Assembly: GCA_964016885.1 (NCBI GenBank) | Contig: OZ024740.1 | Span: 336,660,001 to 336,724,000 of the forward strand | Direction: 5' to 3' | Source: Eledone cirrhosa | Taxonomy: Eukaryota | Length of the DNA: 64,000 nt | In this document: piece by piece, positions 1 to 64,000 of the stretch | How positions within the stretch are numbered: position 1 is the first letter of the stretch | Layout of the letters: each line of letters opens with the position of its first letter | Translations under genes and position numbers: made by a program | The notes under the pieces: generated by a model | Told to the model about the DNA's origin: nothing | The model's database searches: none | What the model saw: only the letters and a program-made list of their open reading frames with translations

Positions 1-3000
1 GTTGGATCTCTGTGGTTGGGGTTGGAGCTGGGGGTGTTGGATATCTGTGGTTGGGGCTGAAGCTGTGGGTGTTGGATCTCTGTGGTTGGGGTTGGAGCGT
101 GAGGTGTTGGATCTCTGTGGTTGGGGTTGGAGCTGGAGGTGTTGGATCTCTGTGGTTGGGGTTGGAGCTGGAGGTGTTGGATCTCTGTGGTTGGGGTTGG
201 AACTGGGGGTGTTGGATATCTGTGGTTGGGGTTGGAGCTGGGGGTGTTGGATATCTGTTGTTGGGGCTGAAGCTGGGGGTGTTGGATCTCTGTCGTTGGG
301 GCTGAAGCTGGAGGTGTTGGATCTCTGTGGTTGGGGCTGAAGCTGGGGGTGTTGGATCTCTGTGGTTGGGGCTGGAGCTGGAGTTGTTGGATCTCTGTGG
401 TTGGGGTTGGATCTGGGGGTGTTGGATCTCTGTTGTTGGGGTTGGAGCTGGGGTGTTGGATCTCTGTGGTTGGGGCTGAAGCTGGGGGTGTTGGATCTCT
501 GTGGTTGGGGCTGGAGCTGGAGGTGTTGGATCTCTGTGGTTGGGGTTGGAGCTGGAGGTGTTGGATCTCTGTGGTTGGGGCTGAAGCTGGGGGTGTTGGA
601 TCTCTGTAGTTGGGGCTGGAGCTGGAGGTGTTGGATCTCTGTGGTTGGGGTTGGAGCTGGGGTGTTTGATCTCTGTGGTTGGGGTTGGAGCTGGGGTGTT
701 GGATCTCTGTGGTTGGGGTTGGAGCGTGAGGTGTTGGATCTCTGTGGTTGGGGTTGGAGCTGGAGGTGTTGGATTTCTGTGGTTGGGGCTGAAGCTGGGG
801 GTGTTGGATCTCTGTGGTTGGGGTTGGAGCTGGAGGTGTTGGATCTCTGTGGGGTTGGAGCTGGGGGTGTTGGATCTCTGTGGGGTTGGAGCTGGGGGTG
901 TGGGATCTCTGTGGTTGGGGTTGGAGCTGGGGGTGTTGGATCTCTGTGGTTGGTGTTGGAGCTGGAGGTGTTGGATCTCTGTGGGGTTGGAGCTGGGGGT
1001 GTTGGATCTCTGTGGTTGGGGTTGGAGCTGGAGGTGTTGGATTTCTGTGGTTGGGGCTGAAGCTGGGGGTGTTGGATCTCTGTGGTTGGGGCTGGAGCTG
1101 GAGGTGTTGGATCTCTGTAGTTGGGGTTGGAGCTGGAGGTGTTGGATATCTGTGGTTGGGGCTGAAGCTGGGGGTGTTGGATCTCTGTGGTTGGGGCTGG
1201 AGCTGGAGGTGTTGGATCTCTGTGGTTGGGGCTGGAGCTGGGGGTGTTGGATCTCTGTGGTTGGGGTTGGAGCTGCGGTGTTGGATCTCTGTGGTTGGGG
1301 TTGGAGCGTGAGGTGTTGGATCTCTGTGGTTGGGGTTGGAGCTGGAGGTGTTGGATTTCTGTGGTTGGGGTTGGAGCTGGGGGTGTTGGATATCTGTGGT
1401 TGGGGCTGAAGCTGGGGGTGTTGGATCTCTGTGGTTGGGGCTGGAGCTGGAGGTGTTGGATCTCTGTGGGGTTGGAGCTGGAGGTGTTGGATCTCTGTGG
1501 TTGGGGCTGGAGCTGGAGGTGTTGGATCTCTGTGGGGTTGGAGCTGGAGGTGTTGGATCTCTGTGGGGTTGGAGCTGGAGGTGTTGAATCTCTGTGGGGT
1601 TGGAGCTGGAGGTGTTGGATCTCTGTGGTTGGGGTTGGAGCTGGAGGTGTTGGATCTCTGTGGTTGGGGCTGGAGCTGGAGGTGTTGGATCTCTGTGTTT
1701 GGGGTTGGAGCTGGGGGTGTTGGATATCTGTGGTTGGGGCTGAAGCTGGAGGTGTTGGATCTCTGTGGTTGGGGCTGGAGCTGGAGGTGTTGGATCTCTG
1801 TGGGGTTGGAGCTGGAGGTGTTGGATCTCTGTGGTTGGGGTTGGAGCTGGAGGTGTTGGAAATCTGTGGTTGGTGTTGGAGCTGGAGGTGTTGGATCTCT
1901 GTGGTTGGGGTTGGAGCTGGGGGTGTTGGATCTCTGTGGTTGGGGTTGGAGCTGGGGGTGTTGGATCTCTGTGGGGTTGGAGCTGGGTGTGTTGGATCTC
2001 TGTGGGGTTGGAGCTGGAGGTGTTGGATCTCTGTGGGGTTGGAGCTGGAGGTGTTGGATCTCTGTGGGGTTGGAGCTGGAGGTGTTGGATCTCTGTGGGG
2101 TTTGAGCTGGAGGTGTTGGGTCTCTGTGGGTTTGGAGCTGGAGGTGTTGGATCTCTGTGGTTGGGGCTGGAGCTGGGGGTGTTGGATCTCTGTGGTTGGG
2201 GTTGGAGCTGGGGGTGTTGTATCTCTGTGTTTGGGGTTGGAGCTGGAGGTGTTGGATCTCTGTGTTTGGGGCTGAAGCTGGGGGTGTTGGATCTCTGTGG
2301 TTGGGGCTGGGGGTGTTGTATCTCTGTGGTTGGGGTTGGAGCTGGAGGTGTTGGATCTCTGTGTTTGGGGCTGCAGCTGGGGGTGTTGGATCTCTGTGGT
2401 TGGGGCTGCAGCTGGGGGTGTTGGATCTCTGTGTTTGGGGCTGCAGCTGGGGGTGTTGGATCTCTGTGGTTGGGGCTGCAGCTGAGGGTGTTGGATCTCT
2501 GTGTTTGGGGCTGCAGCTGGGGGTGTTGGATCTCTGTGTTTGGGGCTGCAGCTGGGGGTGTTGGATCTCTGTGTTTGGGGCTGCAGCTGGGGGTGTTGGA
2601 TCTCTGTGGTTGGGGCTGGGTGTGTTGGATCTCTGTGGGGTTGGAGCTGGAGGTGTTGGATCTCTGTGGTTGGGGCTGGAGCTGGGGGTGTTGGATCTCT
2701 GTGGTTGGGGTTGGAGCTGGGGCTGTTGGATCTCTGTGGTTGGGGTTGGAGCTGGAGGTGTTGGATCTCTGTGGTTGGGGTTGGAGCTGGAGGTGTTGGA
2801 TCTCTGTCGTTGGGGCTGGAGCTGGGGGTGTTGGATCTCTGTGGTTGGTGTTGGAGCTGGAGGTGTTGGATCTCTGTGGTTGGGGCTGAAGCTGGGGGTG
2901 TTGGATCTCTGTGGTTGGGGCTGGAGCTGGAGGTGTTGGATCTCAGTGGGGTTGGAGCTGGAGGTGTTGGATCTCTGTGGTTGGGGTTGGAGCTGGGGTG

Positions 3001-6000
3001 TTGGATCTCTGTGGTTGGGGCTGAAGCTGGGGGTGTTGGATCTCTGTGGTTGGGGCTGGAGCTGGAGGTGTTGGATCTCTGTGGTTGGGGTTGGTACTGG
3101 GGGTGTTGGATCTCTGTGGGGTTGGGGTTGGAGCTGGGGTGTTGGATCTCTGTGGTTGGGGTTGGAGCTGGGGTGTTTGATCTATGTGGTTGGGGTTGGA
3201 GCTGGGGTGTTGGATCTCTGTGGTTGGGGTTGGAGCGTGAGGTGTTGGATCTCTGTGGTTGGGGTTGGAGCTGGAGGTGTTGGATATCTGTGGTTGGGGC
3301 TGAAGCTGGGGGTGTTGGATCTCTGTGGTTGGGGCTGGAGCTGGAGGCGTTGGATTTCTGTGGTTGGGGTTGGAGCTGGGGGTGTTGGATCTCTGTGGTT
3401 GGGGCTGGAGCTGGAGGTGTTGGATCTCTGTGGGGTTGGAGCTGGAGGTGTTGGATCTCTGTGGTTGGGGTTGGAGCTGAAGTAGTTGGATTTCTGTGGT
3501 TGGGGTTGGAGCTGGGGGTGTTGGATATCTGTGGTTGGGGCTGAAGCTGGGGGTGTTGGATCTCTGTGGGGTTGGAGCTGGAGGTGTTGGATCTCTGTGG
3601 TTGGGGCTGGAGCTGGAGGTGTTGGATCTCTGTGGGGTTGGAGCTGGAGGTGTTGGATCTCTGTGGTTGGGATTGGAGCTGGAGGTGTTGGAAATCTGTG
3701 GTTGGGATTGGAGCTGGGGGTGTTGGATCTCTGTGGTTGGGGCTGGAGATGGAGGTGTTGGATCTCTGTGGTTGGGGTTGGAGCTGGGGGTGTTGGATTT
3801 CTGTGGTTGGGGTTGGAGCTGGGGGTGTTGGATCTCTGTGGTTGGGGCTGGAGAAGGAGGTGTTGGATCTCTGTGGTTGGGGTTGGAGCTGGAGGTGTTG
3901 GATCTCTGTGGTTGGGGTTGGAGCTGGGGGAGTTGGATCTCTGTGGTTGGGATTGGAGCTGGGGGTGTTGGATCTCTGTGGTTGGGGCTGGAGATGGAGG
4001 TGTTGGATCTCTGTGGTTGGGGTTGGAGCTGGGGGTGTTGGATCTCTGTGGGGTTGGAGCTGGGTGTGTTGGATCTCTGTGGGGTTGGAGCTGGAGGTGT
4101 TGGATCTCTGTGGGGTTGGAGCTGGAGGTGTTGGATTTCTGTGGGGTTGGAGCTGGAGGTGTTGGATCTCTGTGGGGGTTTGAGCTGGAGGTGTTGGGTC
4201 TCTGTGGGGTTGGAGCTGGAGGTGTTGGATCTCTGTGGTTGGGGTTGGAGCTGGAGGTGTTGGATCTCTGTGGTTGGGGCTGGAGCTGGGGGTGTTGTAT
4301 CTCTCTGGTTGGGGTTGGAGCTGGGGGTGTTGGATCTCTGTGTTTGGGGTTGGAGCTGGAGGTGTTGGATCTCTGTGTTTGGGGCTGAAGCTGGGGGTGT
4401 TGGATCTCTGTGGTTGGGGCTGGGGGTGTTGGATCTCTGTGGGGTTGGAGCTGGAGGTGTTGGATCTCTGTGGTTGGGGTTGGAGCTGGAGGTGTTGGAT
4501 CTCTGTGGTTGGGGCTGGAGCTGGGGGTGTTGGATCTCTGTGGTTGGTGTTGGAGGTGGAGGTGTTGGATCTCTGTGGTTGGGGCTGAAGCTGGGGGTGT
4601 TGGATCTCTGTGGTTGGGGCTGGAGCTGGAGGTGTTGGATCTCAGTGGGGTTGGAGCTGGAGGTGTTGGGTCTCTGTGGGGTTGGAGCTGGAGGTGTTGT
4701 ATCTCTGTGGTTGGGGTTGGAGCTGGAAGTTTTGGATCTCTGTCGTTGGGGCTGGAGCTGGGGGTGTTGGATCTCTGTGGTTGGTGTTGGAGGTGGAGGT
4801 GTTGGATCTCTGTGGTTGGGGCTGAAGCTGGGGGTGTTGGATCTCTGTGGTTGTGGCTGGAGCTGGAGGTGTTGGATCTCAGTGGGGTTGGAGCTGGAGG
4901 TGTTGGATCTCTGTGGTTGGGGTTGGAGCTGGAGGTGTTGGATCTCTGTGGTTGGGGTTGCAGCTGGAGGTGTTGGATCTCTGTGGTTGGGGTTGGAGCT
5001 GGAGGTGTTGGATCTCTGTGGTTGGGGTTGCAGCTGGAGGTGTTGGATGTCTGTGGTTGGGGCTGGAGGTGGGGGTGTTGGATCTCTGTGGTTGGGATTG
5101 GTGCTGGGGGTGTTGGATCTCTGTGGTTGGGGTTGGAGCTGGAGGTGTTGGATATCTGTGGTTGGGATTGGAGCTGGGGGTGTTGGATCTCTGTGGTTGG
5201 GGCTGAAGCTGGGGGTGTTGGATCTCTGTGGTTGGGGTTGGAGCTGGAGGTGTTGGATCTCTGTGGTTGGGGTTGGAGCTGGAGGTGTTGGAAATCTGTG
5301 TTTGGGGTTGGAGCTGGGGGTGTTGGATATCTGTGGTTGGGGCTGAAGCTGGAGGTGTTGGATCTCTGTGGTTGGGGCTGGAGCTGGAGGTGTTGGATCT
5401 CTGTGGGGTTGGAGCTGGAGGTGTTGGATCTCTGTGGTTGGGGTTGGAGCTGGAGGTGTTGGAAATCTGTGGTTGGTGTTGGAGCTGGAGGTGTTGGATC
5501 TCTGTGGTTGGGGTTGGAGCTGGGGGTGTTGGATCTCTGTGGTTGGGGTTTGAGCTGGGGGTGTTGGATCTCTGTGGGGTTGGAGCTGGGTGTGTTGGAT
5601 CTCTGTGGGGTTGGAGCTGGAGGTGTTGGATCTCTGTGGGGTTGGAGCTGGAGGTGTTGGATCTCTGTGGGGTTGGAGCTGGAGGTGTTGGATCTCTGTG
5701 GGGTTTGAGCTGGAGGTGTTGGGTCTCTGTGGGGTTGGGGCTGGAGGTGTTGGATCTCTGTGGTTGGGGCTGGAGCTGGGGGTGTTGGATCTCTGTGGTT
5801 GGGGTTGGAGCTGGGGGTGTTGTATCTCTGTGTTTGGGGTTGGAGCTGGAGGTGTTGGATCTCTGTGTTTGGGGCTGAAGCTGGGGGTGTTGGATCTCTG
5901 TGGTTGGGGCTGGGGGTGTTGTATCTCTGTGGTTGGGGTTGGAGCTGGAGGTGTTGGATCTCTGTGTTTGGGGCTGCAGCTGGGGGTGTTGGATCTCTGT

Positions 6001-9000
6001 GGTTGGGGCTGCAGCTGGGGGTGTTGGATCTCTGTGTTTGGGGCTGCAGCTGGGGGTGTTGGATCTCTGTGGTTGGGGCTGCAGCTGGGGGTGTTGGATC
6101 TCTGTGTTTGGGGCTGCAGCTGGGGGTGTTGGATCTCTGTGTTTGGGGCTGCAGCTGGGGGTGTTGGATCTCTGTGTTTGGGGCTGCAGCTGGGGGTGTT
6201 GGATCTCTGTGGTTGGGGCTGGGGGTGTTGGATCTCTGTGGGGTTGGAGCTGGAGGTGTTGGATCTCTGTGGTTGGGGCTGGAGCTGGGGGTGTTGGATC
6301 TCTGTGGTTGGGGTTGGAGCTGGGGCTGTTGGATCTCTGTGGTTGGGGTTGGAGCTGGAGGTGTTGGATCTCTGTGGTTGGGGTTGGAGCTGGAGGTGTT
6401 GGATCTCTGTCGTTGGGGCTGGAGCTGGGGGTGTTGGATCTCTGTGGTTGGTGTTGGAACTGGAGGTGTTGGATCTCTGTGGTTGGGGCTGAAGCTGGGG
6501 GTGTTGGATCTCTGTGGTTGGGGCTGGAGCTGGAGGTGTTGGATCTCAGTGGGGTTGGAGCTGGAGGTGTTGGATCTCTGTGGTTGGGGTTGGAGCTGGG
6601 GTGTTGGATCTCTGTGGTTGGGGCTGAAGCTGGGGGTGTTGGATCTCTGTGGTTGGGGCTGGAGCTGGAGGTGTTGGATCTCTGTGGTTGGGGTTGGTAC
6701 TGGGGGTGTTGGATCTCTGTGGGGTTGGGGTTGGAGCTGGGGTGTTGGATCTCTGTGGTTGGGGTTGGAGCTGGGGTGTTTGATCTCTGTGGTTGGGGTT
6801 GGAGCTGGGGTGTTGGATCTCTGTGGTTGGGGTTGGAGCGTGAGGCGTTGGATCTCTGTGGTTGGGGTTGGAGCTGGAGGTGTTGGATATCTGTGGTTGG
6901 GGCTGAAGCTGGGGGTGTTGGATCTCTGTGGTTGGGGCTGGAGCTGGAGGCGTTGGATTTCTGTGGTTGGGGTTGGAGCTGGGGGTGTTGGATCTCTGTG
7001 GTTGGGGCTGGAGCTGGAGGTGTTGGATCTCTGTGGGGTTGGAGCTGGAGGTGTTGGATCTCTGTGGTTGGGGTTGGAGCTGAAGTAGTTGGATTTCTGT
7101 GGTTGGGGTTGGAGCTGGGGGTGTTGGATCTCTGTGGTTGGGGCTGAAGCTGGGGGTGTTGGATCTCTGTGGGGTTGGAGCTGGAGGTGTTGGATCTCTG
7201 TGGTTGGGGCTGGAGCTGGAGGTGTTGGATCTCTGTGGGGTTGGAGCTGGAGGTGTTGGAAATCTGTGGTTGGGATTGGAGCTGGGGGTGTTGGATCTCT
7301 GTGGTTGGGGCTGGAGATGGAGGTGTTGGATCTCTGTGGTTGGGGTTGGAGCTGGGGGTGTTGGATTTCTGTGGTTGGGGTTGGAGCTGGGGGTGTTGGA
7401 TCTCTGTGGTTGGGGCTGGAGAAGGAGGTGTTGGATCTCTGTGGTTGGGGTTGGAGCTGGAGGTGTTGGATCTCTGTGGTTGGGGTTGGAGCTGGGGGAG
7501 TTGGATCTCTGTGGTTGGGATTGGAGCTGGGGGTGTTGGATCTCTGTGGTTGGGGCTGGAGATGGAGGTGTTGGATCTCTGTGGTTGGGGTTGGAGCTGG
7601 GGGTGTTGGATCTCTGTGGGGTTGGAGCTGGGTGTGTTGGATCTCTGTGGGGTTGGAGCTGGAGGTGTTGGATCTCTGTGGGGTTGGAGCTGGAGGTGTT
7701 GGATTTCTGTGGGGTTGGAGCTGGAGGTGTTGGATCTCTGTGGGGGTTTGAGCTGGAGGTGTTGGGTCTCTGTGGGGTTGGAGCTGGAGGTGTTGGATCT
7801 CTGTGGTTGGGGTTGGAGCTGGAGGTGTTGGATCTCTGTGGTTGGGGCTGGAGCTGGGGGTGTTGTATCTCTCTGGTTGGGGTTGGAGCTGGGGGTGTTG
7901 GATCTCTGTGTTTGGGGTTGGAGCTGGAGGTGTTGGATCTCTGTGTTTGGGGCTGAAGCTGGGGGTGTTGGATCTCTGTGGTTGGGGCTGGGGGTGTTGG
8001 ATCTCTGTGGGGTTGGAGCTGGAGGTGTTGGATCTCTGTGGTTGGGGTTGGAGCTGGAGGTGTTGGATCTCTGTGGTTGGGGCTGGAGCTGGGGGTGTTG
8101 GATCTCTGTGGTTGGTGTTGGAGGTGGAGGTGTTGGATCTCTGTGGTTGGGGCTGAAGCTGGGGGTGTTGGATCTCTGTGGTTGGGGCTGGAGCTGGAGG
8201 TGTTGGATCTCAGTGGGGTTGGAGCTGGAGGTGTTGGGTCTCTGTGGGGTTGGAGCTGGAGGTGTTGTATCTCTGTGGTTGGGGTTGGAGCTGGAGGTTT
8301 TGGATCTCTGTCGTTGGGGCTGGAGCTGGGGGTGTTGGATCTCTGTGGTTGGTGTTGGAGGTGGAGGTGTTGGATCTCTGTGGTTGGGGCTGAAGCTGGG
8401 GGTGTTGGATCTCTGTGGTTGGGGCTGGAGCTGGAGGTATTGGATCTCAGTGGGGTTGGAGCTGGACGTGTTGGATCTCTGTGGTTGGGGTTGGAGCTGG
8501 AGGTGTTGGATCTCTGTGGTTGGGGTTGGAGCTGGAGGTGTTGGATCTCTGTGGTTGGGGTTGGAGCTGGAGGTGTTGGATCTCTGTGGTTGGGGTTGCA
8601 GCTGGAGGTGTTGGATGTCTGTGGTTGGGGCTGGAGCTGGGGGTGTTGGATCTCTGTGGTTGGGATTGGAGCTGGGGGTGTTGGATCTCTGTGGTTGGGG
8701 TTGGAGCTGGAGGTGTTGGATATCTGTGGTTGGGATTGGAGCTGGGGGTGTTGGATCTCTGTGGTTGGGGCTGAAGCTGGGGGTGTTGGATCTCTGTGGT
8801 TGGGGTTGGAGCTGGAGGTGTTGGATCTCTGTGGTTGGGGTTGGAGCTGGAGGTGTTGGAAATCTGTGGTTGGTGTTGGAGCTGGAGGTGTTGGATCTCT
8901 GTGGTTGGGGTTGGAGCTGGGGGTGTTGGATCTCTGTGGTTGGGGTTGGAGCTGGGCGTGTTGGATCTCTGTGGTTGGGGTTGGAGCTGGAGGTGTTGGA

Positions 9001-9136
9001 TCTGGTGTGGTTGGGGTTGGAGCTGGGGGTGTTGGATCTCTGTGGTTGGGGTTGGAGCTGGGCGTGTTGGATCTCTGTGGTTGGGGTTGGAGCTGGAGGT
9101 GTTGGATCTGGTGTGGTTGGGGTTGGAGCTGGAGCT
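1..9136. repeat. 35-bp G-rich minisatellite array (consensus GTTGGATCTCTGTGGTTGGGGTTGGAGCTGGRGGT), truncated by the window start
   Basis: Continuous tandem units of 35 bp with 30-, 34- and 36-bp variants. Diagnostic variants recur at offsets of 3603 and then 3568 bp. Confidence 0.98.
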
Positions 9137-9249
9137 TGAATTTGACCTTAGAGCGCTGGTGCAGCTGTACATGGGGATGGTTCCAATTCATGTTGGAGCA
9201 TCAGGGTTAAAAGGGAAGATCCCACAGGCTCTAAATACCGTTTCTTTAC
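9137..9249 (-). pseudogene. Fragment of a pogo/Tigger/Fot1-like (DDE_1) transposase C-terminus
   Basis: Minus strand 9235-9197 reads FRACGIFPFNPDA. The preceding bases GTAAAG-A-AACGGT-A-TTT give VKNGF if two 1-bp insertions are removed. This matches the (N/S)GFxxxG(I/L)xP(F/L)NP motif that closes pogo-family DDE domains. Confidence 0.7.
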
Positions 9250-9269
9250 CTGTATATAGGTATATTGTA

Positions 9270-9318
9270 TGTGGTGGAGCTTAATGTTCCCTGGGACTTA
9301 ATACCCCCGTTCGCCCTA
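9270..9318 (-). mobile_element. Candidate terminal inverted repeat of a Tc1/mariner-pogo-like element, flanked by TA
   Basis: Minus strand reads TA|GGGCGAACGGGGGTATTAAGTCCCAGGGAACATTAAGCTCCAC, with an internal near-repeat (TATTAAGTCCCA/CATTAAGCTCCA), and directly precedes the transposase fragment. The partner TIR is not in the window. Confidence 0.45.
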
Positions 9319-9332
9319 TAGGAATGTGTGAC

Positions 9333-9505
9333 ATTCTTTTATTCTTTACTAATTTTAGTAACTGGACTGCGGCCATGCTGATGCACCCCAGTACTTGTTA
9401 AGGTCTTTTTTAAGTCTTGTATTGATTCTATCGATCTCTATTTGTCAAGCCGCTAAATTTGTAGGACAAATGGCACCGGCTGTTAAGCGATGTCGACATA
9501 AATAC
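9333..9505 (-). mobile_element. Decayed SINE fragment (family with CAGCATGGCC...AAAAGAATAAAAGA tail)
   Basis: Reverse complement resembles the + strand tail at about 31293-31355. Confidence 0.55.
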
Positions 9506-9662
9506 TGAGACGGACATGCACTGACACACACACACACATACTCATATATATATGTGTGTGTATGTATGTGTGTGTATGTGTGTGTGTGAGCGTGTGTGTG
9601 TATAGTGAGTATATTGAAACCGTTGGTAATGCGGTGTTAAGTCAAACTGTTAATAAATATAC

Positions 9663-9794
<132 letters not shown>

Positions 9795-10563
9795 ATATAT
9801 TGATATAGTTAATGTGTTAGGAAAAACATATAAGGCGTGATTAGAAAAATAATATTTAACTATACATTTTTACATATGTTTCGTTATTGAGTTATATCAC
9901 TGTCTACAGTTTTGTTAGGAAGTATTGCTAATTCCAATCAACCTTATCTATTGTCGCCATGTAGATCAACTGACACTAAATAGATTTGTTACCTGTCATC
10001 CATCCTGGCTTCAATACATTCTATTATATTAAGTCTATAGATGATCACTTCTAAACCAGTGGCAGGTACCATTTCTGTACAAGCAGAGACTCGGATACCC
10101 ATTGGTCAGCATGATAGCTACTCCTCCTTACCAGCACCACTATCAAAATATCTAGGAATTACACATTTTCTGATGAATTGTTGAGGTTAAAACATCCATT
10201 GTAGTAGAAGTAATAAATTCTATTAGAACCATTGTTGCTAGTTTGGCAGTTGCAGATAAGAGTGAAGTTAAGAACAAATATTTGGCGTCTACAGTCTATG
10301 TAATGTAGATTAGCTATTTGACGTAGGTAGGATTGATAGAGGTTGAAATAAGTGTAGAATTATAAGTTCCAATCCTTGGTTAGTTAGGGCTATAATTAGA
10401 GAATGTTTTTAGGAATTTACAGTTGAATTTCCTATTTTGTCTTGAATTCAGTAAATTATTAAGATTAAGATTTAAGATTTCTAGTACTTCCATATATTGA
10501 TATATATATATAGAGAGGGGACACCACATATCATGGGAGTACTCAATGTATGGGAAGATGCAT

Positions 10564-10619
10564 ATATGTATAATGAAATAAATATGGTTTTATAAATATA
10601 GTTTCCATTTATTAATATC

Positions 10620-10695
<76 letters not shown>

Positions 10696-10751
10696 GATAT
10701 TAATAAATGGAAACTATATTTATAAAACCATATTTATTTCATTATACATAT
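10564..10751. repeat. 188-bp perfect palindrome: 57-bp arms around a 74-bp (TA)n tract
   Basis: 10564-10620 is the exact reverse complement of 10695-10751. Confidence 0.95.
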
Positions 10752-10791
10752 TTCAGGGATACCAAATTAAATTATGGTATGCCTTCATCAG
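10745..10791 (-). ncRNA. Degenerate hammerhead-ribozyme-like motif
   Basis: Minus strand reads CTGATGA-AGGCATACCA-taatttaatt-TGGTATCCCT-GAAA-TATGTA. The core boxes and stem II are present, but stem I is not evident. Confidence 0.5.
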
Positions 10792-10974
10792 ACAAAATAC
10801 AATATATAACAGTTTTACAAATAAGCTTTGACGTACCCTTTTAAAATGCAACCATTATTTTTGGAATCCATTTATTAATATCGTATATCTACTCCAAATA
10901 ATTGTCGAGTGCTTTATATCAGTTATAAAAATATTTACTTGTTGTATCCCAACAATTTTAAATAGAACTTTGGC

Positions 10975-11103
<129 letters not shown>

Positions 11104-11399
11104 TGGGATGAAGCTTATAGAATAGAATGGACACAGCTTCGGTCGTTTCCTCACTCACTCAATAATTTAATTAAGTCCATATTATTAAATTCGAACCCAA
11201 CCGATTAGAGTGGACACGTACGTTATATATATATATATATATATATATAATATGTTGAGAAGGTAACACACCAGAGAGAGATATATAGTGCGTTATCAAT
11301 AATACAGGGGAAAAACCACCAGTGTATGGAATCTATAACCTATGAAAGGCAGACTATAGACACGATAATTAAAAATATAAATTAAAGCGTATATATATA

Positions 11400-11576
11400 T
11401 ATTAAAATAACAGATTAAAGTTTAAGCAAAGAATCGCTGCTTTCACCCTTAACGGGATCTTCTGAAACTAACAAAGTCAATCTGTAAACGCAGAAGTCAA
11501 TCTGTTAGTTTCAGAAGATCCCGTTAAGGGTGAAAGCAGCGATTCTTTGCTTAAACTTTAATCTGTTATTTTAATA
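11400..11576. repeat. Perfect inverted repeat, 74-bp arms and 29-nt spacer, derived from a dispersed repeat
   Basis: 11400-11473 is the exact reverse complement of 11503-11576. The same sequence recurs at about 34068-34107 and 34925-35035, and diverged at about 50222-50300. Confidence 0.93.
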
Positions 11577-12062
11577 AATTTTTGCTCTACGGTTCTTATA
11601 TATTTGATATATATTTATCCTTATCGAGCCCTCTTTGGATTTTAGTCTTCAAATTTATTATTATTTAAAAGCAGGCTAGTTGACCTCGTGCGGAATTATG
11701 AAAATAAACACACATGAAGAGACATGGCTGGTGACGTCAGAATGAGACGAATGTCTATTTACAAGAAACAGCAGTCAGAAACATTCCTAAAAAAACTCTA
11801 CAAAATGTAAGGAGTTCAGCAAAATAGTTATATATATATATATATATATATTTCGTTTCTGAATTTGTTTAGCAAGATTCTTTATCTGAAAACGTGTGTT
11901 GAAACCGATATTGTTATGCTTTGGGAGGGTCATGTTGCCAATAAGAAACACACGCACCAGTCGCTTTCACTCCAATTTATTATAAATTAAATTTATAAAT
12001 TTAAGAATTTATAAATTTACGGTTGGTTGGTTGGTTCCACAACCGGACGGTTGTTCATATAT

Positions 12063-12106
12063 TGTCAAAGTTCTTTCATCACACATTCTGTGTCCTCTTC
12101 AGTGAC
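12063..12106 (-). ncRNA. Minimal hammerhead-ribozyme-like motif, partly decayed
   Basis: Minus strand reads GTCA-CTGAAGA-GGACACA-GAA-TGTGTGAT-GAAAG-AA-CTT-TGAC. Stem I is GTCA/TGAC, helix III is AG/CT with a CUU triplet, and the base of stem II is mismatched. Confidence 0.55.
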
Positions 12107-12574
12107 TGGGGATTCTTTTCTTATATATATATATATATAACGAAGGAGTTGTGGTAAGGAACCAGATGGACCATAACGCACCAGAGTACTCAATACTGAG
12201 TCCAGAAATAGCCGTCGAAACGGCTTAAGCTCTGCCGTCGGGGTCATACTTTTTCCTACTTATATATATATATATATATTATATAACGGGCTTCCAACTA
12301 CTTCCAACGTAATTCGCAGGCAGATTGAATGCGACACTATGTGTAACAAAGCTGGTCCATTGAAATGTGGGTACAGTCCATCAGACGGATTTCCAAACGG
12401 ATTCCGTTTAACGAATGTCACACACTATGATTGGATCAACCCGAGTCGGTGGTAAATAACACTTACTCAAGATAACACGCTGTGGAATTGAACCCTGGAC
12501 CTAATGATTGTGAAGCGAACTTCTTTACCTTTCTGTCATACTGCAACCACGGATTGATTAATGCTTTGCAGCAT

Positions 12575-13290
12575 AGAGTTACTGTCCTTTACAGTCTGAG
12601 TTCAAATCCCGCCGAGGTTAACTTTGCCTTTAATCCCTACGGGGTCGATAAAATAAAGTACCAGTAATGCACTGAGATAATTGTTGGCCTTGTGCCAAAA
12701 GTAGAAACAATTATTATCTTAAATATATCACAAGGGCGGTGGGTTGGCAATGTTGGACAACAGGCTTTGCGGCATATAGTTACGTCCTTTTATGTTCTGA
12801 GTTCAAATCCCGTCGAGGTTAGCTTTGCTTTTCATCTCTTTGAACTCGATAAAATAAAGTACCAGTAACGTACTGAGGTCGATTTACTCGACTTCCCCCT
12901 CCCCTCAAAAAATCAGAAACCATTAAGAGTTGCCATTCTGAGTTCAAATCCCGCCGAGGTTAACTTTGCCTTTCATCCTTACGGGGTCGATAAAATAAAG
13001 TACCAGTAATGCACTGGGTAATTGCTGGCTTTGTGCCTAACGTAGAAACAATTAATTATATTAAATATATCATAGGGGAGGTGGAGTGGCAGTGTTGGAC
13101 AACAGGCTTTGCGGCATATAGTTACGTCCCTTTACGTTATAAGTTCCAATCCCGCTGAGGTTAGCTTAGCCTTTCATCCCTACAGGCTCGATAAAATAAA
13201 GTACCAGTAACGCACTGAGGTCGATTTCATCGGGTTTCCCATTACTCCAAAATTGCTGGCCTTGTGCCTAAATAAGAAACCATATTAGAT
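12575..13290 (+). mobile_element. Cluster of four copies of a tRNA-derived SINE (family A)
   Basis: Repeated GAGTTCAAATCCCG (B-box) followed by GAGGTTAACTTTGCCTTTCATCC...GTCGATAAAATAAAGTACCAGT. Confidence 0.88.
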
Positions 13291-13521
13291 ATATCATCAT
13301 CCTTTAATATTTCTACAGACAATAGTATAATGATATATTCTTTTAAGCGAACAACTCTAATGAAGCAGTCGTAATGATGAATGCCAATTTGTTTTACGGT
13401 GAAAACTACGCCGTTAATAAATCAAAAAAGTGTTGGGAGTGGTTAGAATTGGAATGATGTTTTACTGTGAAGGAAGATGGTTTGTGAGATTGTTTGTTGG
13501 CGTTTGTGTATGGGGAGCGGA

Positions 13522-14455
13522 CCTGTGTGTCTGTGTACATCTGTGTACATCTGTGTACGTCTGTGTGTCTGTGTGTGTGTGTGTACGTATGTGTGTTTGT
13601 GTGCCTGTGTGTTTGTGTGCCTGTGTGTCTGTGTACGTGTGCGCCAGTGTACCTGTGTATCTGTACGTCTGTCTGCCAGTGTGCCTGTGTGTCTGTACGT
13701 CTGTGTGCCAGTATGCCTGTGTGTACGTCTATGTGTCTGTGTGCTTGTGTACGTCTGTGTGTCTGTGTGCTTGTGTACGTATGCGTGCCAGTGTGCCATT
13801 GAGCTTGTGTACGTCTGTGTGTCTGTGTGTCTGTGTACGTCTGTGTGCTTGTGTACGTCTGTGTGTCTGTGTGTCTGTGTACGTCTGTGTGCTTGTGTAC
13901 GTCTGCGTGCCAGTGTGCCAGTGTGCCATTGAGCTTGTGTACGTCTGTGTGTCTGTGTGTCTGTGTACGTCTGTGTGCTTGTGTATGTCTGTGTGTCTGT
14001 GTGTCTGTGTGTCTGTGTACGTCTGTGTGCTTGTGTACGTCTGTGTGCTTGTGTACGTCTGCGTGCCAGTGTGCCAGTGAGCTTGTGTACGTCTGTGTGT
14101 GTGTACGTCTGTGTGTATGTGTACGTCTGTGTGTCTGTGTGCTTGTGTACGTGCGTGTGCCAGTGTGCTTGTGTACGTCTGTGTGTCTGTGTACGTCTGT
14201 GTATCTGTGGGCCTGTGTACGTGCGTATGTCTGTGTGCCAGTGTGCCACTGTACGTCTGTATACGTCTGTGTGCCTGTGTCTGTGTACGTCTGTGTGTCT
14301 GTATGTCTGTGTACGGGCGTATGTCTGTGTGCCACTGTACGTCTATGTACGTCTGTGTGCCTGTGTCTGTGTACGTCTGTGTACGTCTGTGTACGTCTGT
14401 GTGTCTATGTACGTCTGTGTGCCTGTGTCTGTGTACGTCTGTGTGTACGTGTGCC
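13522..14455. repeat. Compound (GT)-derived micro/minisatellite (GTGTACGTCTGT motifs)
   Basis: Direct observation. Confidence 0.93.
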
Positions 14456-14616
14456 TTTTATTGAATCGAGGGAGATAAGTTACTAATATATGCTCCCTAT
14501 ATGTAAGTACATACAGGTAAATGTATGTGTGAAAGCATACTATGTGTGTGTGCATGTTGTGTGTGTGAGCATGCTGTCTGTGTGTATGCGAGAGCATATT
14601 ATGTGTGTGTAATCAT

Positions 14617-14617
<1 letters not shown>

Positions 14618-14699
<82 letters not shown>

Positions 14700-15458
14700 G
14701 TGCATGAGCAAGTGTAAGTATGTGTGTATACTGGTGTGTAATTGTTGTCAATGAGGCATATTAGTATGCGTATGCGATAAGCGAACAATGTGTATGCATG
14801 CATGTGTATGTTTGTGTTTGTGCGTGTATACATGTATGTGTGTGTATGCTTGTATGTGTGTGTATGCATGTATGTGTGTGTATACATGTATATGTGTGTA
14901 TGCATGTATGTGTGTGTATATACATGTATGTGCGTGTATGCATGTATGTGTGTATGCATGTATGTGTGTGTATACATGTATATGTGTGTATGCATGTATG
15001 TGTGTGTATATACATGTATGTGCGTGTATGCATGTATGTGTGTATGCATGTATGTGAGTGTATACATGTATATGTGTGTATGCATGTATGTGTGTGTATA
15101 TACATGTATGTGCGTGTATGCATGTATGTGTGTATGCATGTATGTGTGTGTATACATGTATATGTGTGTATGCATGAATGTGAGTGTATACATGTATATG
15201 TGTGTATGCATGTATGTGTGTGTATATACATGTATGTGTGTATACATGTATATGTGTGTATGCATGTATGTGTGTGTATGCATGTATGTGCGTGTATGCA
15301 TGTATGTGTGTGTACACGTATGTGTGTATGTGTGTGTGTGTGTGTGTGTATGCATGTATGCATGTATGTGTGTGTATGCATGTATGTACATGTATACATG
15401 TATGTGTGTGTATGCATGTATGTGTGTATGTGTGTGTATGCATGTATGTGTGTGTATG
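14618..15458. repeat. (GT)n tract followed by a GTATGCATGTAT/GTATACATGTAT compound array
   Basis: Direct observation. Confidence 0.93.
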
Positions 15459-15801
15459 AGTACGTGGAGATGGGTGTTTGTGAAGTACGCAATAGGGTGT
15501 TTATCAGTGCCGTGACGGTGAAGGCAGACTTACTAAAGGAAAACAAGACAGGGTTATTATATAGTTTTAAGTGTACTTTTATACACCGAATCTAAAGATA
15601 AAATCAGATTTCTCTTATCGGGTTTTATCTGCTGATGCTATGTTCATTTTTCCCCTCACTTAATATAATCACCGAATAAGACTCGAATGATATATTATTT
15701 TACTTAATATAATTATAATTAGATATTTTAATATCAATATATATGTTGTGTTAATGTTTTATGCAAAATCAGTACATTTTATACTTTTGGGTAGAAAGTT
15801 C

Positions 15802-15996
15802 CAGACCTGCCAACCTCTAAAAACCCAAACGGCGAGTACCATAAAAAAAATTGCCTGAAAACGGAGAGAAATGAGGCAAAATGGGGAGATTTTACGTAAT
15901 GAAAGCTATACCCATTTTCACAAGAGAAGACATCTCTCACCCACACCAAAGTGGGTAGGAAATGTCCCCGTCGGATGGGGTGAGTTGATAGGTCTG
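15802..15996. mobile_element. 195-bp MITE with 6-bp TSD (copy 1)
   Basis: TIRs CAGACCTGCCAAC / GTTGATAGGTCTG, with AAGTTC on both flanks (15796-15801, 15997-16002). Confidence 0.9.
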
Positions 15997-16196
15997 AAGT
16001 TCTGATCATTCTGGCAGGATAAGTTTAGTCAGAACAGCAGAATGTGCAAGTTGAAACATGTATATCATTGTTCAGATGTGAGCGTAGTGTCTGTAGGTAA
16101 AGCAGCTTCAAGTCAGCCTGTTTGTACATGCCAGTGTTAACAGCAAGTGTGTGTAGCTCCTAGTTGATTTTACACCAGTGTTGTGTTCATGTAGAT

Positions 16197-16561
16197 CAGA
16201 GGTTCTCAAACATTTTTGGGCCACTGCCTCCCTCATGGCCAGGTAATACTCTCAGCGCTCCCCAACCCTATTTCCAGAGAGACCTACCTACACGCAAATT
16301 GTAAATAATATATAATAAATAAAATTGTTAATTCATATATAATAAATAATATAATATATACTATGTATAAATAAATATTATTATATATTTTTTTATTTTT
16401 CTATATTTATATATATGTATCATTTGATATTTAATATACTATTATATCATCTCTACCACTACCACTTCCCCCACCGCCCCACTACCCCCCTGAACCTTCT
16501 CAACGCCGCCCCCTCCCCTGGTGGGGGGGGGGGGGGGCAGTGCCCACTTTGAGAACCTCTG
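16197..16561. mobile_element. 365-bp hAT (Charlie-like) MITE
   Basis: 14-bp TIRs CAGAGGTTCTCAAA / TTTGAGAACCTCTG. The 8-bp TSD ATGTAGAT/ATCTAGAT has 1 mismatch and fits the nTCTAGAn target typical of Charlie. Confidence 0.9.
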
Positions 16562-16586
16562 ATCTAGATGATTTGTTAAACTCATT

Positions 16587-17796
16587 TGTTAAATTCATTC
16601 TAATTATTTCTGTTATGTATGTGTCGATGTAACTTTAAAATTCCAGAAACGTAATTTTACACAATTGGTAAAAAATAAATGCTAAAAACTTTGTTTCGGG
16701 TGTAAAGTGGATGGTCAGGACAACATTGGGACCACCTATATTCTTTGTGTTACATGAATGAGTCTACAAATAAATTAGTTAAAGATTTCACGTCACGCCA
16801 GCTGCTTTTCTACTGATTTGGATGGAACTCACAAGTCATAAAACAGACTGTTGTTTTTGCCTTGTAAGTATAAAAGAATGGAGAAATTTAAAAAACTTAG
16901 AACTTAATTAAAATAATCTGTTTTAATTCCCCACAGGGCTGAACTTCTAGGGATGTGGACTCAAATGAAAGATGGAGCATAAACCAAGGAAAAAGATGAA
17001 AATCTTTCTGATCCAAAGTTCCGTTCTTTCAATAAACTACATTTACTGTCACAAGATGATTTAGATGACCAAGTTCACAGTATGAATTTATCTAAGAGAC
17101 AGGCAGAAATATTAAAGAGTGGAAATCTACTGCAATTTGAAACTAAAGTTTGTTATTTCTGCCGACACCATGACGAATTCAAAGAATAGTTCTCGCAAGA
17201 CAGAATTGTGTTTTTTAACGATGTTTATTTAGTCATAAGAGCTCTTTGTCATGAACATAATGTGAATGAGTAGTCATTGTTCATTGTTCAATAATTCTTC
17301 AAAAGTCAGCTTGAATGCAATCATTTTTCATAACTGAAATAAACTCCCTTCCGTACATATTGCACAAGTAGTCAAAGTGTCATACGTAAATATTAAATTG
17401 CATTGAAAAAAGTTCATTACCAAAAATATAAGTGGAATAACCGTGAAGGTCATTGCCAGACCTGTCAACTCTCCCCTTCCGACGGGGAGATCTCCCACTC
17501 ACTTTGGGGTGAGTGAGGGTGTATTCTCTCGTGAAAATGGGTATAGCTTTCATTATGTAAAATCTCCTCATTTTCCTTCATTTTTCTCCGTTTTGGGGAA
17601 CTTTTTTATGGTAGTCCCCGTTTGGATTTTTTGAGGTTGGCAGGTCTGCATTGCACTTTTGATAGGATTACAGCTAAATTACACCAAGTACTCTTATTGT
17701 ATTTTATGTAAATGGGACAGCAGGGAAAAGCAAAACCAATAGGTAGAATTGGTCAAAACGTACCCTACCCACTTGTTAACCCTGAGGAAATGTTCC
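16587..17796 (+). pseudogene. Decayed DNA transposase, Chapaev3 (CMC)-like, interrupted by a MITE
   Basis: Collinear frameshifted motifs NYFCYVC, FGCKVDGQD, TDCCFCLV, HLLSQDDLDD..MNLSKRQAEIL, SKVSLNAIIFHN*NKLPS, KVIA|LLIGLQLNYTKY..C.LCKWDSR, PLVNPEE. There are multiple stops. The family name is from recall, not a search. Confidence 0.75.
17457..17648. mobile_element. 192-bp MITE with 6-bp TSD (copy 2, inverted relative to copy 1)
   Basis: TIRs CAGACCTGTCAAC / GTTGGCAGGTCTG, with CATTGC on both flanks (17451-17456, 17649-17654). The interior is the reverse complement of 15802-15996. Confidence 0.92.
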
Positions 17797-18267
17797 AGAG
17801 TCGATTACAGTCGAATTGTTTTGTTTTAATTATATAACTGGTAATACCTGTTGTAAGAAGTAATAATCTTAGTATTTGACTGATACTTATTTTATCGAAC
17901 CTCAGAAAGATGAAAGACAAAGTCGACCTGGGCGAGATTTCAACTCAGAATGTTAGGGGTGTAACTAAATACTAAAAGGCATTTTGTCTGTCATTCAATC
18001 AAATCAAGCTATCCTTCCAACAATAGAAAAGGAGAGACACTGTGTGATCGCTTGATCTAGAAATAGCAACAGCATTTCCCTCAGAATAACACCCGACAAA
18101 TTTTTGAAAGGGAAAAACATTAGACAATAGAGTCCTAGATATCACTAAAACGACAGAAGAGTCATGGCTGGAAAGTCTTTGAGTAGGGGACTGCTCCAAC
18201 AATATAAACTTGGGGTTAAACAACAACAACAATGACAACTCGTATTTATGTTATCGACTTCAAAGAC

Positions 18268-18510
18268 TACGGGCATGTGGTTAGAATGTACCAGGAAATA
18301 ATCGCTGGACAGAATTTAAGGACAAAACCAGCCGGCAAGAGGCCCATGGGTAGACCCCAAGCAAGATGGTTGGATAACATCCATGAGCTTCGCCGGATTA
18401 GTTAGAGATGGTTGCTTCTGACAGTACCCGTTGGAAGGAGTGTTTGAGGATTCTGCCCTCACGACCTTCTCAGGAATAAGTGGGTGAAGAAAAAGAAGAA
18501 GAAGAAGAGA
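18268..18510 (+). mobile_element. 3' end of an RTE-clade LINE
   Basis: Translates as YGHVVRM...GKRPMGRPQARWLDNI and ends in a (GAA)n tail. Confidence 0.8.
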
Positions 18511-19259
18511 CATGATTTGAACTTAGCAATAGGATGTCCCAGTCTGTATACTATATACTAAATCTAGTGGCTCGGCTTTCGACCGCCTGCAGCCTTCTTT
18601 TCCTTTCACCCCTATATTATCTCAATGGATTAGTCCTATAGATATCTACCATAGATTTTTGGTTTTAAAATAAATGTTGATAGCGCTGTAAACATATGCG
18701 ATAAGTAGATGGAATGGTATTGCTCTATCCTGCAATATATATGTGTGTGTGGAGAGAGAAGCACTTATACACATGCTTATATACATGTATATATACACAA
18801 ACACACCAACAAAACAAACTGAGGCGCATACACTAGAACACAGTCAATCATCCCAACATACGCATTTATACACGGCTCTATCATCAATGCGATAAAAACA
18901 CTTGATAGTCAGAAACAGAACGGAAATATATTAATCTGAAGAGATGAAAAATTCCTGAAATATATCCAAAACTGGAATCATATTATATTCTCGTATTCTT
19001 TCAAAATATTTCACCAATATCATTTCCCCATGCTATCTGTATATCTAAAAAAGAAAATATGGATGTTGCCATTGGTTTCAACCATGAGAATTCTGGTTGT
19101 TTGATCAGTAGAATTACCTGTTCATTGTATTTTAGCAGCGAATCTTAAACGTTTTAAACCATCGACCCCTTCGAGGAATCTTTGGCCACTCATCGACCCA
19201 AAGTATGTAGGAAAATAAATAAATAGATAAATAAATAAATAAATAAATAAATCAGTAAA

Positions 19260-19594
19260 AAAAAAGACCTCCTTCAGTCACGAGTGACCATGGGATTTGC
19301 ACTAGAAAGTTGCCCTCCGAGTAACAAGTCCGGGCAAGGTTGTTTGTGGAAAACCAGCAGTTTCCCATGTATACCAGTCTTCCCTCTCCACGCCACCGAT
19401 GTTGTCCAAGGGAAAGGCAATGGCCGATACAGCTTGGCACCAGTGACGTCGCAACTCATTTCTACAGCTGAGTAAACTGGAGAAGTGTGAAATAAAGTGC
19501 CTTGAACACAACACACAGCTCGTTCTGGGAAAAGAACTCACAACCTCACGATTGTAAGTCCGACGCTCTAACCACTAAGCCATGCACCTTCACC
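19260..19594 (-). mobile_element. Near full-length tRNA-derived SINE (family B, CORE-like centre) with 20-bp TSD
   Basis: The head GTGAAGGTGCATGGCTTAGTGGTTAGAGCGTCGG lies on the minus strand, with a CTCCAGTTTACTCAGCTGTAGAAATG core. TAAATAAATAAATCAGTAAA is duplicated at 19240-19259 and 19595-19614. Confidence 0.88.
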
Positions 19595-19749
19595 TAAATA
19601 AATAAATCAGTAAAGACAATACAAATAGACAATAAAGAATAATTATGTATAATTTATTTTTAATTTATTCAACCCAACAAGGTAATAAATCCACTAAAAC
19701 GCAAAGGGTTACTGAGAAGGGGGAAAGACAAGACAGATAGAACATAATT

Positions 19750-20362
19750 CAAGGAGACAGGTGATAAACTGAAGTTACTAGTAGTCATGAAAGTCAGAAG
19801 TCGGAAGAGAATTCCATGGGTGAGATGTGTTAGGGGAAAATATCAGAAGAGAATTTGCGATTACATTTAGGAACTCCAACTGTAAATAGATGAAACCTAG
19901 CCACCAACTGTAAATACAGGAAACCTAGCTAACAACTGTAAATACAGGAAACCTAGCCACCAACTATAAATAGATGAAACCTAGCCACCTACTGTAAATA
20001 GAGGAAACCTAGCCACCAACTGTAAATAGAGGAAACCTAGCTACCAACTGTAAATAAAGGTAACCTAGCTACCAACTGTAAATAGAGGAAACCTAGCCAC
20101 TAACTGTAAATAGAGGAAACCTAGCTACCAACTGTAAATACAGGAAACCTAGCTACCAACTGTAAATAGAGGAAACCTAGCTACCAACTGTAAATAGAGG
20201 AAACCTAGCTACCAACTGTAAATATAGGAAACCTAGCTACCAACTGTAAATATAGGAAACCTAGCCACCAATCTGGTGCTCGTTTAAACTTATGAAGTAA
20301 CAAAGAGAAAAGCTCATCAGAATAATTCCCATGAAAATATTTATAGAAAATTTAGAAACCAG
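19750..20362 (-). mobile_element. 3' end of a CR1/L2-like LINE ORF2, containing a minisatellite
   Basis: Minus strand gives IFYKYFHGNYSDELFSLL...RFHLFTVGVPKCNRKF...WNSLP, typical of the ORF2 C-terminus in this group. Confidence 0.72.
19876..20271. repeat. 28-bp minisatellite, about 14 copies (AACTGTAAATAGAGGAAACCTAGCYACC)
   Basis: Direct observation of a 28-bp period (19878, 19906, ...). Confidence 0.95.
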
Positions 20363-21294
20363 TATAAGCAAGTTGTATGATTTAGTGTGTTTTCATTTCC
20401 TATACAAATGTCAGGTTTGGGTTCAAAATTCCAATTAACCCCATGGGTAATCCCATGAACCCTTAGAAGTCGATTTGGACAACTTTGGGGACCCTTCTAT
20501 TATAGTGTAATTGACTAAATATTCCGCAGACATTTGATACCCTTAACGAAATATTCAAACAGAATCATCGGAGACATCTTGTCAATGCTGGCCTGTTAAC
20601 ATACAGATACATTTCATTTCATAATATAGTGTAAGTAGCTGAATATTCCACAGACACGTGTACTCTTAACATAATCCTCGGGCAAAATCAGAATAATAGA
20701 GTGTGTGAGAGAGAGTGGGTGGAGAAACAGAGAGGTGGGGGAGAGAGAGAGAGAGAGAAGGCTGGTACTTTGACTTACCAGTACAATCCATAACTAACAG
20801 GTTTTCATACAGCTTGAGTCTTTCTTTGCATTACAGTATATAACTAGCTGTATTTACAGAATAACTAAACTGTATTTACATGATATATTCCATAAATAAA
20901 ATTGATTTGACTAGCTGAATATTACACAATCATTTGTAATTTTAATCTAAATCTTCAACAGATTTTGTGTAACACTGTGCGACAAGTCTTTCAATTTACC
21001 CGGTTTCATTCACAAAGATTGAATCTACTCGAGGTTATGGAAGAAAACACTTTCCCAAGATGCCCCTGCGGTGAAAGTGAATGTAGGACCTTATAAACTT
21101 TAATCAAGCTTTTAAACCAATCAGCTATGTCAACATTGCTTATAGTCATATTTATTCACATCTCGGAAAGACCAACCCTATTATTTTACAGCTATAATTT
21201 TATATTACGGGCTGTTTGAAACCTATTTCAATCACCTCCTCAGTCACCACCTTACCTCCATTCCTGTCACCCTTCTTTCACCAGCTCTATTACC

Positions 21295-21890
21295 AGTTCT
21301 ATCACCATACTATCACCACTCTATCACCACTCTATCACCACTCTATCACCACTCTATTACCAACTCAACCACTACCCCAATCGTCACCTCCATCACCACT
21401 ACATCATCACTCCAATCACCACCTCTATCACCACTCCCATTAACACCTCTGTCACCACTCTATCACCACCACTCCATCACCACCACTCCAACACTACTCC
21501 ATCACGACTCCCATCACCACCTCGATCACCACTCCCATCACCACCTCGATCACCACTCCCATCACCACCTCAATCACCACTCCCATCACCACCTCAATCA
21601 CCACTCCCATCACCACCTCAATCACCACTCCCATCACCACCTCGATCACCACCCCCATCACCACCTCGATAACCATTCCCATTACCACCACAATCACCAC
21701 ATCCATCACCATCTCTAACACCACTACTGTATCCCCACCTCCATCACCACCACAATCACCACCACAATCCCCACCTCCATCTCCACTACAATCGCCGCCA
21801 TAATCCTCACCTCCAACATCACTACTGTATCACCACTCCCATCGCCACCCCAATCAACTCACCTATCCTTGCTTCCATCACCCCCTCTGT
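21295..21890. repeat. ATCACC-rich low-complexity tract with a 24-bp tandem core
   Basis: CCATCACCACCTCRATCACCACTC is repeated at about 21500-21700. Confidence 0.88.
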
Positions 21891-22396
21891 CAGCTGTATT
21901 GCCAACGTGGTTGCTCAAGTACCTAGAAATAACAGCCAAACCTCCTTTGTGTCTCATGTTACCACCTTAAAATGAGACACGAGCAGTAAATACAATTGGA
22001 CAGTATAGTCTTAGAGATACAAAAGGACAGACAGTATGGTGACAATTGGAACACTTCTGGAACACTTTGGGAACACTTGATCAAACCTTGGTGAGATACA
22101 AAGGTCTGTTAAAAAGTTTGTAGGCTGACCAAGATACTCTCATGGAATAACCACATGAGGTTTATTTTTCAACATAATCCGTGGAAGAAAAAAAAACAAA
22201 GCAGTTATTAATAAGAAGAATTGAAATTAATGCATGCAAGATTTAGCAGCACTAGCATCACTCCTTCATAGTCAGCTCATGATCTTTTCAGTCGACCCTC
22301 GTATAAGCCAGGTATCTTTCTCCCTCACCCCTCTCTTCTTCTTCTTCTTCTTCTTCTTCTTCTTCTTCTTTCCAGAGCACGATTGATCCTCTATCG

Positions 22397-22545
22397 CAGG
22401 CATGGGCCACCTTTTTCGAGCAGTGGGCCGCAGAGTATGTGGCCTTATTATAAGGCGGGCTGCACTACTAAAAAAATTCAAGGCAATTTTCAAATTAAGC
22501 ATGCCATTCAGAAAGCCAAACTGGTAAAAGGTTTTCCCATGACTG
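22397..22545. mobile_element. 149-bp hAT MITE with perfect 8-bp TSD
   Basis: Ends CAGGCATGGG / CCCATGACTG, with CTCTATCG on both flanks. A second copy lies at 39298-39434. Confidence 0.87.
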
Positions 22546-23063
22546 CTCTATCGATTCAAACGATGAACTTTCAGTTGTTCTCCAAGCTGAACGTCCAGCA
22601 TGTGAATTAACGTGCAAGTGGTTGAGTATTCCGTAGATATGTACCCCCTAAATGAAATTCCCCAAATCGACTTATCGTTATAGAGTATGTGACAATGTTG
22701 AATCTTTGAATTACAGGTATAATCTATTTGAAGGGCTTCCATGCAGTTCCCGTCCATCCAATTTCACTCACAAGGCTTAAATCAACTAGAGGCTAAGGTA
22801 AAGACTCTTGACCAAGATGTCACGCAATGGTATCGAATCCAGAGTCTCGTGATTATGAAGCGAACACTTTGATAATTCGGCCAGTTATATACAACATGTA
22901 GAAATAATTGTTTCTAGTATAGACACAAGGCCAGTAATTTGGGGAGAGAAGAAAGTCGATTAAATCGACCCCAGTATGTTACTGGTGCATGGCGTCTGAC
23001 GCTCTACCGATACTGCCAATCCACCACCATAGAACATATAGAACTAGAGTTATAAAGACCAAA

Positions 23064-23106
<43 letters not shown>

Positions 23107-23574
23107 CACTCATTCACCCACACTCTCTCTCTCTATCCCCTTTTTAACGCATAGCTACACAACACTTACTTCATGGTAAAATATAGTAAAAGAAATTATT
23201 TATCCAAAACACTTTTCTTATTGTAATAGAATTTGTAAGTTAATGTTTGTCGTTCATTGCTAGAAGAAGGCCAACTCAATTAAATTATAGATAACAGCAC
23301 ATTATACCAGAAGCATGCAAAAATGTTTATAGCTTTCTACTTTTCTTTGAGAAAACTTCAAAGTATTAGATATTGTTTACAACAGTTAATGGTGGGATAT
23401 AACACTCTGAATAGCCACATTTTTGTGCTGGATATTAAAACTAAATATTATTTGATAAGATAACATTTTGAGGAACATGCTGATAAGATATTTTGTTTTG
23501 CCATCATAATCTCACCAAAGAGAAGATTCTTTGTGTGCAGCTATATATATTATGTGGTGGGGTGTATGTGTACG

Positions 23575-23610
<36 letters not shown>

Positions 23611-23611
<1 letters not shown>

Positions 23612-23821
23612 AAAAGGTAAACAGAAATAACAACACAATCGGTACAGTATATGGAAGGTATATATTAGGTTAACGCTTGATATAGCAAGAAGAGGGTCTT
23701 AACGTTTCGGACGCTAGTCCTTCATCAGAAGAAAGAATGAGAAATAAAATAGATTAAGGAGACGGGCGGGATGGAATTGGAAAAAATATCTTTAGATAAA
23801 AATAATAGGTCGATTCATGTT

Positions 23822-23826
<5 letters not shown>
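23611..23826 (-). mobile_element. About 216-bp hammerhead-bearing repeat (Penelope-like pseudo-LTR or retrozyme-like), copy 1
   Basis: Nearly identical to 34159-34375, flanked by (TA)n/(TG)n tracts, and contains a hammerhead motif. Confidence 0.7.
23697..23732 (-). ncRNA. Minimal type I hammerhead ribozyme
   Basis: TCTT-CTGATGA-A-GGAC-TAGC-GTCC-GAAAC-GTT-AAGA shows canonical CUGAUGA and GAAA boxes, stem II GGAC/GUCC, a palindromic AACGUU helix III and stem I UCUU/AAGA. Confidence 0.82.
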
Positions 23827-23882
<56 letters not shown>

Positions 23883-23949
23883 GGATGTGTGTGTATGTTG
23901 TGTGTTTATAGTGAAGAGGTGTTCCCGGTCCTTGTACCGTGGACACTCC

Positions 23950-24023
<74 letters not shown>

Positions 24024-24910
24024 TTTTCCTTTTGGTTTATCTGTGAAATTTTTTACAGAAAGAGTTTCAAAGTTTAGAAAAACACGTGATGCATTTCAAC
24101 TATATTAATATTTCGAAAGTTCTCGAAAGAATATTAACATAAAATTAGTATGGTATATTATCTATTCTTAGGTTACACTCCGCCGTTATCGTAATTCAAC
24201 TATTAATTTTTCTTTTTACAATCAGCTTTCGTAAGTATAAACCTTTCTAAACAGACCATTCGTTTGAGTAATCCTTTGATCTTAAACCACATTTACGACA
24301 TGATAGTTGATATAATTTAACGTTGCTATATCGTTATATCATTACCACCTATTCTTTATTTCTACTATATGTATATGTATAAGTCTAGATATCCTTGTAT
24401 TTATGTTTATATATGTATTACGCTCTATATATTTGTATATACGTATTACACTGTATATACTTGTATATATGTATTACACTGTACTTATTTGTATAGATAT
24501 ATGAATATATCGTTCTATATTTGTATACCTGTATTATTTAACCCAAATGTGTATATATGTACATATAGATGTGTGCATATATATATGTGTGTGTGTGTAT
24601 TCCATTACAAACACTTTGATTTTTATTCTTATATTTTATATTTCATCCTTCATCCATCGCAATATACTCCTTTCTTTACACGAGTAGCCCCCAATTTATG
24701 ATATTTTATTTATTTTATTTAAGACTACCAAACTAATTAATTGCCAAGTTACTACAAATTTAAATGTATATTCCTCACTTCAGATCCAGCATTAAACATG
24801 ATACCAAACGTATCAGTTCCAACATTCTTTTGGATATTACAGCAACACTGAGAATGAGATTCTAACACTTGAACAATCTAGTTTCTTTATTCGTTTGCTT
24901 AAGCTAGCAC

Positions 24911-25192
24911 CAGAGGCGTAACTAGGGTGTGGCACGCCTGGCACGTGACATGGGTGCCACTTGGACTAGGAGCATGTTCTATTAAAGTCAAATAAGCCTC
25001 GTCGGACAGTGAAAAAAGCAACCCCTTCAGATGTATGATCTGTCTCTGATTATCATGGGTGAGAACATTATGGTGCCTGGATCATTAAGCCAGTTATATA
25101 AATTATTAGGCCCATAGGTAAAAATACAGTGCTGGGCAGGGGCACAATTTCACTGCTTGCCATAGGCGCTATTTTTCCTAGTTATGCCTCTG
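24911..25192. mobile_element. 282-bp hAT MITE with perfect 8-bp TSD
   Basis: 16-bp TIRs CAGAGGCGTAACTAGG / CCTAGTTATGCCTCTG (1 mismatch), with GCTAGCAC at 24903-24910 and 25193-25200. Confidence 0.93.
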
Positions 25193-26559
25193 GCTAGCAC
25201 GCTTGAGAAAAATCTCTAGATATAAATACAACATAGCAGACAATAGTCACAGATTACAAGCCTTCACCTAGAGCGGTTAGAGCTATGCACCAGGCATTGT
25301 TCCAGACGATGGAAGAAATTATTGGGCAACTACCACCTGCCTCAAATACAGAACGAATGTTTTCCCTACGCATGATTTCGTTTGATGAGCCCATCAATCT
25401 ACTTTGAGTGTATGCCTCTGCATAAACTGTTGTTGATGTCGTTAAAGAAAACTTCTACAAGTAGCTGGACAGCTGTGTGAAATAGTTCCCCAAAAAGAAC
25501 CTTTGATAATATTAGAGTTTCTAATAATCGCTGCGATGTGCATAAATAGAGAAAGAAATGGGTGTACGCATGAAAGAAAAGAGCACTCAATACGTTTCGT
25601 TTCTGCAAGCTGACCAACTTAATACATAGTATAGCCACAAGCTTAACCAGCCAGATGACAGACAGACAGGCAGACAGATAGATATATTTCTTTATTAGCC
25701 ACAAGGGCGCACAAGAAAAGGGGACAAAACAAAGACATGCCGGGGATTTTACATACAATCGTGTAAAAATATGAAACAAACAATTATAACAATCGAAATA
25801 CCCAATAGAGGGGAGGCGCCACAAATGGGTTGTTTAATACCCCGTCGATAGAACAACCCTCAACTGCAGGAGCGTGTTGTGCAAGTGCTCATTTCTTCCT
25901 TTTGCTCTCTTCTTCAACCTACAGGTTTATATACAGAGAAGGCCCAATCACTCAGGGCATTTTTTCCACATTCACCCACCTTTCAGTAAATTTACTGGGG
26001 TGCAGTGCCTCTCTCTCCACTCTGATTCTCCTTCTAAAGTGGTATCTAAAGAAGGGAATGAGAGATAGATATGTTTCTTTATTAGCCACAGGGGCACAAA
26101 AGAAGGGGACAAATACAAAGGGGGAAGTTTACATACAATAAAAAAGGGAATGAGAGCTAGATAGATAGATAGATAGATAAACTAATGTACATCGTCAAAC
26201 AAGTTATATTGCAGTGTCGTGACATTATTATGACTATCAGAAATTGGTAGGATAGACTTTAGTCTTCTAGCTTTGTATTAATTAGTGAAAAGAGATAGGT
26301 TAAGAGAGAAATCTAAAGAATAATCGATAATTCCAGACTACAATTCTGAAAGAAAGATATGACCTGAAGTGAAGTTAATGCATAAGAAGAATACGTTGGT
26401 TCTTGGCAGCAACTTATTCATTTATAGTTAAACATTTTACATTATCATATCATTACGTCCTTTGTCTCTATTAGTTTAAAGTATAATTACTGGTGTATGT
26501 GTATATCATTAACTAAAATAAGATGATGTGTTGTAACAGAAATGGACATCCGTCGGTTT

Positions 26560-28345
26560 CGACAAAATATATATTCCAGCTGTCGGATCAACAGAACAGC
26601 CTATTCATGAAATTAACAAGTAAGAGACTGAGCATTCCACAAACGCTTGTACCCTTAACGAAAGTTTAAACGAGATTCAATGTGACATAATGCACGACAC
26701 GATTGGCCCTTTTTTGAATTACAGGTACTATCCATCTGACTGGCTTTTAACATCTCATTTACGTAGAATTTTGAAGAGGGTGAAAATCGGCGAGAAATTG
26801 AACTCAAAAATAAGCCAACCTCCTCCATTTTACCACCGTTTTTTTCTTTTTTGTCACATATTTCTCAGCTTATATATGAGTATATACGGTATATGTGGTG
26901 ATGATATTTCCTGATATGTATGTGCACTGTGTCTATGTTGTTAAAAGTAATAAGGCAGACATGTTCCCCTACCTCAACCCACATCGGAGATTGTTTTTGC
27001 TGTCATGGATCCATTGTAGGTTTGATCTGAAAATTGTATGTGGGCAACATTTGAATGTGAAAAACATAGATGACAGAAGAGTGGAATCATCTGTAGATGA
27101 GTCATCGATGTTAGGTGGCAGCTAATAGTCTATTAATGTTCAGGAAAATATTACTGTATGGAGAGGACATAACTAAATCTTGGCACACTTCTTCGTATGG
27201 ATCAGAGGAAACCACACCAGTACACTTAGCACATTTCTATTCGTGAAATTAACATGTAAGTGACTGAGTATTCCACAAACGCTTGTACCCTTAACTAAAT
27301 TTTAAAGGAGATTCAATGTGACATAATGTACGACACGATTGGCCCTTTTTTAATTACAGGTATTATCCATCTGACGGGCTTCCAAGCAGTTTCTGTCTAC
27401 CCAATTTCACTCACAAGGCATGAGTCGATCCGAGGCTATGACAAATGACACATGCCCGAGATACCACGCAATGGGGTCAAGCTCCAGACCTAATAATTGT
27501 AAAACGAACTCTTTAGCCATTCTCCCATGCTGACAATACCACATTTGTATAACTAAATGAAAGATGAATCAATCAGAACGCTGTTACAAGCTCGTTCGAC
27601 CTGCTAGAAATAGCAACCAAATCATTGCCCTGTCGTGATAAAAACAAGAAAGACATAAAAGAATCAATGGTGTAGTTTATTAATTTCCTAAAAGATGGTA
27701 TGATCGCGGCTGAAACAGCTTTCATTGAAGATTTTCTGAATCAAGATTACCTTATGGCTAAACAACAACAACTGTGATATAAAAAGGGCTTAACGTGATT
27801 GCTCAGCGTACAAGAAATAGCAGATAAATTTCATTAAATCATTTCTTATCTTTAAAAACAGAAGGGGGCATCTGTATTGAGGATAATGTTGTTCAAGATA
27901 GAGAACAAAAGCAGAACGATCACGCTTTTAACGTATTTGATCATTAATCTATTCATTTGCTCAATCAGAAGAAACCTGGAGCTAAATACAACAACACTGA
28001 GATGAATTCTCCGTCAGATTCGACGACGATCATTCAGTTGTTCATTTATCGTCCAACTCGCTAATTAACTAGTAAGTGGTTGAGTATTCCATAAACACGT
28101 GTATCCGTAACATAATTCTCAGGTAGAATCAACGAGACACAACATGTGACAAGGCAGGGCCTTTGAATTACAGGTACAATCTATCCGAAGAGCTTCTATA
28201 TATTTTCCATCTATCCAATTTCACTCACAAGACTTGAATCGACCCGAGGCTACAATAAAGACACTTGCCCAAGGTGACACATAGTGGGATCGAACCCTGG
28301 AACATGATTGTGAAGCAAATTTCTCAACCATTCAGCTATTCCTAT
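26560..28345. mobile_element. Cluster of SINE family C copies (minus) and (CAA)-tailed family D repeats (plus)
   Basis: The motif GAGTATTCCAC...TGTACCCTTAAC...TTTGAATTACAGGTA recurs here and at about 20640, 22620, 51990 and, inverted, 30350. The motif TAGAAATAGCAGCCAAAT...CTAAACAACAAC also recurs. Confidence 0.75.
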
Positions 28346-31300
28346 ATCCAGACAACACCTATGTATAAATGGTACTGTAACTCCTGAGAGAGTCGTTGGG
28401 GCGATTTTTCTAGGGCAATTTTTAAACCTGGCGGAGCCCATCTCCCCTCCAGGTATGAATACAGCAGATTTCTTCCAGAAATGGATTGAGAGAATGTAAA
28501 TGAGAAAGATATATAGAGGAGGAATTGACTTCAGTACTTGAGTGGTATTTTTTTATCGACTTTGAATAGATGAAAGGCAAAATTGACCTCGGCTGGATTT
28601 GAACTCAGAGAGCACAGAGTCGGAATGAATACCGTAAAGCATTCTATCCGATGTTCTAACGAATCTGCCAATTCGCCGCCTATACACAACACCTATAGAT
28701 ATGAGATATTTGGTTAGGATAAGTAGGTTAGGGGGACCGAGCCAACCTCACCTTCATGCGGTAGTCACTAGGAAAGCATTTACTATAATGCTTTGCTAAC
28801 GAGGTTCAGTGTATGAAAAAAATATGTTGATGAACTATAATGATGTACGTACATGCGTATACACACACACATACACACATACATGTCGCAACTATTCATC
28901 GCATATTTGCCGATCATCAGACATGATGTGGCATGAAAAGAGGAAGTTGGTTAGGATTGCACTACTACTAGTTTTATTGCTTGTTTTATAACCACACAAA
29001 CAACAGCTTTTGCAACAGTTGTGTATGGAAAATAAGCAGAAGGCTGTGGTTGTCATGATTTCCTTAACATGACAGACCTAAACTAAATTATATAATCTTC
29101 AACCCCCAGAAAGTGTGAAGAGTTCAAATTCCACCGAGGTTAGCTTTGCCTTTCATCCTTTCGTGGTCGATAATATAAAGTACCAGTAATGCACTAGGGT
29201 CTAATTGATCGACTTTCCCCTACTTTTCAAGTTGCTGGTCTTGTGCCAAAAATAGAAACAATTATTTTTACTTTGGGCGCAAGGCCAGTCATTTGTAGGA
29301 GGCGGAATCGATTAAATCGACCAAATACTTGACTGGTACTTTATTTTATAGATCCCTAAAGGGTGAAAGGTAAAATTTACCTTGTAGGCATTTGAATTCA
29401 GAACGTCAAAAACCGGAACGAATACTGCTATGCATTTGTCGGAAATTTTAACAACTCTACCAATCCCCTACCAATTTGGAGGAAGGGAAAGTCGATTAAA
29501 TCGACTCAGTGCATTACTGGTACTTTATTGTAAAGATGAAAGGCAAAGCTAACCTCGGCAGGATTTGAACTCAAATTGTAAAGGGGCGTAACACTATGCC
29601 ATAAAGCATGGTCTCCGACACTCTAACAACTCTACCAGTCCACCAGCTTATGATAGAAATTAATAATAAACTGCACCTTTGTATTTCAAGTTCAAATTTT
29701 ATTAATTTGGTCTTGACTGGTGCTATTTTAACGACCCTGTAACAATGAGGGTCAAAGTCGACCGGAGCGGGATATGAACTCAGAAGGTTATAAAGGTGTA
29801 ACTAAACACCGCTATTTTACCGATTCTGCCAATGCCAACCACTCTAATCAGTAACTTAATGTATATAAAGATCAATAGAAATGACAGCGATGGTAGACAG
29901 CCAAATATATATTACAGAGTCGTTAAGGTATCCGATAAAATGCCTTGTGGTATTCATGCCGACTCTGCACTCGGAGTTTAAATCTCGCCGAGGCCACTTT
30001 TTCTTTTCATCCTTTCTGGATCGATAATGTACCAGTCCAGTTCAGTCCTGGGATCGATTTCTGTCTCTCTCTCTCTTTCTCTATCATCGGGTGTGTTTCA
30101 GCCTGAAGGATAGTCACCGCCAGGTTTTAAATTCCTTTATGTCGCGACGATGCATCTACGACTTCGTTAGGAGTTATAGGATCAGATCGACAATATTTTA
30201 CTACCTTCTGAGTTCAAAGTTTCGATAAATTAAGTACCAGTAATGTTCGTAAGGTAGCGAGTTCGATTCCTGGCGATACCTTGTATCCTTGGGCAAGACA
30301 CTTTATTTCACGTTGCTTCAGTCCACTCAGTTGAATCTCTTTGTGAAATACATTAAGGGTACACGTGTCTGTGAAATTCTCATCCACTTGTATATTACTT
30401 TCACGAGCTGGCTATTCTGTGGTTCGATCAACTGGAACACTCGTCGTCGGAAGCGACGGAGGTCCAACAACAAAAACAATGTTCTGGGGCTCGTGTCAGT
30501 CACCTTTATCTATCACACCGCCCCCAACAAGTTTTGTGGCGTTGTACCAAAGTTAAACATCTTTTATTGAATGTTTTGCTCTGTATATGATGTATATATA
30601 TATATTTAGCTAGTGTAAAAATATGTATAAAGAGAAATGCGAAATAGTAATCAAGTAGTCAGGTGGAATTGTAAGCCGAAGAATACTGTTTCATTCAAAG
30701 AATGGAAGGAATGCACTAGAGACTCGACTGTAAAAAAATATTCTTGTAATTCTTTATTTTTATAACCTCTAGTCACGAAATCTGTTGCCTCTTTGCTGCT
30801 CTGGCAATTTTGGTTAGTAGTGCAAACCTAAAACACTTGCAAGTTGCTTTTTTGTTGTTGTTCTTGTGGGTTTCTTTGTTTTTTTTGTTGTATTTTTGGT
30901 TGATTTTTTTGTGGGTGGATGGGTGGGGTTGCAGATTTTTCTACCTGTCTAGCTGGAAACTGCTGTTTTGTTATTGCAGCTGCAACTACTGCTAATATCG
31001 TTCTTGGTGTTGTTGCAGTCGAGATAGTAATGATTAAGTAGAGGTGAATGATGATGGGAAGCGGTAGATGAAATAAGTTTATATAAACTTATTTTTACTA
31101 AGGTTTTAAACCCCTGGGGCTTAAACTATTTCATTTTTCGGTAATGTTGCACTCCGTTGACACAATTTAGCCATGTCGAACCACTTTCAAGGACATTGAA
31201 GGAGGTATGAATATCCCTGAATCTCTCCGAGGCTCCTATCCCTGTAAATTGATGACCTGGTGAACTTATACTAAAATAATATACTAAATCCAAGGGCGGT

Positions 31301-34102
31301 GCCCCAGCATGGCCTCAGCCGGATGGCTGAAACAGGTAAAAGAGTAAAAGAGTAAATCGATTCAACAAATGACTGGAAAATATCAAATTCGTTTCCATTG
31401 GCTTTACCTCAAACACACATACTCAGAAACACGCTAAAAATAGACTCTAATTTGTTACAATAACCTACTTGTGGGTATCAACAATAGGGCTGAGAGGAAA
31501 TACCGCAGGGGAATGTTCTGTATACTAAATATAGGTGCTCTGATTCTGTAATTCTGCCGTTGTTCACTTCATCATCTCTAATGAACACAGTGTAGTGGAT
31601 TGGCAGAATCATTAGAGTGTTGGATAGAATGTTTTACAGTATTCGTTCCGATACTCGATGATCTGAATTCAAATCCCACCAAGGTCAACTTCGCCTTTCA
31701 TTTTCTGGAGTTGATAAAATAAAGTACCAGTCAAGTACTAGAGTTGATATAATCGACTTTTCCCTCCCTCAAAATTGCTGGCCTTATATCCAAATCAACA
31801 TCTTAAGTGAGCACATCATGTGAGTGCAAGGCATTTTAGCATTGTATTTTTTTACACATATTTCTTTGTTTCTTGAATTTGTTAAAGGTTTTTTTGTTGT
31901 TCTAAGCCATTCTAGATATTTAATATTTCTTTGTATTTTTGCTTCTCTGATTTCCTTTACTCAGAAATAGAAGACTAAATTTTAATCAATTCGTTGTGGT
32001 TATTGTACTTTTTTATATAAATCGCCACACTTTTCGTCACATGTCCCTCACTTGTTACCTATGTGGCAATAATAAAGAAAGAATTGTGATTGTTATTAAG
32101 GGGGGCGGTGGATTGACAGAATCGTTAGTTGTGGCTGTTTACTTTCGGAGTTCAATTCCAGCTGAAGTAAACTTTCATCCTTGAAGGGGTGATGAAAAAA
32201 AAATATCACTTAAGTGTTGGAGTCGGTGTAATCGACTTTCGCTTATAGCCATCCCACCCTCAAAAATATTATTAAGAAGTCGATTGAGTGACGGTTTTTA
32301 GTTATGTGTTTTTACATTCCTGGTTCAAATCTTGTCTGAGCCGACTTTTCCTTTCGTAGTTCAAGGAGAATCTATAAAATAAATTACCAACCATCGCCTG
32401 TTCACCCACTCTTAAAGGAGATTGGGCTGACCAGACTGTAGCTAAAGGTAGCACAGTATTTAAAGGGCGCCAGATTGCTTTTTTTTTGTTACCATAAATA
32501 ATAAGCAAGGGTCCCATGCAAGACTAGTTCAGCTCTGCTCCAACCTCCGGAATATTTACCTTGTGCTGTGGAGAAAAATGATGGAATGACTGCTAAACAA
32601 AATGCATAACGTGACTTAGATACGTTTCTTTAAGTTCTGAGTTCAAATCGTACCTAAGTCAACTTTGATCTTCCATCCTTGCTGGTTGATTAAATAAGTA
32701 CCAAACGTCTACTGATGTCGATAAAGTCAATACTACCCCTCCCCGTTCTACTTACATACATCTAGCATTGAGCCAGTGGAGGAATTGTTAGAAGGAAAGT
32801 AGCAGGATCAGTGACAGAAAGGATAGAGTGCCGGACCAAATGTCTTACAGAATTCAATTACGTTCTTTCTGAGTTCAAATCACAGAGGTTAACTTCATAT
32901 TGTATAACTTCAAGGTGGTGTGCTGTCGGAATCATTAGCGTGCCGAACGGGATACTTTGCAGTATTTGTTCGTTGCATTCTAAATTCAAATCCGTCATAG
33001 CCTACTTGGGTGCTAGGCTTAATCCGCTGTCTGGTTTAACACCACCATCAAGTATTCGTAGCCGGTTTCGAGTTGACGGATACCTTCCTCCCTAACACCA
33101 ATCTTGGAGGCTCAAAAAAGGATCATCAACGTTTCGCTTTACTGCGACTAAACGATAAAAAGAAAAAACCTTTTCCTTTAGCAGTCAAGTATTGGTGTTA
33201 AATTTTTAATCAACTGTTCGCTCTTTTAAAATGTGTAATATCGTGTTTAGAAATTATTATTGTTGCGGTTGTTGTTTAGTCCAAGTGCAGACTTGATTGA
33301 GAAGGTCTATGATCAGCTGAGAAGACCTATGCCCCAACTGTGGACATTTCATCAGTTTGTATGTCCTGGACAACATTGTATTACACAATCTGTGATTCCT
33401 GTTTTTCATGGTGTGATGTAATCTGAGGGAAATTTGACTGATATTTCTAGCAGATCAAGCTATTGCCAAAAGGCGCTCATGGTGATCAGTTATTACTATT
33501 GTTGTTTTTAGGGCGATTGGTTAGCAGAATCCTTAGAGCATCGGGAAAATGTCTCGTAGTAGTGAAGTCTATGTTTCGCTGAAAATGTCTCAAAGAACCA
33601 AAACCTGTCTAAAGTTGTCTCCCGTACATTCAGAAAGACTCGAAATAATGTTAACCAATGGACTAATATTTAAGAGAGCGTCGGACACCATGCTTTGCAA
33701 CATAGAGTTACGGTCTTTTACGTTCTGAGTTCAAATCCCGACGAGGTTAGCTTTCCCTTTCATCCTTACGGGGTCGATAAAATAAAGTATCAGTTACGCA
33801 CTGAAGTCGATTTAATCGACTTTCCCCTCCCCCAAAATTGCTTCCCTTGTGCCTAAATCAGAACCTATTATTTGCTCAAATTCTGTTACGATTATCAACA
33901 TTATCACTCATTCACCTGAGTTGTATATGTCAGCCCTAGTGTTATAGGTCTATGATAAAAGGCGTTTTAGCTACGACAATTCGGTCTTTCTCCCATCATC
34001 TGTGTATCTAGCACTGCAGTTTTCAACATGTTCGAACCTTTATACATACATACATACATACATACAAGCGATTCTTTGCTTAAACTTTAATCTGTTATTT
34101 TA

Positions 34103-34149
<47 letters not shown>

Positions 34150-34158
34150 GTATATATG

Positions 34159-34375
34159 TAAAAGGTAAACAGAAATAACAACACAATCGGTACAGTATAT
34201 GGAAGGTATATATTAGGTTAACGCTTGATATAGCAGGAAGAGGGTCTTAACGTTTCGGACGCTAGTCCTTCATCAGAAGAAAGAATGAGAAATAAAATAG
34301 ATTAAGGGGACGGGCGGGATGGAATTGGAAAAAAATGTCTTTAGATAAAAATAATAGGTTCATTCATGTTGACAT
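34159..34375 (-). mobile_element. Hammerhead-bearing repeat, copy 2
   Basis: Differs from 23611-23826 at only a handful of positions and is preceded by (TA)n. Confidence 0.7.
34245..34280 (-). ncRNA. Minimal type I hammerhead ribozyme (identical to 23697-23732)
   Basis: Same 36-nt sequence as 23697-23732. Confidence 0.82.
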
Positions 34376-35322
34376 TTCTTGCAAAACTGTTGGTGCTGGC
34401 GTTTTGTGTATGATTTGTTTTTTTAGAAAAGTGGATGATGGCGCGCGTCTATTATTACTTTTATGATTTTAATAACCTCTGTCATTTTCGTTCTACTAGT
34501 TTATTTACATTATTCTTAACTCCGGGCGGTGAATTGGCAGTATCGGTAGAGGGTCGGACATGCTTTCCGGCATAGTTACGTCCATTTACGATCTGAGTTC
34601 AAATCCCTGAATTTGCCTTTCATCCATACAGAGGTCGATAAAATAAAGTACCAGTAATGTACTGGGTAATTGCTGGCCTTGTGCCAAAAGTAGAAACAAT
34701 TATTCTTAACTCCTAAGCTGAGAATCATTCGGTTTCCTAAATAGAATATTAGTCTAATAACTCCATTTATACCATAAACGTGGTTTTGTCTTTGCGTGTA
34801 TTTGTTCTCAGTGATCCATATAACGACGTATTATCTTCGCTTTTTTCCGTTCATTGCCAGGGAACGTCTTCACGAACCAAAGTATCGTCTTCCTGTTTTC
34901 CTTCGGTTGCAACGTTTTTTGAAATATTTACTTCTGCGTTCACAGATTGTTTTTTTTTTTTGTAGTTTCAGAAGATCCCGTTAAGGGTGAAAGCAGCGAT
35001 TCTTTGCTTAAACTTTACTTTGTTATTTTAATAAATAAATATATATAAATATAATTTCCGCAAGATCGAATTTCGGCAGTGGTCGAAAACAAAGCGAAAC
35101 GCAATATCCGAGTTATGCGGCAAGCACTCCATGGACTAAAAAAAAGACCAGAGCAATAAACATAGGTTATAGAGGCCAAACAACTGAGAATGGTGATCAA
35201 GAAGCTATCAACCACCTAAGCCAAAAAACGAAGCAGGCCAAACAGGTCAAACAAAAGAATATTTACCTGGACCCCTGGAATTGATGGTATAATCCAATAA
35301 AGGGTTTCTGCGACACCTAAAT

Positions 35323-35354
<32 letters not shown>

Positions 35355-35978
35355 AGTAGTAACACAACAGTTAGTTCACCATACCGAGAACAAATATGGT
35401 GAACTAACTGTTGTGTAACTACTTCTACCAAACTCGTCCCATGGGCTGAGTACTCGACTACTACGGATATTACCCTCCAGTGTTCTACCTATATATAGAG
35501 AGAGAGAGACACAGACAGAGAGAGACAGAGGCTGGGGTAGAAGGTAATTTCAGAAAAATTTGGCTATTTCTAACCGCCTGAATGACCGTGTAGAGAGATG
35601 CTCTTTCGTCCGCGTGTATAAAAGTACCAGTTGGTATTGGTGTTTAGTCCGAGGTCAGCTCTGGTCAAGCTGACACATGATGAAAAGTCATTCTGGCCAT
35701 GACCATTCCTAATTGGTGAAGGGAGAGGGTTGTTTATATTTTTGTTTTCGTTGCTTTTCAGATATAGTCTACGGTCACCTTATCCAATATATATATTTTA
35801 ACAAAACGGTAGAGACTAATTTCAAGGAGATTTGGCTGTTTTCTTTAGCTGGTCGAGCGACCATAAAGCAGTTCCCTTGTAAGTACGTAAAAATACCAGT
35901 AATATTCTGTGGTAGAATGAGTCTGGTATAACTTTTTCCTGCGATAAATTGGCTTTAAGTCAAAGCGAGAAATCATTA

Positions 35979-35993
35979 TTTCGAGAAGTTTCA
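35979..35993. promoter_or_regulatory. Heat-shock element (three alternating nGAAn units)
   Basis: tTTCgaGAAgtTTCa, about 550 bp upstream of the SQSTM1-like ATG. Confidence 0.5.
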
Positions 35994-36052
35994 CATATTT
36001 ATTTACTGGTTAAACATGTACCTGTTTTAAAATAGAGTGGAAGCTAGAAACA

Positions 36053-36060
36053 TGACGTCA
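36053..36060. promoter_or_regulatory. Full palindromic CRE/ATF site
   Basis: TGACGTCA about 480 bp upstream of the ATG, in non-repetitive sequence. Confidence 0.45.
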
Positions 36061-36537
36061 GTGGAAACTATATTGTAGCTGTCATAAATAGCATCTCGCT
36101 AGCTGCTTGCCAGAACAGTGCCAAATAGGAATCTGCGAGGGCTTCTCATTAGAAGTGACTTGTTCATATGTATATATATACCCACCCACAGAAATTTCGA
36201 ATGGGCTTTCGTTTGCTTCAACTCTTCCTCACTAATATTTGTAACTAATTAATTCATACATCACCGACTTCTGGTATCCCCCGCCTCCAGCACTCAAAGC
36301 AGATTCGGTCTGGCTAGATCTAAGGGCTCGTAGCCACCCTGTGTGAAGTTTTATGTGATAGTTTCTGTTAGATTTCACAAAATGATTAAAGCAATGATTA
36401 CTGGCTGGTTGAGTGGATTCCTTTTTTACGTCGGAGACCAGTAATCTTTCGAAGAAGTTCACACGAAGTGAGAGAGGTAAACGGGCGAGATTTCTCTGAA
36501 TAACAACAATAATAATTTAACGGAGAGGGTCGGTAAT

Positions 36538-36712
36538 ATGTCGTTGACGATCAAGGCATATATCCTGTCAGGTCGATCGAAGACTGACTGCCAAGAGATA
36601 CGACGATTTACTGCATCAGAGAATACTGTCAGGAACTACCACGGGCTTCAGGATAAAGTATGTGAAGTGTTCCCTAGTCTGAATCGAACTGGTATCAATT
36701 TACACTGGAAGG
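36538..36712 (+). CDS. SQSTM1: Sequestosome-1/p62 homologue, coding exon 1 (N-terminal half of PB1 domain)
   Basis: MSLTIKAYILSGRSKTDCQEIRRF...KVCEVFPSL...LHWK resembles human [23 protein letters not shown]...RVAALFPAL...AHYR. It ends at the consensus donor AAGG|GTAAGT (phase 1). Confidence 0.9.
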
Positions 36713-37879
36713 GTAAGTTATTTTGACATCTCAGCTTCACTGCCGTCCTTTTTGTAGATTTTTTTTTCTTTCTTTTCCGAAACTTTGTTTTTCTGTCCAA
36801 GCAAAGTTTAGAAGTAAAATCTAATTGGTTTTAGTCGTCCGTAAAGAGTGGACAGGTGTGAAGCGGTGGGGAGTTTGTCTGGAAGATATATTACATCACT
36901 TTATTCGATGTCAGAGTAGAATGAATGGAGAGACAGAAAAATAGAAAAAAGAAGATAAGAGGCGATTTTACGATTTGTGTTCATATCCCAAAGGACGGAG
37001 TTTTTGGAACGGATGAACACATCATAGTAACCACAAGAGAACAGAACTGATTGTAAAGTTGATGTTTTGTTTGTGTATATAAACGATGCTGTGTATTATG
37101 TTTGTATGTGACAGTGTGTGTGTATGTTTGTGTGTATCTATTTGTGTGCAAATAATATAATCGTGTGTACATTGGTCTATGTGTTTGTGTGTAAACGCAA
37201 TCGTGTGTGCTTGTGTGTTAATGTAACTATGTGTATGTTGGCGTGTATGTGTTTGTGCGTAAGTATAATCGTGTGTGTATGTACATTGGTGTATGTGTTT
37301 GTGTGTAAATGTGACTGTGTGTGTGTACATTGGTGTATATGTTTGTGTGTAAACGCAATTGTGTATGTTTGTGTGTAAATATGACTGTGTGTGTGTATTT
37401 GTGTAAATATGATCATGCGTGTATGTACGTTGGTGTGTAAATGTGATTGTGTGTATTATGTAAGTGTGTTGATATGTATTTATTTGTATGTGTTAGTGTG
37501 CAGTGATGTATTGGTATATATGAGTATGTGTAGGTGTGATAACGCCTGTGGTTGTATATATGTCTGTATGTGCTTGTTTGAGTTGTTGATGTTTGTTTTT
37601 TTATTAAACACCGATGCTGTAACATCAAATAACTCACACAGAAAAACCAAATACAAATGGAATAAAAAGAGTAGAGTAGACATCTGTTTGGTTCATGCCA
37701 TTACTGTTATTGCAGGAGACATGTAATGGTTCCAATAGAATTTTTAGCAAATCTGGGAAACAATCAAAACTTCTCTCCTCTCTCTCCCCCCCCCTCTCTC
37801 TACCTTTCTCATGTATGTAGGAGTGTCTAAGCGATGAATGCATGTGCATAAGATGAACACACGCATACATACATTCATT

Positions 37880-37910
<31 letters not shown>

Positions 37911-39297
37911 GCGCACGCACGCGCGTATCATCATCATTATTTAACGACCGTTTTTAGAGCCTGCAACAGCTGAAGGGGGTTGAGCCTGCGATAGACTGGC
38001 GTTTTGTTTGGAGGCGTGGGTGAGGGGTCTTGTACTCTCAATCGCTTAAAATCACAAAGACTGATTTGTTTTGTTTTACTTTGTTTGTTTTTTATTTTGT
38101 TTTTTAACGATGCTAAGGTGAACACCGCCAATGATAAATTCTGAAGAACAACTGTCATGCGCTAAGTCCACCTTGTCCACTTATATAGTGTCCAAAGGAA
38201 GATAATGAGGAAATCTCTATGTAGTTACTAGACCTTATAGGAATAGAAGCCAAATCTACCTCATATTGCACTTTATTATCTTTTATGAGTTCAAATCCCG
38301 CCGAGGTTAACTTTGCCTTTCATCCTTACGGAGTCGATAAAATAAAGCACCAGTAATGCATTGGGTAATTGCTGGCCTTGTGCCAAAAGTAGAAACAATT
38401 ATCTTTCACAAAGATACATTGAATATAGGACCTGGAGGGATTGTTTATAAAAAAAAATGAAGATGGGATGATCAGGGTTGAAATAGCTTCGATCAAGGCT
38501 GACCTGGAGCTAAAGAACAACAGGTATAACTGGAAAGGACCTTTATATGGCAGAAATAGCAGCCAAATCTCTTTCGAATTACACCCTGCTGTCTTTCAAA
38601 AAGGACTCATTGGGTTATTGTAGTTTTATATACACTTTATCTGATAAATAAAGATGACATAGTGAGAGATACAGCTAGAATACCTTTGATCATATGTCTG
38701 CTCAATCAGGGTTGACCTAGTGCTAAAACAACAGCGGTAACAACACTGTAACCAAAACATACAGACATACAAAAAAGGTCTATCAGTGGAGAACACCCAC
38801 CAGGCTATAACATCGCACTCTATTAGATAAACTAATGCATGTCAGTATGCAGAGTATGGTTGTTTGTGCCTCTGAGGTATTGGTGCACATCACGAGCACT
38901 TCATCTGTTAACTGCATTCAGTCATTCAAAATTAAAAATGTGCCATATGTCTGAGGAGTTAATGTTGACCAAGACTACACAAATAACAAAACTAACAACA
39001 GGAGCTACAACATATACAATACCAACGTGAGTCAATATGGGGGCCTCTACGTGGCCGTTCAACTTACTAAAAGTAGCAGCCAAATCTTTCTCAGATCACA
39101 CCCTACTTATTTTAAAACATATATGGACATATTGTATAATGTACTCCTAGATTTACTATGTCTGAATAAAAGATGAGTTAATGTTGTCCATGGCTACACA
39201 ACACCAATAACAGACACGCTAATAATAAGACCATGAACAACAACAATGTCGTCAAAACATACGCTACTAATGTGAACCAATAAGGGATTATCTACAT

Positions 39298-39434
39298 GAG
39301 GCATGGACAACCTTTTTCGAGCAGTAGGTTGTGGATCAAAATAATGCAAGCCGCATTACTAAAATAGTCAAGGCAATTTTAAAATTATGTGTGCCATTCA
39401 GAAAGCCAAACAGGCTGCAGTTTGCCCATGACTG
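39298..39434. mobile_element. hAT MITE, second copy of the 22397-22545 family
   Basis: Shares CCTTTTTCGAGCAGT...GCCATTCAGAAAGCCAAAC...CCCATGACTG. The TSD is decayed (ATCTACAT/CTCAACAT). Confidence 0.8.
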
Positions 39435-39801
39435 CTCAACATAGTGGTTTAAACTGCTAAAATTAGCAGCCAATTTTTTCTCAGATCACACTCTACCATC
39501 TTAAAAAAAGAACACATTGGATAATGTAGCCATAGGTTTACTGCATTTGAGTAAAAGATGGGATGGTCAAGGATGACCAAGGCTACACCAGTAACAAGAC
39601 TAACAACAAGAGCTACAACATATACACTACAAACGCGAGTCAATGAGGAGACCTCTACATGGTTGTTCAACCTACTAAAAATATGCTAGCTGGATCAGAG
39701 CTAACCTTGGGTTAAACAAAAACATCTGTAATACAACCAACTGCAATATTACACTTCCAACAACTCCAACAAAAACAAATCAGTTACAAAACAACACAAA
39801 C

Positions 39802-39955
39802 CAGTGCCAGACTTAGAATGAGGCCCTGTGTTAGTTATGAGGCCCCAAACATTTGAAAAATTGATCATAAAAAATGTTTGGCTGGAATATGGGACTCCTG
39901 GCCAACGGGGCCCTGTGCTTAAGAATACCTAAGCAAAATCATAAATCCAGCACTG
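39802..39955. mobile_element. 154-bp candidate hAT MITE
   Basis: Imperfect TIRs CAGTGCCAGACTTA / TAAATCCAGCACTG with GGGGCCC sub-terminal motifs. The TSD is imperfect. Confidence 0.6.
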
Positions 39956-40189
39956 ACAACAACACTGTGACACCAACTGCCCCAAACTAACAACCTGGTT
40001 AGTTGACCTGCTTCGAATAACTGATCAATATCCCTTAAATCTTATCCTACCATCTTAAAAAATAGAATGACACATTGGATAATCTAGTCCTTGATACATT
40101 ATGTCTGAATAAAAACTTGGATAGTCACAACTGGAATGTTTTCATGATAACTATACTAGATCAGAGCTGATCTAGAGCTAAACAACAAC

Positions 40190-43100
40190 TGCAATAATAC
40201 AACACAATAGCACCATACCAACAACAATAACAACAGACCACTATCAATAGCAGACCAACAACAATACAACACCAACATCCCAACACAACTAACACAAACA
40301 ACAACAACACCACCACACCAACATCACCGCCACACCACCAACAACAGCACCACACCAACAACACCACACCAACAACAACAACACCACACCAACAACACCA
40401 CACCAACCACAACAACACCAACCACAACAACACCAAACCAACACCACCACACCAACACCACACCAACAACAACACCACACCAACAACAACACCACACCAA
40501 CAACACCACCAACAACAACAACACCACCACACCAACATCACCGCCACACCACCAACAACAGCACCACACCAACAACACCAACAACAACAACACCACACCA
40601 ACAACACCACACCAACACCACCAACACCACACCAACACCACACCAACAACAACACCACACCAACAACAACACCACACCAACAACACCACCAACATCAACA
40701 ACACCGCACCAACAACAACAACACCGCACCAACAACAACAACACCACCACACCAACAACAACAGCACCAAACCAACAACACCACACCAACAACACCAACA
40801 ACAACACCACACCAACAACAACACCACACCAACAACACAACAACAACAACAACACCACCACACCAACAACAACAACACCATACCAACAACAAAAACACCA
40901 CACAAACAACACCACACCAACAACAACACCACACCAACAACACCACACCAACAACACCACACCAACAACACCACATCACCAACAACACCACACCAACAAC
41001 AACAACACACCAACAACAAAAACACCACACCACCAGCAACACCACCACCAACACCACCACACCAACAACAACACCACCACACCAACAACACCACACCAAC
41101 AACAACATCACACCAACAACAACAAAACCCCACCAACAGCAACACCACACCGACAACGACACCACCACCACACCTTCAACAACAACACCAAACCAACAAC
41201 ACCAAACCAACAACACCAAACAACCAACAACAACACCACACCAACAACAGCACACCAACAACACCACACCACCAACAACACAAATACCACCACACCAACA
41301 ACAACACCACACCAACAACACCACCACCACACCAACAGCACCACCAACACCACAACAACACCACACCAACAACACCACACCAACACCACCACACCACTAA
41401 CAACACCACACCAACAACACCACACAAACAACAAAACCACATCACCAACAACGCCACACCAACAACACCACACCAACAACACCACATCAACAACACCACC
41501 ACACCACCAACAACACCAACAACAACACCACACCAACAACACCACACCACCAACAACACCACACCACCAACAACAACACACCACCAACAACAACACCACA
41601 CCAACAACAACACCACACCAACAACACAACCACAACAACACCACCACACCAACAACAACAACACCATACCAACAACAAAAACACCACACAAACAACACCA
41701 CACCAACAACAACACCACACCAACAACACCACACCAACAACACCACACCAACAACACCACATCACCAACAACACCACACCAACAACAACAACACACCAAC
41801 AACACCACACCAACAACAACAACACACCAACAACAAAAACACCACACCACCAGCAACACCACCACCAACACCACCACACCAACAACAACACCACCACACC
41901 AACAACAACACCACCACACCAACAACACCACACCAACAACAACATCACACCAACAACAACAAAACCCCACCAACAGCAACACCACACCGACAACGACACC
42001 ACCACCACACCTTCAACAACAACACCAAACCAACAACACCAAACCAACAACACCAAACAACCAACAACAACACCACACCAACAACAGCACACCAACAACA
42101 CCACACCACCAACAACACAAATACCACCACACCAACAACAACACCACACCAACAACACCACCACCACACCAACAGCACCACCAACACCACACCAACAACA
42201 CCACACCAACAACACCACACCAACACCACCACACCACTAACAACACCACACCAACAACACCACACCAACAACACCACACAAACAACAAAACCACATCACC
42301 AACAACGCCACACCAACAACACCACACCAACAACACCACATCAACAACACCACCACACCACCAACAACACCAACAACAACACCACACCAACAACACCACA
42401 CCACCAACAACACCACACCACCAACAACGACACCACACCAACAACAACACCTCCACCAACAATAACACCACCACACCAACAACAACACCACACCACCAAC
42501 CACACCACACTACCAACAACAACACCACACCACCAACAACACAACACCAACAACAACACCACACCACCAACAACAACACAACAACACCATACCACCACCA
42601 ACAACACCACCACACCAACAACAACAACACCACACCACACCACCACCAACAACACCACACCACCACCAACAACACCACACTCCCAAAAACAACACCACAC
42701 CAACAACACCACACCACCACCAACAACACCACACCACCAACAACAACAGCACACCCCCAACAACAACACCACACCAACAACACCACACCACCACCAACAA
42801 CACCACACCACCAACAACGATACCACACCACCACCAACAACACCACACCAACAACAACAACACCACACCAACAACACCACACCAACAACACCACACCACC
42901 ACCAACAACACCACACCAACAACACCACACCCCTAACAACAACACCACACCACCAACAACAACACCACACCACCAACAACACCACACCACCAACAACAAC
43001 ACCACACCAACAACACCACCACACCACAAACAACACCACACCAACAACAGCACCACACCACCAACAACACCACACCACCAGCAACAACACCACACCAACA

Positions 43101-46100
43101 ACAACACCACACCAACAACAACACCACACCACCAACAACACCACACCACCAACAACAACACTACCAAAAAACAACACCAACAACGAAAGCACACCAACAA
43201 CAACACCACCACACCAACAACACCACACCACCAACAACACCACACCAACAACACCACCACCACACCAACAACACCACCACACTAACAACAACACCACACC
43301 AACAACAACACCACACCAACAACACCACACCACCAACAACACCACCACAACACCAACAAGACCACCACACCAACACCACCACACCAACAACAACACCACA
43401 CCAACACCACCACCACACCACCCCAACAAACACCACCACACCAGGAACAACAACACCACACCAACAACATTACCACACCAACAACAACACCGCACCAACA
43501 ACACCATTACACAAACACCACACCAACATCACCACCAACAACAACACCACACCAACAGCATCACCGCACAAACAACACCAACAAGACCACCACACCAACA
43601 ACACCACCACACCAGCAACAACAACACCACACCAACAATAACACCACCACACCAACAACACCACCAACAACAACACCACACCACCAACAACACCACCACA
43701 CCGCCAACAACACCACACCAACAACACCGCCACACCACCAACCACACCACACCAACAACAATACCACCACATCAACAACACCACCACACCAACAACACCA
43801 CACCAACAACACAACCACACCAACAACACCACCAACAACAACACCACAACAACAACAACACCACACCACCAACTACACCACCACACCACCAACCACACCA
43901 CACCAACAACATCACCACACCAACAACACAACCACACCAACACCACCACACCAACAACACCACCAACAACACCACACCAACACCACACCAAGAACACCAC
44001 ACCACCAACAACACCTCCACACCAACACCACCACACCAACAACACCACCACACCAACAACACAACCACACCAACAACAACACCACACCAACACCACACCA
44101 CCAACACCACAACCACACCAACAACATCACCACACAAACATCACCACACAAACAACCACACCACACCAACAACACCTCCACACCAACACCAACACCACCA
44201 TACCAACAACAACACCACACCAACAACACCACCACACCAAGAACACCACACCAACAACACCACACCAACAACACCACACCACCACCAACAACACCACACT
44301 AACAACACCACCACACCAACAACACCACCACACCAACAACACCACCACACCAACAACACCACCACACCAACAACACCACCACACTAACAACACCAACAAC
44401 AACACCACCACACCAACAACACCACACCACCAACAACAACACCACACCAACAACAACACCACACCAACAACAACAACACACACCAACCACAACAACACAC
44501 CAACACCACACCAACAACAACACGACTACACCAACAACACCACACCAACACCACACCAACAACAACACCACACTAACAACAACACCACACCAACAACAAC
44601 ACCACACTAACAACAACACCATACCACCAACAACAACACAACACCACTAACAACACCACACCACCAACACCACCACACCACCAACAACAACACCACACCA
44701 ACAACAACAGCACACCAACAACAACAACACCACACCAACAACAACACCACACCAACAACAACACCACCACCAACAATAACACCACACCAACAATACTACA
44801 CCACCACCAACAACAACACCACACCAACAACAACACCAACAACAACAACAACACCACACCACCAACAACAACGCCACATCAACAACACCACACCACCAAC
44901 AACAACACCACACCACCACCAACAACACCACACCACCAACAACAACAACAACACCGCACCAACAACACCACACCACCACCAACAACAACACCACACCAAC
45001 AACACCACACCACCACCAACAACACCACACCACCAACAACAACACCACACCACCACCAACAACACCACACCCCCAAAAGCAAAACCACACCACCAACAAC
45101 AACACCACACCACCAACAACAACACCACCACCAACAACACCACACCACCACTAACAACACCACACCACCACTAACAACACCACACCACCAACAACAACAC
45201 CACACCACCACCAACAACACCACACCACACCAACAACACCACACCACCACCAACAACACCACACCCCCAACAACAACACCACACCAACAACACCACACCA
45301 CCACCAACAACAACACCACACCACCAACAACACCACACCCCCAACAACAACACCACACCAACAACACCACACCACCAACAATAACACCACACCACCACCA
45401 ACAACACCACACCCCCAACAACAACACCACACCACCACCAACAACACCACACCACCAACAACACCACACTACCACCAACAACACCACACCACCAACAACA
45501 CACCACCACCAACAACACCACACCCCCAACAACAACACCACACCAACAACACCACACCACAACAACAACACCACACCACCAACAATAACACCACACCACC
45601 ACCACCAACACCACACCAACAACAACAACACCACACCACCACAAACAACACCACACCAACAACAACAACACCACACCACCAACAACACCACACCACCAAC
45701 AACACCACCACACCACCAACAACACCACACCACCAACAACACCACACCAACAACAACACCACACCAACAACAACAACACCACACCAACAACAATACCACA
45801 TTAACAACAACACCGCCACACCAACAACACCACACCAACAACAACACCACACCACCAACAACAACGCCACATCAACAACACCACACCATCAACAAAAACA
45901 CCACACCACCACCAACAACACCACACCACCAACAACAACAACAACACCACACCAACAACTCCATACCACCACCAACAACAACACCACACCAACAACACCA
46001 CACCACCACCACCAACAACACCACACCACCAACCCAACAACAACACCACACCACCACCAACAACACCACACCACCACCAACAACACCACACCACACCAAC

Positions 46101-49100
46101 AACACCACACCACCACCAACAACAACACCACACCACCAACAACAACACCACACCCCCAACAACAACAACACCACACCAACAACACAACACCACACCAACA
46201 ACACCACACCACAACAACAACACCACACCACCAACAATAACACCACACCACCACCAACAACACCACACCACCAACAACACCATCACCACCACCAACCACA
46301 CCACACCACCAACAACAACACCACACCAACAACACCACACCACAACAACAACACCACACCACCAACAATAACACCACACCACCAACAATAACACCACCAA
46401 CAATAACACCACACCACCAACAACAACACCACACCACCAACAACACCACACCACCACCAACAACACCACACCACCAACAACAAGACCACACCAACAACAA
46501 CACCACACCACCACCAACAACACCACACCACCACCAACAACACCACACCACCACCAACAACACCATACCACCACCAACAACACTACACCACCACCAACAA
46601 CAACACTACACCACCACCAACAACAACACCACACCACCACCAACAACACCACACCACCACCAACAACAACACCACACCACCAACAACAACACCACACCAC
46701 CAACAACAACACCACACCACCAACAACAACACCACACCAACAACAACAACACCACACCAACAACACCACACCACCAACAACAAGACCACACCAACAACAC
46801 CACCACACCACCAACAACACCACACCACCACCAACAACACCACACCACCAACAACAACACCACACCAACAACACCACACCACCAACAACAACACCACACC
46901 ACCAACAACAACACCACACCCCCAACAACAACACCACACCACCACCAACAACACCACACCCCCACCAACAACACCACACCCCCAACAACAACACCACAAC
47001 AACAACACCACACCACTAACAATAACACCACACCACCACCAACAACACCACACCACCACCAACAACACCACACCACCAACAACAACACCACACCACCAAC
47101 AACACTACACCACCACCAACAACACCACACCACCACCAACAACACCACACCACCAACAACAACACCACACCACCACCAACAACACCACACCACCACCAAC
47201 AACACCACACCACCAACAACAACACCACACCACCAACAACACCACACCACCACCAACAACACCACACCACCACCAACAACACTATGCCACCAACAACAAC
47301 ACCACACCACCACCAACAACACCACACCACCACCAACAACACCACACCACCACCAACAACACCACACCACCACCAACAACACCACACCACCACCAACAAC
47401 ACTATGCCACTAACAACAACACCACACCACCAACAACAACACCACACCACCAACAACAACACCACACCACCAACAACAACACCACACCACCAACAACACC
47501 ACACCAACAACAACACCACACCAACAACAACACCATCACCAACAACAACACCACTCCACCACCAACACCACCACCAACAACATCACACCACCACCAACAA
47601 CACCACACCAGCACCAACAACAATACCACACCACCAACAACAACACCACACCACCAACACCACACCACCAACACCACACCACCAACAACAACACCACACC
47701 ACCAACAACAACACCACACCACCAACAACAACACCACACCACCAACAACAACACCACACCACCACCAACAACACCACACCACCACCAACAACACCACACC
47801 ACCAACAACAACACCACACCACCAACAACAACACCACACCAACAACAACAACACCACACCAACAACAACAACACCACACCAACAACAACACCACCACACC
47901 AACAACAACACCACCACACCACCAACAACACCACACCACCAACAACAACACCACCACACCACCATCGCCAACACCACACCACCAACAACAACACCACACC
48001 ACCAACAACACCACCACACCACCAACAACACCACACCATCACCAACAACACCACACCACCAACAACACCACACCACCACTACCAACAACACCACACCAAC
48101 AACAACAACACCACACCACCAACAACAACACCACACCACCAACAACACCACACCACCAACAACACCACACCACCACTACCAACAACACCACACCACCAAC
48201 AACAACACCACACCATCAACAACAACACCACACCACCAACAACACCACACCATCACCAACAACACCACACCATCACCAACAACACCACACCACCACCAAC
48301 AACACCACACCACCACCAACAACACCACACCACCAACAACACTACACCACCAACAACAACACCACACCAACAACAACACCACCACACCACCATCGCCAAC
48401 ACCACACCACCAACAACAACACCACACCACCAACAACACCACCACACCACCAACAACACCACACCATCACCAACAACACCACACCACCAACAACACCACA
48501 CCACCACTACCAACAACACCACACCAACAACAACAACACCACACCAACAACAACAACACCACACCAACAACAACAACACCACACCACCAACAACAACACC
48601 ACACCACCAACAACACCACCACACCACCAACAACACCACACCATCACCAACAACACCACACCACCACCAACACCACACCACCAACAACAACACCACCACC
48701 ACACCACCAACAACAACACCACACCACCAACAACAACACCACACCACCAACAACAACACCACACCACCAACAACAACACCACATCAACAATAACACCACC
48801 ACACCACCATCGCCAACACTACACGACCACACCACCATCACCACACCACTATCACCAACACGACACCACCATACCACTATCCCCAACACTACACCACCAA
48901 CACTACACCACCAACTCCATCACTACACCACCACACCACTATCACCAACACTACACCACCACACCACTATCACCAATAGCAACCACCATCACCATCACCA
49001 CACCACTATCACTAACACTACACCACTAACACTACACCACTATCCCCAACACTACACCATCACCACACCACCAACACCAAACTACACCACCATCACCAAC

Positions 49101-49900
49101 ACTACACCACCAAGCCAACACTATACCACTATCCCCAATACTACACCACCAATACCAACACTACACCACCAACACCAACTCTACACCACCAACACCAACT
49201 CTACACCACCAACACTACACCACCAACACTACACCACCAACACTACACCACCAACACTACACCACCAACACTACACCACTATCACCAACACTACACCACT
49301 ATCACCAACACTACACCACCAAGCCAACACTATGCCACTATCCCCAACACTACACCACCATAGCCAACACTACACCACCAACACCACTATCACCAACACA
49401 ACACAACCATACCACCATCACCAACACTACACCACCACACCACTATCACCAACAGCACACCACCACCACCAACACTACACCACTATCACAAACACAACAC
49501 GACCACACCACCATCGCCAACACCACAGCACAAAAACCATCACCACACCACTATCACCAACACTACACCACCACACCACTATCACCAACAGCACACGACC
49601 ACCACCAACACCATCACCACACCACCATCACCAACAGCACACGACCACCACCAACACTACACCACTGTCCCCAACACTACACCACCAACACCATCACCAC
49701 ACCACCATCACCAACACAATACCACCAACAACATCATCACCACACCAAGAAGAGCAACAACACAACATAACCATTAGAGCTGCCCTCATCACCCCAGCAC
49801 CACCATCACCAATAACATCACCAACATCACCAGTAACACTGCCACCTATAGCACTACTACCTCCACAACCAGAACTGCTACCACCATCACCACCACCAAC
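40190..49900. repeat. About 9.7-kb CAC/CAA low-complexity array (e.g. ACCACACCAACAAC) with internal duplications
   Basis: Almost only C and A on the + strand. The rare variant CCGACAACGACACC...CCTTCAAC recurs at an 837-bp offset (about 41150 and 41987). Confidence 0.97.
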
Positions 49901-50509
49901 AGTAGTTTTAATAACATCTGTACTATCAATCACGTGACCAGCTATGGTACATATATATAATATGTTTATATATATATAATATTACTAGCAGGAAAAACGG
50001 ATGTTAAATGATGATGATGATGATGATGATATATACATATATACACACATGGTATTACATGTATGTCTGTGTATGTGTGTGTGTGTGTGTGTGTGCATCT
50101 TTGTGCAGATCTGTATGTATATAGTAAATAAATATCTCTACTGGTGTCTTGTTACCATCTGCTAAACTGTAACGTACATTTTATTTATATATGCATATAT
50201 ATACACAAACACATATATATTAGATTATAAGTTTAAGCAAAGAAACTTATAGGGATCTTTAGAAACTTAAGATGTTTAAAATCTGTAGACACAGGTAAAA
50301 TAATATGAAAACGACAGAAAGAGTTATAGTAAAATTGATTAGGAACAGAATTGGCCTTCATAAGAAACAGTTCAGGTTTTTGCCTGTAGAGAACCCCCGT
50401 AATGCTTAGCTAAGAATGAGCCTCAATAGCTAGCATTCATCAACTTGAAAAATGCCTCTAGCGAAGTTCCATGCTTTGTAATCTGAAGGATTCTAAGTAA
50501 AGTATGAGT

Positions 50510-51570
50510 AGAGGAATAGTTTCTGGTGGCTTTTCAAGCCATGTACAAGGGTGCAGTTAGAAAGATAAGAGTTAGCAATTAGTGTAATGACAAATTTAGC
50601 ATGCAGGTAGGTAGGGTTCCACCAGGATTCAGTCCTCAGTCCTCTCCAAAAGTTTAAAACAGACTGTTCATGGAAACTTCTACATGCAGATGACCAACTT
50701 TATTACAGATTCATTTATAAAACTGAGAAGAAATTCCAGACATGATAACCTAACTTGAAATTGAAGAGATTCAAAGTAAAATTAACAAAGTCTAAAGTCC
50801 TAGTAAGAAAGGGAGCAAGACACTGATGCCCTCAAGAAAATGTTTATGCTCAATATGGAGAAAAGGAGTAGGTAGAAATTCCATACTATGTACCCAGTGT
50901 AAATTGAGAATGCACAAAATATATAGTAGGCGATCACAGGTAGGCTAACAGAAAAGGTAGACTTTGTATGTGACAGATGCGCAGAAGTAGTAAGCAGTAA
51001 GAACACATATGAAAGAAGCTCTCTCAAATGTTTGAATGATTCCCTAAAAGCAGTTGACAGTTTTTGTTACTGAGGTAACTTTATTATCAGTGGGGTTGCT
51101 TGTTCCAGAAGCATAGTAGCTAGAGTAAGTACAGGTTGGAAAAAATTCAGGGAGCTGTTACATCTACTGGTAACTAACAGTTTCTCTTTTGCATTGAAAG
51201 GCAGATTATATGATGCTTGTGTATTAAGTGTGATGTTCATGGTAGTCAGACATGGTCTTTGAGTGCAGAAGATTTACAAAGACTAGAAAGAAGTGAAGTG
51301 AGCATGCTCCACTAGACGTGTAATGTTAGTGTACATGTATGACGAAATACAAGTGAATTAAGAGAAAAACTGCTTACAAGAAGTATCAGATATAGCATGC
51401 AAGAGAAAAGACTGCATTAGTAGTTATTTAATGTGTAGGGAGATGGAAGCTATATTATGAAGTGTAGCGCCTTCAAAGAGGGCTGAGGTTGTGGAAGAGG
51501 TAAACAGAGGAAGATAAAAACTGATTTCAGGATCCTGAGCCACACTCAGGAGATGACAAAGGATGACGAT
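50510..51570 (+). mobile_element. Decayed RTE-clade LINE reverse transcriptase and 3' region
   Basis: VGFHQDSVLSPL, CSWKLLHADD, FCY*G, ARVSTGWKKFRELL, LKGRLYDACV, QRLERSE, with many stops and frameshifts. Confidence 0.85.
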
Positions 51571-52399
51571 AATGGTGACTGCAGAGACAACAACAACGCC
51601 TTTACGCTATTTCAGTAACAAGGTTAATTTCCATTATATGTTAATTAACTATATATCAGTAATCTATTAAGTGTATCTATGAGATGAGAATCTCTAAGAC
51701 ATTTCTCTACTATATTACACAATATGTGTGTTTTTCTGTTATTCTGAAGCACACTAAAAGCTTACAATAAAACTGTTGATTATGTCGGTCCTAGTATTTA
51801 ACTTATTCTCTCAAATGTGGAAGGATAAAATACAAAGTCAACCCAGGCAGGATTTAAACTCAGAATGTAAATGAATGCAATGAAATGCTACAATGTTATT
51901 TTGTCACATGTTCTATCAATTAACAGACTATGGTATCCATACTATCACAAATTAATGGACTTTTTTCTTCTGTTGACTTGTGGGTGATTGAGTATTCCAC
52001 AGACATGTATACCCTTAATGAAATTCACAAGAAGAATCAGCATGACAATATTTAACAAGGCTTGACCTTTGAATTACAGATACAATCCATCTGACAGGGT
52101 TTTATGGTTTCCAGTTACTCTATTTCACTCACATGGCTTGGGTAGTACTGAGACAATGGGAAAGATATTTGATCAACCTTCCATGCAGTGAGATCAAACC
52201 TGAGACTTCATGGTCTTGAAGAAGACTTCTTTGCTATTCAGCCATGTCTGATTCTATTGATAGTGTCAGCATAAAATGGATGTAACACAGATTCTATTGA
52301 TAATAGAATTTCTGTACCAAAAGCTTTGACAGGACACCCCGCTATGTAATGTGGTGAGCATACATATATAGAAGAATGGCTTGTGAGTGTCATGCAACA

Positions 52400-53430
52400 A
52401 GGTGGGAGTTGGAATTGAGTACACTAATGAATTTGAAGTGCTGGTAAGAGTCCAGGACTCAGTCCTCAGTGCACTTCTGTTTATCCTTCTTCTTCAGGTC
52501 ATAACATAGCCATCTAAATTGGTACTCCATGGGAGCTCTTGTATACTGATCTAGTCCTTATAGCTGAATACATGGAAGAGCTAGAGGTGAAATTCCAAAC
52601 ATAGAAGAAAAATCTAGAATCAAAAGCCCTAAAAGCAAACTTAACAAAAACTAAAATATTAATAAGTAGAAAAGAAGACATAATTCTAATACTGTCAGAG
52701 AAATTGCCTTGTTCAATATATCAAAAATGGGTAAGCAGAAATTCTACAAGATGCACACAGTGTAATCTTTGGATGCACAAGAAATGTAGTGGGTAACAGA
52801 AGATAAAGTTTGTATGTGGAAGATGTAAAGGAGTAATAAGTACTAAAAGCACACATGAAATAGATTCCCTCAATTCCCTGGGAGGCTTTCTTAAGATGTT
52901 GACATTTTTCTTGCCTGGGTGGCTTAATCTGCAGTGGAGGAGGATGCTCTGAAAACATGGTAGCGAGGGTAAGAACAGTTTACAAGATGTTTATAGAGTT
53001 AGTACCCCTGCTAGCAACAAAGGGCATCTGTCTCAGAATGAAAGGTAGAATGTATGATGCTTGCATGTAAACTGTTATACTACATAGCAGTGAGGCATAA
53101 TCCTTGACTGCAGAAGATTTGCAAAAGCTAGAAAGAAATGAAACAAGTATACCCTGGTGGATGTGTGATGTTAATCTGCATGAACAATGTAACATAAGCT
53201 GAGAGAAAATTTAGCATAAGAGGAATTGGACGTAGTGTGCAAGAGAAGACTGTGTTGGTATGGACATGTGGTGAATATGGAAGATAACAGCTGTATAAAG
53301 AATGGAAAAGAACTCTCAATGGATGGAATGCATGGAAGAGGTAAACCAAGGAAGCTGAATCTCCCAACTGAGATGACAAAGAATCACAAGGATTGGCAAC
53401 TTGTGGTACTAGAGAAGACTCACTTACCAA
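52400..53430 (+). mobile_element. Second decayed RTE-clade LINE fragment
   Basis: QDSVLSALLF, PWELLYTD, MKGRMYDAC, KRLCWYGHV, GRGKPRK. Confidence 0.85.
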
Positions 53431-54995
53431 TATACAAAGGTGACTGTGACCTGACCCATTTGTGCCTCCCACCCCCACCATTGCTACTTAATAACCAGTC
53501 TCACTATCACTGCACCCATAACTCTATCTAGAATCACTCCCACCGCTCTTAAATCCTAACACACCAGCCATAGCTCTTCAGTAGCTATTCTTATCATCAC
53601 TGTACTCCATTTCTACCTGGAATCATACCTCTTTCCTCTCCTCTCTCCCATACACATATGGCATCAAACTTCTCATCTTCCCTTCTCTCCTCCCACCTAT
53701 TGTCTCTTATGACATCATGCCTATTATCCCTCATACCTCCCCCATCCTATCCTCCCACAATTGCATCTCATTTGAGACAAGTCATCATCCCCCCACCAAC
53801 CCATAGTGTAGAGGAAGTGCTTCAGATGAGTCAATGACCAACAACCTTTCTAGTACATTCTATAAAGTAGTTGGTGTTAGGAATGGCTTCCAACTGTAGA
53901 AATCATGCCAAAAAAGGATTGAGAGTATTCTTCAGTGGTTTCTAGCACTAGTAACATGATAAAATGCACCTAGTACATTCTGTAAAGTAGTATTGACAGG
54001 ATTAAAACACCAAGTAGCATTAGTAAGATTTGTTCAAGATTTGCAGCTGTAGTCGTTTACAAACATTAATACTTGACTGGAATTATATTTTATCTTAAAT
54101 AAGGATAGTGAAGGTGTGCTGCCTAGGGGTTAGTGTGTTGGATTTGTGATTATGAGGTTGTGTATCCCTGAACCAAGTGGAGCATTGTATCCCTGAGAAA
54201 GACACTTCTCTTCATAGTGCTCCAGTCCACTCAGCTGAAATTAAATAAACACTAACAACAACTGAGAGTTAACTCTACAGCAAACTGGAGTCTTGTGCTC
54301 TCTTTTGCTTAATGCCAAGGAAACCAGGATATGTTCTGGTTTAATGAGCCTCTGGACATGGAATAGACTTTAACTCAACACATTAAATAATTTAGTTCTA
54401 ACTTCTTCTTTATTTCTGCTCTAAGCTGTACTGCGCATCAATCCATCCTTGGAAGATTCCACTAGCTTATCAGTTTATATATAACAAGAAGCTGCTAAGC
54501 TCTCATTCAACCCATCTACATTTCTTGAGAAGATATAGCAATCAGTAATCCTCCTTGTCCTTCTCACAGCACAACATAGCCAAATCAGAGTAAGAGTGAA
54601 GAGAGCTAGAGAGACAAAGACAAGAATTTAAAATACCACTTGGGTGGTATTTTATTTTAGCAACTCCAGGAAGGATGAAAAATAAAGTTAACCTAGAGTC
54701 AGATTGAAATGGTCATAGTTATATGATACAAAGGTCTTTTTTCAGACACTCTACCAAATCTGCCAATCCACCACACTATAATATACTCATTAGCACAAAT
54801 TAATGAACTTTAGCGAGTTAACATTTAAATGAAAACCATTTATCATTTATCATTTGTATATTTGAAAGTTAATTATCTGAGAAGACACTGATTGAGTGAT
54901 TGGTTTTCACATTATGAGGTTATTAAATTCTTAAGATTGACATTACATTGTCTGTGACAGGTGTAATTCTTAACTTAATTTTATATTTATATATA

Positions 54996-55215
54996 TACCA
55001 TATATGTTCGTGTACAAGTCATACCTTTTTCCCCACAAAAATACATGAAAAACCAGCATGCGACCTATTTACTGGACCTACAAAACCTCAATTCAAAATA
55101 TTTGGTACATTGTAGCTATTGTATATAAACTGAAGATGTGACTTATCTACCACTGTGACCTATTGGTGTGACTTATCTACTGGTGCAACTAATCTACTGA
55201 TGGAACTTATACACA
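54996..55215. mobile_element. Partial Tc1/mariner (Tc2/Tigger-like) non-autonomous element
   Basis: TA|CCATATATGTTCGTGTACAAGTC terminus and repeated GACTTAT/GACCTAT sub-terminal motifs. The second TIR is not clear. Confidence 0.45.
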
Positions 55216-56815
55216 CACACACTGCCATCGTCGTCATCGTCATTTAATGTCCATTTTCCATGCTTGTATGGATTAGACAGGTTGTCGCATTATGAGACAA
55301 GTCAGGTGCAGGGACTTTGTCCTGCTCATATGGATCTGTATTTTGGCTTCGTTTCTACAGCTGGAAGCCATTCCTAACACCAACCACATTACAATATGAA
55401 CTGGGAGCTTTTTATTGTGGCACCGAAATGACCACCTTACAATGTAGACTGGGTGCTTTTTGTCATGTCACCAACATCACCACCTTACAGTATATATATG
55501 GTAACTGTTATTTTACATACAGCTTGCACTGCTAGCCATTCTCTTTAATAGCTGATGACTGGGGAATACAATGATTTCAGCAGTTTCCAATAGTTACAGG
55601 TTGCATTGATGCTACTAGGGAATGTCCAAGTTAGTTCTCCCACAGTTTAGTACACTTTTACCTAGTGTGGTACCATTCTGTGAGAAGAAATATAGTGCAC
55701 CAATTCCAGTTGTCTCTATTCCTCATACACAGCTTTAAAAACAATGTATACACTTCCATATGCCCTTCCTCAGTGGATGGAGCATGTTTTTTCACCATTC
55801 TATTAATTTTAGTACTCCAGCATCTAACATATACTCATGGCAATAGCCATGGATTCATAACTCCTGATAGTGTTGTAAGGGTACTGTCAGTAGATTTTTA
55901 AAACTTGGTGGTTCCCAGCCTTCTCCAGGTCTAAACACAGCTGGTTTCTTTCAAAGAGAGAGAGACGGAGCAGATATAGAAAAAGAATCAATAACACACC
56001 CCTCTCCTCAGTAATGGGCTGATACTTTATTTATCGACTTCAAAACGATGAAAGGCAAAGTTGAACTCAACAGGATTTGAACTCAGAGCGCAGTGAGCCA
56101 GAGCACATACTGAGGTATTTTTAATCTGGGCCTTAACAACTCTGCCAAATCATCACCAATGCCTATATATACATATATACAATACAATATATATGATGTG
56201 ATGGGGGGACATTAAAAAGTAATATAACAGTAAGCCAGGAGAAGTGTAAAGATTGTTGTTGTTGTTTAACCCCTGGTCAACTCTTATTGAACAGACCTAT
56301 GATAAAAGACATTCCACTCATGACCACCAACCCTTCTTTTTAGAGTTCTGTAAGACTAAACTGAAATCATTAGAGCATCATGTGGATGTATATCATGGTG
56401 GGTGGAATTATAGAGTGGTGCTATGGATGTGTGCATATATATATGAAGAAATGGGACTGACTGTTTTTCCGTTGTTTTTTCCATAGACTTTGTCCTGTGT
56501 TGAATATGTTTATGAAATGAATATCGTTTTTTACATAAACAATATTAAAAAAATTATAAAGATAGGTGGAGAAGTTAAAGACAGCTCAAAATAGAGTAAT
56601 TTATTATAAGCAATACAAAAGGCTATGTATCATACCCCTTAGAAAGAATTTTCCAAAAAAGCATGTATACAAAATCATATTGTGCTAAAAATATCAATTA
56701 CATTAGAAATAAATTATTCATTAAAATAGACACCAAATACATTAATACAATAAATGCTGATTTACGAACGTTTCATCCCCTTCCTGGGACTTTTCAAAAC
56801 CAGTTATTTAATAAT

Positions 56816-57004
56816 TGTTTCTACTTTTGGCACAAGGCCAGCAATTATCCCAGTGCATTACTGGTACTGTATTTTATCGACCCCGTAAGGATGAAAGGCA
56901 AAGTTAACCTCGGCGGGATTTGAACTCAGAATGGCAAGGGCCGTAATTCTATGCGTCAAAGCATGGTGTCCGACCCTCTACCGATACTGCCAATCCACCG
57001 CCAT
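56816..57004 (-). mobile_element. Young full-length family A SINE with 12-bp TSD
   Basis: A-box TGGCAGTATCGG and B-box GAGTTCAAATCC. TTATTTAATAAT is present at 56804-56815 and 57005-57016. Confidence 0.9.
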
Positions 57005-57020
57005 TTATTTAATAATAAAG

Positions 57021-57900
57021 CCTCATAATCTCACCAAAGCAAGCGACAGCCAGCAGCTAAAGAAATTGTTTACATTTTTACTATAAATACCAATTTTTTT
57101 TTTTTATTTATATGATAAATATAAGAAGAGAAAAATATAAACTTTATAAAAATTGCTAAAAAATATTAAAAAAGATAAGAAGGAAAAAATAAAGACATAA
57201 ACATATACATAAATACACACACATATATACAAATATAGATATATACATACATGGAAATATATATATACATATATATACATACATTCATATCTACCTACAT
57301 ACACACATACTTAAGTATATACACGTATATATATAGATATACACCCACTTATATGTACATAAATAACATATATACACACACACATAAATATATACCCGTA
57401 TATATAGAGAGATATACACCCACTTAAACATACATAAAAACATATATAACCACATACAAATACATATGCACATATACACATATATACAAATACATATATA
57501 TATATATACATACATATATATAAATATACATATATATATACATATACACATACATATACACACATACATACATATACACACCCACATATAAAAATACAAA
57601 TATACACTACTACCCATGCAGTCATATCAAAAAATACATATATATATACATATATAAAAAAAATATAACTTTGATAGGTTTGGGCCAGTATTGGCCCAGG
57701 CTATGTCTAACTTAATAGCACCATCTGGAAATATATATACACATACAAATAAATATGTAAAAATGTGCTAGGGTGGTTTGACATTGTATTTCTGTAGTTG
57801 AACAACATAGCTTTTCTATACATAATGGCATCATTTCCAATTTTTTTTAAATGTAAACAATTTCTTTAGCTGCTGGCTGCTGGCTGAGATTATAATGAGG
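57021..57900. mobile_element. 880-bp element bounded by long inverted repeats, filled with TA/CA simple sequence
   Basis: 57047-57077 is the exact reverse complement of 57849-57879. The outer ends are CCTCAT / ATGAGG. Confidence 0.7.
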
Positions 57901-58121
57901 TTATATATATAAATGAAATTAGAATTTTATTTCTTGCCCAAGCACAGCTGATACATAAATGTAAGTATGCATACACACACACACACACACATATGTACGC
58001 AAGAGTTATATCGAACATATAATAATAATATTTGATTCGTTTGTAAACAAACGGCCTGATTTAAAGCTGTGTGGTGCGGATGACCAAGCGTCATCCATTT
58101 GTTCAAGACTGGCATTCAGGA

Positions 58122-58164
58122 ACAATCAACATGTTTCTGGGTCATTACCCTTCATCGGGACTGT
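58122..58164 (-). ncRNA. Minimal type I hammerhead ribozyme, U4C variant
   Basis: ACAGTC-CCGATGA-A-GGGT-AATG-ACCC-A-GAAAC-AT-GTT-GATTGT has a 6-bp stem I (one G.U), stem II GGGU/ACCC and a palindromic AACAUGUU helix III. Confidence 0.75.
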
Positions 58165-59029
58165 ATACTTCTGCCAGTCTGTTGAATGGTTGAAAATATA
58201 TAGTATTTCCTTAAGTATATATCAGCTAAGTAGCCTCATTTGCATACCAAGGGAGTTGCGGCTGGCTTTGCCGAAAATTAAAAATAAAATTAGAATTTTA
58301 TTTCTCGCTCTATGCATAATTACATATATATATATACACACACAGATACTAACACAGTAGAACAATATTTAGACAGAAGATGGACCTGGCAAATGAACAA
58401 ACTGAGTTACTATAGGGTCAAGATGACCCTTTGGTTTTATCAAGGACTTGATAACCTCTCTAAAGTGGGTACCATGTTAAAACACACCCTGTACACTGGA
58501 AGGGCATGTAGCTGTAGAAATTATACCAAAATATGGAACGTGAACAAGACTTGGTTATCTGACCATATCTTATCACGGTTCGTGATGACCTGTCCTACTC
58601 ATACCATTGAAAAACAGATATATATCAGTTTCTTTTTTTATCCATGTTCCACACTAGTGTGGGTTTGATGGGTTGTCGCATTTTCTGACTAGACAGATCG
58701 GATGACCACGACTTGTTTATATGATGCTTTTTGGGGCCTGATTTCTAAAGCTGGATACCCTCACTAATGCCAAATACTTTACACTGTGTACAGGGTATAT
58801 TTTATCATAGCACTGGCATTACAACTTCACAGAGAGGACTGAGTGCATTTTATCATGGTAACAGCACTACTATTGTATATATTGGGCTGGGTGTTTTTTA
58901 TTATGACACCAGTAATGTCACCATACAGAGTGGACAGGGTGTATTTCCAGTGGGGCATATACATATATTATAGCATATATCATCATCTTCTTCATTTAAT
59001 GTCTGTTTTCCTTGCTATCATCATCTTCA

Positions 59030-59605
59030 TCGTTTCTATCTCTGCTTTTCCATGCTTGTATGGGTTGGACAGGTCTTTCTCAGCACAACATCTCTCCACT
59101 TGCTGCATTTCTTTGTCATTTCCTCTGCCACCCTTAGTGATTTAAGGTCTGCTCTCACAACCTCTGTCCAGGTCTTTCTTGGTCGCCCTCTATGGAACAA
59201 ACAAACTGAAGCATGGAACAAACTACCTGCATCAGTTGTTAGCTGTCGAGACACTGCATCCTTTAAGGCCTCCATGCTTCCCGAAATCTGCCAACACTAC
59301 AGCTAACACATACACACATGTACTTCCCTGACATTTGTGTATTATTTTATGTACTATACATACACCTTTGGCGAGTTGTAGTGCACCTGAGTACTTTACA
59401 CAATAATTTCATTATTATTATTGTGGCTTCCTTCCACTGGGATTTCTTGACATTTCTTCACTCATCGATCATTGTCCATGCGCAACACATGTCCATACCA
59501 ACACAGTCTTCTCTCCTACACACCATTTAGGAACCCCTTAAACACAGCTTCTCTCTCAGCTCGTCCAAGCTCTGCCTTTGTCTCACATTTACATTGCACA
59601 TCCAT
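59030..59605 (-). mobile_element. RTE 3' end interrupted by a + strand fragment of another LINE 3' end
   Basis: Minus strand GRPRKTWTEVVRADLKSL. The + strand insert reads EAWNKLPASVVSCRDTASFK. Confidence 0.65.
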
Positions 59606-60051
59606 ATCATATATATATATAGTTCAAGGAAACAACAAACAGAGGTACAAAATGTCTTATTAGTTTCACGCTTTATATGGAAAAGGAGAAAGAAAGTTCG
59701 ATGTGTTGGGCTTTAGCCCTTCTTCAGGAGTACAAAATTAAAGACAGGATCACAAAGGAGATACAGAAATAAAGGAGTCCAAGTAAAGAAAAAACATTGA
59801 AAATAAAGAATGTAAACAAGACAAACTTGGAACAAGACAAAGATGGAATGGAAAGTGAAGTGTGTGTGTGTATTAGTATCGATACTATGTGTATAGTGGC
59901 AAGTAAGGGTTTATAGTAATGGTATGACAGTATAGAGTGGTGGTGTGTAGATTTATAATGTTAGTGTAGCAGTATAGATTGGTGGGAAAGTGGTTTATAC
60001 AGCAGTGTAGTGGAGGTATTTATTGGTGGAACAGATGTATATAATACTTAT

Positions 60052-60241
60052 AATAATTGTTTCTACTTCTGGCACAAGGCCCAGAATTAAATCAGTGCAT
60101 TACTGGTACTTTATTTCGACCCCGTAAGGATGAAAGGCAAAGTTAACCTCAGCGGGATTTGAACTCAGAATGGCAAGGGCTGTAACTCTATGTGTCAAAG
60201 CATGGTGTCCGACCCTCTACCGATACTGCCAATCCACCGCC
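60052..60241 (-). mobile_element. Young family A SINE
   Basis: Near-identical to the 56816 and 60608 copies. Confidence 0.9.
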
Positions 60242-60607
60242 ATATAATCATCATCATCATCATTTCATTTTACGTCCACTTTTCCCTGCTTGCAAGGGTG
60301 GGACGGGAACTGATTCTGGCTTGATTTCTACAGCTGGATGCCCTTCCTAACACCAACCTCATTTACAGTGAGTGCTGGGTGATTTTTTGCCGTGACACCT
60401 CCACGACCACTTTGCAGTGGAATGATAGGGAGCCCAGTCCCTATCATCTCATTTCTACAGCTGAGTAAACTGGAGCAATGTGAAATAAAGTGCCTTGCTC
60501 AACGAAACAACACATCACCCGGTCTGAGAATTGAACTCACAACCTTTCGATTGCAAGGCCAATGCTCTAACCACTAAGCCATGTGCCTCCATAATATTTA
60601 TAATAAT

Positions 60608-60795
60608 TGTTTCTACTATTGGCACAAGGCCAGAAATTAACCAGTACATTACTGGTACTTTATTTTATCGATCCCGTAAGGATGAAAGGCAAAGTTAACC
60701 TCGGCGGGATTTGAACTCAGAATGGCAAGGGCCGTAACTCTATGCGTCAAAGCATGGTGTCCGACCCTCTACCGATACTGCCAATCCACCGCCAT
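60608..60795 (-). mobile_element. Young family A SINE with 17-bp TSD, just upstream of exon 2
   Basis: ATAATATTTATAATAAT at 60591-60607 and 60796-60812. Confidence 0.9.
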
Positions 60796-60841
60796 ATAAT
60801 ATTTATAATAATATCAATAATTCTGTTTTGTTATTTTCCAG

Positions 60842-60937
60842 ATAATGATGGTGACTTGATTCATTTCACATCTAATGAAGAACTTGCTGAAGCTCTTAGA
60901 ACTGTTGTAGATGGAGTACTTAAAGTGTTTGTCCAAG
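60842..60937 (+). CDS. SQSTM1: Sequestosome-1/p62 homologue, coding exon 2 (PB1 acidic OPCA motif), 96 nt; the gene continues beyond the window
   Basis: (D)NDGDLIHFTSNEELAEALRTVVDGVLKVFVQ resembles human [32 protein letters not shown]. The acceptor is TTTTCCAG| and the donor CAAG|GTAGGA. Confidence 0.9.
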
Positions 60938-60983
60938 GTAGGAAATTGAAGTGAATATCTTTTGGGCTGAGATGAACGATCTC

Positions 60984-61220
60984 TGTGTGTGTGTGTGTGA
61001 TGATGATGATGTTGTTGCGTTTGAGGTGGTGGTGGTGGCATTGGTGTGTTGTTGTTGTTGTTGTTATCATCATTGTTGTTGTTCTTGTTGTTGTGGTGGT
61101 GGGACTTGGCGTGTTGTTGTTCTTGTGTGGAGGGGGCCTGGTGCATTGTTGTTGTTGTTGTCATCGCCGTTGTTGTTGTTGTTGTTGTGGTGGTGGTGCT
61201 GGATGTGGTGCTGGTTGTGA
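60984..61220. repeat. (GT)/(GAT)/(GTT)/(GGT) compound microsatellite
   Basis: Direct observation. Confidence 0.9.
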
Positions 61221-61514
61221 TTGAGTACTCATTACAAACATTTTATATTTGATATTCAATAATTAATATTCATAATTTTAATCAAGAGAGGCACTGCCTT
61301 CCCCACCCAGGCAACACATCTCTGCACCATACCACTACAATCACCACTACTACACCATTATAGTCGTCAGTACAACACCACTACACCATTATAGCCATCA
61401 GTACTATATCACTACAACCATTACCACCACACTGCTACAACCACCACTATAGCCATCAGTACACCACCACTACACCATTAAAACCGGCAGTATTGGTTGG
61501 CCATTGGAAAATAT

Positions 61515-61696
61515 ATTTTGTGACATAGAGTTACGTCCCTTTACGTTCTGAGTTCAAATCCCGCCAAGGTTAGCATTGCCTTTCATCCTTACAGGGTCGA
61601 TGAAATAAAATACCAGTAACATACTGGGGTCGATTTAATCGACTTTCCCCTCCCCTAAAAATTGTTGACCTTGTGCCTAAAATCAGAAACTATTAT
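61515..61696 (+). mobile_element. Family A SINE, + orientation, within a CAC-rich tract
   Basis: TTCTGAGTTCAAATCCCGCC...GTCGATGAAATAAAATACCAGT. Confidence 0.85.
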
Positions 61697-61699
61697 AGC

Positions 61700-62632
61700 C
61701 ATCATAACTACATCACTACCCCTACCACCACATCCACTACAACCATTACCAGCACACTGCACCACTATAACCATCAATATAACACCACTATAGCCACCAC
61801 CACACCACTACCATACCACTATAGCCACCACCACACCACTACCATACCACTACAAGTACCACCATAACACTGTAGCCCTCATCACCACATCACCAAACCC
61901 ACTACCATACCACTATAGCTATCACTACCACATCATTACACCCACTACAACCCCAACCAAACCACAATGGCCATCACTACCACTCCACTACAACCACCAC
62001 CACACCACTACAATCACCACCACACTACAACTACCTTCACACTACCACACCACTATAGCCACAACAATCACCACACCACTATAGCCACAACAATCACCAC
62101 ACCACTATAGCCACAACAATCACCACACCACTATAGTCACAATCACCACCACACTACCACACCACCACATCACCACCACCACCACCACACCACCACCACC
62201 ACCACCACCACCACACTACCACATTACCACACCACCACCACCACCACACTACCACATTCCCACACCACTACACTACCACATTACCACACCACCACCACCA
62301 CACTACCACATTACCACACCACCACCACCACACTACCACATTACCACACCACCACCACCACACTACCACATTACCACACCACCACCACCACCACCACCAC
62401 ACTACCACATTACCACACCACCACCACCACACTACCACATAACCACACCACCACCACACGACACTATCACATTACCACACCACCACCACCACACACCACC
62501 ACCACCCTACCACCACCACACTACCACACCACCACCACCACACTACCACACTACCACACTACCACACCACCACCACCATCATCACTACCACACCACCACT
62601 ATAGTCATCCCTACCATACAACTACTACCAAC
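61700..62632. repeat. CAC/CTA low-complexity array
   Basis: Direct observation, including 30-bp units CACTACCACATTACCACACCACCACCACCA. Confidence 0.9.
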
Positions 62633-63541
62633 ACGGGTAAATCTTCACAAATATTCCAGTATTAATTTAGTAAATTCTATGTAATTCCTTAAGTTATTGA
62701 TAAAGATAAATCCTATATTATGTTAGTTACTAAAGTGATTAATTTATAAAATCCCTTCTCGTTAAATTAATAAACATTAATTGATTATATATGCAGCACT
62801 TAAATACAGCTAAACCAAGATTTATATTGTTGGAAGCAGATAGAAAGTTATATACTTGGTCTGCTAACAAATTCTAATAATTGATCATTTCGGTATTGTT
62901 AAACCAGAGAGATTATTAGGAATTTACTGCTAAGACTTTTAATGTAAATGATATTCAGATATTACAGCACCAGTTTTATCATGTGTATCTCCATGTATTT
63001 GAATATGTACACCATATGTCTAGATGTTGTAAGAGGCAACTAATAGGGAAAGGCATCTTCTGGCCATAAGACACTGCCTCGAAAAGTCCGGTCCAACTCC
63101 TGTTGGCATGGAAAGGTTGGCACAGAAACGGTGGTAGTAGTGGTGAGGGGGTGTCATTGTGGTTATGGTGGTTATGGTGGTTGTGGTGGCAGCAGCAGTA
63201 GTGGTGATAGTGGTAGAGGTGATGGTGGTAGTGGTGGTGATGGTGGTGGTGTAGTGTTGGTGGTCATGGTCATGGTAGTTCTGGTGGTGGTGGTGGTGGC
63301 ATTGGTGGTCGTGGTCATGGTAGTTGTGGTAGTGGTGGTGGTGGTGGTTTGTGATGTGTTAGAGAGAGACATTATTACAGTGTGACAAAACCAACAAACA
63401 AACATACAAAAGTGACATAGTCGTGTATATTGAGAATTGTAAAATATATATTTGTAAGTAAATATATTTTGTTGTTAAAATTTCTTTTTAACATTTTGTT
63501 CCAGTATGATAAGATTTTTTTTGTTGAAAATTGACTTAATT

Positions 63542-63752
63542 AATGGTTTCTGATTTAGGCACAAGGCTAGTGATTTGGGGGGGAGGGAAAAGTCGATTAA
63601 ATCAACCCCAGTACATGACTGGTACTTTATTTTATCGACCCCATAAGGATGAAAGGCAATGCTAACCTTGGAGATTTGAATTCAGAGCGCCGAAAGTGAG
63701 AAAAAATACCACAAGGCATTTTGTTCTATACTCTAACAACTACCAATTTGTC
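63542..63752 (-). mobile_element. Older family A SINE
   Basis: ACTGGTACTTTATTTTATCGACCCCATAAGGATGAAAGGC...TTGAATTCAGA. Confidence 0.82.
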
Positions 63753-64000
63753 TGCACTGATCTGTGTCCCATCAGTGGGGTATTGCTTTTTTCTTTCTCA
63801 AATTGATGCTTGTATTATGTAATATCAAACACAGTATTGTTATATAATGTCGGTTCCATGATAAAATGAACACAATACATTCTGTAAAGGGTTTGGTGTT
63901 AAGGAGGAGATCCTGCTTATAGAAACCATACCATACAAAAAGTAGAGCGGATTCTTCCGTTATGTCAAGGACATGACAACCTCCTTTATACTGCTAGTGC

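Follow-up and report, generated by a model that had tools for sequence, protein, structure and literature searches.

A 76-kb single-locus minisatellite in Eledone cirrhosa, most likely grown from the Pro/Thr linker of a dead pogo-superfamily transposon

The DNA analysed here, referred to as the window, is a stretch of 64,000 nucleotides (G000:C1:336,660,001-336,724,000) from Eledone cirrhosa, and searches were run against the whole genome (3.0 Gb, 1,796 contigs). Positions 1-9134 are occupied by a tandem repeat with a period of 35 bp (267.9 copies; TRF), which the first-pass annotation, made from the window's letters, had described as a minisatellite of more than 9 kb. The array proved to be real and larger: followed through the neighbouring stretches, it measures 75,741 bp and runs from window position 9129 to -66611, that is, 66.6 kb to the left of the window. 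It is enclosed in an element of 76,227 bp, of which 486 bp are not array. The left side of the element consists of a TA, a left TIR and the end of a DDE domain, and the far side of a PHD-finger tail, a 3′ UTR, a decayed right TIR and a second TA. The far end was read in locus L029 (C1:336,590,001-336,600,000, minus strand), where the element terminates 66.6-66.9 kb to the left of the window. The features are the following:

Window 9317..9318, minus strand: left TA target-site duplication; a TA precedes the TIR in most of the aligned family left ends.
Window 9292..9316, minus strand: left TIR, outer 25 bp; 84% identical to sister L049 over 51 bp.
Window 9255..9291, minus strand: subterminal repetition of the TIR motif, together with the beginning of the 5′ non-coding region, by alignment to sister L052.
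Window 9236..9254, minus strand: junction of internal deletion 1; one match in the genome at no more than 3 mismatches.
Window 9130..9235, minus strand: decayed DDE-domain end (FRACGIFPFNPD / ELEPSP..APPAL), continuing into the beginning of the linker; 80-86% identical to three sisters.
Window 8988..9129, minus strand: 5′ edge of the array in a frozen state, containing its only two 36-bp in-frame units of ancestral type, by unit parsing.
G000:C1:336,593,389-336,669,129, minus strand: whole minisatellite array; its in-window part is 1..9129.
L029:3390-3340, minus strand: PHD-finger tail PEEMEEEEWMCDN*, directly joining the last array unit.
L029:3339-3118, minus strand: 3′ non-coding region, about 220 bp.
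L029:3117-3090, minus strand: decayed right TIR, aligned with family right ends.
L029:3089-3088, minus strand: right TA.

The left TIR matches many other loci in the genome, and the DNA from 9320 to 9255 is 78% identical to L052 over 72 columns. By comparison with three sisters, 1.65-1.9 kb are absent between this left end and the DDE tail (deletion 1); the content lost comprises HTH_psq, the CENP-B-type HTH and the catalytic DDE, and the window copy retains only the tail of the DDE_1 domain. This 106-bp remnant, which carries a 5-bp deletion and an in-frame stop, translates as FRACGIFPFNPDA and, in another frame, as ELEPSPCTAAPAL*GQIQAPAPTPTT (ELEPSPCTAAPAL*GQIQAP), leading straight into the array; the region is 80-86% identical at the DNA level to sister transposases over approximately 100-110 bp. 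The start of the array coincides exactly with the first unit of the linker. A motif VKNG, initially read ahead of the remnant, had to be abandoned: it needs two extra frameshifts, the sisters read PDQIxSGF at this place, and 9254-9236 is the deletion junction itself. The succession of flank, TIR, DDE remnant and first units (9080-9480) recurs without any difference in a contig of 474 bases from run X1, a run that may stem from the sample used for the assembly itself.

At the far end, both the rest of the transposase C-terminus and a matching TIR had been expected from the window. The former is present as the PHD-coding tail, in which 11 of 15 residues are identical to the C-terminus of P0001, an intact homolog described below. 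Between linker and tail, about 0.4-0.5 kb are missing (deletion 2), at the array edge and with CCA microhomology. The expectation of a TIR was borne out in part, since a right TIR ending in TA exists, but only the outer 25-28 bp, approximately, of the left 45-mer have a far-end counterpart, and the two ends are asymmetric. Compared by eye with the majority of eight sister right ends, the right TIR deviates at 5 of 28 bases, the terminal one included, and it matches the left TIR of the same copy at 17 of 25 positions. No contig spanning the far junction is among those listed for runs X1 and X2, and this gap is not informative.

Among the matches listed in searches with both ends and with P0001 are decayed sisters, about 77-90% identical, which lie on C1-C4 and also elsewhere. 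The tblastn matches of P0001 to the window ends (E=0.026 and 1.7) are too short for significance alone, so that the link to a transposon rests on DNA identity to these sisters. The profile search for DDE_1 (PF03184) suggested by the first-pass annotation gave matches, together with HTH_psq and PHD: among eight sister frames scanned, four contain DDE_1, two HTH_psq and one PHD (one frame matching two families), and two match nothing. DDE_1 reaches E=2.1e-5 in L052 (24.6 bits against a cut-off of 22), three more sister fragments matching it at E<4e-4, below the cut-off; HTH_psq is above its cut-off in L051 (E=1.5e-5) and has E=8e-4 in L052; the PHD match has E=1.8e-6. P0001, a protein of 655 aa that shares 43% identity with L052, the longest sister frame, combines HTH_psq, DDE_1 and PHD. 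Its second and third catalytic aspartates are separated by 35 residues (DD35D), a place where the genome copies are frameshifted, and a Pro-rich repeat directly follows its GFxxxGIFP motif. Six further homologs, among them several with names from molluscs, show S/T/P-rich stretches of variable length at the linker position, several of them visibly repeated, and the named homologs of the transposase come from molluscs and insects. No intact family transposase is found among the close matches listed, which carry stops or frameshifts or are fragments. Family copies diverge from their own majority by approximately 8-11%; the focal 3′ end shows 82-86% identity with six sisters and, against the majority of these, 90%, a value in the range of the sisters themselves (89-92%).

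By these domains and identities, the element is a dead, doubly deleted copy of a pogo-superfamily transposon (HTH_psq-DDE_1-PHD). DD35D with HTH_psq has been described as the Fot/Fot-like architecture within that superfamily (Gao et al., 2020; PMC7386202), and the present element shares with this type DDE_1, DD35D (here in the intact homolog), HTH_psq, the TA duplication and short TIRs. It differs in belonging to an animal lineage and in ending with a PHD finger, a domain that the main text of that paper does not mention. In its section on these groups, Fot elements are assigned to fungi and Fot-like elements to chromists, protists and algae, animals not being listed (Gao et al., 2020; PMC7386202). 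As that section holds no animal Fot-like elements, and as the assignment is made from domain content and catalytic spacing, the architecture may be called Fot-like and the element is placed only as pogo superfamily.

The whole array parses into 2,184 units of 310 distinct types. Units of 35 bp are the most abundant (1,703/2,184), accompanied by a 31-bp variant (319/2,184), and the 35-bp units diverge from the modal one by 3.0%. The frequencies of unit variants shift gradually along the array, in which kilobase-scale blocks are duplicated at offsets of 7.4, 3.6, 1.9, 6.9 and 4.5 kb; at the 7.4-kb offset, blocks of 114 and 73 units recur with unit identities of 97% and 99%, respectively. The ancestral-type 36-bp unit (ACA-CCA-GAT) occurs only twice in 75.7 kb; its two occurrences (motif at 9117 and at 9011) belong to the 5′ edge, which thus seems to have been frozen near the ancestral state. 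These two had been reported as the only 36-bp frame-preserving units found, a statement that holds for the ancestral type and not for length: 31 other 36-bp units were parsed, two of them in the window (at 6751 and 3148), and they are secondary gains in C runs. The almost perfect duplication of a 7.4-kb block might also be taken to mean that a real but much shorter array was inflated during assembly, the kilobase-scale duplications being artefacts. We consider this quite improbable, given the gradual change of variant frequencies, the 310 unit types and the summed contig depth in run X1 (50,000-98,000 per unit vs about 10 on the unique flank), which is a rough sign of thousands of copies and not a copy number. 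In run X4, which bears another organism label, one 65-base contig matches about two units, too small an amount to weigh, and the RAD-seq runs X5-X7 have no coverage at the locus.

The C-rich strand of the array contains few stops, leaving open stretches of up to 5,635 codons, and an AG-GTAAAG is present a short way upstream of the DDE remnant. Both would fit a mucin-like host exon or a domesticated gene, with the stretch spliced into a transcript and the repeat coding, a possibility that the remaining evidence renders barely credible: stops occur in all three frames between 9245 and the array, the reading of the 35- and 31-bp units shifts among three peptides unrelated to one another, and no non-repetitive open frame of at least 150 codons is listed in the rest of the window.

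The source of the unit can be traced in the sisters, among which relatives with a short in-frame 36-bp repeat at the linker position were found, as had been anticipated. The linker of L051 (C2:350.24 Mb) consists of 3.7 imperfect 36-bp in-frame units encoding PIPPSPTPTTVDPTTPAPTQITPVPTPP. Aligned to it, two modal 35-bp units agree in 60 of 67 columns, the only gap being of 1 bp and located in a GTA codon; the alignment score is 97, against a mean of 21 and a maximum of 38 in shuffles (n=500), and the scores for the three other sister linkers tested were likewise above all of their own shuffles. Alternatively, an unrelated minisatellite could have arisen in the remnant, or been captured by it, and only resemble a Pro/Thr linker, considering that C/A-rich arrays are common nearby and that C/A-rich DNA translates as Pro/Thr. 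We hold this to be very unlikely: the match to the sister linker is colinear and of 90%, far above shuffles of equal composition, the array begins precisely with the first unit of the linker, and the unit is absent elsewhere in the genome as a source for capture. Resemblance by chance was itself ruled out by the alignments to the four sister linkers.

At the site of the 1-bp gap, the sisters carry GTA, CAA or CCT, and the edge unit CCA, which makes the exact 36-bp parent of the 35-mer ambiguous. Judged by the number of changes needed, the one-step parent type would be the sister ACA-GTA-GAT unit, the edge ACA-CCA-GAT requiring two. The earlier proposal that a coding unit lost a base is right in net terms, with a sister-type unit instead of the edge unit as its one-step parent. 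The wider proposal, which places the source in the Pro/Thr linker of a pogo-like transposase with an internal deletion, is supported by the sister-linker alignments, by both element ends (with the PHD tail and the right TIR and TA at the far one), and by the short 36-bp repeats and the DDE_1, HTH_psq and PHD domains of the sisters. Growth in place of the array, between two coding halves and two TIRs, from 3-4 imperfect 36-bp repeats of that linker is accordingly the reading in which we have high confidence.

Linkers of other copies have also expanded. A search with the region from the DDE tail to the post-linker part listed nine loci, six of them bearing the linker; of the other three, two begin downstream of it and one shows no linker match. 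Among these six copies in the matches listed, three linkers are expanded, two hold 2-4 units (C4:35.09 and C2:350.24 Mb) and one is contracted (C4:260.16 Mb), three of six being a small and partly ascertained sample. In protein and DNA searches, a linker match was not found in seven further loci (L112, L116, L121, L124, L129, L136, and L153). The array at C2:366.80 Mb spans 6.3 kb with 176 units, 169 of them of 36 bp, and is open in one frame, with zero stops over its whole length; a left TIR and a near-complete, decayed transposase lie upstream of it and the post-linker coding region downstream. At C4:27.02 Mb, an array of about 2.5 kb, comprising 84 units of which 79 measure 30 bp, precedes the remaining linker sequence and the PHD. 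Because these sister arrays kept 36- and 30-bp units, loss of the reading frame is unnecessary for expansion; as a driver of expansion it was discarded, two sister arrays staying in multiples of three.

The genome is in any case rich in satellites, three unrelated arrays of more than 2 kb being found in the 244 kb that surround the locus. The non-family DNA covered, about 320 kb, contains three unrelated arrays of this size (roughly 0.0014 per 150 bp), and the probability of arrays in two of the five non-focal copies is about 2e-5, a rough value from a small sample, with random DNA and not other pre-existing repeats as its baseline. All three linker arrays show a deletion or truncation at one edge, and the linker is suggested to be a break-prone site. 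It behaves, moreover, like a ready-made seed, the sub-unit amplified being of 35, 36 or 30 bp depending on the expanded copy.

The first-pass annotation had also seen in the satellite a potential mobile cargo carried between TIRs, a view at odds with a single locus, a unique junction and a decayed right TIR. All 398 genome matches of a 31-base unit core, and all 1,568 of a 20-base core, lie in the focal locus; a core common to the sister arrays yields 191 matches, 113 and 77 in the two sister arrays and one in L051. In these genome-wide core matches there is no sign of movement for any of the three arrays and no spread into a multi-locus satellite family, and genome-wide the element-plus-array was found at a single locus and not at several insertion sites. 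That a satellite expanded inside a non-autonomous element which was moved, or is movable, in trans would be favoured by the presence of both TIRs and both TA sites around the array and by the spread of other deleted derivatives in the family. In one of these, a deletion junction is common to the five copies read there, out of six examined, so that spread is visible in this family where it occurred; foldback copies of approximately 130 bp, made of two left ends, are present as well. Against such a movement, mobile cargo would need intact matching TIRs, and the right TIR is decayed, without its terminal base and four others; the unit core is confined to one locus (1,568/1,568), the 5′ junction occurs once at no more than 3 mismatches, the close matches listed include no intact transposase, and the array is more homogeneous than the age of the family implies. 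We judge past or present mobility of the array to be highly improbable. With 3.0% divergence among units and blocks 97-99% identical, vs approximately 8-11% in the family, the expansion most likely postdates the activity of the family.

The history of growth in place may be outlined as follows. An autonomous or near-complete copy would have inserted at a TA and been shortened on either side of the linker, by approximately 1.9 kb on the upstream side and 0.45 kb on the downstream side; the latter break falls at the array edge and shows CCA microhomology. Without selection on the reading frame, one unit could then have lost a base, and the first tens of copies may have arisen via slippage or repair-driven recombination. 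Later, long after the family stopped moving, unequal exchange or repair synthesis would have copied kilobase blocks (7.4, 3.6, and 1.9 kb), while the 5′ edge stayed frozen and kept its ancestral 36-bp units. The order of deletion and expansion is not readable from one genome.

Instability of G-quadruplex-forming minisatellites is an established topic in the literature. The G-rich strand of the focal array has a mean G-quadruplex score of 1.20, with 44% of windows at 1.2 or more, vs 0.85 and 0.61 in the sister arrays and 0.75-0.79 in the linkers, and a variant with a G5 run is commoner inside the array than at its edges. A contribution of G-quadruplexes to the much larger size of the focal array is thus possible, as a hypothesis built on three points.

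Satellites born from transposase-coding DNA are already known, as follows from a Chenopodium case and from the tabulated satellites derived from MITEs, Helitrons and retroelement ORFs. In Chenopodium, the 40-bp satellite CficCl-61-40 derives from a tnp2 fragment of deletion derivatives of the CACTA-like element Jozin (Belyayev et al., 2020; PMC7320549). As far as that account goes, both systems have a monomer on the 40-bp scale originating from transposase-coding DNA and arrays placed directly at a transposase fragment in deletion derivatives, the Jozin monomer being 82-95% identical to its parent (PMC7320549). Here too, the monomer is homologous and colinear to transposase-coding DNA, and the array starts at that fragment. 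The seed, in contrast, was a single stretch of the conserved tnp2 domain in Jozin and a pre-existing low-complexity protein repeat in the present element; arrays beside tnp2 comprise 8-94 monomers in short-read contigs, whereas here 2,184 units are bracketed by both TIRs and coding halves; and the Jozin satellite became a dispersed major family, whereas here every array is confined to one locus and the units amplified in the three copies differ from one another (PMC7320549).

Satellites from internal repeats of MITEs or Helitrons include Xmix-Xstir and miDNA4 in Xenopus, pearl/CvA-HindIII and BIV160 in bivalves, and DINE-TR1 in Drosophila; pogo is not represented in the table rows shown of the reviews, which cover satellites derived from MITEs, Helitrons and retroelement ORFs (PMC9659126; PMC6947457). 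According to these sources, they resemble the present case in that tandem repeats located within a class II element, TIR-bounded or non-autonomous, serve as proto-satellites, and differ in that their repeats lie in parts of non-autonomous elements that are non-coding, TIR or central-repeat, whereas ours come from a transposase reading frame and are undispersed. Merlin transposons with internal tandem repeats are likewise cut-and-paste elements proposed to seed proto-satellites, with few units in 5′ or 3′ regions and no multi-kilobase expansion in the text covered (PMC8101967). A satellite grown from a pogo transposase linker is not described in the titles and abstract openings searched, a scope that leaves outside most subscription journals and Repbase/Dfam. 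What sets the present case apart is a low-complexity protein linker as seed, the retention of both coding halves and TIRs around 76 kb, and three independent units from one linker.

The locus represents no new mobile system, and no host function is indicated. Its significance lies in the fact that a newly formed satellite is seldom met while its parent is still intact on either side of it. This one genome holds a series from a contracted linker through linkers of 2-4 units and in-frame arrays of 2.5 and 6.3 kb to an out-of-frame array of 76 kb. As all come from one coding repeat, with a common starting sequence and age, the series constitutes a natural experiment on the drivers of array growth (unit length, frame, G-run content, and flanking breaks). 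More tentatively, and as a conjecture that we would place somewhat below even chances, the variable Pro/Ser/Thr linker that separates DDE from PHD in the animal DD35D lineage of pogo described here might be a general minisatellite factory. Dead copies with at least two linker units would repeatedly break and expand, many anonymous single-locus satellites in molluscan and related genomes would be fossil transposase linkers, and the gain of G runs (G4 potential) after frame loss would decide whether tens of kilobases are reached. In this family, the disordered linker of a protein, and not only the non-coding DNA of transposable elements, can seed satellites.

Linker arrays also occur in two sister copies of the focal element, decayed members of the same HTH_psq-DDE_1-PHD pogo-type family elsewhere in the genome assembly (G000):

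C2:366,795,823-366,802,129 (L053:9823 to L052:6129), 36-bp in-frame array of 6.3 kb, at the same linker site as in the focal element
C4:27,020,262-27,022,739 (L100:5262-7739), 30-bp array of 2.5 kb, unit TATPVPTPPY

The 36-bp array is free of stops in one frame across its entire length (2,106 codons), and the transposase is broken 5' of it; in the second sister, the 5' portion of the element is missing, with the loss located at the edge of the 30-bp array. As for the 35-bp unit of the focal satellite, one 65-base contig of sequencing run X4, which carries another organism label, matches roughly two such units with 2-3 differences, and aligns to both window 9054-9109 and L029:3399-3463, at the locus holding the far end of the array. 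A related organism may thus carry the unit as well, although this contig is too small to be given weight.

The family has also left non-autonomous derivatives. Foldback elements of ~130 bp, each consisting of two left ends of the focal family, are found at loci L016, L007, L010, L015, L020 and L021, and one of them holds another repeat inserted mid-element. In a second non-autonomous subfamily, devoid of the linker, all members have one deletion junction in common, which connects the start of the DDE with the PHD (L054, L103, L107, L109 and L110). One such derivative has a further array some 550 bp away from its left end, with units that resemble putative C2H2 zinc fingers:

L109:5473-6136, 84-bp tandem units

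Around the focal locus, other repeats were recorded, the three arrays being unrelated to the 35-bp satellite:

window 9335-9480, dispersed repeat immediately beyond the left TIR
window 40200-49764, 9.5-kb array of 17-20-bp units of CAA/CAC triplets, with extreme strand skew
C1:336,495,581-336,510,447, upstream array of 27-bp units, about 15 kb
C1:336,542,486-336,546,608, upstream array of 25-bp units, 4.1 kb

The dispersed repeat, which we take to resemble a putative SINE, shows raised depth in the sequencing runs compared, X4 among them.

Finally, a pogo-like reading frame was found outside these copies:

L112 (C1:84.87 Mb), minus strand, intact frame of 599 codons

Its product shares 32% identity with P0001, the intact 655-aa homolog, and has an HTH-DDE-PHD-like layout, with catalytic aspartates 1 and 3 replaced by N and E; a search of L112 for the ends of the focal transposon family matched none. 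Given the altered aspartates, the intact frame and the lack of family ends, L112 is likely a domesticated pogo gene.

What the first reader, a model, noticed from the sequence alone, without database searches (positions are those of the whole stretch)
23611..34375. Young, duplicated ~216-bp non-coding element carrying an intact minimal hammerhead ribozyme
Seen: two near-identical copies 10,548 bp apart, both abutting (TA)n or (TG)n. Each carries UCUU-CUGAUGA-A-GGAC-UAGC-GUCC-GAAAC-GUU-AAGA on the minus strand, and all differences fall outside the motif. Known: such minimal hammerheads with a palindromic, loopless helix III occur in Penelope-like pseudo-LTRs and non-autonomous retrozymes and are reported to cleave as dimers. 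Inference: an active microsatellite-targeting, ribozyme-bearing retroelement family, possibly producing small or circular RNAs. No RT ORF was recognised between the copies.
Basis: partly seen in the sequence, partly recalled or inferred. Interest (0 to 1): 0.75.

Follow-up and report, generated by a model that had tools for sequence, protein, structure and literature searches.

The report
Truncated Penelope retrotransposon tails with hammerhead
The two repeats are broken-off 3' ends of an abundant Penelope-like retrotransposon that sits in TA/CA microsatellites and carries that group's known minimal hammerhead motif, which is predicted (untested) to self-cut only in pairs, so this is an ordinary instance of a known system.

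Summary
There are two direct copies 10,548 bp apart, each with the same 36-nt minimal hammerhead (HHR) motif on the minus strand, next to (TA)n/(TG)n.

They are not a 216-bp unit. They are 5'-truncated 3' ends (216-222 and 293-301 nt) of a roughly 3.5 kb Penelope-like element (PLE). [quoted passage not shown] Some have an upstream pseudo-LTR that carries the HHR.

The exact 32-nt HHR occurs 2,559 times in the genome. All 30 sampled places belong to this family. Their 5' ends are ragged, and most flanks are microsatellites.

The motif meets every sequence feature published for PLE min-HHRs. In runs labelled as two other organisms, cover rises 10- to 17-fold over the ribozyme and contigs break away at its edges. 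Inserted copies decay equally inside and outside it. Cleavage is untested, no RNA run was on record, and no tandem arrays or circles were seen.

The "non-coding 216-bp active element/retrozyme" reading is not. Earlier notes of this scan describe the same kind of element elsewhere in this genome. It is a new member of a known kind, of low interest.

The parts
23611..23826 (-). Copy 1: 5'-truncated 3' end of the Penelope-like element. It is 216 nt, or 222 nt if the ambiguous CA..CA at 23605-23610 is counted.
   Evidence: It aligns to the 3' end of the RT-bearing copy L031 at 96.8%. It is 97-100% identical to 40 of 40 scored genomic copies. The 5' junction lies directly on (TA)n.
23697..23732 (-). 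Minimal type-I hammerhead motif of copy 1: helix I UCUU/AAGA, core CUGAUGA, bulged A, helix II GGAC/GUCC with loop UAGC, then GAA and the palindromic ACGU. The predicted cut after GUU lies between 23701 and 23700.
   Evidence: Cleavage itself is not tested.
23575..23610 (.). (TA)n(TG)n microsatellite at the 3' junction of copy 1
   Evidence: Read. The same type of junction occurs in 27 of 28 family copies examined.
23827..23879 (.). (TA)n microsatellite at the 5' (truncation) junction of copy 1
   Evidence: Read. In one search, L001 has an (AT) run filling the 40 nt upstream.
34159..34451 (-). Copy 2: 5'-truncated 3' end of the same element. It is 293 nt, or 301 nt by BLAST (34151-34451).
   Evidence: It aligns to L031 at 96.7% over 301 nt. 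Beyond 34451 the sequence is unlike other copies.
34245..34280 (-). Minimal hammerhead motif of copy 2, identical to that of copy 1. The predicted cut lies between 34249 and 34248.
   Evidence: In the runs of organisms B and D, cover rises 10- to 17-fold over 34249-34278, and loose ends sit at 34244-34250 and 34282-34285.
34107..34158 (.). (TA)n(CA)n microsatellite at the 3' junction of copy 2
   Evidence: Read.

Best explanation
Both repeats are dead, 5'-truncated 3' ends of a roughly 3.5 kb Penelope-like retrotransposon, and their hammerhead motif is predicted, not shown, to self-cleave. [quoted passage not shown]

Shown here:
- The family is abundant in this genome.
- Its 3' end lies on (TA)n/(CA)n in nearly all copies.
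- Its 5' ends are ragged.
- Longer copies carry the RT and nuclease frames on the same strand as the hammerhead.
- Some full-length copies are preceded by a direct partial copy (a pseudo-LTR) with the same hammerhead.

Inferred from what is known of PLEs:
- The nuclease likely nicks microsatellite DNA.
- The RT likely copies the RNA from its 3' end (target-primed reverse transcription) and usually stops early, which leaves tails like these two.
- In transcripts that span a pseudo-LTR plus the element body, two hammerheads would pair through their palindromic ACGU to build helix III. They would then cut after GUU and trim the RNA to unit length.
- The two window copies are single, 10.5 kb apart and most likely inert.
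For: Abundance: 2,474 first-look candidates were found, and all 40 scored are 97-100% identical. The exact 32-nt hammerhead has 2,559 places against 0 for the reversed control. All 30 position-ordered places align to this family.

Link to coding copies: tails continue upstream for 1.4-1.8 kb in L031-L034. L031 reads ADKGGAVVVW, YGRYIDDCIG, CSRCNIC and VVYALQCSLCGSLYIGQTG on the hammerhead strand. L047 has a 687-aa open frame.

Homology: 365 proteins match at E<=1e-10. Of the 120 listed, most carry precomputed PF00078 and 18 carry PF01541. The nuclease piece is 44% identical (E 2e-37) to residues 666-805 of P0014. Residues 708-751 of P0014 pass Pfam's GIY-YIG cut-off.

Architecture: of 19 copies that hold the 5' region, 5 have a direct tail copy upstream (3 with the exact hammerhead) and 2 have an inverted one. 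The 5' terminus TCAACGCTTACG follows (TA)n.

Ragged 5' ends: 222 to more than 1,732 nt in one sample and 149-1,165 nt in the other.

Microsatellites: 27 of 28 3' junctions carry a dinucleotide run, as do 17 of the 28 5' junctions that could be placed. Random 40-nt windows of the window show such a run in 6.6% of cases, and distal flanks in 17% (218 of 1,260).

Hammerhead: it has all the sequence features listed for PLE min-HHRs in PMC4209133 (passages read). A second PLE family (70% RT identity) has 0.8-1.1 kb pseudo-LTRs, each with CUGAAGA-A-GGGC-UUAU-GCCC-GAAAC-GUC at the same distance from the 3' end. Its helix II has a compensatory A-U to G-C change, and a G.U intermediate was seen in L004.

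Other organisms: in runs labelled as organisms B and D, cover rises 10- to 17-fold over the ribozyme bins and contigs break away at its edges.
Against: No cleavage, transcription or circular RNA evidence exists.

Rfam's hammerhead models do not match.

For the isolated 36-mer the hammerhead fold (-5.9 kcal/mol) is less stable than an alternative fold (-7.7). Helix I pairs have probability 0.09-0.19 and helix II pairs 0.49. The intermolecular helix III could not be scored with a nested-structure program.

Pfam hits on this family's own frames are weak. RVT_1 scores 26 and 23.7 bits against a cut-off of 29.6, and GIY-YIG gives no hit. A search with the nuclease piece against longer proteins found nothing.

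In the 30 best-matching copies, substitutions are as frequent inside the motif (16 minority calls in 36 nt, 0.44 per nt) as outside it (73 in 180 nt, 0.41 per nt).

5' ends are not spread evenly. 14 of 30 lie 226-251 nt from the 3' end, which plain random truncation does not predict.

The clade (Neptune or Nematis) rests on motifs, not on a tree.
Confidence: 0.88

Rival explanations
1. The roughly 216-240 nt sequence is a non-autonomous element in its own right (a SINE-like passenger or non-LTR retrozyme). It would share only its 3' end with the PLE, borrow the PLE's enzymes and possibly make small circular RNAs.
For: In the position-ordered sample, 14 of 30 copies are 226-251 nt long and only 1 of 30 exceeds 500 nt. 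A preprint argues that animal retrozymes derive from PLE pseudo-LTRs (10.64898/2026.07.22.740005, abstract read). Contigs of organisms A and C often diverge about 135-139 nt from the 3' end, at 34293/34297, so other lineages may share only the terminal module.
Against: The clustered 5' ends start at many different nucleotides within TTTTGCAAGAGATGTCAAC, not at one terminus. Among the 30 most similar copies, 7 are longer than 1.1 kb and have tails as close to copy 1 (97-98%) as the short ones. Among the 100 listed places of the exact motif there are no same-strand neighbours within 20 kb, only two inverted pairs (spacing read by eye). Copy 2 itself is 293-301 nt long.
Confidence: 0.07
2. The hammerhead-like motif is a conserved sequence of the PLE 3' end that serves another purpose, such as RT recognition, and does not cleave in vivo.
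For: Published PLE min-HHRs showed no cleavage as monomers and only low activity as dimers or trimers in vitro (PMC4209133, passages). PLE clades that lack canonical HHRs still proliferate (PMC8557442, passages). The alternative fold is more stable than the hammerhead fold.
Against: All 11 core positions, the G10.1-C11.1 pair, the bulged base and the palindromic helix III are kept. Helix II changes by compensation between two families. In the runs of other organisms, contigs break away within a few nt of helix I on both sides.
Confidence: 0.2
3. The two copies are the ends of one local segmental duplication or one long composite element spanning 23.6-34.4 kb.
For: They are in direct orientation, about 97% identical and 10.5 kb apart.
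Against: Their flanks differ on both sides beyond simple repeats. No PLE protein matches anywhere in the window. The same sequence has thousands of dispersed copies on many contigs.
Confidence: 0.01

Closest known systems
Minimal hammerheads (min-HHR) in pseudo-LTRs of metazoan Penelope-like elements (Cervera and de la Pena 2014, PMC4209133; passages read)
   Same: Type-I layout with the CUGANGA...GAAA core, an extra base between positions 9 and 10.1, and a G10.1-C11.1 pair. Helix I has 4 bp. Helix III is reduced to palindromic 15.2-16.2 without a loop. The motif lies in the terminal repeat on the sense strand of a PLE and occurs in thousands of copies.
   Different: Helix II is 4 bp here, whereas the Schistosoma families described have 7-8 bp. 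That paper stresses extreme sequence variability within a genome, whereas here one exact 32-mer occurs 2,559 times. The paper's text does not mention molluscs ('mollus' gave 0 occurrences).
C-terminal-EN+ PLEs with a CX2-5CxxC linker (Neptune/Nematis clades; Craig et al. 2021, PMC8557442, passages read)
   Same: RT with a DKG motif, a CX2CxxC linker ahead of GIY-YIG, pseudo-LTRs, an inverted 5'-truncated copy upstream, heavy 5' truncation, insertion in microsatellites, and an HHR in the pseudo-LTR.
   Different: Clade placement by tree was not done. 5' ends show a hot zone at 226-251 nt that is not mentioned in the passages I read.
Metazoan non-LTR retrozymes (Cervera and de la Pena 2020, PMC7229834, search listing only; Li et al. 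2026 preprint, abstract only)
   Same: Short, non-coding, HHR-bearing repeats related to PLE pseudo-LTRs.
   Different: Retrozymes are tandem arrays of units that give circular RNAs. Here the copies are dispersed single tails of a coding element, with no tandem arrays seen.
Rfam hammerhead families
   Same: The catalytic core.
   Different: No match at gathering score or at E up to 10. The likely reason, which I infer, is that helix III is missing.

Membership tests
PLE minimal hammerhead (min-HHR) | Core CUGANGA ... GAAA with A15.1-U16.1 and a non-G base at position 17 | tested here: met
   CUGAUGA ... GAA-ACGU-U in both copies.
PLE minimal hammerhead (min-HHR) | [quoted passage not shown] | tested here: met
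   CUGAUGA-A-GGAC...GUCC-GAA. The feature list comes from PMC4209133.
PLE minimal hammerhead (min-HHR) | Helix III reduced to palindromic 15.2-16.2 with no loop, and a short helix I (4-5 bp) | tested here: met
   ACGU, and UCUU/AAGA of 4 bp with no further pairing.
PLE minimal hammerhead (min-HHR) | Lies in the terminal repeat (pseudo-LTR) of a PLE, on the sense strand | tested here: met
   It is on the same strand as the RT/nuclease frames and 87-122 nt from the 3' end. It is present in upstream direct tail copies of L053, L056 and L057.
PLE minimal hammerhead (min-HHR) | Helices supported by compensatory change between families | tested here: met
   Helix II is GGAC/GUCC here and GGGC/GCCC in family 2, with a GGGC/GUCC intermediate. 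This rests on only two families, so support is thin.
PLE minimal hammerhead (min-HHR) | Self-cleavage, as a dimer | not testable with these tools
   No RNA run was on record. The dimer is non-nested and could not be scored.
EN+ Penelope-like element (Neptune/Nematis type) | PLE-type RT (DKG motif, YIDD) | tested here: met
   Motifs were read. 365 relatives match at E<=1e-10. Pfam RVT_1 on the family's own frames stays below the cut-off.
EN+ Penelope-like element (Neptune/Nematis type) | C-terminal GIY-YIG nuclease | tested here: met
   There is no direct Pfam hit. The piece is 44% identical (E 2e-37) to the C-terminus of P0014, which passes Pfam's GIY-YIG cut-off. VVY...YIGQT was read.
EN+ Penelope-like element (Neptune/Nematis type) | CX2-5CxxC linker before the nuclease (absent in Penelope/Poseidon, CxCX5C in Hydra) | tested here: met
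   CSRCNIC in L031 aligns with CKRTRCKTC of P0014. The criterion comes from PMC8557442.
EN+ Penelope-like element (Neptune/Nematis type) | Pseudo-LTR partial tandems, inverted upstream copies, and 5' truncation | tested here: met
   5 of 19 copies have a direct upstream tail and 2 of 19 an inverted one. 5' ends are ragged.
EN+ Penelope-like element (Neptune/Nematis type) | Placement within Neptune or Nematis on an RT tree | not tested
   No reference PLE set was at hand.
Metazoan non-LTR retrozyme | Head-to-tail tandem arrays of short HHR units with no coding relatives of the same sequence | tested here: not met
   The two copies are 10.5 kb apart. No same-strand neighbours lie within 20 kb among the 100 listed places. 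Longer copies of the same sequence code for RT and nuclease.
Rfam hammerhead families | Score at or above the gathering threshold | tested here: not met

The most novel reading that the evidence does not exclude
The terminal module that holds the ribozyme may be an exchangeable cassette. The 36-nt hammerhead alone, or the last 135-139 nt, is kept almost letter for letter in otherwise unrelated repeats of at least three related organisms. It may move between Penelope lineages or ride on them. The pile-up of 5' ends 226-251 nt from the 3' end may mark a defined stop or processing signal that makes a roughly 236-nt tail the main product of this family.
Probability: 0.15. Interest if true: 0.5.

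Novelty: new member of a known kind. Interest (0 to 1): 0.2.

Why it matters
It matters little as a discovery. Minimal hammerheads in Penelope-like pseudo-LTRs, heavy 5' truncation and microsatellite targeting are all in print (PMC4209133, PMC8557442), and this scan has already noted the same kind of element elsewhere in this genome.

Its use is practical. It identifies a repeat family with more than 2,500 copies that Rfam does not flag. It shows that 'orphan' hammerheads next to TA repeats in this genome are retrotransposon stubs, not genes.

It also offers a clean family for the still open question of whether PLE hammerheads cut in vivo. One exact ribozyme sequence is available, with coding copies and pseudo-LTR copies at hand.

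Tried and rejected
- Rfam gave no hammerhead, either at gathering scores over the whole window or at E<=10 around copy 1. The 18 matches include no hammerhead; nearly all are miRNA-family models lying on the (TA)n/(TG)n tracts.
- No RNA holder was listed for the stretch, so expression, cleavage ends and circles could not be looked at. All four runs laid were contigs, which cannot show molecule ends.
- The dimeric (intermolecular helix III) fold is non-nested, so ViennaRNA could not evaluate it. The cofold minimum was a different structure.
- Pfam on the family's own nuclease fragments gave no hit. A search with the 142-aa nuclease piece against longer proteins gave none at E<=1e-5.
- The idea that tails are more conserved than the RT region was dropped. 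The tail-selected and RT-selected samples are biased in opposite ways.
- L047 was taken at first as the longest copy, but it diverges from the other 39 scored copies upstream of query base 109.
- The 951-aa frame of L049 gave a strong RVT_1 hit of a different kind. It was not used for the family-2 argument, which rests on L050 and L051.
- Segmental duplication was rejected (see rivals).
- One search failed on a search-term format and was repeated.
- The search of earlier findings by place gave nothing.
Full report
**Observation.** The two copies are real.
- The repeat finder reports 23602-23786 / 34150-34334 (97%, spacing 10,548) and 23781-23826 / 34330-34375 (93%).
- The pairwise alignment shows 5 substitutions and one 1-nt indel over the shared 216 nt.
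- The pattern CTGATGA-N13-GAAAC occurs exactly twice, at 23704-23728 and 34252-34276 on the minus strand. The expected number is 0.02, and 0 of 100 shuffles reached two.
- The whole motif is UCUU-CUGAUGA-A-GGAC-UAGC-GUCC-GAA-ACGU-U-AAGA, at 23697-23732 and 34245-34280.
- Both copies end on (TA)n/(TG)n or (TA)n(CA)n.
- That none of the 6 differences falls in the 36-nt motif has a chance probability of about 0.33 (my arithmetic), so it says nothing.

**What the copies are.** The window lies in a 3.0 Gb genome of 1,796 contigs.
- The 216-nt query found 2,474 first-look candidates. All 40 scored are 97-100% identical.
- Read in the hammerhead orientation, most of the 30 fetched loci continue upstream beyond the 216 nt with shared sequence.
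- Copy 2 does the same, up to 34451.
- Four loci extended to 10 kb share 1.4-1.8 kb upstream of the tail.
- On the hammerhead strand L031 reads, in broken frames, ADKGGAVVVW, PGRPIVS, YGRYIDDCIG, the linker CSRCNIC and VVYALQCSLCGSLYIGQTGHR...AEH.
- L047 keeps a 687-aa open frame through the RT.

**Homology of the protein.**
- Pfam on these decayed frames gives only sub-threshold RVT_1 (26 and 23.7 bits, cut-off 29.6) and no GIY-YIG.
- The 687-aa frame has 365 relatives at E<=1e-10 in animals. Named examples include sharks, a newt, snails, corals and a crinoid.
- Of the 120 listed, most carry precomputed PF00078 and 18 carry PF01541.
- The nuclease piece is 44% identical (E 2e-37) to residues 666-805 of P0014. 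Residues 708-751 of P0014 pass Pfam's GIY-YIG cut-off.
- The DKG motif and the CX2-5CxxC linker are the features that Craig et al. 2021 give for Neptune/Nematis-type C-terminal-EN+ PLEs. By contrast, Hydra has DKT and CxCX5C, and Penelope/Poseidon has no linker (PMC8557442, passages).
- I did not build a tree.

**Architecture of the family.**
- A search with the most 5' part then known showed that L047 is the odd one out. The other 39 scored copies match only from query base 109-111, and the 19 of them fetched as loci share further sequence upstream among themselves.
- Of those 19 loci, 5 have a direct copy of the tail upstream (L053, L056, L057, L065, L068). Three of these carry the exact hammerhead. 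Two (L062, L070) have an inverted tail copy.
- The full-length 5' terminus reads TCAACGCTTACGTGGACC and follows (TA)n. Where a pseudo-LTR is present, only a short (TA)n run separates the two.
- From these landmarks I estimate the full length at about 3.5 kb (coordinates).
- A second PLE family, about 70% identical in RT, shows the textbook form. It has 0.8-1.1 kb pseudo-LTRs that are 98% identical, each with a hammerhead about 120 nt from its end.
- No PLE protein matches the window (tblastn).

**Truncation and target.**
- In the 30 best-matching loci, element lengths run from 222 to more than 1,732 nt.
- In a sample chosen only by position (the first 30 places of the exact 32-nt hammerhead), all 30 belong to this family. 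Their lengths are 149-1,165 nt.
- In that sample, 14 of 30 are 226-251 nt long and only 1 of 30 exceeds 500 nt.
- The clustered 5' ends begin at many different nucleotides inside TTTTGCAAGAGATGTCAAC. This is a hot zone, not one terminus. I cannot explain it.
- At the 3' end the element stops at ...CCTTTTA followed by CA(TA)n or (CA)n in 27 of 28 loci read.
- 5' flanks carry a dinucleotide run of 4 or more units within 40 nt in 17 of the 28 loci whose junction could be placed and in 14 of 30.
- Such a run occurs in 6.6% of random 40-nt windows of the window and in 17% of distal flanks (218 of 1,260).
- After alignment extension into the repeat, the 3' counts were 22 of 30 and 19 of 30. These are underestimates.
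- Microsatellites on both sides point to insertion into existing repeats, as reported for PLEs (PMC8557442).

**The hammerhead.** The motif has every sequence feature that Cervera and de la Pena list for PLE min-HHRs (PMC4209133, passages):
- the extra base between positions 9 and 10.1;
- the G10.1-C11.1 pair;
- palindromic 15.2-16.2 with no loop;
- a helix I of 4-5 bp;
- a location in the terminal repeat.

Family 2 differs in helix II by a compensatory change (GGAC/GUCC against GGGC/GCCC). A G.U intermediate occurs in L004. Other hammerhead-like families with 5-6 bp helix II stems turned up in the 440,505 bases I held.

Rfam does not see the motif. Alone, the 36-mer prefers another fold (-7.7 against -5.9 kcal/mol). 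Helix I pairs have probability 0.09-0.19. This fits the published finding that such motifs do not cut as monomers and cut only weakly as dimers in vitro. It is no evidence for activity.

**Conservation.** The answer has two sides.
- Among the 30 best-matching copies the motif decays like the rest, with 0.44 against 0.41 minority calls per nt. This is expected of dead insertions.
- Between lineages the motif stands out. Contigs of four runs were laid on copy 2. In the run of organism B, cover rises from about 25 to about 430-440 over 34249-34278. In the run of organism D it rises from roughly 100-150 to 1,100-1,630.
- In those two runs, loose ends lie at 34244-34250 and 34282-34285, within a few nt of the ribozyme's borders (34245-34280).
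- In organism B's run, 109 of 114 laid contigs fit only in part.
- Inside the motif, the only variant at 10% or more in any run is 34261 G>A, a CpG in loop 2. Twenty-seven other variable places lie in the remaining 257 nt.
- These are contigs, so depth is only a rough guide.

**Mechanism.** The steps below are inferred from the PLE literature, not shown here.
- The GIY-YIG nuclease likely nicks microsatellite DNA.
- The RT likely primes on the nick and copies the RNA from its 3' end, mostly stopping early.
- In transcripts that span a pseudo-LTR and the body, two hammerheads would pair through ACGU and cut after GUU. This would give unit-length RNA that starts about 86-90 nt before the end of the tail.
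- The two window copies are single stubs 10.5 kb apart and most likely do nothing.

**Comparison and novelty.** This is a member of a known kind. It is not a retrozyme, because there are no tandem arrays and longer copies of the same sequence are coding. I did not find this particular family named in the passages I read, and 'mollus' does not occur in the text of PMC4209133. Earlier notes of this scan report Penelope-type hammerheads in TA repeats on other pieces of the same genome. I recall, but did not see, Lunse et al. 2017 on dimeric PLE hammerheads. Arkhipova 2006 is known to me only through the passages of PMC8557442. Supplementary files of the papers were not opened.

**Verdict.** The finding is ordinary, with interest 0.2.

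Noticed in passing
window 10560-10800: This is another hammerhead-like tail of a different family. On the minus strand at 10751-10791 lies CTGATGA-A-GGCATACCA...TGGTATCCC-T-GAAA-TAT-G. It has a long helix II and a G at the expected cleavage position, so it is probably decayed. About 60 nt downstream is a (TA)n tract. On the other side of that tract lies a reverse-complement copy of the last roughly 60 nt, giving two tails joined tail-to-tail round one microsatellite.
   Followed up: partly
loci L072-L101 (G000 contig C1); also L002, L003, L005, L022, L027, L030: 5' ends of the family pile up 226-251 nt from the 3' end (14 of 30 in the position-ordered sample). They start at different nucleotides within TTTTGCAAGAGATGTCAAC. 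This is a truncation hot zone with no explanation so far.
   Followed up: partly
window 34293-34297, as seen in runs X1 and X6: Many contigs of organisms A and C share the last 135-139 nt of the element, including the hammerhead, and then diverge. Other lineages or passengers may share only this terminal module.
   Followed up: no
G000 C1:79372018/79372537 and C1:149488495/149488677: Two close inverted pairs of the exact hammerhead, 519 and 182 nt apart. They fit the inverted-copy arrangements described for PLE insertions.
   Followed up: no
L050 (minus strand, rc positions 1512-1519) and L061: A further hammerhead-like motif, CTGATGA-TTTCTCCCGAAT-GAAAC-AGT, lacks the G10.1-C11.1 pair. In L050 it occurs as a close inverted pair.
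   Followed up: no
window 34520-34650 and 28500-33830: Several copies of a tRNA-like SINE (...GAGTTCAAATCC...GGTCGATAAAATAAAGTACC...) lie in both orientations around and between the two PLE tails.
   Followed up: no
window 21340-21890 and 20000-20330: There are 12/24-nt and 28-nt tandem repeats (CCACCTC.ATCACCACT type) upstream of copy 1.
   Followed up: no
L049 (minus strand, 2293-5145): A 951-aa open frame gives a strong RVT_1 hit (E 1.3e-26). It looks like a different, non-PLE reverse transcriptase next to or fused with the family-2 PLE copy.
   Followed up: no
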